DNA of 63,167 nt, filler included, from Globobulimina sp. (GCA_003354225.1; 53 parts of 53 records of this genome joined end to end with filler, not necessarily neighbours in it); one strand, 5' to 3'. Shown: positions 1-63,167, counted from the whole stretch's first letter. Notes: generated by a model from the sequence alone, not told the origin. Made by a program: numbers and translations.

Positions 1-699
1 ATACGAGGTCATCCAAACATTACATTTTTTGTTTAGATCTGGCAAACATTGCCATATATCATATGCCAGCTGGAATACACAGTGTTCATATTCGAAATAA
101 TAATCACAACATAAGTCAATTACAACTTTTGGAAGGAAAATATTGTTAAGTTTCTCCATTTCAGATACATAACCGTTGAGAATTATATTACTGTCAGTCA
201 GATAACAGTGATCTTTGTGTTGTTGTAATATGTGATAATTTACATTTTTGTGGTTTGATTTTGTGTTTGTCTGTGTGTGATGTGTTTGAATCCATAGTCC
301 TGCAGTTTGTGATAGTAACATATTATATCCACCATAATAATGACGGAAACCAATGTAATGACGGAGATCAGAATCGGATAATGTTAAAGTATCTGAATCA
401 CGATCATCAATATTTGGATTATTAATTTGAAATTCAGTGTTCAGATCATTTGTACATGTTTTGTTTTGGATGAGTTTATTTCTTTGTATAATAAATTGAT
501 TTCTTAAGTCAAGAGATGTTATATTTAGCTCGTTTTTTAAGTGATCATCAGTTAATTTTATAAACCATACACCAGAAATACGATGTTCCTGGAATGGTTT
601 GATAAGGTCAAACAGATAACCATTATTTACTGATTTTATCCATTCAATTGTTTGGTGATTATTCCATTCCTCTGGATTGGATGGTAAATTATCTAAAAT
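1..699 (-). CDS. SAM-domain protein exon (3' partial; missed by the ORF track)
   Basis: Stop-free minus frame from a CAG acceptor (702-700) to base 1: LPSNPEEWNNHQTIEWIKS...FQEHRISGVWFIKLTDDHLKNELNITSLDLRNQFI (SAM pattern), later IILNGYVSE...LPKVVIDLCCDYY. Confidence 0.7.
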   Translation of the reverse strand, partial: MLDNLPSNPEEWNNHQTIEWIKSVNNGYLFDLIKPFQEHRISGVWFIKLTDDHLKNELNITSLDLRNQFIIQRNKLIQNKTCTNDLNTEFQINNPNIDDRDSDTLTLSDSDLRHYIGFRHYYGGYNMLLSQTAGLWIQTHHTQTNTKSNHKNVNYHILQQHKDHCYLTDSNIILNGYVSEMEKLNNIFLPKVVIDLCCDYYFEYEHCVFQLAYDIWQCLPDLNKKCNVWMTSY

Positions 700-1095
700 C
701 TGGTGATATATATATTATTAATATTTGAAACAGAAACAGAAACAAAGCGCATGATTAGATATGCTGTATGTTCAGAGCAGAGGAATAGTATTTCATACTT
801 CTTGAGAAGATGGTTTGGTATTGAAGCAACCCATTATGATTTATGAGGGAAAACTAAATTATCTATAGATCTGATATACGCGTTGCTTTTAGTTGCATTC
901 TGATTCTACGAGTAAATACGAATAAAAATCATTAAATCTCATGTTATCACTGATTTTATGTTTGTATTGCTATATCCTTGCACAATGATGATGATTCTTT
1001 GAATAGTTTTATGTCAATAGTTATATTGAACCGGCATAGATAATTTGTATGGTGTATTTGCACTTTTTCTTGTAACTAAACCAATCCATGGATGA

Positions 1096-1195
1096 NNNNN
1101 NNNNNNNNNNNNNNNNNNNNNNNNNNNNNNNNNNNNNNNTTAATTAATTAANNNNNNNNNNNNNNNNNNNNNNNNNNNNNNNNNNNNNNNNNNNN
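1096..1195. other. Artificial contig linker N44-TTAATTAATTAA-N44 (first of 52 identical linkers)
   Basis: The same 100-bp spacer recurs every 1193-1195 bp; the central 12-mer has stops in all frames; contig lengths step 1095, 1094, 1093. Confidence 0.99.
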
Positions 1196-1718
1196 TTTTC
1201 CCATTTGAATACAATGAGTTTGACAAATCAATGCCTGCATTTAAATCAAACAAAACACTCGATCCATTTTGTAGGCTGATGGTTGTTTGCAGTGCCATGT
1301 TTTACAAAAACATTGTTTGATATCCATATCAATTATAATGTTTTTTATTGATATTATGGTTGTTTATAATTGATATCGATATCTGATGTCTATTGCGTAC
1401 ATTAGCTGTTCAGAATTGGACATGTCAAATATTGCACCAATACAAAGAATGTATAAATTAATTCAACATACAGTCATACACAGAGTGACAGAGATCACTA
1501 CATGTATATTATAAGTGATCTTGCTACATTAATCTATGAATCATACGTTTTTAATTCGGTCTAGATGATTTGTCCAATATTTGACACCAAATGCATAATA
1601 ATTCAATTCTGAACAGTAATTTAAGTGTAATTAACATTTGGATGTATTTAACATATATAACACTAAAAACAGTGATAGGAATTGTTGCACAAATAAAATG
1701 AATCACAATTATGAATTA

Positions 1719-2026
1719 TCAGAGTCGTCCATCATCAAACACTGAATATTGAAGCAATTCTTGGTCTTTGTCCTTTTCCTGGCCAAATACACCACATTTA
1801 TAACAAACATAGAATCCAATGATAATTAAAAGTATGATCATAACCGCAGACACAATCTCTACCGTTTCATCATATTCTGAGCATTTATATGTCAGTTTAA
1901 TCGATCACACAAATGAATAATGATTATAATAATACCTGGTTTCTCTTTATTGTTATTATGCATAGTTGTTGTGAAGTTTTGTAGGTTTGACAATAATTCA
2001 TGGTCATTAAAATAAGGTGCAGGCAT
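1719..2026 (-). CDS. Small single-pass membrane protein, 82 aa, one 59-bp intron (1877-1935)
   Basis: Splicing GT..AG gives MPAPYFND...KPEYDETVEIVSAVMIILLIIIGFYVCYKCG...GRL*, with one hydrophobic helix. Confidence 0.55.
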
Positions 2027-2078
2027 TGTTTCCAATAATGTTATTTTACAAAAACTATCTCAAAACTAGCTATAAAAC

Positions 2079-2290
2079 ATGGCAGAGAGTAAAGAGCAAC
2101 CACAAGAAGAAGATGTAGCGATGGACTTGGATGCAATGGATATTTTGGATGAGGATGATGTATTTCATCATCAGATGGGTGCTCAATTAATTCTTGATCA
2201 CGGATTTTTTGATAATTCAGTTGTAAATATCATTAATGGAGAAATTGAACTCATTGATTATGCATTGAACAATTCAAAATTATATGATTT
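2079..2290 (+). CDS. Hypothetical protein, acidic N-terminus (3' partial)
   Basis: ATG in an AAAC-ATG context, open to the contig end. Confidence 0.5.
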
Positions 2291-2391
2291 NNNNNNNNNN
2301 NNNNNNNNNNNNNNNNNNNNNNNNNNNNNNNNNNTTAATTAATTAANNNNNNNNNNNNNNNNNNNNNNNNNNNNNNNNNNNNNNNNNNNNT

Positions 2392-2592
2392 CCAATGCTG
2401 ATGGATAAGCATTGTTATGACGCAGCACAGTTCGCCTTAGGGCTACAAAAATGGAGTGCGGCTGTATTTTATTTACAAACTGCACTTCAACAGAAACAAA
2501 TTGCACAAGGACAAGATATTGGAATTGATGAATCATTCCTGGAGAAAGTCAATCTGTTGCCTGATAAATTTAGATGTAGGTTCAAAATATAA
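2392..2592 (+). CDS. 3' end of a helical (TPR-like) protein
   Basis: CYDAAQFALGLQKWSAAVFYLQTAL amphipathic helix pattern; 5' partial. Confidence 0.4.
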   Translation, partial: PMLMDKHCYDAAQFALGLQKWSAAVFYLQTALQQKQIAQGQDIGIDESFLEKVNLLPDKFRCRFKI

Positions 2593-2650
2593 TCAATTTT
2601 ATAGCTAGTGTTTGTTGTGAGAAATGTTATAGTTTTTCAGAGAAAAAGCT

Positions 2651-3485
2651 ATGATTTTGTTACTTCACGACATTACAGTACTTATTGTTATTGCTTTTTG
2701 TGTGTTCATTGTTATTCAATTAAATCAACATAATATGATTCGTGATGATAATATTAATTACATCCCTGTGGAGGATGTGCTTCAATTATTAGAAACACAA
2801 CAAGCAAATTGTGAGAGGAAAATAAAAAAACTAAATCAAACATTGTATAGCTTACATAATCAAAGCATAAATATGATACACTTAATTGAGTTATCATGAC
2901 AAAACATTGAAAATAATACAAATATGACAGATATAATAGCGTCCATTCAAACGGATTATTTGGCATATCAACAACGTACAAATTGGATATCGGGAGTTGT
3001 AAATATGCCACATATTATTCCCTATTCATTTAATGAGTTAGCAGATGAGAATAAAGTTGATTTTAACTTTAATATATTTACAGCAACGAAGAGAGGCTTA
3101 GAAATCTATCATAATGGAATTAAATATGGTAGACATGAAAGCAAATTGCAATATACGGCAAATACTGATATTTCTTCCACTGCAACACCGAATACATTGC
3201 AACCAAATGATTGTTTACAATTTAATTCAAGTATTAACAATCGGTGGATTGAAATTAGTTTAATTGAAAAAATTATTGATAAAAACAAAATAAATGAAAG
3301 AGATAAAAATAAATCACCAAAACGTTTTATGTTATTTGGGAAATTGAGAGGTGATAAAGAGTGGAAATATATTCATGTTAAACGGAATAAAATATTAGGC
3401 GTTAATGAGAGTGTAATCAAATTGGAGTTAAAGGTGGTGTCTGGAATTGAATTAATGCGGATTGAATATGATATAAATGAAGGCG
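2651..3485 (+). pseudogene. Degenerate SUN-domain protein (TM, coiled coil, SUN) with an in-frame TGA at 2897-2899
   Basis: ORFs 2651-2899 and 2924-on are in the same frame with one TGA between; LQPNDCLQF...WIEISL...SPKRFMLFG resembles SUN with a segment missing. Confidence 0.5.
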
Positions 3486-3586
3486 NNNNNNNNNNNNNNN
3501 NNNNNNNNNNNNNNNNNNNNNNNNNNNNNTTAATTAATTAANNNNNNNNNNNNNNNNNNNNNNNNNNNNNNNNNNNNNNNNNNNNT

Positions 3587-4680
3587 AATATCGGTCCATA
3601 TGCATCATTATCAAAAGCACAAATCGATGCAAATAACGCATCGGATGTTACACTAAATATCAATGGAAAATTTACATTGAATAACATTATTTGTACCGCA
3701 TCAAAAACAGTAAATATTAACACAAATTATAATGGACATTTACATGGAAATAATATCACTGTTTCTAAAACACAAAATGTTAATTTTAATGTGTTTGGGA
3801 CGGTTACAAATAATATAATTTATGGTGAATTTATTAAAAAAAAATTAGTTCTTGAGATTTATGGTGAATTTGTTGGAAATATATTAAACATAGCATCGGC
3901 AAATAGTTTATTAATAACCAACAAAGGAAACTATTCAGATAACAAAATATTTGGCGACAATATGAAAACCTCATTTAATATGTCATGTATCGATAATTTT
4001 ACACTATGCAGCTCCATAACTGATCAATATAACGTTCGAAATGTGAGAAATGTTTCCTTATTTATCAATTCATCATATTTACTGTATACACACTCATTTT
4101 TTAATCATTTTATGGCATCAAAGACCAAATTTGTAGATATTTATGTTGGCAGTAATTCACAGCTAACCACTCAATTAAATGTGGAGAATTCCTACAAAGT
4201 TTTAGTACAAATTGATGGCGATATGGTAGACTCATTAATCAATGGCCATAATATTGGTCAAAATCTGAGTGTGATTTGCAACGGAACAGATTTTGCGATT
4301 GGTGGATGCCAAAATTTAACAATATATACCTCGCCGGTCTATAATTATTTGAATTGTATAAAATATGGATGTAAAACATTAGATATATTTACAAGAAACA
4401 ATGCAAATGATATTGCAATGAGTAGTGAGCAATGTCGATGCAATGATAATGTTATAAATTCGTGCATTGACCAATGGCACATTTATTGCCAACCAGATGT
4501 GAATAATCAGTATGTTGTATCAACATTTAATGGCGGCAGACACTGTGAGGGTATTGATTGTTGTGGAGATATTGTGAATATGTTACATGAGGATAGTTGT
4601 CCGTGGCCAGAGAATGGTGTTAATAATACAGATGCAACGGATGTGGATGTAGATACAGACACTGATGGACAAGCATCAAA
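3587..4680 (+). CDS. Asn/Cys-rich extracellular, beta-helix-like repeat protein (partial)
   Basis: Open across the whole contig; alternating hydrophobic beta repeats and Cys-rich motifs (GGCQNLTIY, YGCKTLDI). Confidence 0.6.
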
Positions 4681-4925
4681 NNNNNNNNNNNNNNNNNNNN
4701 NNNNNNNNNNNNNNNNNNNNNNNNTTAATTAATTAANNNNNNNNNNNNNNNNNNNNNNNNNNNNNNNNNNNNNNNNNNNNCACCATTCATCTTGTAATCG
4801 TGCCTCTTGCACCCTGGGCTCTTGCCTCTGTGACTATCTTGCCTCTGGGTCTATCGCCCCAAAATGCAACTCTGTTGCCCCCTACTAAAAAAACAAAATC
4901 TCTGATTTTTTCTCAAACGTATAGA

Positions 4926-5150
4926 ATGTACTCGATTCTATAAAAGTAACAGAATATACTATTCCATAAACAGGAAGTATGCGGTTTGAAATGGAATTAT
5001 AATGATTCAGTTTATTTAGCATCGGGAGGCAATGACAATAGATTGGCGATATGGGACATTCGTCGCAGTAAAGAGCCTGTCTTTTATGGTAAACATAGAG
5101 CAGCGGTTAAAGCCATTGCTTGGTCGCCTCATACAAAGGCGTTGTTGTGC
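4926..5150 (+). pseudogene. Fragment of Cdc20/Cdh1 (Fizzy) WD40 APC/C activator, truncated
   Basis: HKQEVCGLKW...LASGGNDN...HRAAVKAIAWSPH; homology stops at a short duplication (gcctcatacaaa) at about 5150. Confidence 0.8.
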
Positions 5151-5287
5151 CTCATACAAAGACAATCTAAAATTTGGGACAATCTAAAATTTTCAAGAAT
5201 CGACTTTTTTTAGAATCAAGTAAAAAGCAATGGATATCGATATGGAAGACGTGGAATGGATTTATGAATGAAAATGAGCAGAAAAAT

Positions 5288-5364
5288 GGTGACCTAGCTC
5301 AATTGGCAGAGCATTGGTTTGAATGACAGACCAATTGGATGTAGGTTCGAATCCTACGGTGAGA
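5288..5364 (+). ncRNA. tRNA-derived sequence (pseudo-tRNA or SINE head) with intact Pol III A and B boxes
   Basis: D arm GCTC/GAGC, TTGGT/ACCAA stem with an 11-nt loop, T arm GTAGG-TTCGAAT-CCTAC; acceptor stem broken (GGTGACC vs GGTGAGA). Confidence 0.75.
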
Positions 5365-5439
5365 GGAATGGAATGGAACGAAACGCAAACGGCAGAAATC
5401 CCCAGAACTAATTATTTGAACACAAATGAGAGAAGAAAT

Positions 5440-5768
5440 GCCGTCATATATTAAGGCGGCGAGAATAAGGAAAGCAAAGCCGTCATATATTAAGGCGGCT
5501 ATAATGAGAAAGAATCCGCCATATATTAAGGCGGTGTGAATTGAAATTTGGATGCAATGCCGTCATATATTAAGGCGGCGAGAAAGAGAGAATAAATGCC
5601 GTCATATATTAAGGCGGTGAGAATGAGAAAGAATCCGCCATATATTAAGGCGGTGAGATTAAGAGAAGGAATCCCGTCATGTATTAAGGCGGTGTGAATT
5701 GGATGCAATGCCGTCACGTATTAAGGCGGCGAGAAAGAGAGAATAAATGCCGTCATATATTAAGGCGG
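5440..5768 (+). repeat. Array of nine palindromic 20-bp repeats (G)CCGYCATATATTAAGGCGG with 16-24 nt spacers
   Basis: Copies start at 5440, 5479, 5515, 5559, 5598, 5634, 5673, 5710, 5749; bracketed by the direct repeat GAAATCCC(C/A)AGAACTAATTATT (~5395 and ~5809). Confidence 0.95.
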
Positions 5769-5835
5769 CGAGAATGAAAAGCAACTCATTATTTGAATAT
5801 CAATGGGCGAAATCCCAAGAACTAATTATTATGAG

Positions 5836-5872
5836 ACGGCATACGGAGCGCCGTAGACAAAATCTGTTTTTT
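5836..5872 (+). terminator. Hairpin plus T6, candidate Pol III terminator
   Basis: ACGGC...GCCGT stem then TTTTTT (5867-5872), the first run of 4 or more T after the tRNA-like head. Confidence 0.45.
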
Positions 5873-5976
5873 CTANNNNNNNNNNNNNNNNNNNNNNNNN
5901 NNNNNNNNNNNNNNNNNNNTTAATTAATTAANNNNNNNNNNNNNNNNNNNNNNNNNNNNNNNNNNNNNNNNNNNNT

Positions 5977-6993
5977 CAACAATTTAGAAAGAAAAGAGCA
6001 GATAATTGGAAATATCGGCACGCAACAAACACCAATGAACAATATGGCTCAGTCGAGAAATATTGGTTAATATTTAATAAGATACAACAGCGACCAATTG
6101 ACGATTTTAGCGAAGATAATATCATTGATTACATGATATGGAACAAAGTATGCAAAGCAAATTTTGGATGGACGGCAGTCCATTCGCATCAATTTGGAAT
6201 AAGAGATCTGGCATTAAAATACAATAAAATCATCAAAGTATCAAAAACAGAAATGCCCAATCTATATAACTATAAAGTAGCCGAAAAGAGACAGAATCCG
6301 GGCAAGGGAGGATCGGCAGCAATAAGTGAGAAAGTGATAGAAAAATGGATAAAAATAATAAAAGAGGATCGGAGTTTGGATACAATATCAAAACTATCTT
6401 GGATTGGAATTGTAAGCATGGCATTAACTGAGATCAAACGAATCAGTGAGTATAAAATTGAATTAAATATGGATAATAATGTGACATATAAAAGCATGGA
6501 ATTCGAGCATACATTAAACACATTAAAATGGGAGGAATCAACATACATTATTTGGAATAGAAAAACTGGCAAAACACACCAGTTTAATATGGATAATAAC
6601 AAGTTGCAATCTGCAATTATTTGTCAATGCAATGAGAAGAGCAAAATATGTACAAAATGTGCAATAATGGAACTTACAAAGGAAAGGATAAAATTGAATG
6701 GCAGAATAACACCTAATGACTGCATATTTACCAGCAAAAGAAAACCCATCAATAAATACATGATAGGTAGCAAAATAAAGGAGCTATGCATAGAAACGGG
6801 CTTAGACCCGGCAAAGCATACACCACATGGACTTAGGAAGGGTGGTACGCAAAAGGCCATAGCCGACGGAGTGCCGCTGCCACAAATTCAAAAACAGGCG
6901 GATTGGAAAGGACCGGCAATGGTATTTAGATACAACAATAACGTCGATATACAAAAGCAAATACAAATCATGAAACAAGTGTATCAGCATTGA
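5977..6993 (+). mobile_element. Tyrosine recombinase of DIRS/Ngaro/Crypton type (5' partial)
   Basis: Catalytic R (KRISE), K (RKTGK), HxxR (HGLRKGG), W (ADW), Y (FRY); intronless; ICQC..C..C insert. Confidence 0.85.
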
Positions 6994-7170
6994 ATGTAAA
7001 CAGATTTAATTTAAATTATTTAAAAGCAACAGATACAATGAAGCTGACTCAGACAAAGGGGAAAAGATTGNNNNNNNNNNNNNNNNNNNNNNNNNNNNNN
7101 NNNNNNNNNNNNNNTTAATTAATTAANNNNNNNNNNNNNNNNNNNNNNNNNNNNNNNNNNNNNNNNNNNN

Positions 7171-8265
7171 GACAACCCATTCGTTCCCCACTATGACCCC
7201 CACTTTGTACCAAGCACACAACCAATAATAAATGATCTACATAACCTTGAAACACACAGCATTTCCCACACAGACTCTGATGATGATGTTGTCATCGCCG
7301 ATATGCAGCAACAAACGCCCGGTTATCTGCCAGACAGGACACTCTCACAGGAAATGGATGAAAAACAATCAGTGGACGCCATGCAAAATAATGACCCAAG
7401 CAAATACAGCTCCGTCCAAATGGCACTACGCTATGCCAACCAAAATAGCGCTCCCGGCTACAGATAGGTAAGAATCTATATATCTCACAAGTTTCGTAAG
7501 AATCTACAAGTTTCGTAAGAATCTACACATACTTCAAGGTGGCAATCGTTCCAAGCGAGGCGTCCCAGAACAGATAGGTGCCCTAAATATAATCGCGGAG
7601 ACTGCAAAAATGCGTAAAATCCCTTTGTACTGCACCTTGTTGGATATTCGAAAGGCTTTTGACACTGTTTGGCGCAAAGGGTTATTCTACAAATTGCATA
7701 ATGAGTTCAATATACCCCTGAATCTTTGTAAAATCTTGAAAGCTATCTACAATAATTCCCAATCAGCGATTCGAGACATTCCATTCATAACTAATAAATT
7801 CTTATTACACAATGGCGTACTGCAAGGGTCTGTGCTGTCCCCTGTCCTCTATGCAGCCTTCTTGAACGACCTAGTGACGGAGCTACAGAACACAAATAAA
7901 GGAGCACACTCACCGGACCCCAATGAGAGAATTGCATGTGTCCTGTACGCGGATGACATTATCATTACTACCAATAAAATCTCTGATTTGCGCAACTTAA
8001 TAAAAGTGTGCGAGCGACATAGCGCACGCTGGAATTACACATTTAATCATAAAAAGTGTAGCTCAATAATCTATAATGATGCATCCATAAATAAAAATAA
8101 CATAAATGACTACGGCTACGATGACAAAAAACTGATTCAAAATGAATATAATATGAAAATGAAAATGAATATGACCTCGCCAGCCCCGATGTTGTTGATA
8201 CAAAAGCCAATTAACAACAACATCCTCGGCATTAATATAAATAATCAAATACAGACATATAATAA
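7171..8265 (+). mobile_element. Non-LTR retrotransposon reverse transcriptase, disrupted
   Basis: LLDIRKAFDTV, GVLQGSVLSP, YADD; upstream NSAPG segment cut off by a stop and a small tandem duplication at ~7470-7525. Confidence 0.92.
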
Positions 8266-8426
8266 NNNNNNNNNNNNNNNNNNNNNNNNNNNNNNNNNNN
8301 NNNNNNNNNTTAATTAATTAANNNNNNNNNNNNNNNNNNNNNNNNNNNNNNNNNNNNNNNNNNNNGGCCTGAGGTCTGAGTGTAGTAAAAAGATTTTTAT
8401 CTTGGACTGAGTGCCAAGAAGTAAAC

Positions 8427-9460
8427 ATGTCACAAGGACTAACCAAACAAGCGAGTATAACGGAGCAAAGTGTAGAAATGACAGCAAATGATTTTGACAT
8501 TGATGATATTATTGACATTATCGATAAATTGGAGTCTGTCGACGTAAAGGACGACATAAATCAATTTGAGTTTATAGCACAAACTGAAATGCAAAATCTT
8601 TATACCAATGAAATTGAAAAAACCAAAGAAATCATCCTCAATTCATCCATAAATGGCAACATAATATCAGCCCATTGTAATAACCAGCAAGAATTAGAAG
8701 AATATTTAACTAATACATTTGGTGAGATATGGTGTCATAACCCACAGAAAAACAAATATGTAGCCACATCCATCCAGAAAAACATAAACAAAATAAAAAC
8801 ATACTCTGTTCAACAAATGCTGCAATACATCGCATATTTTGACATATCGATGGTAACACAGGCAATATCCGATGGTAATTGGGATGAAAATAAATTCAAA
8901 CTGTCTTCCAAAAAACAATGGAATGACGCTATGGCAAACCATAATATCCCCAGAGGAATATCCATCAAATTATATAAAGCAATCAACACAAAATTTACTG
9001 GACCCAAACGTGTAATCTTTGATGATGAAGAAAATAAATATTATAATCCACAACAACAACAACATGAACACGAAGAGAAACGATCAATACACACCAAACT
9101 AGCAAGCATTGCTGATCCAAACGATAACAATCTATCTACAAACACCATCATTATCCATTCAATGACGCCCGAACCCCCAGCAAATAATACTTTTGTTAAT
9201 TTTAGTGATTGGAAATTTGATAAAAAAGAACTAAAATTTCCAACGTATATTTCCAAAGCAGTTAAGTGTACTGCACCACATTTTAGATATATAATAATAT
9301 AATATACTAAATACAGCTGTATTATTTCTCAGAGGATTATATATTGGAGTTATTAATAGACAGAGCCATATCAAAAGTACTGAGTTTTGACGACTTATGG
9401 AGAGATGCTACATTTTGTAACCAATTATATCACGATGATACATTTAAAGAAGCAGTAGAT
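8427..9460 (+). CDS. Hypothetical protein with probable intron 9261-9315 (3' partial)
   Basis: 291-aa ORF; GT..CAG splice continues in an open frame (LYYFSEDYILELL...) to the contig end. Confidence 0.55.
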
Positions 9461-9560
9461 NNNNNNNNNNNNNNNNNNNNNNNNNNNNNNNNNNNNNNNN
9501 NNNNTTAATTAATTAANNNNNNNNNNNNNNNNNNNNNNNNNNNNNNNNNNNNNNNNNNNN

Positions 9561-10655
9561 CCGTAAAACGCCATGGTTTCAGCTGGATTTAATATCATTT
9601 TCGCATTTACGCCGTGATATAATACCATATTATTTTCATTTATTTTTTTACCATATTTATTCAATACGATCAATAAACCAACCCTCCAATGGAAAAACTC
9701 ACATAGTCGTTTCTCTAATTCTTGCTTTTTGGCATTGTCTTGCTTTTCTTGTTCTATTTGCTCTTCTTTTTCATCGTTATTTTGCTGCATTTTATCCAAT
9801 ACACTGCGAATACTTTCCCATCGGAAACATTTCTTTAATTCATGTTGCAATTTATCAAAATCTGTGTATAATTTCAGCATAAGAACATCCTGCAATTTCA
9901 CTTCTTCGCCTGGTCGCCATGTGATGTGTGTATCACTTACATCATCTTTAAAACTGCCGGCATATAACGTTTTAATTCGATTCCTGGCAAATGAATTGAA
10001 AAATATTTTTGATTTTCGCAATGTCTGATTCCAATTATCTTTCGATGCGCGAGCGTAGGAGTTCAGCAACGCTTCGCTGTAAATTTTAAAAAAACTTTTT
10101 AGTCGAACATGGCAGCGTTAATTATGTTGACTTAACTCTTTGACATTTTTAAATTTTGCCTTTAAGTGAACTAAACCTCGATTTTGTCCAGTTCTAAAGC
10201 CACTATACATGTTTATTTATGAGATTATTATAGAGATAAGATACAGATAACATACTGAGCACTTTGCCATTTAAATATTCCCATATATTTGACTAATAAT
10301 TGATATTTGACTAATAATTGATATTCATTCTCACCATCTTTACAATCCCATCGATCTAACCAGGTCTCATCCTCTGTTGGTATCAATATTGCAACAGATT
10401 TAATGGCGAAACAGAAACATTTTATACCTTTTTTGCCAACATAGGCTTTCTTTGACTTACTTCTTGGTGATTTATTTGCTTTTACTTCTTGTACGTCGAC
10501 GTCTTGCACGTTTTGGAAGTCAAGTACTTTTTTTGATTCTTTTGATTCGTTTTTGTCTTTTAACTGCCAACTACGCCCTAAGCCGTGCTGCGTAATATCA
10601 TCAATCCTCTCATTCGCTTTCGACTCATCTTTTTCATCATTTGCATATTTCTCAG
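9561..10655 (-). CDS. ART-fold-like (ADP-ribosyltransferase-like) family protein, intron-containing, partial
   Basis: KAKFKNVKDEALLN (after splicing), LKLYTDF..LQHELKKCFR, FFHW, LYHGV...FYG; paralogous to 16728-17762. Confidence 0.55.
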
Positions 10656-10755
10656 NNNNNNNNNNNNNNNNNNNNNNNNNNNNNNNNNNNNNNNNNNNNT
10701 TAATTAATTAANNNNNNNNNNNNNNNNNNNNNNNNNNNNNNNNNNNNNNNNNNNN

Positions 10756-11406
10756 CTCGCACACAAGTGACATAGGTTCGATTGGCATACCTTCCATGGT
10801 CCCAAAGCCTAAACCAATGGCCATGCCAAGCCACACAAATGTATTTATATACCCTCTCTGTAGATATTGTGTATGCGGTAAATATAATTTGGCCACATAT
10901 TGTAATAAATACGCTTTGACGCATTCTTCAATCAGGCCGGCCACACAAAATGAGGTAAATGCTAAGTATAAATGTACCAAGACATTGTTGCATGTAAAAT
11001 TATGTGCTTCGTCATATTCTTCCGTCATCACTGCGGACAAAGCGCGCGATTTGCCAAATAACAGAAAGATTAGTAATAAAAATAAAGTACTGATCCATAA
11101 TTCTGTTAACAACGCAAATAAACCACCTCCGAAAAATGAATGACTGAATGCGCGAAATAAATCTGCAAATTGGATCAGATTTGGATTAATTTTATAACTT
11201 TTGGCAAATGAGCGATAGGTTAAATATACCACAGTTGCGGTGAAAAATACTAATGGAAAAAACAATATATTCCCCAAATGACCACCCCACAGCAAATAAG
11301 CTACGCCAACTAACACATAAAATATGACATAGGCTAAAAACCACACCCAACTAATTTTGTGATTATCTGGTGGTTGCGGAGGCGGAGAGGACCGATTTTG
11401 AAGCAT
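10756..11406 (-). CDS. PrsW-family intramembrane glutamic protease (3' partial)
   Basis: Multiple TM helices, AGLIEECVK (EExxK) and GLGFGTME (FxxxE) motifs. Confidence 0.75.
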
Positions 11407-11480
11407 TGCTTTTCTTTTTATTTTCACGGTTGACACTAAAAAACGTTGAGCCAAAAACAATTTTTAGCTTGTCGCTGTGT

Positions 11481-11850
11481 ATGTTGGTAGGACAGTGTTT
11501 ATTACACAAGCATGGAATAAATGGAAGGCATACATCGACGCTTATTACAGATCCACCACGTCCACGATGGCCAGAAGAATTCTACTCGCCCTGGTTTTGG
11601 TATGAAGCATTTGTTGATGGAATGGGTTTATCTGGACCTTGCATATGGACATATAATGGAGAGAGAATGTATTTAAATATCACTGGTGATGCTGTTGAAC
11701 AATTGGTTGTTGGCAATAGATTTTATCAATGGCACACTCCATTTCCTCATTTGTGTACATCCATTGAAGTGAATTATCCTTTATTACAACACTGGTTTGA
11801 TAATGCATCATTTGTTGGATATGGAACAAACAATAATTCCACCTTAAATT
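11481..11850 (+). CDS. Secreted ependymin-related/LolA-fold-like protein (3' partial)
   Basis: PPRPRWPEEF start, aromatic beta strands, C-x8-L..WFDNASFVG; family inferred. Confidence 0.35.
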
Positions 11851-11952
11851 NNNNNNNNNNNNNNNNNNNNNNNNNNNNNNNNNNNNNNNNNNNNTTAATT
11901 AATTAANNNNNNNNNNNNNNNNNNNNNNNNNNNNNNNNNNNNNNNNNNNNCA

Positions 11953-13045
11953 AAGATTTATGGAAATACATTTTTGCCGATAATGACAATTGATAACAAT
12001 GAGTTTATTCCAAATTCACCAAATGAACAGCTTGGATTTGATGATTATTCGGTATGGTCATTGGATGTAAAACATTGCAAAAAATATAAAAACCGATTTT
12101 TTCTTGGATTTGGGTCAAACACTCATTTTCTGCGAGTATTTAAAGTGTACATTAATGATTATAATAAGACCGGAGAATGGTTAATATCATCATTGATTAA
12201 TGGAGCTCATGGCAACAATGTGCCGGATCTTTCTTTCTCCGACGATAATTTATATGTTTCTACAGTTTGTATTGATGGCACGTTGAGAATATGGAAAAAT
12301 TGTAATTTTGACAAACATGATGAAAATGATGAGCATATTTCACGAGTTATATCGAACGAAGAACCTGTGATTACATATAAAATGACCTCCAGTCAACTTT
12401 TATGGAGTGTTGTATGGATTGATTTAAATTCTATCGCATCAAAAAAAGAAGAAATATCTCCAACAATCAATATCAAAAAGCTTCATAGAATTGGAAATAA
12501 ATTTAATTCGTTAAAAAATAAATTGAAACATCGTAGAAAAAATAGCAATGAAAATGGGAGCGACAATAAAGCGAAAGAATCAACATCTGCGTATGTTGAT
12601 ATTTTTAATTTTGACCCATCAGCGGCAGATTGTGCAGATCCATATGAATCCAAAGAGGAAATAAATATAAGCAGTCGTTTATTGATGGTGGGCAGTGAAA
12701 CGAAATTGTATTTGTTTGAAATGAGTGTTGATAGGAATAAAATGAATATCATTGATGTGCAATATGAGATAAATAAAGTGTTATCGATCAATAACATTTA
12801 TAACATAGATAAACATTATATGAATAGAACGATGAGCGATCGATTACAATTTTTAAGATATATACCAGAATTGTCAATGATTATTTGCGCGTCGTCTGCT
12901 TATCCATGCATTGCAATATTAACATTATATAAAGATAATAATAATAATTATAATTATAAACATCATGGATTTTATCCACAAAATTGGATGACATTAAATT
13001 TTGAATGTAAAAATTGTTTATTTGTTGCTGGGATGGAAATTATTC
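11953..13045 (+). CDS. WD40-like protein resembling the CRT10 family (partial)
   Basis: WSLDV, GSNTH, HGNNVPDLSF, IDGTLRIW, DRL...IPELSMII. Confidence 0.55.
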
Positions 13046-13145
13046 NNNNNNNNNNNNNNNNNNNNNNNNNNNNNNNNNNNNNNNNNNNNTTAATTAATTA
13101 ANNNNNNNNNNNNNNNNNNNNNNNNNNNNNNNNNNNNNNNNNNNN

Positions 13146-14117
13146 AAATATCAACAAGAAGAAAATTCTAATACCATTTCAAATTATATGTATCAGCTCA
13201 AACAAGAGATATCTTCATTGTTAATTCTCTTTGTTTTTTATAACTATGTCATATGTAATATATACAAACCACACAGGAAACAACAAATAAATAACATAAC
13301 CGAACCACATATACAAACCGAACCAATTTCCGATTTCAAAAAATATTTCATGGACAAACTGGTAAACATTCAGGCTGATGTAAGAAAATTGAATATTTTA
13401 CATCAAGAAATTGAAAATACGAAGAAAACAAAAGTTCCCAAAGTTGAAATAAAAGGATTAGAAAAAAGAATAGAAATTTGGGACACATTTATGATACAAC
13501 AAAACGAGATGAATGATAATTTATTAAAATTACTGCAACAAAATAAAGAAAATATGAATTATGTTATCCATGATAAAGAAAATCAACATGTACGTAATGA
13601 TAATGACAGAGCAGATTTTACAGTTCGAGTGTTATATCATAGCGAAATAATGACATCGTCATATACCAAAAGTATACAAAGTAAAATATTTTATTTTTTA
13701 ACTCGGAAATATGATCAAAATGTCATCCGACCGACGGGAAGAAGTGGCGATTGTACTCCGCTCAAACAAAATGATGATACATATATTATTGTTAAATTAA
13801 GGAAAGAAATCTCAGTCAGTGGTGTAACCGTTGAATATATTAAGCCGAGTTTATTAAATAATGATATAAGGAGCGCTCCAAAAAATATGAGTGTGGAGTT
13901 CAGTAGAGATGGGTCTCATTATTATAATGTTTTTGCAAAAAAAGATTCTTATTTAATGAATTATCCATTGGTTGATGGAGCTGCAAACTATTTTAAATTT
14001 GATAGAAAAACAAAGGAGAAATATTCATTTGTAAAATTAAATATAATCTCAAATCATGGTGCACAGTATTCGTGTGTATATCGGGTACAGGTCCATGGCG
14101 ATCCGTATCCAAAGTAA
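13146..14117 (+). CDS. SUN (Sad1/UNC-84) domain protein (5' partial)
   Basis: Coiled coil then GDCTPL..IIVKL..VSGVTVEY..SAPKNM..KLNIISNHGAQYSCVYRVQVHG. Confidence 0.9.
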   Translation, partial: KYQQEENSNTISNYMYQLKQEISSLLILFVFYNYVICNIYKPHRKQQINNITEPHIQTEPISDFKKYFMDKLVNIQADVRKLNILHQEIENTKKTKVPKVEIKGLEKRIEIWDTFMIQQNEMNDNLLKLLQQNKENMNYVIHDKENQHVRNDNDRADFTVRVLYHSEIMTSSYTKSIQSKIFYFLTRKYDQNVIRPTGRSGDCTPLKQNDDTYIIVKLRKEISVSGVTVEYIKPSLLNNDIRSAPKNMSVEFSRDGSHYYNVFAKKDSYLMNYPLVDGAANYFKFDRKTKEKYSFVKLNIISNHGAQYSCVYRVQVHGDPYPK

Positions 14118-14339
14118 ATTTTAAAAATTGTGTATTTGAGTTTCATTGTTTATTTAAATTATTGTAATTAGTGTAAATTATAGTTGCATGGGTGTTGTTA
14201 TTCGGAAACAATGAAAAAGAGTTTTTTTTTAGCTGAGCTNNNNNNNNNNNNNNNNNNNNNNNNNNNNNNNNNNNNNNNNNNNNTTAATTAATTAANNNNN
14301 NNNNNNNNNNNNNNNNNNNNNNNNNNNNNNNNNNNNNNN

Positions 14340-14470
14340 ATGAACTCCTCTTGATATTGCACTGGATATTCACTCCAAGTTCCACCGAGAACTAACAACT
14401 CGATCTTATCCACACAATGTCCATTCACATAATAAGTCCATAGCCGCGCATAAAACTGCTCCATTGCCCG
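14340..14470 (-). CDS. Elp3-like radical SAM/acetyltransferase fragment
   Basis: QFYARL..NGHCVDKIELLVLGGTWSEYPVQYQEEF; no Elp3 sequence recognisable upstream in the contig. Confidence 0.75.
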
Positions 14471-15533
14471 GTGGCAATGTACCAATCACCACCAACAATG
14501 CCGCAAAATCGAAGCTACCACAACTTCCACCATAAGCTGCATTAGAATATGTACGTCACTCCGTTTTTCTTGTTCTTGGTCAACAATTGCAAGAAATTCA
14601 GAGTGTATTAATACATTTCTGTTGTATATATTTTGTTTATAAATATCGTCGCCAAAGCAATGTGATGACTCATGCTTTGCTATGAACATAAAGAGATGCA
14701 ATGTAACATAGCGTCGATATGGCACCATCCATAAACCAAATACACCAATCGTATGAAGAAGGAGCAGCAAAATATGGATCTCTACTAGAAGTAAACAACA
14801 TACCTGCAAACAATGTTATTTATACATATTATTATGACATCATCTTACAATCGAACATGCATAAATACTGCTTCTTTATATCATTGCAATTGATAAACTC
14901 ATGGGGGTATAATATTTCCATATCTAAACTTTGCATATGTTGGTCGCAAAGTGCTAGCGGTAACTAGATGTTATCATTCAATCATGGAACTACTTACTGA
15001 AATTTAGTGGAAATTCTAGAAGCACTTTTTTTTTGTTTTTCATCATGAAAATTACAAAAGCACTAAAGCTTCATAGTTATGCAACAAATCTAATCTCAGC
15101 TGCTTTATAATTATCATAATTCAACTGAAACCAATCAAAAATATACAAAACAAAATATACATCAAACCAATAGAAGAATATACCCAAAAATATATTTGTC
15201 GATCAATAGAAAAAATATGAATTAACAACAATATTAATAAATCATGGTCGAGTCAGAGGAGTATATAATTAAATACATTTAATTTATAATTGTTGTTTTG
15301 CAAAGGCGAGCGGGAAGGAGCTCGAGTCCCTATTCATATTTTTCCTGCCTTCGCCGGTACGTACTCTGTATTCATTGATTTGAATATCTATTCTTTTTTG
15401 TCTTTCATCATCGTCACGCAATTTGATTAGCGGNNNNNNNNNNNNNNNNNNNNNNNNNNNNNNNNNNNNNNNNNNNNTTAATTAATTAANNNNNNNNNNN
15501 NNNNNNNNNNNNNNNNNNNNNNNNNNNNNNNNN

Positions 15534-16065
15534 TATATATATATATCGAATGTTTAATTGCTGAAAACGACATTGTATGCCATGATGTCATTGTTTCTAT
15601 CGGATAATCCATCCATTTCTTCCATTTGTCGTGCAATAAATCATATTTATATAATCCATGACTTACATAATGCTCATCTTTCCATGTCGACGCAATGAAT
15701 GTATTCTTATGTAAAACAACACTGAAATTTGTATCTTTTACAGGGAATTTACATAATTTTATCCAATTTGCATTCGATTTGTGTGCTATTACTTTTTTTA
15801 TATGCTCTTTTTGTGTAAATAATCCATGATTTGGTTTGCATGAAAATAAGCCTTTTCCATCATGTCCGTCAGGGATTGCTTCGTCTAAACTCAATCCAAC
15901 TACTTTATGTTTTATGGTTGGAACATATCCCATATATTTTACTGTGCCAATTGCGGACTGTTTACAGTTATTAACGTTGATTTGTATACGTATCCTATCA
16001 CCTATGGAAACATTTAGTATTGTGTTATTTTTCACTGATTTGGGTAGATTTGGTGCGGTGTGCAT
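15534..16065 (-). CDS. CAP-Gly domain plus kelch-like repeat protein (3' partial)
   Basis: IGDRI..GTVKYMG..VGLSLDE..GHDG..FSCKPNHGLF, then GLYKYD..DKWKKWMDYP. Confidence 0.75.
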
Positions 16066-16727
16066 TGTTATATTTTGTTTGCCATTTTCTCTGGTTGGGT
16101 AACTTCAAAAGTTGTCATCGGATTTTAAACGACGTACATGTACAAATTTGTCTGCAACAATGAAATCAACCAAATCTGAACATGTCAAAAACAAAATGTG
16201 CATGTTCTAAATCTGACATCGTATATACAAAAATTAAGAATATTCGAGTCGAGACAAAACAATTAAGAATTTCAATAAATATTTTAACACAAACACAAAC
16301 ACTATAAAATAAAAAGATTAGAGAGTTTAAATTAAACGCAAAAAAAAGATATATATTCATCAAGAATACTAATTTAATATTCTTGTATTTCATAGCAAAC
16401 ACCAAAATATTAAAAATACATTCATACAAAAACAATAAAATGAAGCAAAAAAAAAACACGAAAACGAAACAAAAAAAAAACAAAAAAACAAAAAAACAAA
16501 CAAACAAAACAAAAAAAATCAAAAATCCCATTGGGAATTCCCGTTTTGCAGATTCCATGAGTTCTATATGGAAGTTCCCATTCCCATTCCCAGTACCCCC
16601 CCCCCTGTGTGAAACGAAACCTGAGTTNNNNNNNNNNNNNNNNNNNNNNNNNNNNNNNNNNNNNNNNNNNNTTAATTAATTAANNNNNNNNNNNNNNNNN
16701 NNNNNNNNNNNNNNNNNNNNNNNNNNN

Positions 16728-17762
16728 CGCAAAGTTCGTAGCAACCTCTGATTGCCAGCTTGTCGACAATGGCCCATAGAACTGGTTCACTAAACCCTTT
16801 GTGTTGAATAAACGATCCAATCCATGGTACAATGTGCTGTCACAAAAAAATGAATTAAATTGGTACAACTCGTTGGAAATTTCAATTTTAATAAATATCA
16901 GACTCAAATCTGTAGCCCAATGATAAAATTGTTGTCTTCTGTCATCAATCCTATCATCACCGCTTTTTGTCTTTTTCCTAAAAGCTTTACGGAAATTATT
17001 CTGTAGCTCATTAGTATCTGTATACATTTTGATGCATAGAATTTCATGCGCTGATAAATTGTATTTGGATGTGTTTCGATTCTGATCCGCTATAATCACG
17101 GCTTGATACCGTATCGTATTAAATTCACTTTCGCCAATTGCAAAAAAATCATTCCTTAACCATTCCTGTTCAGAATCGCCAAATTTTGGTAACACATTCC
17201 ATTCAGAAACATGTTCTCCAAAATCAAATTCAATCAAATTAACATATTCGTTGATTCCGTATTTCAATAAATAATATTCATCTGTTTTAAATGCATTATT
17301 TTGAAAAAATACATAAATATTTGAGTTTATATTGGTGGTATCACCGATTACATGGTCAAATAGGTCCATATAAATCGCATCTGAGTCATATTCCTCACTC
17401 TCACAAAATGATATAAATGATCTGCTCAATGTATCCATAAACAAGGCATCCGTCATTTTGTTTTGTTGTGGATTGTCTGTTAATGGTTGGTTCATTGGCA
17501 CTGATTCTCTGTAATGTGATTCCTTATGCAATGTCCGAACATGAATAAGATCCAATAATTCCATTTTTGAATATTCCCCAATTGTCATGTGCTGTAAATA
17601 AATGTTTGGGTTTTTTCTTGCCGTTTTGGACAATAATCTGTCCCTATAATTTCGTGTTGAAATATGATTTGTTAATACTTCAAAAACTTTTTTTAAAAAT
17701 ATTGTCCTGTTGAATATCATATGATATATCCAATAATTGAGACAATACGCGATCTTTGACAA
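16728..17762 (-). CDS. ART-fold-like family protein (partial)
   Basis: IKMYTDTNELQNNFRKAFR, FYHW, TLYHGL, FYGPLSTSWQSEVATNFA. Confidence 0.65.
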
Positions 17763-17941
17763 TCACATTCAAGAATTGTTTCATTTCTCTTTGTTGCCCG
17801 TCATTATTAATATGGTTTACANNNNNNNNNNNNNNNNNNNNNNNNNNNNNNNNNNNNNNNNNNNNTTAATTAATTAANNNNNNNNNNNNNNNNNNNNNNN
17901 NNNNNNNNNNNNNNNNNNNNNTAGGGGAGGGGTTTGTTGTT

Positions 17942-18517
17942 TTACAAAAGGGGGGTGTCACAGTCAGCTTGTGTTGCTACGAAATGCAAAACGATTTGCA
18001 ACGAATCACAGGCTCTGGTCCTTGCACAATTTAACTCAAAACCTGCGCTTGCGTCCTCGATGATAATCACTGCATTCTGACACGAATATTTCCCGTTACA
18101 TGAAACCTGCGTAATTGCTTTGCCATAAATTCTTGTATCAGCACAAGATTGGCCGCCGTTGCAATGAATCGCGCCACCGATAATGTTAATGTTTTGTACC
18201 CCAAAGGCACCAATCCAACCTGCAGTAAAACGTTGACATGGAGCTGTGTCGGAACCGCATGTAATGGCAGAACATAAACAACAATCATTTGGTCGGTCAC
18301 AATTTACGACGTCTGAAGAGGCAGTAACTGCATCGGTTGGTGTGGCACATATTACCGCTCCTGCTTCCGGATAAGGACATAATTGATCAAATGCGCCATA
18401 TATATGGCCAGGAGGTGGCACTGGTAATATGGTATTTGGACTACCGCCTTGAAGTAAATGTCGATTTCCCAATGATAACTGGTAAATAGTGCTCAATAAT
18501 GCCACTATTTTAATCAT
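17942..18517 (-). CDS. Secreted Cys-rich repeat protein
   Basis: Signal peptide MIKIVALL..., RHLLQ, repeats C-x4-SC-x4-I. Confidence 0.65.
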   Translation of the reverse strand: MIKIVALLSTIYQLSLGNRHLLQGGSPNTILPVPPPGHIYGAFDQLCPYPEAGAVICATPTDAVTASSDVVNCDRPNDCCLCSAITCGSDTAPCQRFTAGWIGAFGVQNINIIGGAIHCNGGQSCADTRIYGKAITQVSCNGKYSCQNAVIIIEDASAGFELNCARTRACDSLQIVLHFVATQADCDTPLL

Positions 18518-18666
18518 TGTTACTATTTTGATTCTAGGTTGACGTCTATGCAAATTAAAGGATGCTTTGATGGTTTTACTTCACAAAAACTGTAATCAGT
18601 AACATGTCACTCATATCACAAATAGATGCAATCATAAGCCAATTCGATCGTACTTCTGGCCAAACA

Positions 18667-19015
18667 ATGCCAGAAACGAAATGTGATGTTATAGTTGATG
18701 AGAAAACATGTATTTCATGCACACAAACAGTATGTTTCCATAATGTTTTAACAGCTAACTATACGTTTTCATGATGTTTTAACAGCAATTGCCAGGTTGG
18801 TCATACTCATTCGATGTAACAGATATTTTATATTCAAAGAAATCAAAATTCCAAGACATTAAAATTGTGGAATCTCCAGTATTTGATAGATGCTTAATAA
18901 TTGATGGTGAAATCCAGTCCTCTGTCAAGGATGAATTTATTTATCACGAATCATTGGTTCATCCCGCAATGATTAGCCATCCAAATCCACAAAATATTTT
19001 CATTGGAGGCGGTGG
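18667..19015 (+). CDS. Polyamine aminopropyltransferase (spermidine/thermospermine synthase, ACL5-like); intron 18730-18785; 3' partial
   Basis: KSKFQDI, IDGEIQSSVKDEFIYHESLVHPAMISHPNPQNIFIGGG. Confidence 0.9.
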
Positions 19016-19143
19016 NNNNNNNNNNNNNNNNNNNNNNNNNNNNNNNNNNNNNNNNNNNNTTAATTAATTAANNNNNNNNNNNNNNNNNNNNNNNNNNNNN
19101 NNNNNNNNNNNNNNNACTTTTTCAGTTTTTTTACCAGTAGAAA

Positions 19144-20209
19144 ATGCATGACTCATTTGGCATGGAATCGAAATATAAATTATCCATTCGAATACCACGC
19201 AAACCGATATTATCTGTTATCGATGGCGCGGTCAAATTGGCCACCAGACCCAATTATATTTGTGGGCGGAAATTGCGAATGTCGTACGGTATCGCGGTAG
19301 ATCGCCGTTTGGTTGATATCGACCAAACTAAGTTACCGGCAAATTATTTACAAACACACACTTTCAGTACAAAATCGGGCATAAAAACTGTGTCTGGATT
19401 ATTTAGTAAATTTATATCAAAAAATGATTTGGTGCGCATGAACGAGCCAATCGAACAAGAATATACACGGTTTTCTTTGAATGAGAGGAAGAAAATCATC
19501 AAAATATATTGCTCGCATTTAAAAGATCCCTACGTTGTTTCTGGCGAACCTTTGGCTGAGTTAGCTATATATTTTCGAGCAAATTACAATGAATTAAAAT
19601 TTAAGATAAAGTTATATTTTGGTACTACACGGATTCGGGTATTTGCAATGAATGAAGAATTACAATTAAATTATAAATTTTATAATACTTCGAAATATGT
19701 CGAAGCAAAAAAAGCTCCGACGCCAATTATTGATGATATTAAAATGAATAAAAAAGAGTTAAAAATGGAGATCTATGTTGATTGTGCCGGTTATGATGAC
19801 ATTGATGTTAAAGCATGGTTTGAAATTCAAATAAATGATGATAATTACAAACATGATACAAGATATGATAAGTTATCCATAATTTTATCTGGTTTAAGTG
19901 TTGGAATTGAGTATAAAATCAAAGTAAAATGTATTAATGGTACATCTGAAACTCATTCGGAAATATTTACTAAAAAACGCATTATGTTTACAAGAAAACC
20001 GCCGCAACCAAAAATATTGAAAACAGAAGCATTAGACAGCAAAATATATTTAAAATATGGGTGTTTGGGTTATAATGTGAATGAAAATGATATTGATTAT
20101 AAATTTAAAGTAATTGCATTGAATAATAACTTCAAAATCGAAAGTGATTGGACAGAACCAGTTCAATTGGCAAAAAATAAAACACCCACTATTTACCGCC
20201 AAGAAAAGC
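19144..20209 (+). CDS. HSPA12-like Hsp70 C-terminal part followed by fibronectin-III-like domains (partial)
   Basis: PILSVIDGAV...R.LRMSYGI...LYFGTTRIRV, then LSGLSVGIEYKIKVKCING; in-frame TAG at 19138 may be a splice acceptor or a nonsense change. Confidence 0.65.
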
Positions 20210-20309
20210 NNNNNNNNNNNNNNNNNNNNNNNNNNNNNNNNNNNNNNNNNNNNTTAATTAATTAANNNNNNNNNNNNNNNNNNNNNNNNNNNNNNNNNNN
20301 NNNNNNNNN

Positions 20310-20439
20310 ATAAAACAATCAATTCGTTTGGAAATAATACATATTGATCCTGATCATTTATACCATATTCAGACCTAATGTATCCATGTACAGTGAGCAA
20401 ATCTTTTATTTGATACGACTTTGGCGATGATTTCTTCAT
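20310..20439 (-). CDS. N-terminus of a GYIR-motif protein
   Basis: LLTVHGYIR...FPNELIVL. Confidence 0.5.
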
Positions 20440-20522
20440 TATTGTATCTTGGAAGTCGAAGAGCCCATCATTTCACAAGTAAGAAAACTATCTACGGGAC
20501 AAAAACTTAAAACAAAATTCAC

Positions 20523-21401
20523 TTAATGTTGTTTTGCATTTAGTCCATTTATTATGGCGGAATTATACGCAGACAAAGAATCGGATTGTTGCTCATCACA
20601 TTCTGGCCAATTCCATAAAAACGAACCATCAACAAGTCCTTGAGCATATTGTGCACTTTGTTCTGAACTCCAACCAGGCACAATATATTCACTTCCATTG
20701 GTAACACCAATCGAATTTGAATTCTTATCAATGTCATCAATCCATGATTGTAGATAACCGGCGTTACTATCACCACCAGAATAACATTGCACATTCCACC
20801 AACTTATCAATTGCTTACCTTCCGCTTTGTATATATTTTCAAGACATTGTATCCATAAATTAACACTGGTATAGGCGGAAAACGTTTGAATTCGCACCCC
20901 GTTTGAATAGAATGTCTGAGATAAATCTACAATTACATTAATTATCTCATTATCACTCTGTCCGCCAAATTCCTCATTATCAAAATCAAATCCATCAATA
21001 CCTAAATCTATCAGCACTTTGAAATTCGCAATCAAACTATTTTTACTCTCTGTATTTTTGAAAATATTTAAACTCTGTTTCCACCGCTTCCGACACAAAA
21101 TAATACATTTTTCACTGTGCTGTTAATTTTGTCTCAACTTGTCAATATAGGATTTTATATCAACAGCTCCCTTTGGACCCCAGTAAGATTCATTTAATGT
21201 ACCATTGGATGCAATAACATGTCCATCATAACTTAAATCAGCAGTAGTATTGTCATGGAGATGGATTGTCCAAAGGATAACTGTGTTAAATCCAGATTCA
21301 GTAATTTCAGTTAATACAGCTGGAGTTGATTGCCCTGGTGATCCAAGTAAGCCAGCCGCATATAATGGCAAATTATAGTCACTGTAAACTATATTTACAA
21401 T
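20523..21401 (-). pseudogene. GH18-like glycoside hydrolase, frameshifted
   Basis: FNTVILWTIH and DGFDFDNEE (DxDxE); the linking peptide NSTVKNVLFCVGSGG lies in another frame, implying two frameshifts near 21075-21130. Confidence 0.7.
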
Positions 21402-21503
21402 CANNNNNNNNNNNNNNNNNNNNNNNNNNNNNNNNNNNNNNNNNNNNTTAATTAATTAANNNNNNNNNNNNNNNNNNNNNNNNNNNNNNNNNNNNNNNNN
21501 NNN

Positions 21504-22429
21504 TAACAAAATATACGCAGTCAGCGAAGATATTTTATTGGAAACCAGCATTTTAAAATACCTACAACAGCAAGAAAATTGTGCCAAGTCCATGGTGACA
21601 TGCGAGCAATTTTTTAGAACGTACATCTCTTTCTTTTCTGACATCTGTCTGTTATCCCATCTGTCGGTGTACTTATTATAAAAATATATATCTAGTGACA
21701 CTGCGTACTATTTAGTAATGTCTGATGGTGGGAATTCTCTCTTTGAGTTCATGCAGAAGGCGCATCAATTAATAAGGGCCGGTAAAATCGAGATAAGTCA
21801 TTGGAAAAACGTTTGTAAAATAATATTCAAGCAAATGCTTGAATGCATCCAATTTCTTCATAGCCACAACGTTTGTCACTTTGACATCTCGTGTGAGAAT
21901 TTCCTAATTAATGATGTCCCCATTGAGATTGTGGCGGAGTGTGGAGATACACAGCAGCACAAAATTAGATTTTTAACGGACGATATTCAGCTCAGATTGT
22001 GTGACTTTGGTATGTATTTTATTGGTTTGCAAAGTGTATTTTATTATAAAACCTTAAATAATGACAGGATTAGCGCAGCTATTTATGGATAAGAAGTGTT
22101 TGAGCGATAAGTATGTCGGGAAAGCAAATTACAAATCCCCCGAAGTTGCGAATGAAAGCAAGAAATTTAATGCGCGACAAAATGATATTTGGTGCGTTGG
22201 CGTGTGTTTATGGATGATTTTGACGGGGAGTAATTTATGGAATGTAGCCGAAATATCAGATGTCATATTTGCTTATATTATTAATGGGCACTTAGGATTT
22301 CTGGTGGAAAATTGGAATATGCAGAGCTATGTTGATCGAGATGTGATTCATTTGTTTGAGTCTATATTTCAATACGAACAACATAGAGTTTGTTTAAATA
22401 AAATTAAAGAGCATACATGGCTCAGTTAA
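21504..22429 (+). CDS. Ser/Thr kinase (HFDISCEN type); introns 21621-21695 and 22010-22067; 5' partial
   Basis: HFDISCEN, DFG, YKSPE, NDIWCVG. Confidence 0.92.
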
Positions 22430-22763
22430 ATATTAAATATAATTTATATTATTATAAACTATATATTTATTATACAAATGCCTTGTTATATAATGTTTAT
22501 TTGTTTGATCTGTATTCGTTTATTAAATCTAAAGAATCTGTACATATTAATTCTATTCTATTTCGCTTGTTTTTTTTTGTTTTATATAATTATATAANNN
22601 NNNNNNNNNNNNNNNNNNNNNNNNNNNNNNNNNNNNNNNNNTTAATTAATTAANNNNNNNNNNNNNNNNNNNNNNNNNNNNNNNNNNNNNNNNNNNNCTA
22701 TAATTATAATTATTCTGTTATTTACATATAATATAAAATTGCAATGCAATCTATTAACATACA

Positions 22764-23560
22764 GTGATTATTACTATTTCTTGGTAATGGAAGATGGTGG
22801 AACTTCCTTATTTGATTTTATTGCTCGCGCTCATCGATTTGTGTCAATTGGCACAATTCAAATGTCCGAATGGCACAAAGTTATACAAATAATATTTAAA
22901 CAAATAATTGAATGCATTGAATTTATTCATTCAAAATACGTTTGCCATTTTGATATTTCTTTGGAGAATTTCGTGGTAAATGATGTTCAGGTAAAATGTG
23001 TAGAAAATAGTGATAAAATTGAATTTGTTAAAGAAGATATACAAATTAAATTATGCGGTATGTTTTTTTGTTGTTTTTGTTGTTTGTTGTTATACTCGCA
23101 TTTTTTACATATTTTTTGTTATACATATTTTTGTTACACATATTTGTTATACATATTTTTTTTATATTATTTAGATTTTGGTTTAGCAGAAATGTTTGAT
23201 GCTGCATTTCATTCAAATAAATGTGTTGGTAAACAGCCGTATAAATCGCCAGAGATTGTAAATAAGAAAAAAGATTTTGATGCAAAAGCAAATGATATTT
23301 GGTGTGTGGGAATAATGTTATTTATGATGGTAATTGGGAGCGGCCCATGGAGTGTTGCCAGTAAATCAGATAATCTCTTTATGGCTATATTTTATGGAGG
23401 ATACATTCGACAAATCTTAAAATCATGGAACAAACAGACATATGTCGATAATCATCTTATTGAATTATTTCAATTATTCTTTAGAAATGAAGATAAGCGA
23501 ATTACTATTCAAGATATTAAAAAACATCCATGGATTTTTAATTATAATTCGGAGTTATAA
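22764..23560 (+). CDS. Ser/Thr kinase (HFDISLEN type); intron 23058-23174; 5' partial
   Basis: HFDISLEN, spliced DFG, YKSPE, NDIWCVG; paralogue of the previous kinase. Confidence 0.92.
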
Positions 23561-24303
23561 GTATAGAGCCAGTATAAAAACTGGTTTGTAAAGTAAAATA
23601 CTTTTGGTTTGTAAATTAAATAATTAATTACTAGTAATATTATTGTATTTATTGTCGCCAGCCTCACATAAAAATTTTGTAATTGTTATTAAATAATAAT
23701 TGTATTATATATATATTTTTCTTGAAAGTATAATAACTTATATGAGTTTGTTTGTGTGTTTTTTATTATTTTTTTTTTTTTGGAGTGCCTGNNNNNNNNN
23801 NNNNNNNNNNNNNNNNNNNNNNNNNNNNNNNNNNNTTAATTAATTAANNNNNNNNNNNNNNNNNNNNNNNNNNNNNNNNNNNNNNNNNNNNGATATACTG
23901 CACTTTCAAATTAAATAAATATACAGTCATTTTCAAAGGTTGCGAACGTTTTCCTCCCTACGGAACAAGTACAGGTTTGGAAACACTTTTGTATATAATA
24001 TTAAATATTATCGTATGAGATATGTACTGATTCTGTACATATTTCATTTGAGAGTTGTCCCATTTATTAAATAATAAGAATTGAGATTGGAAAGGGTGGC
24101 AAACATTCCATTTGGTAATATGCAAAGACAAACCAACAAACAGCAACAATTTTTGGTTTCTGTTTGTAGCGGCACACCTACTATAAATCCGATAATTTAA
24201 GCTGTTTTTTAATCTTTGTCAAGTAACCTCAAAAGAGTCGTAAAAGTTGTGCAGTTGTGCGAGGATGGGATGCGTCAATGTTAAACGTCATTTATTAATT
24301 CAT

Positions 24304-24985
24304 TTAATTGTCCTCATCGCCAAAGGTCAACAAAACATCCTTGACATTATCAACTAATTTTGATTTTGAATCTGCATAATTTTGCACGATTTTTTGCCGA
24401 CAATTCTTAATTAACTCCTTATCGCTGGTTGTCAAACCATTATTATTTTTCAACGCCTTTATACACATAATTATCCCCCACAATGAACGTGTATTTTTAT
24501 CCGATGACAATAACACAGACTGCGAGAAATATTTCAACGCATTGGTATAATTTTGCTGTCCGCCAATATTATATAACATTTCCGCATAGAGTTGAAATAA
24601 TAAATAATCGTCGTAGCGAATGGTGATCAACTCTTCGATGCAAAATTTTGCTAACTCATAACAATGGATATCTGAATACAAAATAATTAATTCCTTCCAA
24701 GCATCGCCATCGGAACCGTATAATTTTAAATATTGACACAATAATTGTATTGCCTCAGTAGTTTGTCGCGCAGATATTAATAATGCTATTTTCCTCTTTT
24801 GTGCCATCATATGATTTGGATCATTCTTGTCATTTAATATAAAGTCATATTCGTCTTTGGCTTTCTTTATTTCATCCTTTGTTTCGTAAAACATTCCTCG
24901 TAAAATACGCACACGATTTGAATTTTTAGTGAATTTGGTGCTTAATTCTTTAATGCAATCCGCTGCGGTCTGCTTATCATCCAAC
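24304..24985 (-). CDS. EMC2: ER membrane protein complex subunit 2 (TPR), 5' partial
   Basis: SNRV..L.GM.YE, KRKIA, D.DAWKEL, AKFCIEELI, YAEMLY..GG, RSLWG. Confidence 0.88.
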
Positions 24986-25138
24986 NNNNNNNNNNNNNNN
25001 NNNNNNNNNNNNNNNNNNNNNNNNNNNNNTTAATTAATTAANNNNNNNNNNNNNNNNNNNNNNNNNNNNNNNNNNNNNNNNNNNNACTGCTTTGTTTTCT
25101 TAATATATGCGTTTGGGCACAGGCGTGTTATAGTACGC

Positions 25139-25522
25139 ATGCATTTGGATATTGGTATAAAGCATAGCCGTAAGCGACAGGATACTTTGGATGAGTTTAA
25201 TATACCTCCACCGCCACAGGGACAGGATATAATTTATGAGCATGAGGCAAAAACGCCGTCATCGCGTGCAGAACAACAGACGGTGGCAATGGATGAAGAG
25301 AGTGAGTTTGATACACAGCTGCATGTACAGCATGAGACAATAATTTATAAACCAGAGCGAGATGAGTCGCCGCGTGCGCATGTCCCAGATGAGACTATTT
25401 ATGAGGAGGATGGAATTAATGTAGAAACGGAACATGTAGCACAAGAAACAATTTATACGCAAGAGGATGGAGTTAAAATACAACAACATGTACCGCAGGA
25501 AACCATCTTCGAACGCGTGTAG
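25139..25522 (+). CDS. C-terminal acidic tail with HVxxETIY repeats
   Basis: Four copies: HVQHETII, HVPDETIY, HVAQETIY, HVPQETIF. Confidence 0.5.
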   Translation: MHLDIGIKHSRKRQDTLDEFNIPPPPQGQDIIYEHEAKTPSSRAEQQTVAMDEESEFDTQLHVQHETIIYKPERDESPRAHVPDETIYEEDGINVETEHVAQETIYTQEDGVKIQQHVPQETIFERV

Positions 25523-25846
25523 ACAGTGATTCGCTGCGGATCCGCCAGAATCGTACAAAAGCGTTTAAATGAATTCGAAACTCATTCGTAATATTATGTG
25601 ATCGAACAGTTTTTCCTTTCCTTTCTGAATAAAATATTTTTTTGGTTTGTGTTGACATTTTTTTGTTGAGTGCTTATTATTTTTAACTATTGTTATCTAT
25701 ATATCATACTCTTATGTTTAATTTAGTCCTATATATCATTATTGACTCTGTTTTGGTATCAAAAACCGTCAGATGCCTATGGCAACGATATAATGTGAAA
25801 TAGAAAGAGTATTTAGGTAACAAAAAATATTAATAAAATAGGCACA

Positions 25847-26179
25847 TCACAGTCCATCTAAATGTTCAGCAGAACTGATGGACTCACTCACCAAATGTAT
25901 CATTTGTTGTCCCATTTCCTTTTTAAGATTTTTCACCTTCAAATTTCCCCATTCTGATTGCGAAGTTGGCCGAAATAAATTTGATTTTGTGACCAGAGGA
26001 GGCAACTCTGTCCCTGTACACTGATCAAGTTCTTCGTCTCCAATATCTACATCCGTATGAACTCCATCATCATCCACATTAACGGATTCCCGTTTTAATG
26101 AATGCATTTCTTTCTTCATTTCTTCAAAGTCGTCCATAATTCTTTTTTTTTGTTTCCTTTCCGATTTCCTTGCCTCAAT
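25847..26179 (-). CDS. 3' end of a hypothetical protein
   Basis: Open frame, convergent with the previous gene. Confidence 0.4.
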   Translation of the reverse strand: MEARKSERKQKKRIMDDFEEMKKEMHSLKRESVNVDDDGVHTDVDIGDEELDQCTGTELPPLVTKSNLFRPTSQSEWGNLKVKNLKKEMGQQMIHLVSESISSAEHLDGL

Positions 26180-26279
26180 NNNNNNNNNNNNNNNNNNNNN
26201 NNNNNNNNNNNNNNNNNNNNNNNTTAATTAATTAANNNNNNNNNNNNNNNNNNNNNNNNNNNNNNNNNNNNNNNNNNNN

Positions 26280-27373
26280 AAATTATATTTATCATGCAAG
26301 ATATCAATATATGAATAAATCTGTTTGACATAGTTAATAATAATATGATCATATGTTATTTGCAACTTATTTATCCATAACAATGCATTGATATTATCTG
26401 AAATCACATGAATATACTGAAAGCATCTCAGGAATTGAGGCGGTAATTTAATAATTTGTTGAAAAATTGTAAGAATTCCAATCAATTCTACAACATTTAT
26501 ATCCAATGCACGCCCAATAGGTAAAAAATCTTGTTGTAATGAGGATATTTCATATTGCAACGGTTGATTAACATAATCACATAAATCAATATTAGAATAA
26601 ATCGCATATGGAATGGGATATGTATAATGTGCGGGTATTGGATGTTCATAAACGTGATGCATCTCAATCAATATGCCAATTCCTGCAAATCCATCAATAA
26701 TTGAACCATCACTGAAGGCAAATAATGTGTTATGACAATTATTAATTTTATCCGTTTCTCGATATTTTGCATGTACAAATTTTATATGTTTACATCTGAC
26801 AATGAAGGATGGTATAAATTTAATTTTACGTCCATTGGTATTCATCATTGAGCGCCAATTATAGTTTATCAATGGTAAGATTTTATACTTTATCGCAAGC
26901 AAAAAAATCTGAAAAAAGGGATTCTTTTTATCATAAGTTTTCATATAACGCAATTTACTTCGTTGCGTACGTATATTTACCTGAGATAACAAATAATCAT
27001 TCCAGATTGGCATCCATTTACCGGTAATTAGCGCATGTAATACATTTCTATCGTGTAAATATAGCAAACTCACCCAATTTCGGAGCAATTTAATGTGCAA
27101 AAACGTGTCAAAATGCACAAACGGAGTGAGTATAATTAATATATCAAAAGGGATTGTATTCAATGTACCAAACAGCAATTTTATGATACGATAATACATT
27201 TGCTTCAAAGATTTAATATCATTTTGATTATTGACACACGTAAACAAAATAGTGGGATATTCAATTTTAGAAAAGATAACAGATGAAAAATAATGAAAAA
27301 GCGTGTATAGTTTCGGACAGATTTAATTTGTTTATAATCTAAATATATTTTCTGCACAATGTGATTTATGTGC
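26280..27373 (-). mobile_element. Non-LTR retrotransposon C-terminal region with RNase H, degenerate
   Basis: FSDGS..GFAGIG, VELIGI, ISDN acidic RNase H motifs. Confidence 0.75.
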
Positions 27374-27473
27374 NNNNNNNNNNNNNNNNNNNNNNNNNNN
27401 NNNNNNNNNNNNNNNNNTTAATTAATTAANNNNNNNNNNNNNNNNNNNNNNNNNNNNNNNNNNNNNNNNNNNN

Positions 27474-28268
27474 CCATTGTAGTTATTAGATAAAACATTA
27501 TTAAAATTTGTAAAAGGATTGAAGGAGAATAATGATATTGATATCAAGTTGAAAATTATTGATAAATACAGTAAGGATCCGAGCAATTTCATTATAAATC
27601 CGATCAGCGGTGTTTATGTATTACGTGTTTTCAGTCAGGATTTATGTGACAAATTATTGGAAGAATCTGAAAATTATATTAAACCATCATTATATGCAAA
27701 GAATTCTGGATTACTTCCAATTATACGACCAAATTCAATGAACAGTTATGGTTTGGGATTAAATTCGATTGGAATGACAAAAGCATGGACTTATTTTATT
27801 AAAGAAATTGTGAAACCATTGGCAGATATATTAATACCGCCGAATTTGTTTAAAGTGAGTAAATATGATACAAATGAATTAAATGTTGAGGAAAAGGAAG
27901 AGAATGAATGGGATTTCCAATCTCATCATACATTTATGATACGCTATAAACAAGGCGAAGATATTAATTTAGACACACATATCGATGCAAGTGCAGTGAC
28001 CTTCAATATATGTCTCGGCAAACAAGGGTTTGAAGGAGCAAACGTTTATTTTCATGCTATAGCAAACAGCAAAGATGATTTAGAGAAAAATAATGAAAGT
28101 TATGAGAGTCCACATCCTGAAAATGGATGTAAATATTGTCGATATCAACTATTTCATAAAGTTGGTTATGCGGCATTGCATGTTGGTAATTATATTCATG
28201 GCGCTAAAAATTTAACAAAAGGAACAAGATCTAATGTCGTTATTTGGTGCAAAGAATATAGCAAATAA
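27474..28268 (+). CDS. 2OG-Fe(II) dioxygenase (OGFOD2/PKHD-type), 5' partial
   Basis: RPNSMNSYG, HIDAS (HxD), NICLG, IHGA, GTRSNVVIW. Confidence 0.88.
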
Positions 28269-28416
28269 TATAAAAGATGTTTGTTTCTTGATTGTGTTTT
28301 AACTCTTAATTATAACGTTAAATCTCTGACGATTACGACTTGTCAATAAACAACATCATGATGGAATGTTCCAAACGCAATAAAACTTTTACTAAGTACT
28401 GAAAAATCGTTTCGCA

Positions 28417-28567
28417 ATGACAGCCTTATTGACCTTTTGTTCTATGATAACTGCACTTAAATACGGTGTTAACGGATTTCAGCAAACCGGCAGATTAGAA
28501 CAAAGTAATGACGGTGCTTGGGGTGGTTGGGTCTATCAAAAATATTGTGATACGCATTCTTTTGCGC
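28417..28567 (+). CDS. Secreted VMO-I (VOMI)-like protein, 3' partial
   Basis: Signal peptide then NDGAWGGW...YCD..SFA. Confidence 0.5.
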
Positions 28568-29146
28568 NNNNNNNNNNNNNNNNNNNNNNNNNNNNNNNNN
28601 NNNNNNNNNNNTTAATTAATTAANNNNNNNNNNNNNNNNNNNNNNNNNNNNNNNNNNNNNNNNNNNNGCCCAAAAATGGTAAGGTGTTTGTATACATTTG
28701 TTAAACAATATCAATCAATGGCATCAATTCACTCATAAATTTCGTTTTTATTGTTTTTATGCATCAACTAATATAAAAATAAATAAACCTAAGGCATGTC
28801 ATCAAATTAAATTATAATATATTTTAATAATTAATCAGATTGATTAATTTCATCTTTTGTTTGATTTTTCCACCAATCGGCCATTGAGTCATTTGACCCG
28901 CTGCGATCCGGCGATTCACTGAAATGCTAAATTATGTTTTTTTGTTCAGAAATAATATTATAACTTAACACATTTAGTGTAAATAATATAAAGTTTATTT
29001 AATTATGGAGACATTTCAATGGTGCAGACGAAACAAAGGAAGCAGTTAGGAATTTTGTTTAATTCTTTAATGCAACATTATTCATCATTTCGTTTCAATA
29101 ATAGTCATTTAAAAATTTTGAATATAAAATATAAATCATTTAACAG

Positions 29147-29362
29147 CAGTCAGGCACATAGCTATAGCTATATATAGAACTTAGTCTATTACTGTTTACT
29201 ACTGTATTGTCATACTGTATGAATGTACTAAGTACTGAAACTGTACTGGCTGTACTGAATATTAAAGCCTATTATCTGCGCGCAAGCGCATTTTGCACTA
29301 GTATAGTATATAGTACTACTATATATAGACTTAGTTCTATATATAGCGAAGTGCCCTGACTG
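29147..29362. mobile_element. MITE-like element with ~40-bp imperfect terminal inverted repeats
   Basis: CAGTCAGGCAC..GCTATATATAGAACTTAGTCTAT versus ATAGACTTAGTTCTATATATAGC..GTGCCCTGACTG. Confidence 0.6.
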
Positions 29363-29688
29363 ATTAACGTAAGTACAGTTTACCTAGGAGTAGGTTCAGT
29401 TGGGGATGAAGTTAATCCCGACACTTCCTCCACGTCAACTGGTGTTTGCTTCGATGATGCAACACACTGCGTTTCCTCCTCAACTAACTCGACATCTTTT
29501 GACTTTGAGCTAAAACACATATAGTAACATCAATGGACAGTAACAGCTACAGAAAAAGTTTTATCGCTCGATCCCTGGACCGATTCGGCCGTGAGCTGCC
29601 AAATCTTGGGATAATGCGAACCCGATCGGATCGCCGAAAATCGAAAATCCGAAAATCGTTTAATCAGTTAAAAGTAGACCCCCTCCGC

Positions 29689-29761
29689 TAGAGCTCCAAC
29701 GATATATCGATATCGTTATCGAAAGTCGATATTATCGACTGTTTTTGAATATCGATACCGT
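29689..29761 (+). mobile_element. Possible hAT-type transposon end
   Basis: TAGAGCT start followed by clustered ATCG/CGAT subterminal motifs up to the contig break. Confidence 0.35.
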
Positions 29762-31392
29762 NNNNNNNNNNNNNNNNNNNNNNNNNNNNNNNNNNNNNNN
29801 NNNNNTTAATTAATTAANNNNNNNNNNNNNNNNNNNNNNNNNNNNNNNNNNNNNNNNNNNNACAGAAGAATCGCAAAGTTCTAAAATCCCAAAAGTCTAT
29901 GGATCCTAAAACATGAACGACAATGATTATGAAAATTAGTATAATCATTTCGGTTGAATGCAAATGATATCATATTTTTCTCGTAATTTTTGTTCGTCGG
30001 AGATATAAAATGCAACAATGTCCAACAGAAATGATTTTTATTTCAACGTGACATAGTTGTTAAAAACAGCATATTTTGAGCATCTACTTTGAACATACTA
30101 GCAATCTGTTTTTAGTACTTTTTACGACAAAAAATGGAAATATCAAATATTATGTTATGGCTCGATTACCAATGAATATTTACACATCACGAGGTTAGGC
30201 AAGAAACTTACTCTTTCCATTTGTATACATCTGACAATATTTTTGATTATAAATAAATTTTAACACATGGTAATCAATAGTCAATTTTTTGTATTCTTGG
30301 TAATATTTGTGTCTTATTCATTTGTTCAAACACATTGAAACATGATTTATTTAAAAAAAGCTCGATGACCGGATAATTATCCAACGATTCTTTGATCATA
30401 TCGAGTGCAATTCGGAATAACGTCCAAAAAGTCTTTGGTATAAATGCATTCATTTCATTCATATCCAACTCTTGATATATCGGCGTACAATTCATATAAT
30501 CCGCTAATATCGATTCCAAACATTGAGGCTGCTGATAATCTCAAATAAGGTGATCTCCGTAGAATACCATTGATTCATTGCTGAATTGAATAAAAAAGGA
30601 GCTGAATTGAATTGAATTATTTGAAAATGAATAGAAACGCAATATGTTCTGACATTATATACATACAGCATTTCGTTGTTTTTGATTTTGTTTTTGTTTT
30701 GGTTTTGGTTTTGAATGAGTTTGCTCCTGCTTATTAATATTATTATTCATTTTCTTTGTGCTTTCAGTAATGAAAGCATCTAACTAGATAAAATCTGAAA
30801 AACTTTCGTGTAGGTTTTATGCAAAAACAAGTCATAATCTGACGAAATGATTAAATTCTTGTACTAGTGATGGTTTAAACAATTGGACCATAGATGCATA
30901 GATTAGTGCAAACAATATCCAATTTCATTGGTCCAAACCAAAGATACACAGTTTGNNNNNNNNNNNNNNNNNNNNNNNNNNNNNNNNNNNNNNNNNNNNT
31001 TAATTAATTAANNNNNNNNNNNNNNNNNNNNNNNNNNNNNNNNNNNNNNNNNNNNGGGTTTGGATGGACTCGTGCTGGTCGGTTATATTCGTTTGTTTTT
31101 TGATTATTGGTTGTGTTTATTATAAATAATGAAGAAATTAAATGAAGAATTATAAACATTGAATTTCAATGATTGAATTTTTCCCTCAAATCATTCGCCA
31201 TTTTACTTTTATTTGTCCGGTGACATTTTTTTGGTTGATTTTAGGAACGAGTAGTTTTATATAATTACATTGCTTAATGCTTAGTTATTGTGTAAGGATA
31301 AGATTAATTGTTAAACATTGGAAAAAACACAACAAATTCGCGCCACGTGAAGTAAAAGTAGAAATGCGTTGATTTTGTGACAATTAACCAAT

Positions 31393-31632
31393 TTATTTCA
31401 TTACACATTTTTCAATATCTATTTTTAATTTTTTATGTTTTGCATCAAAATGAATTTTCATCGTTTTCTCGTCAGGACACGGCGACGAACAAATATAACA
31501 TTTATAAGCTTTTTTAATTGGATTCCTATTGTCTTTGGCATTCTTTCCTTTTGGCCGATTCTTTTTTCGTTTCAAATCTGCTTTGCGTTTCAACTCTTTT
31601 GCGGTGTGATGCTTTGTTTTGCCTTTGGGCAT
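31393..31632 (-). CDS. Small basic C2H2 zinc-finger protein (ZNF706/At2g23090-like)
   Basis: KHHTAKEL, CYIC..PDEKTMKIHFDAKH. Confidence 0.8.
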   Translation of the reverse strand: MPKGKTKHHTAKELKRKADLKRKKNRPKGKNAKDNRNPIKKAYKCYICSSPCPDEKTMKIHFDAKHKKLKIDIEKCVMK

Positions 31633-31777
31633 TTTTATTGCTTCGTTTACTGTCTATTAGCTCTCAGATCTCGACAAAGAAAAAACTCGTTAAGCTCAGT
31701 CTACTGTTAAATTGATTTAATTAATACGGCAAAAAAATCATATAATACGAATTAGCCATAGAATAATCAATGTACAC

Positions 31778-32149
31778 TTACTTAAGAATTGATTCGATTG
31801 TAACTGGCAATTCATCCATTTGTGTGCTATGTTGCCTCTCCAAATTTGAAATTGGTAATTGATTATCACACACAAAATTAATCGCAATTCCTTTTTTTTG
31901 ATATGAACCATTCCTCAATAAATACGATTCATTATCTATGGCTAAATCGTAATTTATAATCAATGAGACTTGTTTTAATATATTCATACTCATTCGATTC
32001 AAATCCATACTTACTAAAATATCTGCATTTCCATTCAAAAAACGATTCATTGAATCTCTAAATTGATTATCATTCATATCAATATGTAACATCACCACTG
32101 TAAAATCATATTCTTTCATCTGTCCATGTAACCACAGTGTTTTCTCTTT
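31778..32149 (-). CDS. Divergent eIF4A-like DEAD-box C-terminal domain
   Basis: DFTV..LH.DM, QVSLIINYDL, KKGIAINFV; motifs V and VI degenerate. Confidence 0.75.
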   Translation of the reverse strand, partial: KEKTLWLHGQMKEYDFTVVMLHIDMNDNQFRDSMNRFLNGNADILVSMDLNRMSMNILKQVSLIINYDLAIDNESYLLRNGSYQKKGIAINFVCDNQLPISNLERQHSTQMDELPVTIESILK

Positions 32150-32249
32150 NNNNNNNNNNNNNNNNNNNNNNNNNNNNNNNNNNNNNNNNNNNNTTAATTA
32201 ATTAANNNNNNNNNNNNNNNNNNNNNNNNNNNNNNNNNNNNNNNNNNNN

Positions 32250-33342
32250 GCGAATATGGAATTTATAGCGTTTGGCATCAGTAATTTGTTGGGCTCCTTT
32301 TTCAGTTCGCAAGTCATCTCTGCGAGTTTTAGTCGTTCCGCATTGAATTTTGATATGAATGGATGGACCCAGATATCGTCGATAATACAAGCAATTATCT
32401 GTTTGTTGTGTTTGTTGGTTTTAATGCCTTTGTTAAGCCCGCTACCCAAATGTGTACTGGCTTCATTGGTTACTGTTTCTGTATATCGATTAATTAAAAA
32501 TGGCGTTCACGAGTTCATATTTTTATGGCGAGTTTCTTCCATTGAATTAGTTGAATTCATGGTGGCTTTTATTGCGCCTTTGGTGATTGGGTTGGAAATT
32601 GGTATCTTTTTAGCGATTGGCACCTCGATTCTGGTCAATTTGTTGCGTCATTCATTCACTCAAATCGTATTTTTAGGTCGATTACACTCAACAATGTCTG
32701 ACGAGGCGGAGTATGTCGATTGTGCGTTATTTAAGCAGTCTAAAAGTGTGCCACATATCACTATTATTGAGATGAAGGCGGAGTTGTCATTTTCAAACAA
32801 TAAGTTAAGACTGCAACGTTTTTTTTGCCCCCTTTGTATACATTTCATTCAATATTGGAGTGAATTATATACGTATACAAATATGTGAATTTGCATCTGT
32901 ATAAAAAGTGAAATGTATACAACAAATAAATAAACACAAAGCCGTTTAGTTGATAAATTGCGTCGTTTACTGGCTGGTGGCAATAAATATATTGTGGTCT
33001 CATTAAATCTGACCTCATTTATCGATACAACCTCCATTCGTCAAATTGTGACAATATTTGAAGATTCTAAAGGTTCATACATTTGTTTATCGCAATGCAG
33101 GCCGAAAGTGATTGAACTGATTCATTGCTACGAGAAGGACACGGATGAGTTCCCAGACAATGTGAAAACATTTGTGTCAACGCATGATGCGGTGTTGTAC
33201 CTCAATTCAATCCGTAGCAAATTACATCATCAAAGCGATGTTTATCACAGCACTTCTGACTCGGATGAGAATGGCGTATTATCTTCGTTCAGTAAGCCAT
33301 CATTGGATCGTAATATTAATACTGTAACACCGCACCACACAT
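32250..33342 (+). CDS. SLC26/SulP anion transporter with STAS domain; intron 32804-32941; partial
   Basis: EFIAFGISN, SFSRSALN, LPKCVLAS, GLEIG, SFIDTTS. Confidence 0.92.
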
Positions 33343-33631
33343 NNNNNNNNNNNNNNNNNNNNNNNNNNNNNNNNNNNNNNNNNNNNTTAATTAATTAANN
33401 NNNNNNNNNNNNNNNNNNNNNNNNNNNNNNNNNNNNNNNNNNTGAAATGAGGATGGGAATGATTTATGGCGTACAACATTTAACACAACGACTGGCACAA
33501 GAATTTATGCATAAATTACAAGCAAAATTACAACTCATTGGATCTATTTCTTCAAACACTAATTATCGATCAAAATTGTGAGCTGTAAATCATGATTTAT
33601 ATATATGTACTCCTACTCTCTCTTGAACTTA

Positions 33632-33990
33632 TTCATATGGCACATCACCCCCTATATGGAAATAATTATCCATAAAAACAGTGGTTGCTTCGTTGAATAA
33701 GCCTTCAATCAATTCATACGTAAACTTGCATGCTGGATTGGGACAAATCTCGGGATGTCCATTTGAATCGTGGAAATACTAAATGTTGGGACGAGACACC
33801 TGAAGTTGTGCAATGGCAACAAGCAAATGGATTTAATGATAATAAAGCATTGTTATATTTAATAAACGTGCTTTGGATATTGTGAATGATAAGTTAATAC
33901 ATAGTAGGAACTAGGAAGGCAGTACAAATGGGATTAAATGTTCACGGAGTTTTCCGCTGATATTTCCAACACTGATACAACAATTCAAGT
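33632..33990. pseudogene. GH20 beta-hexosaminidase pseudogene with internal inversion
   Basis: Minus strand 33632-33767: GHPEICP-NPACKFTYELIEGLFNE..FMDNYFHIGGD-VPY; plus strand from 33781: KCWDETPEVVQWQQANG. Confidence 0.7.
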
Positions 33991-34042
33991 AAGTCATTTA
34001 TTTAATTTGTCCATTCATACAATAATAACATACTATATACTG

Positions 34043-34535
34043 TTAATCAAATGGTTGGGTGTGCAGCAACAACTGATATTTTGCAGAACTGTTAATATTA
34101 AATGAATCTGTATTGAATACAATGGCTGGATAATAATTATGTTCCTTTTCAATATCTATGGTATTTCCAAGTTGTTTTTCATTATAAAAAAATTTTATGT
34201 TCCAATTATAACAGTCAACAACTAATCCAACATTGACATTGTTCATCATTGAATCATAAGTACCGATGTTGTTGTCCATTGAATATGTGTTTTTAGTTAC
34301 ATTACTTCCATAACATACCCATTTTTTATTTGTATTATTAGACTCTAAACAAACACTTTTACCATTTTTAAATTGATAAATTCCAGAGCATGAAGAATCA
34401 CCTTTGCAGCCAAAATAAAATTGATATGATAATTTTGCTTGTTCTGTATCAAATAACCATGCATCACTCATTGCATTTTTATTTATTAAGATACCGATTG
34501 AAAATCCATGATAGATACAACTATGATTCAATATT
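34043..34535 (-). CDS. SPRY/B30.2-like domain, C-terminal part
   Basis: SIGI...VGLVVDC..W.IKFFYN..QLG..YYPAI. Confidence 0.55.
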
Positions 34536-34635
34536 NNNNNNNNNNNNNNNNNNNNNNNNNNNNNNNNNNNNNNNNNNNNTTAATTAATTAANNNNNNNNN
34601 NNNNNNNNNNNNNNNNNNNNNNNNNNNNNNNNNNN

Positions 34636-35681
34636 TGTACTGGTAGAACGGCTTCACCTGTATGGAAAATATCAAAACCGGATATGGTGATATCATGCTG
34701 ATAGTTCAAATAAAGAGTATCCGTGGCAATCGTTATGGGGAAATAATATTTAAAGCCGGAAAAGATGTTGCGAGACAATGTCTCCTTATTTACAATGCTG
34801 TATATAAATAAAAAAATACTGAGAATAACCAGCAACAGGAAAATAACGATTGCTATATATTCCGGGGAAATGAAAATATTTCTGGTAAGTGTAAATTGAA
34901 TCTCATTGGCCGGGGGAATGAAAAACGGGATAAGGATTAATGGGATTCCGGAATTTATTACAGCATTATTAAGCTTTAAAGGATCATTTATTTTAAAAAC
35001 ACAAAGCAATTTCCACAAAAACAGGTAAAATAACCAGAAAAGAATCAAAAGAATAATGAATAAAATGAAAAAATGCAGGTTAAAGCCGGCCTGTTTGCCG
35101 AAAAACGCACTGTATCCAAGGATCAGTTGATAAGGAAGAATAAAGCTGACAATCAATGTCTCATGTTTAGGAAAGCAGGATATGCGTTGGTTATTGCAGA
35201 AATTATATACAAAAAATTTCAGATTAATAATTATTAATACAAGGAAAACCATGTATGCCAGAAAGGGGGCGGTATTCTGGTATATTGTATTCCGGGTGAC
35301 GACCATGAACATAAACACAGCGATTGCTGTTCCGGATAGAATTGAAAGTACTGATGTCTCCTGAGAAATTGGGAAGTTTCGTTTTGATCTCTTCCAGATG
35401 TGGTTTAATAATAAGCAAACACAAAAAATTAAACAGAACGTTATTATAAAAAGGAATATCAGCTTTATATATATGCTGGTACGTAAACCGGGATCAATCC
35501 CCATGAGAACGCATATTCCAATAATTCTTCCCGGGAAACCGGTTAAGTCGGTATTGGCACTTCGATAATAAGCATCTGCACTCATAAGCCCGGACAGTAT
35601 ACTGATGAATATAATCCAGAGTGCAGGCGGTTTCGTTCCAATTACACCGACGATTTTGCTCATAATTGTTTTTCTCATCAT
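34636..35681 (-). CDS. Bacterial polytopic membrane protein (3' partial)
   Basis: Intronless, higher GC with many CCGG, about 9 TM helices, DIFHTGE motif; origin inferred from composition. Confidence 0.6.
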
Positions 35682-35828
35682 AAATTAAAATCCAGATAAA
35701 GATTCTTGAAATTAAGATCTATTCGTTTNNNNNNNNNNNNNNNNNNNNNNNNNNNNNNNNNNNNNNNNNNNNTTAATTAATTAANNNNNNNNNNNNNNNN
35801 NNNNNNNNNNNNNNNNNNNNNNNNNNNN

Positions 35829-36921
35829 CCAACTACATTCCCGACTAAACAACAAAGACAATTAAAGAAAAAAATCAAAGATATATTTCTAAGGATGGTG
35901 CCCGATGGGGTTTACTTTGAGTATGAGTATAATAACCATAATAAAGAAGATAAATATAACACTAATTCCTCCATATTTAATATGACTATGCATTGTGTCA
36001 AGCCTCCCTCAAATATGTTATCATTGCAGGCTCCATTTATTAAACCTGCACAAAATAATGAAAAAAATAATAAAACAAATTATGTAACATTGACTCATGA
36101 ATACACATCAAACGAAAAATATCATTTTGATGTGTCGATATTTAATATGATACGTAATGAATCAGCTTTTTATCAATCAAAAACAGAAAACGAATATTTT
36201 ATCACGGAAGATATTATTGCTTTAATTATATTTTTAAAATTTCCTTTTTTTAGAATATTATTAAATAAACATTTATTGGAACCACAATCAAATTTTGTTC
36301 TTTTTTATAAAAAATTGTGTGATATTAATCATTCATTAATTTTAGAGGAGGAAACAAAAACTGGATATACAATTTTACACTCACAAATTATATCTACTGC
36401 GCCAATTATTTTTTGTGAAAATCTGAAGAACATTTTGCTGTTTTCAACAAAAACAACGCATGAAAATCAAGGATTTATTTTACGAGTTATTGTTTGTGGC
36501 AAATTTGCACCACTTTCATTATTTGGTGATCCGTTAGAGGCAATGTCTATGGTTATTGTTCCTAAATATATTAAAATTGCACCATATAGTCATGAATCAG
36601 ACGAATTTCAAAAACAATTCCATAGAACATTAGAATTACAAAAAACACACCGCGGCGCTACCATGGTTCTTCAGCAAAAGCTGCAAAAAATGAAATATTT
36701 TATAACAGGCAAATTATTAAATAATTTTATCATTTCATATTGTGGAAAAAGTAAGCGTAATACAGATGAGTCAGACATGAAATTATTATCTGATTTCTTA
36801 TGCAATTTACAAGATGCAAATATTATGGCTTCAGTTTTGATCAATATTAAAATGATGCATATAAATATGATGGAGTTTTTTGGAATGACATGGATAGAAT
36901 TTATTAACAATAACATTGCTA
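35829..36921 (+). CDS. Hypothetical protein (partial)
   Basis: Open across the whole contig; no motif recognised. Confidence 0.6.
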
Positions 36922-37134
36922 NNNNNNNNNNNNNNNNNNNNNNNNNNNNNNNNNNNNNNNNNNNNTTAATTAATTAANNNNNNNNNNNNNNNNNNNNNNN
37001 NNNNNNNNNNNNNNNNNNNNNAATTTTCATTGCAAAGGTATATCCATTATCCCTTATCCACGCACTTATAAATTATTGTTTTTGATAACAAAAAAGGGGA
37101 TGTTAAACAATGTCGTATCAAAGGAAGTGGTGGA

Positions 37135-38114
37135 TTGTCATTGCACGATGCAAACTTATTTTGTGTCGGCATTACCTATCCATCAGGTACCTGTTCGTGG
37201 GATTGTCCATGTTGTGTTTCATGCGATCACTCAGTAATGCACTGTTCTGAGACAATGGCAGTTTGTTCAAAAAGTGGCTCAAACTCAGGCAATGTAAATA
37301 TTGTCACTTCAGCACCAACCACATCGCCAACAAATAAGCCAAGTACATCACCCACATTATACCCCACAACCTATCCATCTGCACCGCCAACAACTTTCCA
37401 ACCCACAATATATCCATCATTTGAACCGAGCCATCCTCCCACAAAAAAACCCAGTAATTCCCCAAGCAAAATACCGAGTAATTCTCCAACGAATTTGCCA
37501 ACACAAATCCCTAGTAATCCTCCAACAAAAATGCCCAGCAATTCCCCAACAAAAATACCAAGTAATTCTCCAAGCAAAATGCCTAGTAATTCTCCAACGA
37601 AAGCAGTAGGATCGGCAGAATATGAATATGTCAGCACAGAGAGCATAGCTTCGCAATGTATTGGTGATTGTGGTGACACATTAGATTCTAGCGATTCTAC
37701 AATATATGGCATCAACAAAAATGTTATTTATATCATAATCGGTTGTGTTATATGTCTTTGTTGTTTTTTATTAATATCTGTTACGATGGGGATGAGTTTG
37801 AGCAATGCAAAAATGAAAAATGAACTGCATATTCTGGAACAAGCACAAAGTGTGTCATCCAATAATGTGGATAATGTGGACACTGTGGACATCGTATTTA
37901 AAAATAATACCAATGCTGGCGAGACTGAGGACACTTTAAATACAAATGTTAAGGTTCAATTTGAAGGCGCTAAGCAAGGCAATATAGTCAAAGTCAAACA
38001 ATCGGTTGATTCGGTGCAACGTGATCATGATACTGGGAATATTGATGACGACGATGAAGATTTATATGGGCATGGCAATATAGCGCAAACACCAAATTCC
38101 GCGGGTAATGATGC
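37135..38114 (+). CDS. Type I membrane protein with Cys-rich ectodomain and Pro/Thr/Ser stalk
   Basis: 24-bp tandem repeats encoding PSNSPT/SK (~37450-37600); TM IYIIIGCVICLCCFLLISV; tail DDEDLYG. Confidence 0.8.
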
Positions 38115-38214
38115 NNNNNNNNNNNNNNNNNNNNNNNNNNNNNNNNNNNNNNNNNNNNTTAATTAATTAANNNNNNNNNNNNNNNNNNNNNNNNNNNNNN
38201 NNNNNNNNNNNNNN

Positions 38215-39307
38215 AGACTATGTAGGTTTATCTGAGGATGATATTATTGGCGCCGTGGACAACTTCTTCAAGCAAGTTATTATCGACACTTCTATGGACG
38301 TACTTGGATTAAGAAAGAAAGCGAAGGGAAGAACCATGCCATGGATGACGACAGAAATTAGAACATCTATCGCAAAATTTAAATGTTATAAGGAACGCTT
38401 CAAATCGTTCTCAAAAAAGAAGAAAAGAAAATGTAAATTGATTTTAGAAACGAAGAAAACGATTAGAAATAATCTGTGCGAGCAAGGGAGGATTGCATGG
38501 CTTAGGGATGAAATAAGAGCGATGAACGACGGTGGAAGGATGCCATGGAAGAAAATCAATAATATCATTAAATATGACAATAAATCATCGGATATGATAC
38601 CAGTTTGGTACCATAAAGATGGCACTGTCAACGCTATCAAATCAATGGACAAAGCGAATAATTATTTGAATTATATCCATCGCTCCGATGATGATGAAAT
38701 GGAGGAGGAAGAGGAGCAAATTGAGAATGCGGGCTTCGATAAAATAATAAATAAGTATAAGAATAGCAACAGGAAGAAATTTGGCACTGCCAAACATCGC
38801 GAAGAGTCTCGCAAAATGAATTCATTAATGAGACGATCCGAGGTGAAAAAAATCATTCTATCATTTAACAGAAACAAGGCGAGCAACTCAGACAAATCAA
38901 ATTATGTCTTACTGCAGCAAGGGATTGACATATTAAGTGAGGGTCTATACCGTTGCTATAATGTGCTATTTATTTTAGGATTACGTGTGAAATCCATGAA
39001 TGCCAGGGAAGTATCACTTATCCTGAAAGCAGGCAAAGAAGCGAAATATATGGAGAGTTATCGCCCCGTGTCCTTACTATCGAGCTGCAGCAATCCGTTC
39101 GACAAATGGATGGCTGGGAGGTACCTGGCGTATGGCATTAAAATGCGAATCATTAGATTTAGACACTTTGGTTTCATCAAAGGCGTTGGTTGTATTGATA
39201 CCATTGCCTATTTGGTGGAAATCATATGGAATAATCGTATTATTAGCAAAGAAACGCATATTATATTCATTGATTTTAAGGCAGCGTTCGATACCCTGCA
39301 ACATAAA
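38215..39307 (+). mobile_element. Non-LTR retrotransposon ORF2, region leading into RT
   Basis: PWMTTEI, ESYRPVSLLS, HFGFIKG, FIDFKAAFDT. Confidence 0.9.
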
Positions 39308-39407
39308 NNNNNNNNNNNNNNNNNNNNNNNNNNNNNNNNNNNNNNNNNNNNTTAATTAATTAANNNNNNNNNNNNNNNNNNNNNNNNNNNNNNNNNNNNN
39401 NNNNNNN

Positions 39408-40477
39408 AACCGATCCTGTTTCAATATATCCAACAAAGTGGTCTCCTCACAAATATTCTCTTTGATTGCTTGTTCCGTTTGAGAGAGCGACACCAATTCG
39501 ACAGATCTCTCAAACTCAGCATCGTCAAAATTAATTTTAAACTTTTGCTCCACTTCAATTTGACGGCGAACTTTATTTTTATACATGACCCAAAATGAGG
39601 AGACACAAACCAATACAAAACAGGCTGTGGAGAGCAGAAAAGAATGGGATAAAATAAGCACAGTATGATATTTTGATGAATTAAACACCAAATAATCCAA
39701 TAAATTCGCAACAATTATTATCAAACTGGTGATAGCTGCAGTGAATAGCCAGTATTTTAATTCTGAACGAATGTAAAATGCATCTTCAAACGTTTTGGTT
39801 TTGAGCTTTAAAACAATAAAAAAAATGATAGACGCAGCAAACCAAAACAATGTCGTAACCGTAGTGCCGCAAAAAATGACTGGAGAGTCGATATTGTCCC
39901 AGTAAAAAATGTATAAAATTGGCCAAACTGTCTCTGATATACTGGTTAAAATGAATAATAATAACATGATTTTATAAAATATGGATGAATTATTAATGCT
40001 CAATTTTGTGCGATTCGAAGTGTGTGAAAACCAATTTATTTTATGAAAGGTTGGATTAATAAGTTGTGTCCATTGCTTATTGGAAACGTTTTCTTTCGTA
40101 AATTTTATATCGTAATAATATAATAATTGCCGCCATATAAATATGTACATCGATTGTAATGAAAATATGATTGTTGGATAAAGTGTATATATGCCATAAT
40201 TCTTCCATTTTAATGGCTCAATGTTGATAAATATATTTGAATTGGAGTATGAAAGCATTATTGCTGGTAAACATATAATAAGTAATAATGATAAACATGT
40301 CAGTAAATAAATGCTAATTGAATTGTGTCTCTTTTGTAGTATGATATTCTTTCGAAGTTTACACAATTTTACAACAGCATAGATGCATAATGGAGCATAT
40401 ATTAGGCATATAATGCCACAATATACTATGCAGAGGTTTCGTTTTAACGTTAAATGTGGAACAGAAGAGTTTGCCAT
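39408..40477 (-). CDS. 7TM protein, probably 7TM-RGS (3' partial)
   Basis: Seven hydrophobic helices, LQKRH, EDAFYIRSELK, then TLLDILK at the expected RGS start. Confidence 0.65.
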
Positions 40478-40600
40478 TATATTTATGAACAAACTGCATT
40501 NNNNNNNNNNNNNNNNNNNNNNNNNNNNNNNNNNNNNNNNNNNNTTAATTAATTAANNNNNNNNNNNNNNNNNNNNNNNNNNNNNNNNNNNNNNNNNNNN

Positions 40601-40699
40601 GCCGCCTTTGCCGCTGGCGACAGTGATGATATGTGCGGTTTTGCGATTTTCGCGAACCATCAGACGTAATTTTTCAGCCTGATCGACAATCATATTCAT
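40601..40699 (-). CDS. flhG: N-terminus of bacterial FlhG/FleN (MinD-like ATPase)
   Basis: MNMIVDQAEKLRLMVRENRKTAHIITVASGKGG: DQAxxLR motif plus deviant Walker A; AAGGA upstream. Confidence 0.8.
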
Positions 40700-40878
40700 T
40701 TAATCCTTACAACTAACTTGTCAGCTAATTTACAATGTAAACTGAGTTTTAAAAAGATTGCGAAGGCCTGGATGGTATATCGAATAATATAAACAGAATG
40801 ACGGGATCGACATAAAAAAGAGTTACACAAAAAGGTTTGAAATATATAAATGTTCTACTTTCCATCATAAGTTCATAA

Positions 40879-41553
40879 CCATTACCGCATAAAATACGCA
40901 GTGTGGATGGATATGAAATGCAATTTATGACCAATTATTTGGGTCACTTTTTATTAACAAAATTATTAATACCAAATTTGTTGCAAAATGATATTAACTG
41001 CAGCAGAGTTATAAATATATCAAGTTACGTATCCTGTTTTTGCACCAACTTAGAAACGCAAATTGATGATGGCTTGAAGCGTAATGATGGACCATTGGAA
41101 TGTGATTATGCTCCTTATCCTGCGTATGCATTCAGTAAAGCCTGTCAAATATTGCATGCAAGAGAGTTGACACAAAGGTATAGGAATAAAGGACTAATTG
41201 CTGTGTCACTGCATCCAGGCACTACCAGCTCGTCCGGTGTTGGTCAGTATACAATGACAAATCCAGTGTGGGGTGTTGCTTTTAGGTTATTTAAATATGT
41301 TGGGCCATATTTGTGGTTCGTAAAATCAATCGGTCAAACTGCAGCAACCACTCTAAGATGTATATCATTGGAAGACAATCAAATTGAAAGTGGAGCATTT
41401 TATGAAAGTTGTAATGCAGAGAATAAGCAGTTGGGTGAGGCTGTGAAACCAAAACAATATAAAGATTGGCAGCAATCATTGGAATATAGATTATGGAAAT
41501 GGTCTCAACAATTGATTTTGAATAAAGGTTTTCAACTTGCCCATGAAATGTGA
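40879..41553 (+). CDS. SDR (retinol dehydrogenase-like), N-terminus missing
   Basis: DGYEMQF.TNYLGHFLLT, RVINISS, YAFSK, SLHPG. Confidence 0.85.
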   Translation, partial: PLPHKIRSVDGYEMQFMTNYLGHFLLTKLLIPNLLQNDINCSRVINISSYVSCFCTNLETQIDDGLKRNDGPLECDYAPYPAYAFSKACQILHARELTQRYRNKGLIAVSLHPGTTSSSGVGQYTMTNPVWGVAFRLFKYVGPYLWFVKSIGQTAATTLRCISLEDNQIESGAFYESCNAENKQLGEAVKPKQYKDWQQSLEYRLWKWSQQLILNKGFQLAHEM

Positions 41554-41793
41554 ATCAAGAAATTGCAAAATAACATAGTATCCTATCCTAATAATACTAT
41601 ACTAACACTGACATTGAGTGATTCAAATGACCTGGTCACGTCTGCCAAAATGATGGTCATTTTGTGTATACCTATATTCGCAATCTACAAATANNNNNNN
41701 NNNNNNNNNNNNNNNNNNNNNNNNNNNNNNNNNNNNNTTAATTAATTAANNNNNNNNNNNNNNNNNNNNNNNNNNNNNNNNNNNNNNNNNNNN

Positions 41794-42198
41794 TATTTGC
41801 TTCCGGACAGAAAACATTTAATGATGCGCGAACTGGCATATTCATTTGAATTGCGATACAAAACTAAACTAGAAAAATTAATCAATAACATGGAATTTTC
41901 GTTGAACACTATTCAAGACGAATACCAAGAAATATTAGACTTGTTGCTAGGCAAAAAGATCACATGGAAACGAATCGTTTTAATATTTTCTATAACCGGA
42001 TACTTAGCTTTAGAAAGTATAGTGAGAAATAAGCCATCTAATATAATTACGTTCATGGACACTCTGTTATCATTGTATATCGATAGAAAATTGTTTTATT
42101 GGGTATTAGCTAATGGTAATTGGGAACATGGGTTAGAAAAATGTTTGCGCCAATATTTGAAATCGCATCAGCGGAACAGTTGGTGCGTCATAATTTAA
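41794..42198 (+). CDS. Bcl-2 family protein ending in CaaX (CVII); possibly 5' partial
   Basis: BH3-like MRELAYSFE, BH1 ITWKRIVLIFSITG, BH2 WVLANGNWE at typical spacing. Confidence 0.8.
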   Translation, partial: YLLPDRKHLMMRELAYSFELRYKTKLEKLINNMEFSLNTIQDEYQEILDLLLGKKITWKRIVLIFSITGYLALESIVRNKPSNIITFMDTLLSLYIDRKLFYWVLANGNWEHGLEKCLRQYLKSHQRNSWCVII

Positions 42199-42201
42199 AT
42201 T

Positions 42202-42570
42202 TTACATAAAATATTTTAACAATTTTCGAAAATTTCGTCTGTCTTCTCTATTTCTGAGCTCAATGATTGTTTTATCATTGATATTATCAGCTTCGAAGGC
42301 TCTTATTTCATATGAATCTTGTTTCTCCAGTTCGTCATATCCCATACACTGTACTTCAATTTGATATCCAGACTCGGTTTTACCAACAATCATAGTATCA
42401 CTCGATCCATTTAAAATGGCATATCTCATATATTTGTACAAATTATTCAGCATTTCTTTTGGTACTTGTATTTTAATATCTTCTTCAACAGAGACAACTT
42501 GACCGATTACAAGCACATTGCCTGTCTTGTGCAATGTGGCCCAAAAATCTCCTGCAATAAAATCAGCCAT
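42202..42570 (-). CDS. Orphan 122-aa protein convergent with the Bcl-2-like gene
   Basis: Complete intronless ORF; stop codons 3 bp apart; TATATAA about 45 bp upstream. Confidence 0.7.
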   Translation of the reverse strand: MADFIAGDFWATLHKTGNVLVIGQVVSVEEDIKIQVPKEMLNNLYKYMRYAILNGSSDTMIVGKTESGYQIEVQCMGYDELEKQDSYEIRAFEADNINDKTIIELRNREDRRNFRKLLKYFM

Positions 42571-42812
42571 GTTAACCCCAACGAGAGCTCAATATACATA
42601 TGTATACTCATGTCTTATATACTTTTAGTATAGTGTACATATAGCCCGGAGGCATCAGAAACATGCAAGCCAATTGGTTGACCAGTCATTGGTCAGTCTT
42701 TGGAGAGAATTGTGTGGTTTGAGTGACCATTGAAAATTTAATTGTTGAAATTTTATGTTGAGTTTGAGTGACCATTCAAAATAGGGTCTACGGTGTCCCC
42801 TTCTCCACTACT
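42571..42812 (-). mobile_element. Probable Polinton/Maverick terminal region
   Basis: Minus strand begins AGTAGTGGAGAAGGGGAC at 42812; repeated GTTTGAGTGACCATT and TGACC/GGTCA motifs; virus-like gene packing inside. Confidence 0.5.
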
Positions 42813-43301
42813 CAGTTAGTATAAAACCCAGTTTAACCCAGTTTAATTAATTCAGTTTAACCCAGTTGATTTTCAACTGGGTTTTANNNNNNNNNNNNNN
42901 NNNNNNNNNNNNNNNNNNNNNNNNNNNNNNTTAATTAATTAANNNNNNNNNNNNNNNNNNNNNNNNNNNNNNNNNNNNNNNNNNNNAGCAAAATATAGCA
43001 AAACAAATATTTGCGCTATGGTGTCCAAACAAAATCAGGTACGCTAATGCGAAACATTGCGAGTCCTGATAGCAATAACACACCACGCAACAATATTTTG
43101 TCCGCTTAAAGAGAAAAGAAATGGATGAAGACAATGTCTTAAAATGGGCGATTGTAATACATTATATAACTGACTGGCTTTAGGGCCCATTGTTAAAATG
43201 TTTTTAACTGTTTTGATCTTTACTTAAAAAACTTCTTCCACTAACTAGAAAATCACAGAGAACATTAAACTATTACAACAAACTTATTTGATGCAAATAG
43301 C

Positions 43302-43870
43302 ATGCTTGAATACATTGGGACGGATACAATAATAAATGATAAAAACCCAATCATTATCTTAATACACTCCGTCAATCCCTATGGTTTTCTGGAAGGTATC
43401 CGAACCAATGAAAACAATGTCGACTTAAACAGGAATCTCAAAACAAAGACAGAATGGGATGCGTTCACTGCAATGCATCCAAATAAATATCATTACGAGG
43501 ATTTAAATGCGTTCTTTAATCCAATTTTTGACGTCCATTTTGACGTCCATTTACTTCCAACTTTCATATCATTCATTTTATTTTGCTGCCTTTTATCATA
43601 TTCTGCTTAAGTTCAATTTCATTTTAACACATAAATGGTTATATATTTTTGTGCAAACTCGAACAGATTTGGATTGAATGTGCGTATACCTGCAGTTGCT
43701 TTGGTTGTTGGCAGCACAAAATTTCCAAATGGTTTGGGCAAATAGAGAAAATATCGTCGATTGATGTCCATACTGGTTTGGGAGCCTACGGAAAAGATAC
43801 ATTGTTGGTGACGACAGATGAGGAGGAAAAGAAATTGTTGCAGTACAAAATGCGGCGTTCAACAAATAAT
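43302..43870 (+). pseudogene. DUF2817/M14 carboxypeptidase-like, degenerate
   Basis: IHSVNPYGF..RTNENNVDLNRN and IDVHTGLGAYG in separate broken frames. Confidence 0.7.
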
Positions 43871-44179
43871 GATCGATATATATATATAAGTTTTTTGTTT
43901 TTTGTTTGTGTTTTTTGTTTCTATTGTACTGTCACTAGTGGTGGTAAAAGTGTTTTTCGTTTCTATTTTATTGCGAGTGGAGTAATTCCACTTTTTTTAT
44001 CTACTAATATATATATTATCTAAACTAATATATATATTATAGATAATATATATATTATCTACTAATATATATATTATCANNNNNNNNNNNNNNNNNNNNN
44101 NNNNNNNNNNNNNNNNNNNNNNNTTAATTAATTAANNNNNNNNNNNNNNNNNNNNNNNNNNNNNNNNNNNNNNNNNNNN

Positions 44180-45272
44180 AAGATATTTTTTATAATAAAT
44201 CAGTGTTGGTGAATTCAAGGAGTTGGATTCAAATAATATCTTTGTACAATTTATCAATGGGAGTTGATATAGAAAATTGTTGGAATCATATTGTAATGAG
44301 ATACATTACTAATAATTCAAGAATAAATAATGAAAACATTTGCAATTCATTCTCATTTGAACGGTTATTAAGAAATACAAATTCAATGATATTATCTATA
44401 AAATCAATGAAGTGGAACAATTCTAACTATCACATGCACCAATTATTGCATCTAAGGCGCATTGTTATGATTACAATGCAATATGTTTTTGATTGTACGT
44501 TGAATATGAAATATATGCAATTAATTGAGAACATAAATGATGTATTACAACTACAAACAAATGATATTAAGACGTATTTTAATATACATTTTCCGCGATC
44601 TGGAGGTACTTCAATTTGTGACACATTTAAACTAAATATGGGCGGATATTGTGTACCTCATCATCTTTCGTGGTCGAATTGCAATCTAAGACATAACAAC
44701 GGGTTTTATATGAATGGAATGATACAAAGTTGTTCATTTCAAAATAATATCGCAAAACTAAATAATTATTCATTAATGGCTCGTGAATCTCCGATGCATG
44801 GACATTTAATCCGGAATTATCCAATTTTATGTGATGAATTTATTTATATTTTTAGTTTTCGAAATATTGAACAAAGAATTGATTCCATGCTGCGGTGTAC
44901 TTCAATGGACATATATCATAAATCAAATAATATGATGATTGGAATGCTCTCAAATGCGGTCACTCGTTGGTTTGGATGGAATCAATGGTCAGTTATTAAT
45001 AATTCTGAGCAAATTTCAAATTCTAAATTTCAATGTCTTGAAGCAAAATATACAAATATTGATGATGTTCATTTCCAGAATGCAATCAATTATTTATTGG
45101 AAATTGATTATGTGTTAATTATGGAACAAACAGAAACTACAAAACTGAGTGCAAAACATACAAAAATGTGGAATAAATTATTGGTGGATATCAAGAATAA
45201 ATATAAATATCAATATATCAATGATTCTAATTTTAAATTTGATAATTGGAGCCATTCAGGATCATCAAAGTG
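44180..45272 (+). CDS. Sulfotransferase-like protein (partial)
   Basis: NIHFPRSGGTS (5'-PSB) and FRNIEQRIDS (3'-PB). Confidence 0.7.
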
Positions 45273-45582
45273 NNNNNNNNNNNNNNNNNNNNNNNNNNNN
45301 NNNNNNNNNNNNNNNNTTAATTAATTAANNNNNNNNNNNNNNNNNNNNNNNNNNNNNNNNNNNNNNNNNNNNGTTCAACAAAACACACTATACCCAATAT
45401 TGTTTTGATACGATGTAGACACAAGTTCATTTCTTCAAAACACTAAATATAGTTAACTTGAATTACAGAATTATGATCGCATTATTCACTCGAAGAAAAA
45501 CAAACACACACACAATATTTCAAACAAATAGCTAGAAACATTATATAAAAAAAGCGCGTTGATCGCAGCATTTCGCAGCAGA

Positions 45583-46221
45583 TTAAACCTGTACCATTTG
45601 ATTTTGATTTGGTTTGTTAACATCAGCAGCAACAATCTCAATGTCAATTTCTGTTTCATTTTGACGAATTCGAAAACATAATCCTTGTACCAACACAATA
45701 AATGGTCTACACACAAACGCATATTGTTTATTCCAATGATAAAAACAAAACAATAAACAGCACGAATTAATGATACAATCAACACTTGCAAACATTACAC
45801 TTCCCATTATTGGAACAGACAACAAAAACACAGTTGTACTGATACTTGCAAATAATCCTAAAATATAATATTTTAAGCACAATTCCCTAAATATAGCACG
45901 CGAAATCTCTCCCTGTGAACTATCGCCACCAATCTTTTTTTGTAATGAGATTAATGGCTTTACAAATAAATAAATTAATACTGATTGCTGCAATAAATCA
46001 TTACAGGCACCGCTTGCTGTCAACCATAAAGGAAAGCGTAGTGTACAATTTTTGTATGCGGTATTCACAATTTCGGAAAACACTGTTTCTCCAAAAAAAG
46101 ACATGCAAATTAAAAGTAATAAAGTGAATAAAATAGATACTGACGCAAGGATGCTTATATGTAGTAATTTATATTCATATTCGCTGTCTTTATAAATGCC
46201 ATAAAGTCTTAGGGAGTGCTC
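45583..46221 (-). CDS. 7TM/GPCR-like membrane protein, 5' part disrupted
   Basis: LRLYGIY, YLFVKPL, DCIINSCCLL; stop upstream of LRLY. Confidence 0.55.
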   Translation of the reverse strand, partial: EHSLRLYGIYKDSEYEYKLLHISILASVSILFTLLLLICMSFFGETVFSEIVNTAYKNCTLRFPLWLTASGACNDLLQQSVLIYLFVKPLISLQKKIGGDSSQGEISRAIFRELCLKYYILGLFASISTTVFLLSVPIMGSVMFASVDCIINSCCLLFCFYHWNKQYAFVCRPFIVLVQGLCFRIRQNETEIDIEIVAADVNKPNQNQMVQV

Positions 46222-46847
46222 TCAATTAACCAATGTTATCAAAATCATAGACAAACAATCAAACATTTAATCCATCAAAAAAACGAAATAATTTAAATTT
46301 GTGCGAGGTATACAATTAATTCACTTTTTCAATGATGGTAAATATTTAATTTGTTAATTGAGAAAGTAGTGAGTACAGTACCTTAAAATAAATAATAAAT
46401 ACATCAATTGCTTTGCTATCATATATACAAAAGATCCTCCTCTCGACAAATGATAACATGCAATGNNNNNNNNNNNNNNNNNNNNNNNNNNNNNNNNNNN
46501 NNNNNNNNNTTAATTAATTAANNNNNNNNNNNNNNNNNNNNNNNNNNNNNNNNNNNNNNNNNNNNGTATTACAGTCATGAATCTTTAGTAAAACATTGTG
46601 GAAACGTTTATGAACAATTTTACTCATCTACTTTTCTCTTGCTCTTTCAGGAGCATTGACAGCTATCGATCCTATCTGTATGTTACACACTCTCTTTCGG
46701 GGGCGCTGATCAGCATGGTATGGAATATGATCTTATGTCTTATGACTTCATTAAAATTGGTTTTTAGTTTAACAATTTTAACACCAAATCGCACCCTCCC
46801 CCCTATAATTTTGTCCCTATGAAACATATACATGCATTGTTCGATTT

Positions 46848-47340
46848 GTAAATCTTTAGTAAAACGTTAGGCGAACAATTTTTGGTACTATCGCCTGAGG
46901 CGGGTCATGTATTTTTAATGTGATCTTGCCGTGGCGATGACCGGAATGTTATCCCTGTTGCATTGCACATCTTTAAAACATATCCACTCATTGTTTCTTG
47001 ATGATTTCCCAAATGATGGGGGGTGGGGAGGGGGGATAGAGAATAAAAATCGATCGCCCAGGGCGTTTCGTGCATTGTCGATGCGACCGTACATGTTAAT
47101 TTTTGGTACGGAACATTTTTGGTAATATCGCCCAAGGCGGATCACACATTTTTAACGTGATCTTGCCTGGGGCGACTCGTAAATCTTTAGTAAAACGTTA
47201 GGCGAACGATTTTTGGTACTATCGCCCGAGGCGGGTCATGTATTTTTTAATGTGATCTTGCCCGGGGCTATGACCGGAATGTTATACCCAACGCATTGCG
47301 CATTATACGTTCATTGTTTCTTGATGATTTCCCAAATGGG
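46848..47340. repeat. Non-coding direct repeats (~330-bp period) containing three ~48-bp hairpins
   Basis: Unit starts at 46848 and 47179; hairpins TCGCC..GGC.GGRTCA..TGATCTTGCC..GGC at ~46890, 47128, 47222. Confidence 0.85.
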
Positions 47341-47758
47341 TCGTACGCGATTTTTACTATGTTATGCATTATGGCATTTTTATCCTACCATTTTTGCATC
47401 TATATGAAGAACTTTTACCACTTTGTAGGTAACCTGTGAACTGGCTCAGCTGCAGTATGCCCGCCTATGGAACGAAAGACTGGTGGAGGCAAGATCGAAA
47501 CCAGGTGGATCCACAAATTTTATGTTTTTAAAATCTTTATTTAAATTAGATTGCGCATATTAGTATTTCTTACATTGGCTGCGCAAATTAGTAGTGGGGG
47601 TGCTTTTCAGGGCCTATTTTCGACCATGATCAGAGCCGCAGAATAGTAACTACATGCTNNNNNNNNNNNNNNNNNNNNNNNNNNNNNNNNNNNNNNNNNN
47701 NNTTAATTAATTAANNNNNNNNNNNNNNNNNNNNNNNNNNNNNNNNNNNNNNNNNNNN

Positions 47759-48781
47759 GTGACATATAGCTTGCCTAATAGTTGCAATTCAGTAGAAACA
47801 TTATTTCGAAATGGACAGATTGTGGATCTATCCGGAAAAATAATTGTTATAACTGGTGCAAATTCTGGCTTTGGCAAACAAATGACGCGATATTTATATA
47901 GAACAAAAGCCAAAATAATAATGGCATGTCGCAACATTGAGAAAGCTGAAAAAGCTAAAAATGAAATAGTTAATGATGAGACAGTAAAATTGCAATTATC
48001 AGCTGATAATATTGAAATTATTGAGTTAGATCTCGCTTCATTTAAAAGTATAAATCAATTTATACAAACATTCAAAGCTAAATATAATAAGCTTGGCATA
48101 TTATGTTTAAATGCAGGTTTGTTTCCAATTAATGCAACAGAAAATAATCTCAAAACAGAGGATTTATTTGAAATCACCTTTGGTGTCAATCATTTGGGCC
48201 ATATGTTGTTAGCATTGCAATTGAAAGATTGTATGGATAATCAGAGTGATGGCGATTGTTCGCGATTAATTATAGTATCCTCAGTATTACATCGTGTCAT
48301 GTACAGTGATGAAGGCGACGAGTATGGAAATTGTGGATGTGTTAAAAAATGGTGTTGTTGGTATAAATCACAGCCATTCTATAAATTTGATGTCAATCAT
48401 TTGAATGATTATGATGGAATTGCAGGTTATTGCAACAGTAAATTATTAAATATAATGTTTGCCCGTGAATGGGCCAAAAAATATCCATTTGGTGAATATA
48501 AAACAAAGGTTGTTTCTGTATCACCGGGAGTCAGTTTTGAAACAGGTCTCGTTGATGATGGCCTTTGTAATAATTTCTGTGGTCGTTCGGATACGAAAGA
48601 ACAAGGCGCATATACTCAAACATGGTGCAGTATTACGGATATTAATAACTTACAACATGGCGGACATTATAGAGGTGATACGATCAAAGAAACAACACCA
48701 ACCTCAAAAAATGATGCTTTATGTCAAAGAGTATGGGAGAAAAGTTTAGCAATGATTCAGTCAAAGAATATTCATGTTTAA
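47759..48781 (+). CDS. SDR (retinol dehydrogenase/WWOX-like)
   Basis: ITGANSGFG, LDLAS, LNAG, NHLGH, YCNSK, VSPG. Confidence 0.93.
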   Translation: MTYSLPNSCNSVETLFRNGQIVDLSGKIIVITGANSGFGKQMTRYLYRTKAKIIMACRNIEKAEKAKNEIVNDETVKLQLSADNIEIIELDLASFKSINQFIQTFKAKYNKLGILCLNAGLFPINATENNLKTEDLFEITFGVNHLGHMLLALQLKDCMDNQSDGDCSRLIIVSSVLHRVMYSDEGDEYGNCGCVKKWCCWYKSQPFYKFDVNHLNDYDGIAGYCNSKLLNIMFAREWAKKYPFGEYKTKVVSVSPGVSFETGLVDDGLCNNFCGRSDTKEQGAYTQTWCSITDINNLQHGGHYRGDTIKETTPTSKNDALCQRVWEKSLAMIQSKNIHV

Positions 48782-48951
48782 ATAATATAAAATGTAAATA
48801 TTATGTAATTTGTCTAACAGATAAAAAAAAAAGTTCCTAGTGAGTTCTACCNNNNNNNNNNNNNNNNNNNNNNNNNNNNNNNNNNNNNNNNNNNNTTAAT
48901 TAATTAANNNNNNNNNNNNNNNNNNNNNNNNNNNNNNNNNNNNNNNNNNNN

Positions 48952-49248
48952 GGTCGCTTAGCTCGTTATTTGCGGAAAGGAGGTTATTCCAAAAGAGTTG
49001 GTGGTGCGGCACCAGTTTATATGGCAGCTGTTTTAGAATATATTGTGGCCGAAGTATTGGAATTGGCCGGCAATGCTGCCAAAGATAATAAGAAATTGCG
49101 AATCATCCCAAGACATATTCAGTTAGCTGTTCGTAATGACGATGAATTGAACCAATTCTTTGGAAATGCTATTATTGCGTCAGGCGGAGTCTTACCAAAT
49201 ATCAATGCTGCCTTATTGCCAGAAAAAAAAGGAAAAAAGAAAAACTAA
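48952..49248 (+). CDS. H2A: Histone H2A (5' partial)
   Basis: [57 protein letters not shown]. Confidence 0.99.
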
Positions 49249-49290
49249 TTGAGTTTATTTATTTATTTATTTTATTTTATTTTATTTTTT

Positions 49291-49315
49291 ACCAGGTGTT
49301 TCTCAACACCACCAA
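49291..49315 (+). promoter_or_regulatory. Histone mRNA 3' stem-loop
   Basis: GGTGTT-TCTC-AACACC (6-bp stem, 4-nt loop) followed by ACCAA, 46 nt after the H2A stop. Confidence 0.8.
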
Positions 49316-49509
49316 TTTCAGATCTAGAATTAAATCATTTTTATGTTATTTGATTTTTTATAACTCCCTACATTTTTATGTAAAGCAGATACACTTTTCA
49401 AAACTTTTAACTTTGTAAAATCACATGCATGACAATCAAGAACCGTGACTCAATTTCAACAAACGCAACTTCTTAAGTTACCATGGTGAAGAAAAATGTG
49501 TAACTTTAC

Positions 49510-49920
49510 TACAAAAAGATTTTAGGAAACAATATATCGATTGAAATACAAATAAAATTATACAAAATAATCATAAGAATGGCCTTTTCATATGGACTAA
49601 AAATCTGTCCTTTAAACAAAACCCAATACAAAAAAATAGATTCAACACAGCATTCATATCTAACAACAATAATGGGAACAAGAAGAACCATAAACGCCCA
49701 ATCCTTGAGAATCATAATGGGAATTCCAAAATTATCGGACTTTATAATCAAACAAAAATTAGCAATGTACTATAATTTATTCAAAATAAAAACAGATAAT
49801 TACACTGAAACAATTAAATTAAATTACAATGAATTATACCAAAAATATATAAATAATAATAACAAACTTAAAGGAATAAGTGATAAATGGTCTTATATCA
49901 CAATGGATTACTTTATCACA
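49510..49920 (+). mobile_element. LINE ORF2 fragment (post-RT region)
   Basis: IKLYKIIIRMAFSYGL...IDSTQ...IMG...LRIIMGIPKL. Confidence 0.7.
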
Positions 49921-50144
49921 TACTCATACTCATACTCATACCGTGACAAGAACAAGAACAAGAACAAGAACATGGCACATACCCGGCTCCATAACAATGT
50001 ATATGTTAGATTCTATCTGCATATGTACCCTAGCTAAATAATCANNNNNNNNNNNNNNNNNNNNNNNNNNNNNNNNNNNNNNNNNNNNTTAATTAATTAA
50101 NNNNNNNNNNNNNNNNNNNNNNNNNNNNNNNNNNNNNNNNNNNN

Positions 50145-51008
50145 AAATTGACTTAGCTGATTAGGGACAGAAATCATGATAAAATCTATATTATTCTCCT
50201 TCAAATCTTTAACGAATAGTTCAAAAAGATCATTATAAAATCTCTCTTTGTATGGAGCTTCATTTGTAATGTTAGCATTGATTTCTGATTTTCCTATTTC
50301 TTTATTAACAATTCTATTTCTAAACAAAATGTATAATGGTTGTCTAATGAAATTATATAATTGGCTTTTTTGAATAACAGAAAATGACAAGTATTTCTTC
50401 ATCCAATTAATAGTACTTTTACTGTCTTGGAACTTAAATCTCCCATTATCGATAATTGTAACTTTGTTTTTTAAATTATCTGTAGGATCATTGGCGCAAA
50501 ACATTAAAATAACTATTTTAGGAGAATACAATTGACCAAATTCATAGTATCTTCTAATCTGCTGAGTTAACCCCCAACCTCCAACCCCTAAATTAATAAT
50601 ATTAAAGTGTTTTTCAATTTTTTTTGACATAACTGATGGATATTCTTCTCCATCATAAACACCGTGGCCAAAAGTATATGAATCACCTAAAATAATTATG
50701 TTTTCTTTTTCGTAAGTATTTGAAATAGGGATTAATTTCCCCCTATATCGATAAGTATTAATTTGATATGTAAATTTATAATGACCTGGTTTAGCCTGTA
50801 TCATGTTTTGATTTTTAAATAACATCGAACCATATTCCGATGAAAATTCCCATCTTGGATACATATATCCTTGAGGAGCAAAAATTCTTACAAGTATTTC
50901 TCCAATGATAAAAGTAATTGTAAGTAATAAAATAAGTGTTATTAGAGAAAAAAGAACTTTTGTTTTTGTCGAAAGTATATGATCTTGCGGTTTAGAACGG
51001 TGTTTCAT
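50145..51008 (-). CDS. Bacterial SGNH/GDSL hydrolase-like protein with N-terminal TM (3' partial)
   Basis: LGDSYTFG, NLGVGGWG, ANDP; GGAGAG Shine-Dalgarno upstream. Confidence 0.85.
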
Positions 51009-51656
51009 TATTCTCTCTCCGTGTGTTTAGTATTCCTAATAATACCAATATGCCCCTGGTTCCGGTGTTCCTTATTTGCATTTTATTTGTATTCTTTTCT
51101 TTCACTTTGTAGGCAAGCTAACGTTTAGTATTTTATCCGTCGTCCCGCACAACATAAATACAAATACGGCCCAGCCAGTTTTTCGATTTTTGATTTTAAA
51201 TTATTTTGTTATCCCTCAGCGGGATGATGGATAAAATNNNNNNNNNNNNNNNNNNNNNNNNNNNNNNNNNNNNNNNNNNNNTTAATTAATTAANNNNNNN
51301 NNNNNNNNNNNNNNNNNNNNNNNNNNNNNNNNNNNNNAGAGGAAATCAAGCCCACAGAGGAGTGAAAATAAAACAAAAAGCAAGAGATCTGTTTAAGTCT
51401 TTTCATAATTCATACATATCATTCATTAGAGTTTTCCTATTTAACCTTGATTTTGCTCATGATCACCTTGTATCACATCAGTAATATAAATGAAAACACT
51501 GCAGAAGAATGTCCCAAACTACTTTATCAAACTTGAGTCTGTTGAGTCACCTAAAAAAAAAGCACACGAAAAACTGGTTGAAACAATTAATCACGGCTCA
51601 GAGTACTTAGACGTGTTTTCAATAATTCTAAACGCAAACACCCATCAAATATGCAA

Positions 51657-52430
51657 ATGTCCCAAACTACTCTATCAAATAAAGAATTGATTTCATTGTT
51701 AAAAATAAATGGTAATGGTTGGAATATTGCATTATTTGAGGGCATATCGCAAGAATATTTATGTAAACATTGTAATTCAGTTTGTTGTGATCCAGTGGAG
51801 TTAGGATGCGATCATGATGATGATGAGGATATATATTTATTTTGTGATGAATGTTTAAAAGATTTAATTAAGAATAATAACTCAAAATGTCCACTTGATT
51901 CGCATGCAAATCCTATCATTATCGCAAATAGAACAATAAGACGAACGATATCAAAATGCATCGTAAATTGTCCTTATTCCATTCGATATCAACTACAACA
52001 AATACATGACAATAACAATAACAATAAGGCCAAAGCACAAATATATGATAATGACGAGAAACAAGGAGGAGCTGCAAATAATAAAAAGGAGGATAAAATT
52101 GTAGGATGTGAATGGAGTGGGACCTTAAATGATATTTTAAATACTAATCATTTAAATCAATGTTTTCAAAAATATGATAAATCATTTTTACATCAGATAT
52201 CTTTAAATAAATTAATAAATGAAAAGATAAAATTAAATCAAATTATTAATGATCAAAAACAACAAATCAACGAATTGCAAAATAAAGTAAATGAATTACA
52301 GCACAAAAATCAAAAGCAAACCAAGCAAATCAATAAATTAAACGTTGAATTAAATAAACAATCGATTTTGGTTCAAGATTACATGAAAATCGATTCAATG
52401 ATAGATGATAAAAATAAAATAATAAAGGAA
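51657..52430 (+). CDS. TRAF-like RING/zinc-finger plus coiled-coil protein (3' partial)
   Basis: CKHC..C.DPVELGCDH..FCDECL..CPLDSH, VNCPY, CEWSG. Confidence 0.8.
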
Positions 52431-52778
52431 NNNNNNNNNNNNNNNNNNNNNNNNNNNNNNNNNNNNNNNNNNNNTTAATTAATTAANNNNNNNNNNNNNN
52501 NNNNNNNNNNNNNNNNNNNNNNNNNNNNNNTTTCGAGATATCGTTTCACCAAAAAAAAAGTTAAATTTATATTTACACTCAAATAATTTACAAACGAGAG
52601 CGAGAGTCTGCGAGACTACGTAACAAAACAAAAAAGCTTATATAGATATTTTTATTCAAAAAAAACAAACAAAACACACAAAACCAACACCAAATAGCAT
52701 TACAAAAACAAACGAAGAGATAAAAAAAAGAAAGAAAAAAGTCACTGCAATTTAACATTGACGTGAATTAAAATATCA

Positions 52779-53623
52779 TTAAAAACATTTCCTATGAACA
52801 ATTTTAGGTCCACTTTCTTCATATTCCTCGCACGAAATCACAGTTTCCTTAAAGAAATCTAGTGTGCTTAATATCGACGCACCAATATAAGCCGCATTAT
52901 ATCTATTTTTTTTGCATTGGATTTTTAATCGCATAGACTGCGGCACCGTATTCTTAATATCTTCCGTACATCTTTCCACAAAGCCATCTAAAAAAGTGCC
53001 CCCTCCCGCAATACACACATTTGATGCAATTTCTTTCCGAACATCAATATTAACGCACAACAGCGAGTCATAGGCATACTGACAAATGGATTTATGTTTC
53101 ATTACATGATGGCCGCCCATTAATTTTGGCTTAAAGAATATTTCTGTACTTTCAAAGGTATTGCTGCCCAAAATAAGTGGCGTCCCATCAGGCAATGTAT
53201 ACTTTGCTACAACCTCCTTTTTCCAAATTGATGAGTCCCGTTTTTTCTTCATTTCTGACCAATAATCTCGCGCTACAAAACATTTCTTTATTTTTATATC
53301 CTCCACAATCTCATATTTGTTGCCCATATGATCCAAATCATAACCAGAGCTTTGCAACAATTTAACCAACTGCTCGTTCACTGTGTTGCCGCCAATATCC
53401 ATTCTCTTGGTCGCGTGCGACAAGGCATAGCCTGAAATATATGGTGTTTTTCACTTTTTGTGCTATCCTGGCACTGATTGTGTGATTTGTATATTAATGA
53501 CAGACCTTGGTATACGGGAACAGTGTAACACGTATCATATCCAACGCCAATCACCATTCCTGTGGTTTGTCCATGCGAATACAACTCGAATACAGCAGTA
53601 TTTTGTGTAAAATAGGAGGATAC
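52779..53623 (-). CDS. Actin-related protein; intron 53432-53505; 5' partial
   Basis: TTGMVIGVG, VPVYQGY, YTLPDG, IAGGGT, YIGASILS, EYEESGP.IVHRKCF. Confidence 0.93.
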
Positions 53624-54134
53624 NNNNNNNNNNNNNNNNNNNNNNNNNNNNNNNNNNNNNNNNNNNNTTAATTAATTAANNNNNNNNNNNNNNNNNNNNN
53701 NNNNNNNNNNNNNNNNNNNNNNNTCGCGAAACTGCACTGTATCGTCAAAAATCGAGTAGGTACATTATTTATCTGTCGCCTCTGCCATCTGTCACCACAA
53801 ACACTACATCGCAAACACACTAAACACATCACAAATTGTAAAAAAATTCATGCACTTGATATTATCAAATCCTCGCAGATTACAATGAGTATTTTGTTCC
53901 AATGAGTATGTTTGGCACATCCACACCATTTCCAGGTCTCTTAAATTGCCATAGTATTGGTCCATGGACTTGTGACTGCATAAGATTACGTCGTCTTCTC
54001 TTTCGAGGCAAAGACGCCATGTTGACTTGGTGGACTAAGTGGAGGTATAGTGGAGGTAGGTGTTTTTAAAAACTCCCGGAGAAAAATAATGACACACAAG
54101 CACAGCAAATAAACCAAATATGATTAGTACACAG

Positions 54135-54692
54135 TTACATTAGCATAAAGAACAAATTTGATGAAATTAGTACATTATATTTACCAAAATTCAAAACAAG
54201 GTTCATGTTATTTGCATCTTCCATATCAATATCGCTTGTTTCGTCTGATGATATATTTATATTATGATTGTGATTATTGTCCATATGTTTACTTAATAAT
54301 GAATCAATATTAATTTCACTGTCATCAGTATCAGGTGATGTTTCTTTGCAATCAGGTGATGCTTCAGTCTGTCTCGCTTTATCACGGCAACGAACAGTTG
54401 CAAGTCTCCTTGATCCAGCAACATTTTGTATAGATTGATCTCGCTGTACTTTATTTATCATTGCCATATGAATATCCAATGATGCTTTCCTGAAGCCATG
54501 CATCGACACTCTTTGGATTGCTCTAAATTCTCTGATTGTTAACTCAACAGTTGCTTGTGTATCAGTATGTGTGTAGCAAGGTTGCATAACTTTTAAAAAT
54601 AATGATATTTTCCTATAACTCGCCGTATTACTTATCTGTAGTTTGCGGAGATTCCATGGATTCGGCGATTTTTTATTTGGTTGTCCTTGCAT
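54135..54692 (-). CDS. Hypothetical protein
   Basis: 185-aa ORF, probably spliced; no motif recognised. Confidence 0.35.
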   Translation of the reverse strand: MQGQPNKKSPNPWNLRKLQISNTASYRKISLFLKVMQPCYTHTDTQATVELTIREFRAIQRVSMHGFRKASLDIHMAMINKVQRDQSIQNVAGSRRLATVRCRDKARQTEASPDCKETSPDTDDSEINIDSLLSKHMDNNHNHNINISSDETSDIDMEDANNMNLVLNFGKYNVLISSNLFFMLM

Positions 54693-54957
54693 GGCATTAA
54701 TATTTACTTTTATCAGTGGTGAACATAAACTTTTACTAATTTATAATACAGGCATAACTGCTATAAGACGCAGAATCATACAATTATCACTATGTTATGA
54801 CTATCACAGTATGGCGNNNNNNNNNNNNNNNNNNNNNNNNNNNNNNNNNNNNNNNNNNNNTTAATTAATTAANNNNNNNNNNNNNNNNNNNNNNNNNNNN
54901 NNNNNNNNNNNNNNNNGTTTTAAGTTTGTAAGAAAAACAAAACAAAGATTTTTAGTA

Positions 54958-55875
54958 ATGAGCGACAAGGGATATGTGTCCGGAACGTCCATGTTGGATA
55001 ATCGCACGTTACGCTTATCTGTGTATATGGCAATATTACTATGTGTAGCAGTTCCAAGTAGCATGGCGTATGGCAGTGCTATTGATAATGATCTATGTCC
55101 AACAGATGATGAAAACTATAGCGATTGTAATGCAACGGCAGCTGGATATTTTATATTATTATTTATATTATTAATATGTGGATTATTTATGTGGATAATA
55201 CCAAATACAAATTATATATTGGATAATAAAATGGTAAAAATAATTATCGGTGTATTAATATTGATTAGTGGCATAATGGTATTTGTTGGTGTTATGTTAT
55301 CCTACGATGAATTTTGCAATGATTCAAATAGTAATTTTTGTTTAGTATATATTGGCACAGAATGGTTTGTAATATCGCATATTATATTGTTATTCATTGA
55401 TGTTATAAGTGATTATGGGTCTGATGGCAGCAAAAGATTATTGTCATATTCAGTAATGTATCTTATTGGATGTTGTATTTTATTCAAACCCATATTTGAT
55501 GATGATAATCCTACTGAATCTACAGAGGTTATTCGTGCTGGTATGGTATATGTATGCCGCTAATTCATATCCTTGCATTATGTATATATATATATAGGTC
55601 TTATATTGTTATTTATCGGATGTGTATTGGTTATCATATGTTGTATTGTGAATATTGCAGGGAAAAGAAACATTGCATCAAATGACGCAGGTCAATGGTT
55701 TACAAGAATATTATCACTTTTTTTTATTGTTGGTGCCATGTTATTCTTATGGCCATTTGATAGCGTTTTTGCAAGCGGAGCAATCTTTGTTGCTTCGTTT
55801 AGTTCGAGTGTTGGCTTGTTATGGGTCATGTTATTTCGTCTTATTATTCATGGTTATGATGTAGTATCGTTATAA
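54958..55875 (+). CDS. Polytopic membrane protein; intron 55541-55597
   Basis: Splice joins the two ORFs in frame; about 8 hydrophobic segments. Confidence 0.75.
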
Positions 55876-56109
55876 GATTGTTGTTATTAAACATAAATTG
55901 AACGAAAAACACTTTTAGAAACGGAAAAACACTTTTAGTTTTCACTTAAAAAATAAACGCCAAAAATAAACTTTTATTTCTACATTAAAAATTAAAATTG
56001 CATGCTAAANNNNNNNNNNNNNNNNNNNNNNNNNNNNNNNNNNNNNNNNNNNNTTAATTAATTAANNNNNNNNNNNNNNNNNNNNNNNNNNNNNNNNNNN
56101 NNNNNNNNN

Positions 56110-57202
56110 GATGAAGATATATTTTTATATTGCAAACAATGTTTAATTCATTTGATTGCAGAGAATGAGAATAAATGCATTATTAATTCGCATATTAATC
56201 CACAAATAGCTGCAATCAAAGCAATAAGAAGACAAGTTTTAAAATCAATGGTTATTTGTCCCTATTCGCAACAATATAAAATGAGAGATATTATGCAACA
56301 AAATAACAATCAACAAATAATGGATACGTTTGGTGAGAATAATATTAATATTAATGATGAAAAAGAAGGCAATCAAACAAATGCGAATAACTGTCAATGG
56401 AAAGGAAAATTAACCGATTTAATAAATAAACATATTTTAAAATGTGCCACAACAAATAATCCGACATTTGCATTGAATGTAAAAATTAAAAATTTAGAAC
56501 AAGAAAATATAAAATTAAAAAATGAATTAAATGCACGAAAACAAGAAATTTTACGAAATGAAAATGTGATTAAAGACGCACGAAACATGAAATCTGATAA
56601 AATCCTCAAAATCCGCAATGAAAACGAAGATTTACGCAAAGAATTAGCAGCGGAGAAGAATGAGAGTGAAAATATGAGATTAATGTACGATGAGGAAAAA
56701 GATAAATTATTGCAAGAACAGGAAGCATTGAATGGTATTATCGATGAAGAACGGCGAAAAATTGATGTTTTAAAGAATGAATTTGTAGCAAAGGAAGAGG
56801 CTGCGATCAATGCACAAAAACAAGAAATTAAACAAAAAATCAATGTGATTGAAGACGCACGAAAGAAATATAAAGAATTACAGACAGAGAATAAAATGAA
56901 ATCTGATAAAATCATTGAAATCCGAAATGAAAACGAAGAATTACGCAAAGAATTAGCAGCGGAGAAGAATGAGAGTGTTAATATGAGATTAATGTACGAT
57001 GAGGAAAAAGATAAATTATTGCAAGAACGGGAAGCATTAAATGATATTATCGATGAAGAACGGCGTAAAATTGATGTTTTAATGAATGACTTTGAAGCAA
57101 AGGAAAAGGCTGCGATCAATGCACAAAAACAAGAAATTAAACAAAAAATGAATGCGATTGAAGAGACACGAAAGAAGTGTACAGAATTACGGGCAGAGAA
57201 TA
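56110..57202 (+). CDS. TRAF-like zinc-finger plus coiled-coil protein with a 309-bp internal duplication (partial)
   Basis: VICPY, CQWKG; a 103-aa unit starts at 56587 and again at 56896. Confidence 0.8.
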
Positions 57203-57302
57203 NNNNNNNNNNNNNNNNNNNNNNNNNNNNNNNNNNNNNNNNNNNNTTAATTAATTAANNNNNNNNNNNNNNNNNNNNNNNNNNNNNNNNNNNNNNNNNN
57301 NN

Positions 57303-58395
57303 AATGAAAAAGCGTCAAAATATATACAAATAATAAAAGATTTACATAAAAACACCCAGTTTCTGACAAATATAAATCAGGCAAAACAAGAAGAAAAAGA
57401 GGAGAATATCGATGATTTTGTATTAAGAGACTATATTCGCGACAATTTGGATAAATTTATGAAAAAAATGACATTTTTAGGAGTTAATATTTTGAAAACA
57501 ATGCATGTGGAAGGAATTGATGGCAAACAGCAGATTGATGATTATGACTCGATTGAATTAGCTAAGAAAATTAAAGATGGCCATACAATGGAGACATTTG
57601 TCTGTTCCCTATGTTCTGTATCGCAGCAATTTGGTGGAATTGAATTAAGAAATTGTTTGCATAAAATATGTTATCCATGCTTTAAATGGGAAATATACAA
57701 AGCCGTCAACTATAAAGAAGTGCCGTTTTGCAATACATGCAGATCTACGATCATTTGCAAAGGTATTTTTATAGGTTTTATAATTGACTGATTTGTGCTG
57801 TATACGATTTATGTATTAACATTTACAGATATTGCAGTACATATTGGTGAAAACACAGCAAATAGCATTCAGACAATGAAATCTAAAATCAAATATGAAC
57901 GAAAATATTCAAATAAGCTTGTAAAATGTCCGCCTCATCAAGAAAATATTGGTAATTATCATATGTCAATGGATCAATTCCAAGGCAATTGGGAGAATAT
58001 AACAGCTATACACAACTCGAATATGATTGAAGCATTTCAAGTAAAATACGAATCTGAGGAATGGAATAAAGTTATGTTACATGCTCGAACTGCAAAGCAT
58101 TTCCATATACAGAAAATAGAACGGATACAAAATGCAAATTTATGGCGGCAATTTTGGAATTATTGCATTGAACAAAAAGTGAAACACTGCAAAGATATCA
58201 TGGTTGGTGGGTTTTGGCACGGATCTGGTTCATGTAAACCAAGTGTTATTTGGCAAGGAAATGGATTCGATACAACAAAGGCTCGAATAGGAAAATGCAA
58301 TTGGTTTGCTACAGAAAATGTGTATTCGATGAATGGATGGCAGCACACAACTTTTGATATCGATGAAAAAGGTTTAACCAACCATGATATCTTTG
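57303..58395 (+). CDS. RING finger plus PARP catalytic domain protein; intron 57763-57828; partial
   Basis: CSLC..CLHKICYPC..C..C, then KIERIQN..LW..F, WHGS, GFD, WFA..YS. Confidence 0.75.
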
Positions 58396-58495
58396 NNNNN
58401 NNNNNNNNNNNNNNNNNNNNNNNNNNNNNNNNNNNNNNNTTAATTAATTAANNNNNNNNNNNNNNNNNNNNNNNNNNNNNNNNNNNNNNNNNNNN

Positions 58496-59446
58496 CCTCT
58501 ATCCTGGGCAATTGATCCAAATAAAAAAAAAGCAGACTTTAGAAACTATGCAAACAATCCACGACAGCAACTTGTTGAAAAATTTTATAAAGAACAACAT
58601 GAAACAGTAACATATGATTTTGTTATGAAACAAAGACAAAACTATCTCAAATTTGATAAATGTGTCATGACAATGTATGCATGCATCATCTATATAATAT
58701 CCGTAATAAAATATATTAATATATTTAGATGGGATATGGTTCATTATCTTGCTGATATAGTGGATGAAAGTGATCCTGATACTAATTTATCTCAGGTTCA
58801 GTTCAATATACTATCCAATATATACTATATATTTATCAATATATTTCAGTTGGATCATGCGTTACAAACAGGAGAGGCGGCCCGCGCGGCATATCCCGGT
58901 GATGAGTATGATTGGTTACATGTCACCGCATTTATTCACGATTTAGGCAAAGTTATGGCAGTAAAAGATGAGAAGTTGGGATTTGTTGGAGAGCCACAAT
59001 TTGGTGTTGTCGGCGATATCTTCCCCGTTGGATGTAAATTTAGTGAAAAGAATGTATTTTATGAATATTTTGTAAATAATCCGGATTTTAGTGACGATCG
59101 ATATAATAGTAAATTCGGAGTATATTCTGAGAATTGTGGATTGGAGAATATTTTTTTAGCGTGGAGTCATGATGAATATTTGTATAATATCTGTATAAAT
59201 CAATCATTACTACCATTTGAAGCGTTGTGTATGATAAGATATCATTCATTTTATCCATGGCATACTGGTGGAGATTATATGTATTTATGTAATGATAAAG
59301 ATATTAAGGTTGCATTGAAATGGACAAAAATATTTAATGCGTTCGATTTATATTCGAAATCAACTGATTTGCCTTCATTCGATAAAGTTGCGCCGTATTA
59401 TAAAGAAAAAATTGAAAAATATTTCCCAAATCCTGTTAAATGGTAA
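58496..59446 (+). CDS. MIOX: myo-Inositol oxygenase; introns 58675-58728 and 58796-58849; 5' partial
   Basis: VDESDPDT, HALQTGE, IHDLGK, VGDIFPVGC, WSHDEYLY, IRYHSFYPWH, FDLYSK. Confidence 0.97.
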   Translation, partial: PLSWAIDPNKKKADFRNYANNPRQQLVEKFYKEQHETVTYDFVMKQRQNYLKFDKCVMTMYACIIYIISVIKYINIFRWDMVHYLADIVDESDPDTNLSQVQFNILSNIYYIFINIFQLDHALQTGEAARAAYPGDEYDWLHVTAFIHDLGKVMAVKDEKLGFVGEPQFGVVGDIFPVGCKFSEKNVFYEYFVNNPDFSDDRYNSKFGVYSENCGLENIFLAWSHDEYLYNICINQSLLPFEALCMIRYHSFYPWHTGGDYMYLCNDKDIKVALKWTKIFNAFDLYSKSTDLPSFDKVAPYYKEKIEKYFPNPVKW

Positions 59447-59849
59447 TATAAATGTCATTACCTTCAAATGCATTTGTTTATAATAATATTATAATAAAGT
59501 TACTACCATTTAACCACAATACTGTTAATATATCACTTGTTTTACTCAGCAACGAAAAGTGGGTTTTACCACCTGACACTAAGCACTANNNNNNNNNNNN
59601 NNNNNNNNNNNNNNNNNNNNNNNNNNNNNNNNTTAATTAATTAANNNNNNNNNNNNNNNNNNNNNNNNNNNNNNNNNNNNNNNNNNNNCCCCTGCTAAAC
59701 TTTGTGTTTGTTTAGACACACTGTTTATGTTAAATTCATCTAAATCTAAACCTATTTTACCATCACATCACGTACAAGAGTTTCTAAACAACACACAAAA
59801 TAAGCACACATAGAGTAAAAATATGTATTTGCGAACACAACAGATAAAT

Positions 59850-60781
59850 TTATAAATGATTACTCGCATTACGAATAAATTGTAACGTATTTGACATTCG
59901 TAATGTATCACAATCTGGAGATTGCGATGAAGGACTTACAATATTTACAATTGGATCTTTTATACTTATTGTCTGTGTTTCGGACACCCATTCATTTATA
60001 GATTTGACTCTGTTACCTGAGAATGCAGGTTTTGGTGTTTGTGTTTGTGTCGACGCCATTTCCACTTTTTGAGAGAATGCAGGTTCATTTTTTGCTGCTT
60101 TTTGATACATTTTGCTCATATTTTGTGTCAACAAAACATTGATTGGTGTTTGCATTTGAGGGGTTTTAATTTGTTTTGTGTCATTATTAGTGGTCGAGGG
60201 AATATTTTCCAACACAGAGATAGGCGCTAATTTCAATCGCACATTCTTTTGGATTGCTTTTTTTGATTTCGTATTACAACATTTCATGCAGCATTTATGC
60301 AACGCACAGCATAGATGTTTATAAAAGACATTGTGCATCGGATCCAGTAAAATTAGCATCATTCCATTAATGAGGCCATCAATGATTCCATAATAAAAAC
60401 CAAACGGAAATATAAATGACACTGCACTTAATATAATCGATGAAAATATTGATACACAATACAAAGTGCAAAGTTTTATGATTATATTAAATAACTGATT
60501 TTTAGTACTATCGTCATCCTGATGTGCTATTAATTTATTCAATGGATATATAAATAAATACAAACAAGTGATTGATATTAATATATCTAATACAGAAATG
60601 ATGAAAAATAACATGTCTGGCTTATAAGTAACAGAACAATGAAATTGTTCACTATGATGAGGTTGGATTAGAATATGAGACCTATTGAAATAACAAATAT
60701 ATGGAATGGAATATATGCCAATACATAGGTATAATATGTATATGTATTTTTTTTTAAACGCAAATATTGTGTCACAATATA
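59850..60781 (-). CDS. 7TM/GPCR-like protein, C-terminal part
   Basis: YLFIYPL, IDGLIN, FYKHLCC.LHKC. Confidence 0.6.
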
Positions 60782-60905
60782 NNNNNNNNNNNNNNNNNNN
60801 NNNNNNNNNNNNNNNNNNNNNNNNNTTAATTAATTAANNNNNNNNNNNNNNNNNNNNNNNNNNNNNNNNNNNNNNNNNNNNATTAAAATGTTAACAATTA
60901 AATAG

Positions 60906-61456
60906 GTACATGGACTGCTGTACGGCCAAATAAATTTTCAATATCGGCAAATGAACGAACCCAAGGCAGTTTGATTAGTAATATTAAAACCATTCGCGAT
61001 GATTGGTATCCACCAAGTTGGTTAATTCGTGATTTAGTGGCAAATAATTATAGAGGCGGTGAGGTAAATGGTTATAATGATGCGTTGGACGCATTGATCA
61101 ATACCAAATTAATGGCACCCGTTTATTTTATAATTGGTGGTTTAAAGTATCCGGAGGGCGCCGTGGTGACAAGGAATCAAACTGCTTCATTCAATTTATG
61201 GCCATTGGAAACTTCATATTTAGGTTGGTATGATGTGGAGACCAATTATGATTGGTGGGTGCCACCGCCAGCACGCGACGATCGACGGGACCCTGCCATA
61301 CAAAATATGAATGCTATGGGGAAAGAAAATCTTACTGCGATGGCTTTATATAATGTATTAAGCCAACCACCGGTTTTAAATGGCGGAACTTTATATACCA
61401 CAATTTTTAGTGCATCAAATGCTTCTTTGTATTATACAATGATTAGATTTCCTTAA
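60906..61456 (+). CDS. Acid ceramidase/NAAA-like (Ntn hydrolase), last exon
   Basis: FSISANER, APVYFIIGG..EGAVVTR, VETNYDWW, DDRR.PA, VLS..PVLN..TLYT. Confidence 0.92.
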
Positions 61457-61576
61457 TTTAATTCATTTAGATTAATTATTACGCTTTGAAATAAAAAAAT
61501 GTTTGAAAAACAGACGAAAACGAATTTGAACTAGTAATCAGAAAATCCGTTTCAAAGAATAAAATTCCTTCAAAAC

Positions 61577-61846
61577 ATGAGCTCGTCAGCATCCCGTCCA
61601 GATATCCGCAAATTTAACACCTACAAAGCTGATGAATTAACGCTTGAGCAAGCACGTCAGCATCGAGACGCTTTAGTACATGAAATGGATTCCATTGTCT
61701 CATTTGCTCAAAACTACACCAAGGATGAAGCAATGTTTCCAACATTAAGAGAAAAATTTATAAGATGCAAAAAGTTAAAAACCGATCCTATTATCTCATA
61801 CTTCATAAAAAAAACAAATGTACAACAGAGAAGAGAGACTGTATAG
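61577..61846 (+). CDS. Hypothetical 89-aa protein
   Basis: AAAC-ATG context, helical pattern. Confidence 0.4.
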   Translation: MSSSASRPDIRKFNTYKADELTLEQARQHRDALVHEMDSIVSFAQNYTKDEAMFPTLREKFIRCKKLKTDPIISYFIKKTNVQQRRETV

Positions 61847-61874
61847 AAAGTATACATATCAATTATTTCTATCA

Positions 61875-61974
61875 CAATCCTAACCAATCCTAACCAATCC
61901 TAACCAATCCTAACCAATCCTAACCAATCCTAACCAATCCTAACCAATCCTAACCAATCCTAACCAATCCTAAC
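61875..61974 (+). repeat. Perfect 10-mer tandem repeat (CAATCCTAAC)10 = (TTAGGATTGG)n
   Basis: Ten exact copies running into the contig end. Confidence 0.98.
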
Positions 61975-62074
61975 NNNNNNNNNNNNNNNNNNNNNNNNNN
62001 NNNNNNNNNNNNNNNNNNTTAATTAATTAANNNNNNNNNNNNNNNNNNNNNNNNNNNNNNNNNNNNNNNNNNNN

Positions 62075-63141
62075 ATTTGCATACTACATATTTGTTCTTG
62101 GAATTCAGTTTGTGCCTCTTCCTTTTGTTCTAATTGTGATGTGAGGTTATCTATTTGTTGTGTGGTTTTTGTCTTGTACATATTATATTGTTGTATCCGT
62201 TCAGCAATAATAGATACCTGTTTTTCGACTTCCTGTTCTGCTACACCCAATCTGCCTTTCAATTCTATTATTTCCTTCTTCAAATCCCGATTCACTTGTT
62301 GTTGATCCTTAATATGGCCGATCAATTCGATGGTTCTCGCTTCAGCTAAAATATTACAAAAATTAAAAGCGTCACACTTCGAATGTTCATTAAATAATGT
62401 CGGTATGCCGGTTTGATTGTTGTTCATTACGGTAGAACCATCCGGTACTTGAGGTTCTGTCAGTTGCCGATATACTGAACGTGCTTTATTACGGCTCAGC
62501 CTTCTTGAATAGTCTAAAAATGACTTCAAAGAAAGTGAAGCTGATAAAGCATTATCGTCACTGGAAATACCGTTCATAACTTGAGTTACCTCTGTTTCCG
62601 ATTCTGGTTCCCCAGCCATTAAACCCGACGCAACCATACGACTGACTGTCAATTGATTAGCTAACAAAAAAATCATGGACACTTCTTCGAATCTTCTAAG
62701 TCCAGAATCAGCAATGTCAGGTTGTACGTAAGGTCTATACCCGTACAAAACTAGTTCGGTCGTTGTCACATTAGTTAACGGTATTTTACTAACACTAGAG
62801 CATCCCGTAACATTTTGGGCGTCGGTCACGGGCACATTTACATGTGTACTGTACGAACGGCTATTTCGACTCAAACATTGTACATTAATTAAAGGTACTG
62901 ACCTGTCTGTATTAGCACTCGTTTCTTCGGTCTGAACTGGCCCTGTCTTTTGTTGCATATCATGGAGTCGTCTTCTTATTTGTCGCATTACGGTCTTTTG
63001 TTGCATTTCCCGATTTTCCATTGATTGTTCATCTATTCCAACTGAGCCGTCTCTTTCTGTTAAATTCACATTTTGTCTTGAACATTGTGGTTCTTCGCCA
63101 TCGATACTCATACCATTTATAGTCAATCTTTGTTCTGCCAT
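62075..63141 (-). CDS. Hypothetical coiled-coil protein (3' partial)
   Basis: Intronless ORF of more than 350 aa with C-terminal heptads. Confidence 0.6.
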
Positions 63142-63167
63142 TTGATAATATCTGCAAACTACACAAA

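Follow-up and report, generated by a model that had tools for sequence, protein, structure and literature searches.

An intronless Bcl-2-family protein with a putative prenylation signal in place of its transmembrane anchor, from a Globobulimina-associated assembly

Introduction

The Bcl-2 family is held to be an animal invention, and its C-terminal transmembrane (TM) anchor is held to be crucial for function, as set out in the available sections of PMC8998228. The closest described relatives of the protein reported here are the animal pro-survival members Bcl-xL and Bcl-2. It shares with them the Pfam domain PF00452, the motif order BH4-BH3-BH1-BH2, an all-helical bundle (TM-scores of 0.75-0.92), the Trp-Arg pair of BH1, the BH2 Trp motif and a conserved FELRY stretch of alpha2-alpha3. 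It differs from them in overall sequence (about 21-24% identity), in a very short alpha1-alpha2 loop, in a Lys at the BH1 Gly position and in an Ala-Tyr where BH3 usually has Gly-Asp. The C-terminal end differs as well, since a CaaX box lies 22-24 residues after the BH2 Trp and neither a TM helix nor an intron is found there.

In its last residues the protein is instead comparable to the Ras, Rho and Rap GTPases, which likewise end in a flexible tail that closes with Cys-aliphatic-aliphatic-X, X being Ile or Met. Doubly lipidated GTPases have a second Cys just upstream of the CaaX box, as do most variants of the locus described here. Known boxes of CaaX-anchored GTPases include CVIM in K-Ras4B and CVIL in Rap2B (PMC9141697, accessible text). 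The likeness ends at the cargo, which here is a Bcl-2 fold with no conserved polybasic stretch and a lipidation that is putative. A third group for comparison is formed by the viral Bcl-2 homologues (iridovirus, African swine fever virus, gammaherpesvirus and poxvirus proteins in BFVD), which have the Bcl-2 fold and often diverged BH motifs, but which match the model of a full-length homologue of our protein more weakly (E 2e-3 or worse) than cellular proteins do (1e-7).

Caspase-like proteins have been described in the foraminifer Reticulomyxa filosa (Klim et al. 2018, PMC5982838) and are an earlier example of a foraminifer with an apoptosis component of "animal type", albeit from a different protein family; Bcl-2 and Bax have no occurrence in the accessible text of that study. 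A literature search whose coverage mostly excluded subscription journals returned neither a natural CaaX-bearing Bcl-2 protein nor a Bcl-2 homologue from Rhizaria. Here, we describe an ORF from an assembly of Globobulimina that, on balance, is probably a real, selected and intronless gene of a foraminiferal nuclear genome, encoding a compact Bcl-xL/Bcl-2-like protein in which a CaaX box has taken the place of the TM anchor.

Composition of the window and the source contig

The window, by which we mean the whole stretch of 63,167 bases that was analysed, is composed of 53 separate contigs, each of 1093-1095 bp, sorted by length and joined with N/TTAATTAATTAA spacers. Because these contigs are concatenated and unrelated, any inference from genes that appear to be neighbours across a spacer is invalid, and the contig at 41794-42886 is the only real context of the Bcl-2 ORF. 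Besides the Bcl-2 gene, this contig carries only a small gene in convergent orientation and a short repeat.

On the other contigs, genes of eukaryotic cellular type occupy long ORFs that are mostly uninterrupted, and many orphans are also present. The cellular genes include those for histone H2A, an actin-family protein, myo-inositol oxygenase and kinases, as well as SUN, CAP-Gly and EMC2 domains. Two paralogous protein kinases of similar sequence are encoded on contigs 21504-22597 and 22698-23791; on the first of these contigs the kinase is divided between two overlapping frames, suggestive of either a short intron or a frameshift. The sole Rfam match in the whole window is a tRNA (5292-5360, plus strand, 38.3 bits), and the contig that bears it, with a GC content of 40%, is the strongest compositional outlier among the 53.

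Family membership, fold and selection

The ORF under study (41794-42198, plus strand) consists of 134 codons and a stop, and is truncated at its 5' end by the contig edge, to which the frame stays open; the first in-frame ATG is at 41821. The stop codon, TAA, occupies 42196-42198, and the protein ends in ...KSHQRNSWCVII. It is a true Bcl-2-family protein, as the preliminary description of this DNA had supposed from its motifs. The Pfam Bcl-2 profile PF00452 is matched with 44.7 bits (gathering score 31.4; E 2e-11), residues 11-110 covering positions 1-100 of a profile of 100, and all five clade relatives compared (P0002, P0003, P0004, P0006 and P0007) also score above the cut-off, with 40.3-63.8 bits. 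In a phmmer search against PDB sequences, Bcl-xL and Bcl-2 were the best hits (E 2e-10), with residues 11-115 of the query aligned to residues 90-193 of Bcl-xL, a span that runs from BH3 to just past BH2.

The Bcl-2 fold was confirmed by structure prediction. An AF2 model was made of P0003, a full-length homologue that is 79% identical and stands in for the truncated window protein, from an alignment of 65 sequences. The model is confident (pLDDT 89.3, pTM 0.85) and contains seven helices. Foldseek against the PDB placed human Bcl-xL and Bcl-2 first (E 1e-7, probability 1.00), with TM-scores from 0.78/0.84 to 0.82/0.92, while the known viral Bcl-2 folds reached at best an E of 2e-3 and TM-scores of 0.58-0.68.

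The frame is under purifying selection. A deposited DNA relative (L001; PJEL010278876.1, 1102 bp) is 93% identical over the overlap, and the comparison of the two ORFs over 132 codons gave a dS of 0.243, a dN of 0.045 and a dN/dS of 0.19. Variation at the locus is extensive in run X1, from which 60 contig pieces were recovered (14 in the identity class of ≥99%, 25 in 95-99%, 16 in 90-95% and 5 in <90%). Among the variant letters listed inside the ORF from this run, 14 of 29 are synonymous, although only about a fifth of sites are synonymous; they include a TGC to TGT change in the codon of the CaaX Cys and a CGA to AGA change in that of the BH1 Arg at 41971. Run X2, a marine sediment metagenome, matches parts of the contig on the side of the neighbour gene only, and not the Bcl-2 ORF, and runs X3 and X4 gave no match.

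Relatives and the N-terminal region

A k-mer-seeded search recovered only four close homologues, on contigs of 853-1237 bp: P0002 (90% identical to the window protein), P0003 (79%, 167 aa), P0004 (78%, 167 aa) and a fragment, P0005. An exhaustive profile search of 1.84 billion representatives yielded 170 matches at E ≤ 1e-3, of which the best after the query's own cluster were P0006 (172 aa, E 1.7e-20) and P0007 (161 aa, E 3.4e-14). These two are 39% identical to each other, and P0006 is 31% identical to P0003. The k-mer search with P0006 as query returned P0006 itself only, a scan of the genome-contig collection recovered no relative, and none of the annotated animal proteins came closer than about 30% identity to the window protein. 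The window protein belongs to an intronless subfamily that is small and deeply diverged and has a CaaX box in place of the TM anchor.

The 167-aa forms carry an additional N-terminal BH4-like helix, followed by a very short alpha1-alpha2 loop; this BH4/alpha1 helix is present in P0003, P0004, P0005, P0006 and P0007. In the window gene, the corresponding helix would lie beyond the contig edge. The loose end of a 1121-base X1 contig runs upstream of 41799 in frame, with an N-terminal sequence that, read by eye, is similar, so the window gene is most likely of the 167-aa type and cut by the end of its contig. The last two upstream codons of the window differ by one base from those of P0004 and P0005. 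The sequence that precedes the shared Leu-Pro codons in L001 bears no relation to the 167-aa forms, and the 380 bases before these codons contain no BH4-like coding sequence. At the place of the BH4 helix this contig has unrelated sequence (234-616), preceded by the end of a different upstream gene at 3-233. The L001 copy therefore seems to have undergone rearrangement or truncation at its 5' end, and is not a simple orthologue.

Departures of the BH motifs from the family norm

The BH3-, BH1- and BH2-like motifs named in the preliminary description are all present on the plus strand, and its reading of BH1 as TWKR rather than NWGR is likewise real. The BH1 core (41962-41973) retains the Trp and Arg and has Lys for the usual Gly, and this form is kept in all four close homologues that reach BH1. 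Across the relatives, the column holds Gly in 122 of 151 sequences and another residue in 29, so a BH1 without Gly is unusual, not unique. Lys occupies it in five sequences, namely four of the window clade and P0054. The latter, a TM-bearing protein outside the CaaX clade that reads SWKR, is an independent case of Lys at this position. Since P0006 and P0007 keep the Gly, the Lys is a later change within the clade.

BH2 (42100-42123) has the pattern W-x5-N-W, reads W-V-L-A-N-G-N-W and aligns to the BH2 of Bcl-xL. In the BH3-like helix (alpha2; 41818-41859), the usual Gly-Asp reads Ala-Tyr. The Asp column is itself variable among the relatives (Asp in 62, Glu in 22, Tyr in 10), and the window protein, with Tyr, lacks the conserved Asp. 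This Asp is needed by the death ligands of the family, and pro-survival members do without it. The Ala-Tyr pair thus argues against a death-ligand role and for a receptor role like that of Bcl-xL.

Once bound to a membrane, it would behave as pro-survival members of the family do, and the Lys in BH1 probably narrows or changes what its groove binds. The same Lys might also abolish BH3 binding altogether, in which case the protein may not regulate death.

A CaaX box in place of the transmembrane helix

The protein ends in the CaaX box CVII (42184-42195), which together with the TAA stop occupies 42184-42198 on the plus strand and forms a putative prenylation signal with a conserved Cys at position -4. 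A hydrophobic tail is lacking, as first noticed in the preliminary description: over the last 45 residues, no stretch of 17 residues exceeds a Kyte-Doolittle mean of 0.91, and a TM helix was called in the relatives at a mean of at least 1.8 over 17 residues. With this threshold, a clear TM segment after BH2 is found in 45 of the 145 other matches listed. The window protein has 24 residues after the BH2 Trp, and the CaaX clade as a whole 22-24.

Six complete tails are available: CVII in the window protein, CIII in P0002 and P0003, CTII in P0004, CTIM in P0006 and CNYM in P0007, the last being a less canonical CaaX box. Cys stands at -4 in all six of these complete members, against 3 of the 145 other Bcl-2 matches listed; the a2 residue is Ile in five and Tyr in one, and X is Ile in four and Met in two. 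P0003 and P0006 align to their last residue with the CaaX Cys in register. Homologues therefore keep the box down to 31-39% identity, which the preliminary description had left as a check.

A maximum-likelihood tree was built with 56 rows from the first 65 listed matches (P0001-P0065), leaving out nine fragments or near-duplicates (P0005, P0019, P0020, P0035, P0038, P0045, P0053, P0060 and P0061). P0074 and P0076 had likewise been marked for omission, and fall beyond the first 65. The six CaaX members form one clade, with a support of 99/91 when the tail columns are included and of 97/96 after removal of all columns past the BH2 Trp, a bootstrap that had not fully settled. As the clade holds without the tail columns, the type of tail changed once on the tree and was kept through deep divergence. 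The proposal that a CaaX box replaces the TM anchor is thereby upheld, by the conserved Cys at -4 and by a clade that is independent of the tail; prenylation itself is the step that we infer.

The region between BH2 and the C-terminus also sets the clade apart in its gene structure. An intron directly after the BH2 Trp is known in the Bcl-2 family. Among the other matches with a recognisable BH2, 40 of 107 have Val directly after this Trp, followed by unrelated sequence, and 35 of those 40 have no TM segment. From their sequence, these Trp-Val entries (within P0008-P0152) look like gene calls that read into the intron, and many metagenome-derived Bcl-2 entries would accordingly have false C-termini. 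In the CaaX clade, on the other hand, coding sequence runs from the BH2 Trp directly into helix alpha8 with no introns, the stop of L001 lies at the same place as in the window, and the full forms of 161-172 aa are single ORFs.

The neighbour gene, the repeat and mobile elements

Three bases from the Bcl-2 stop lies the stop of a convergent gene of 122 aa (42202-42570, minus strand). In L001, too, the 3' end of this gene is found beside that of the Bcl-2 protein. The gene has six homologues (71-76% identity) and is part of a conserved family that is unnamed. The protein matched no Pfam family, and an ESM Atlas search gave only sub-threshold matches (0.81 or lower). Its AF2 model (pLDDT 85.7) best resembles PUR-alpha repeats I-II, with a weaker likeness to Whirly and MRP proteins (E 3e-3, TM 0.63-0.67), and gives a first hint of a protein that binds single-stranded nucleic acid.

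Upstream of the neighbour gene is a short direct repeat of two copies (42717-42782, with units at 42717 and 42762) and no coding capacity. The summed depth of X1 contigs over this stretch is 146-182, against about 20-60 elsewhere, and it is probably a dispersed small repeat.

The preliminary description had taken the Bcl-2 gene to be encoded by a mobile element, a claim that we reject as unsupported, the window being made of concatenated contigs. No transposase, reverse transcriptase, integrase or terminal repeats were found on the contig at 41794-42886; the reverse transcriptases and the recombinase of the window are on other, unrelated contigs and say nothing about the Bcl-2 gene. These are a tyrosine-recombinase (phage-integrase family) ORF and two reverse-transcriptase ORFs, each on a separate contig (5977-6990, 7472-8263 and 38216-39307), and the assembly is rich in retroelement and Crypton/DIRS-like sequences.

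Host of the gene

The gene is most likely to reside in the nuclear genome of a benthic foraminifer, and this is the least certain part of our explanation: we rate a foraminiferal host at slightly better than even. According to the accessible text of PMC6783311, the PJEL deposit to which L001 belongs comprises the contigs left unclassified after binning of a metagenome of picked, pooled Globobulimina foraminifera, and the draft genome of the foraminifer has a GC content of 34.25%. Since L001 was not binned with that draft genome, the assignment rests on association and composition. The composition of the Bcl-2 contig fits a foraminiferal host: its GC content is 33.7%, and its 3-mer distance to the centroid of the window ranks 19th among the 53 contigs, so that it is compositionally ordinary. 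The many variants of the locus in one sample likewise fit pooled individuals of the main organism. We lean towards a gene family that is foraminiferal or foraminifer-associated and not a stray animal gene. The preliminary description had asked whether an animal contaminant or a transfer accounts for the presence of the gene, and proposed k-mer binning among its checks; in the 3-mer comparison, the contig agrees with the bulk of the window.

The strongest competing view, which we consider unlikely though well worth weighing, gives the same prenyl-anchored Bcl-2 protein to a co-sampled small animal (meiofauna, prey or an epibiont), as a lineage-specific animal Bcl-2 paralogue and perhaps a retrogene. 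In its favour, the family is described as metazoan in the available sections of PMC8998228, the best matches in both sequence and fold are animal Bcl-xL and Bcl-2, and L001 is among the unbinned contigs rather than in the bins of the foraminifer. Several observations pull the other way, none of them decisive. The clade has no intron after the BH2 Trp, where 40 of 107 other matches bear the signature of read-through; the composition agrees with the bulk of the window and with the published foraminiferal GC; the 60 variant pieces of run X1, spanning identities from <90% to >99%, suit the main organism better than a trace contaminant; and no annotated animal protein is closer than about 30% identity.

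Some host other than the foraminifer, an associated animal or a virus is a less probable source than an animal. Of similarly low probability is a giant virus of a protist, or a viral insertion, in which the protein would be a captured Bcl-2 homologue controlling the death of the host. Viruses are known to carry Bcl-2 homologues, and an AT-rich contig without introns, with convergent genes 3 bases apart and an orphan as neighbour, would suit such an origin. However, scans of the viral-contig collection with the clade profile, the neighbour protein, P0006 and P0007 recovered no relative, the model is matched less well by viral Bcl-2 folds (best E 2e-3) than by cellular ones (E 1e-7), and the composition is the same as that of contigs with cellular genes. 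The contig also carries no viral hallmark gene, although at 1.09 kb it is too short to judge by this.

Proposed membrane anchoring

The C-a-a-X is conserved well beyond what chance would give, and over deep divergence, so that the tail is best read as the site of a prenyl anchor, and prenyl anchoring is, on this pattern, the best-supported candidate mechanism for the window protein. In the P0003 model, the last six residues (162-167), which follow the last helix, have a pLDDT below 50 and are disordered; such a tail, predicted to be accessible and flexible, is as expected of a prenyltransferase substrate. GGTase-I takes Ile, Met, Leu, Phe and Val at X and FTase takes Met (PMC11304957 and PMC9141697, accessible text). 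The Ile at X of CVII would thus fit geranylgeranyltransferase-I, to which it points, and the relative ending in CTIM looks like a substrate of FTase.

Under prenyl anchoring, a cytosolic CaaX prenyltransferase would attach an isoprenoid to the Cys, after which the last three residues would probably be clipped and the Cys methylated, and the lipid would keep the bundle of helices attached to an organelle membrane on its cytosolic side. A further lipid may contribute. Residue -5 is Trp in the window, and every X1 contig that covers 42183 reads Cys instead, so a Cys-Cys pair is the common form; in most variants, this extra Cys could add palmitate. As the window variant has Trp in place of Cys at -5, and as its basic residues upstream are not conserved, a second membrane signal is not general.

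The Cys may instead have been kept for another reason (palmitoylation alone, a disulfide, metal binding or a degradation signal), the protein being soluble or peripheral and carrying no isoprenoid. Some Bcl-2 proteins do work without a true TM anchor, and the less canonical CNYM of one member would be at ease with this view, yet we hold it improbable, given that the Cys is always exactly at -4 on a disordered tail and that a hydrophobic a2 and an Ile or Met at X, each in all six members, follow the grammar of CaaX prenyltransferases. It is extremely unlikely that the CaaX ending comes merely from reading on into intron sequence, and that splicing would append a weakly hydrophobic stretch from another frame. 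A GT donor inside the Trp codon (42183), a pyrimidine tract with an AG near 42258 and an 18-residue stretch of the downstream frame (Kyte-Doolittle mean 2.09) would permit it, but the GT is missing in L001 and in every X1 contig at that base (42183 G>C, 25.9 of 25.9 depth), the would-be exon is the antisense of the conserved coding sequence of the neighbour, and five further sequences, with identities as low as 31%, preserve C-a-a-X-stop, as an intron would not. We rejected a spliced TM tail on these grounds.

Implications

A conserved Bcl-2 subfamily in which the TM helix has been swapped for a lipid anchor would be a natural experiment on the membrane targeting of the family. A prenyl anchor is reversible, can be blocked by drugs and is not specific to one organelle. 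The protein likewise offers a naturally occurring groove in which the BH1 Gly is Lys. With a foraminifer as host, one could test directly how the Bcl-2 family and mitochondrial apoptosis arose, in a lineage outside animals that is known to have caspase-like genes.

The broadest form of the proposal, that Foraminifera (Rhizaria) own a diversified, intronless Bcl-2 subfamily anchored by prenylation instead of a TM tail, we put at somewhat below an even chance. If true, cellular Bcl-2 proteins would for the first time be known from outside the animals. Taken with the caspase-like proteases of Reticulomyxa, they would mean either that an animal-type module of death and survival long predates animals, or that animals and foraminifera exchanged it in the distant past.
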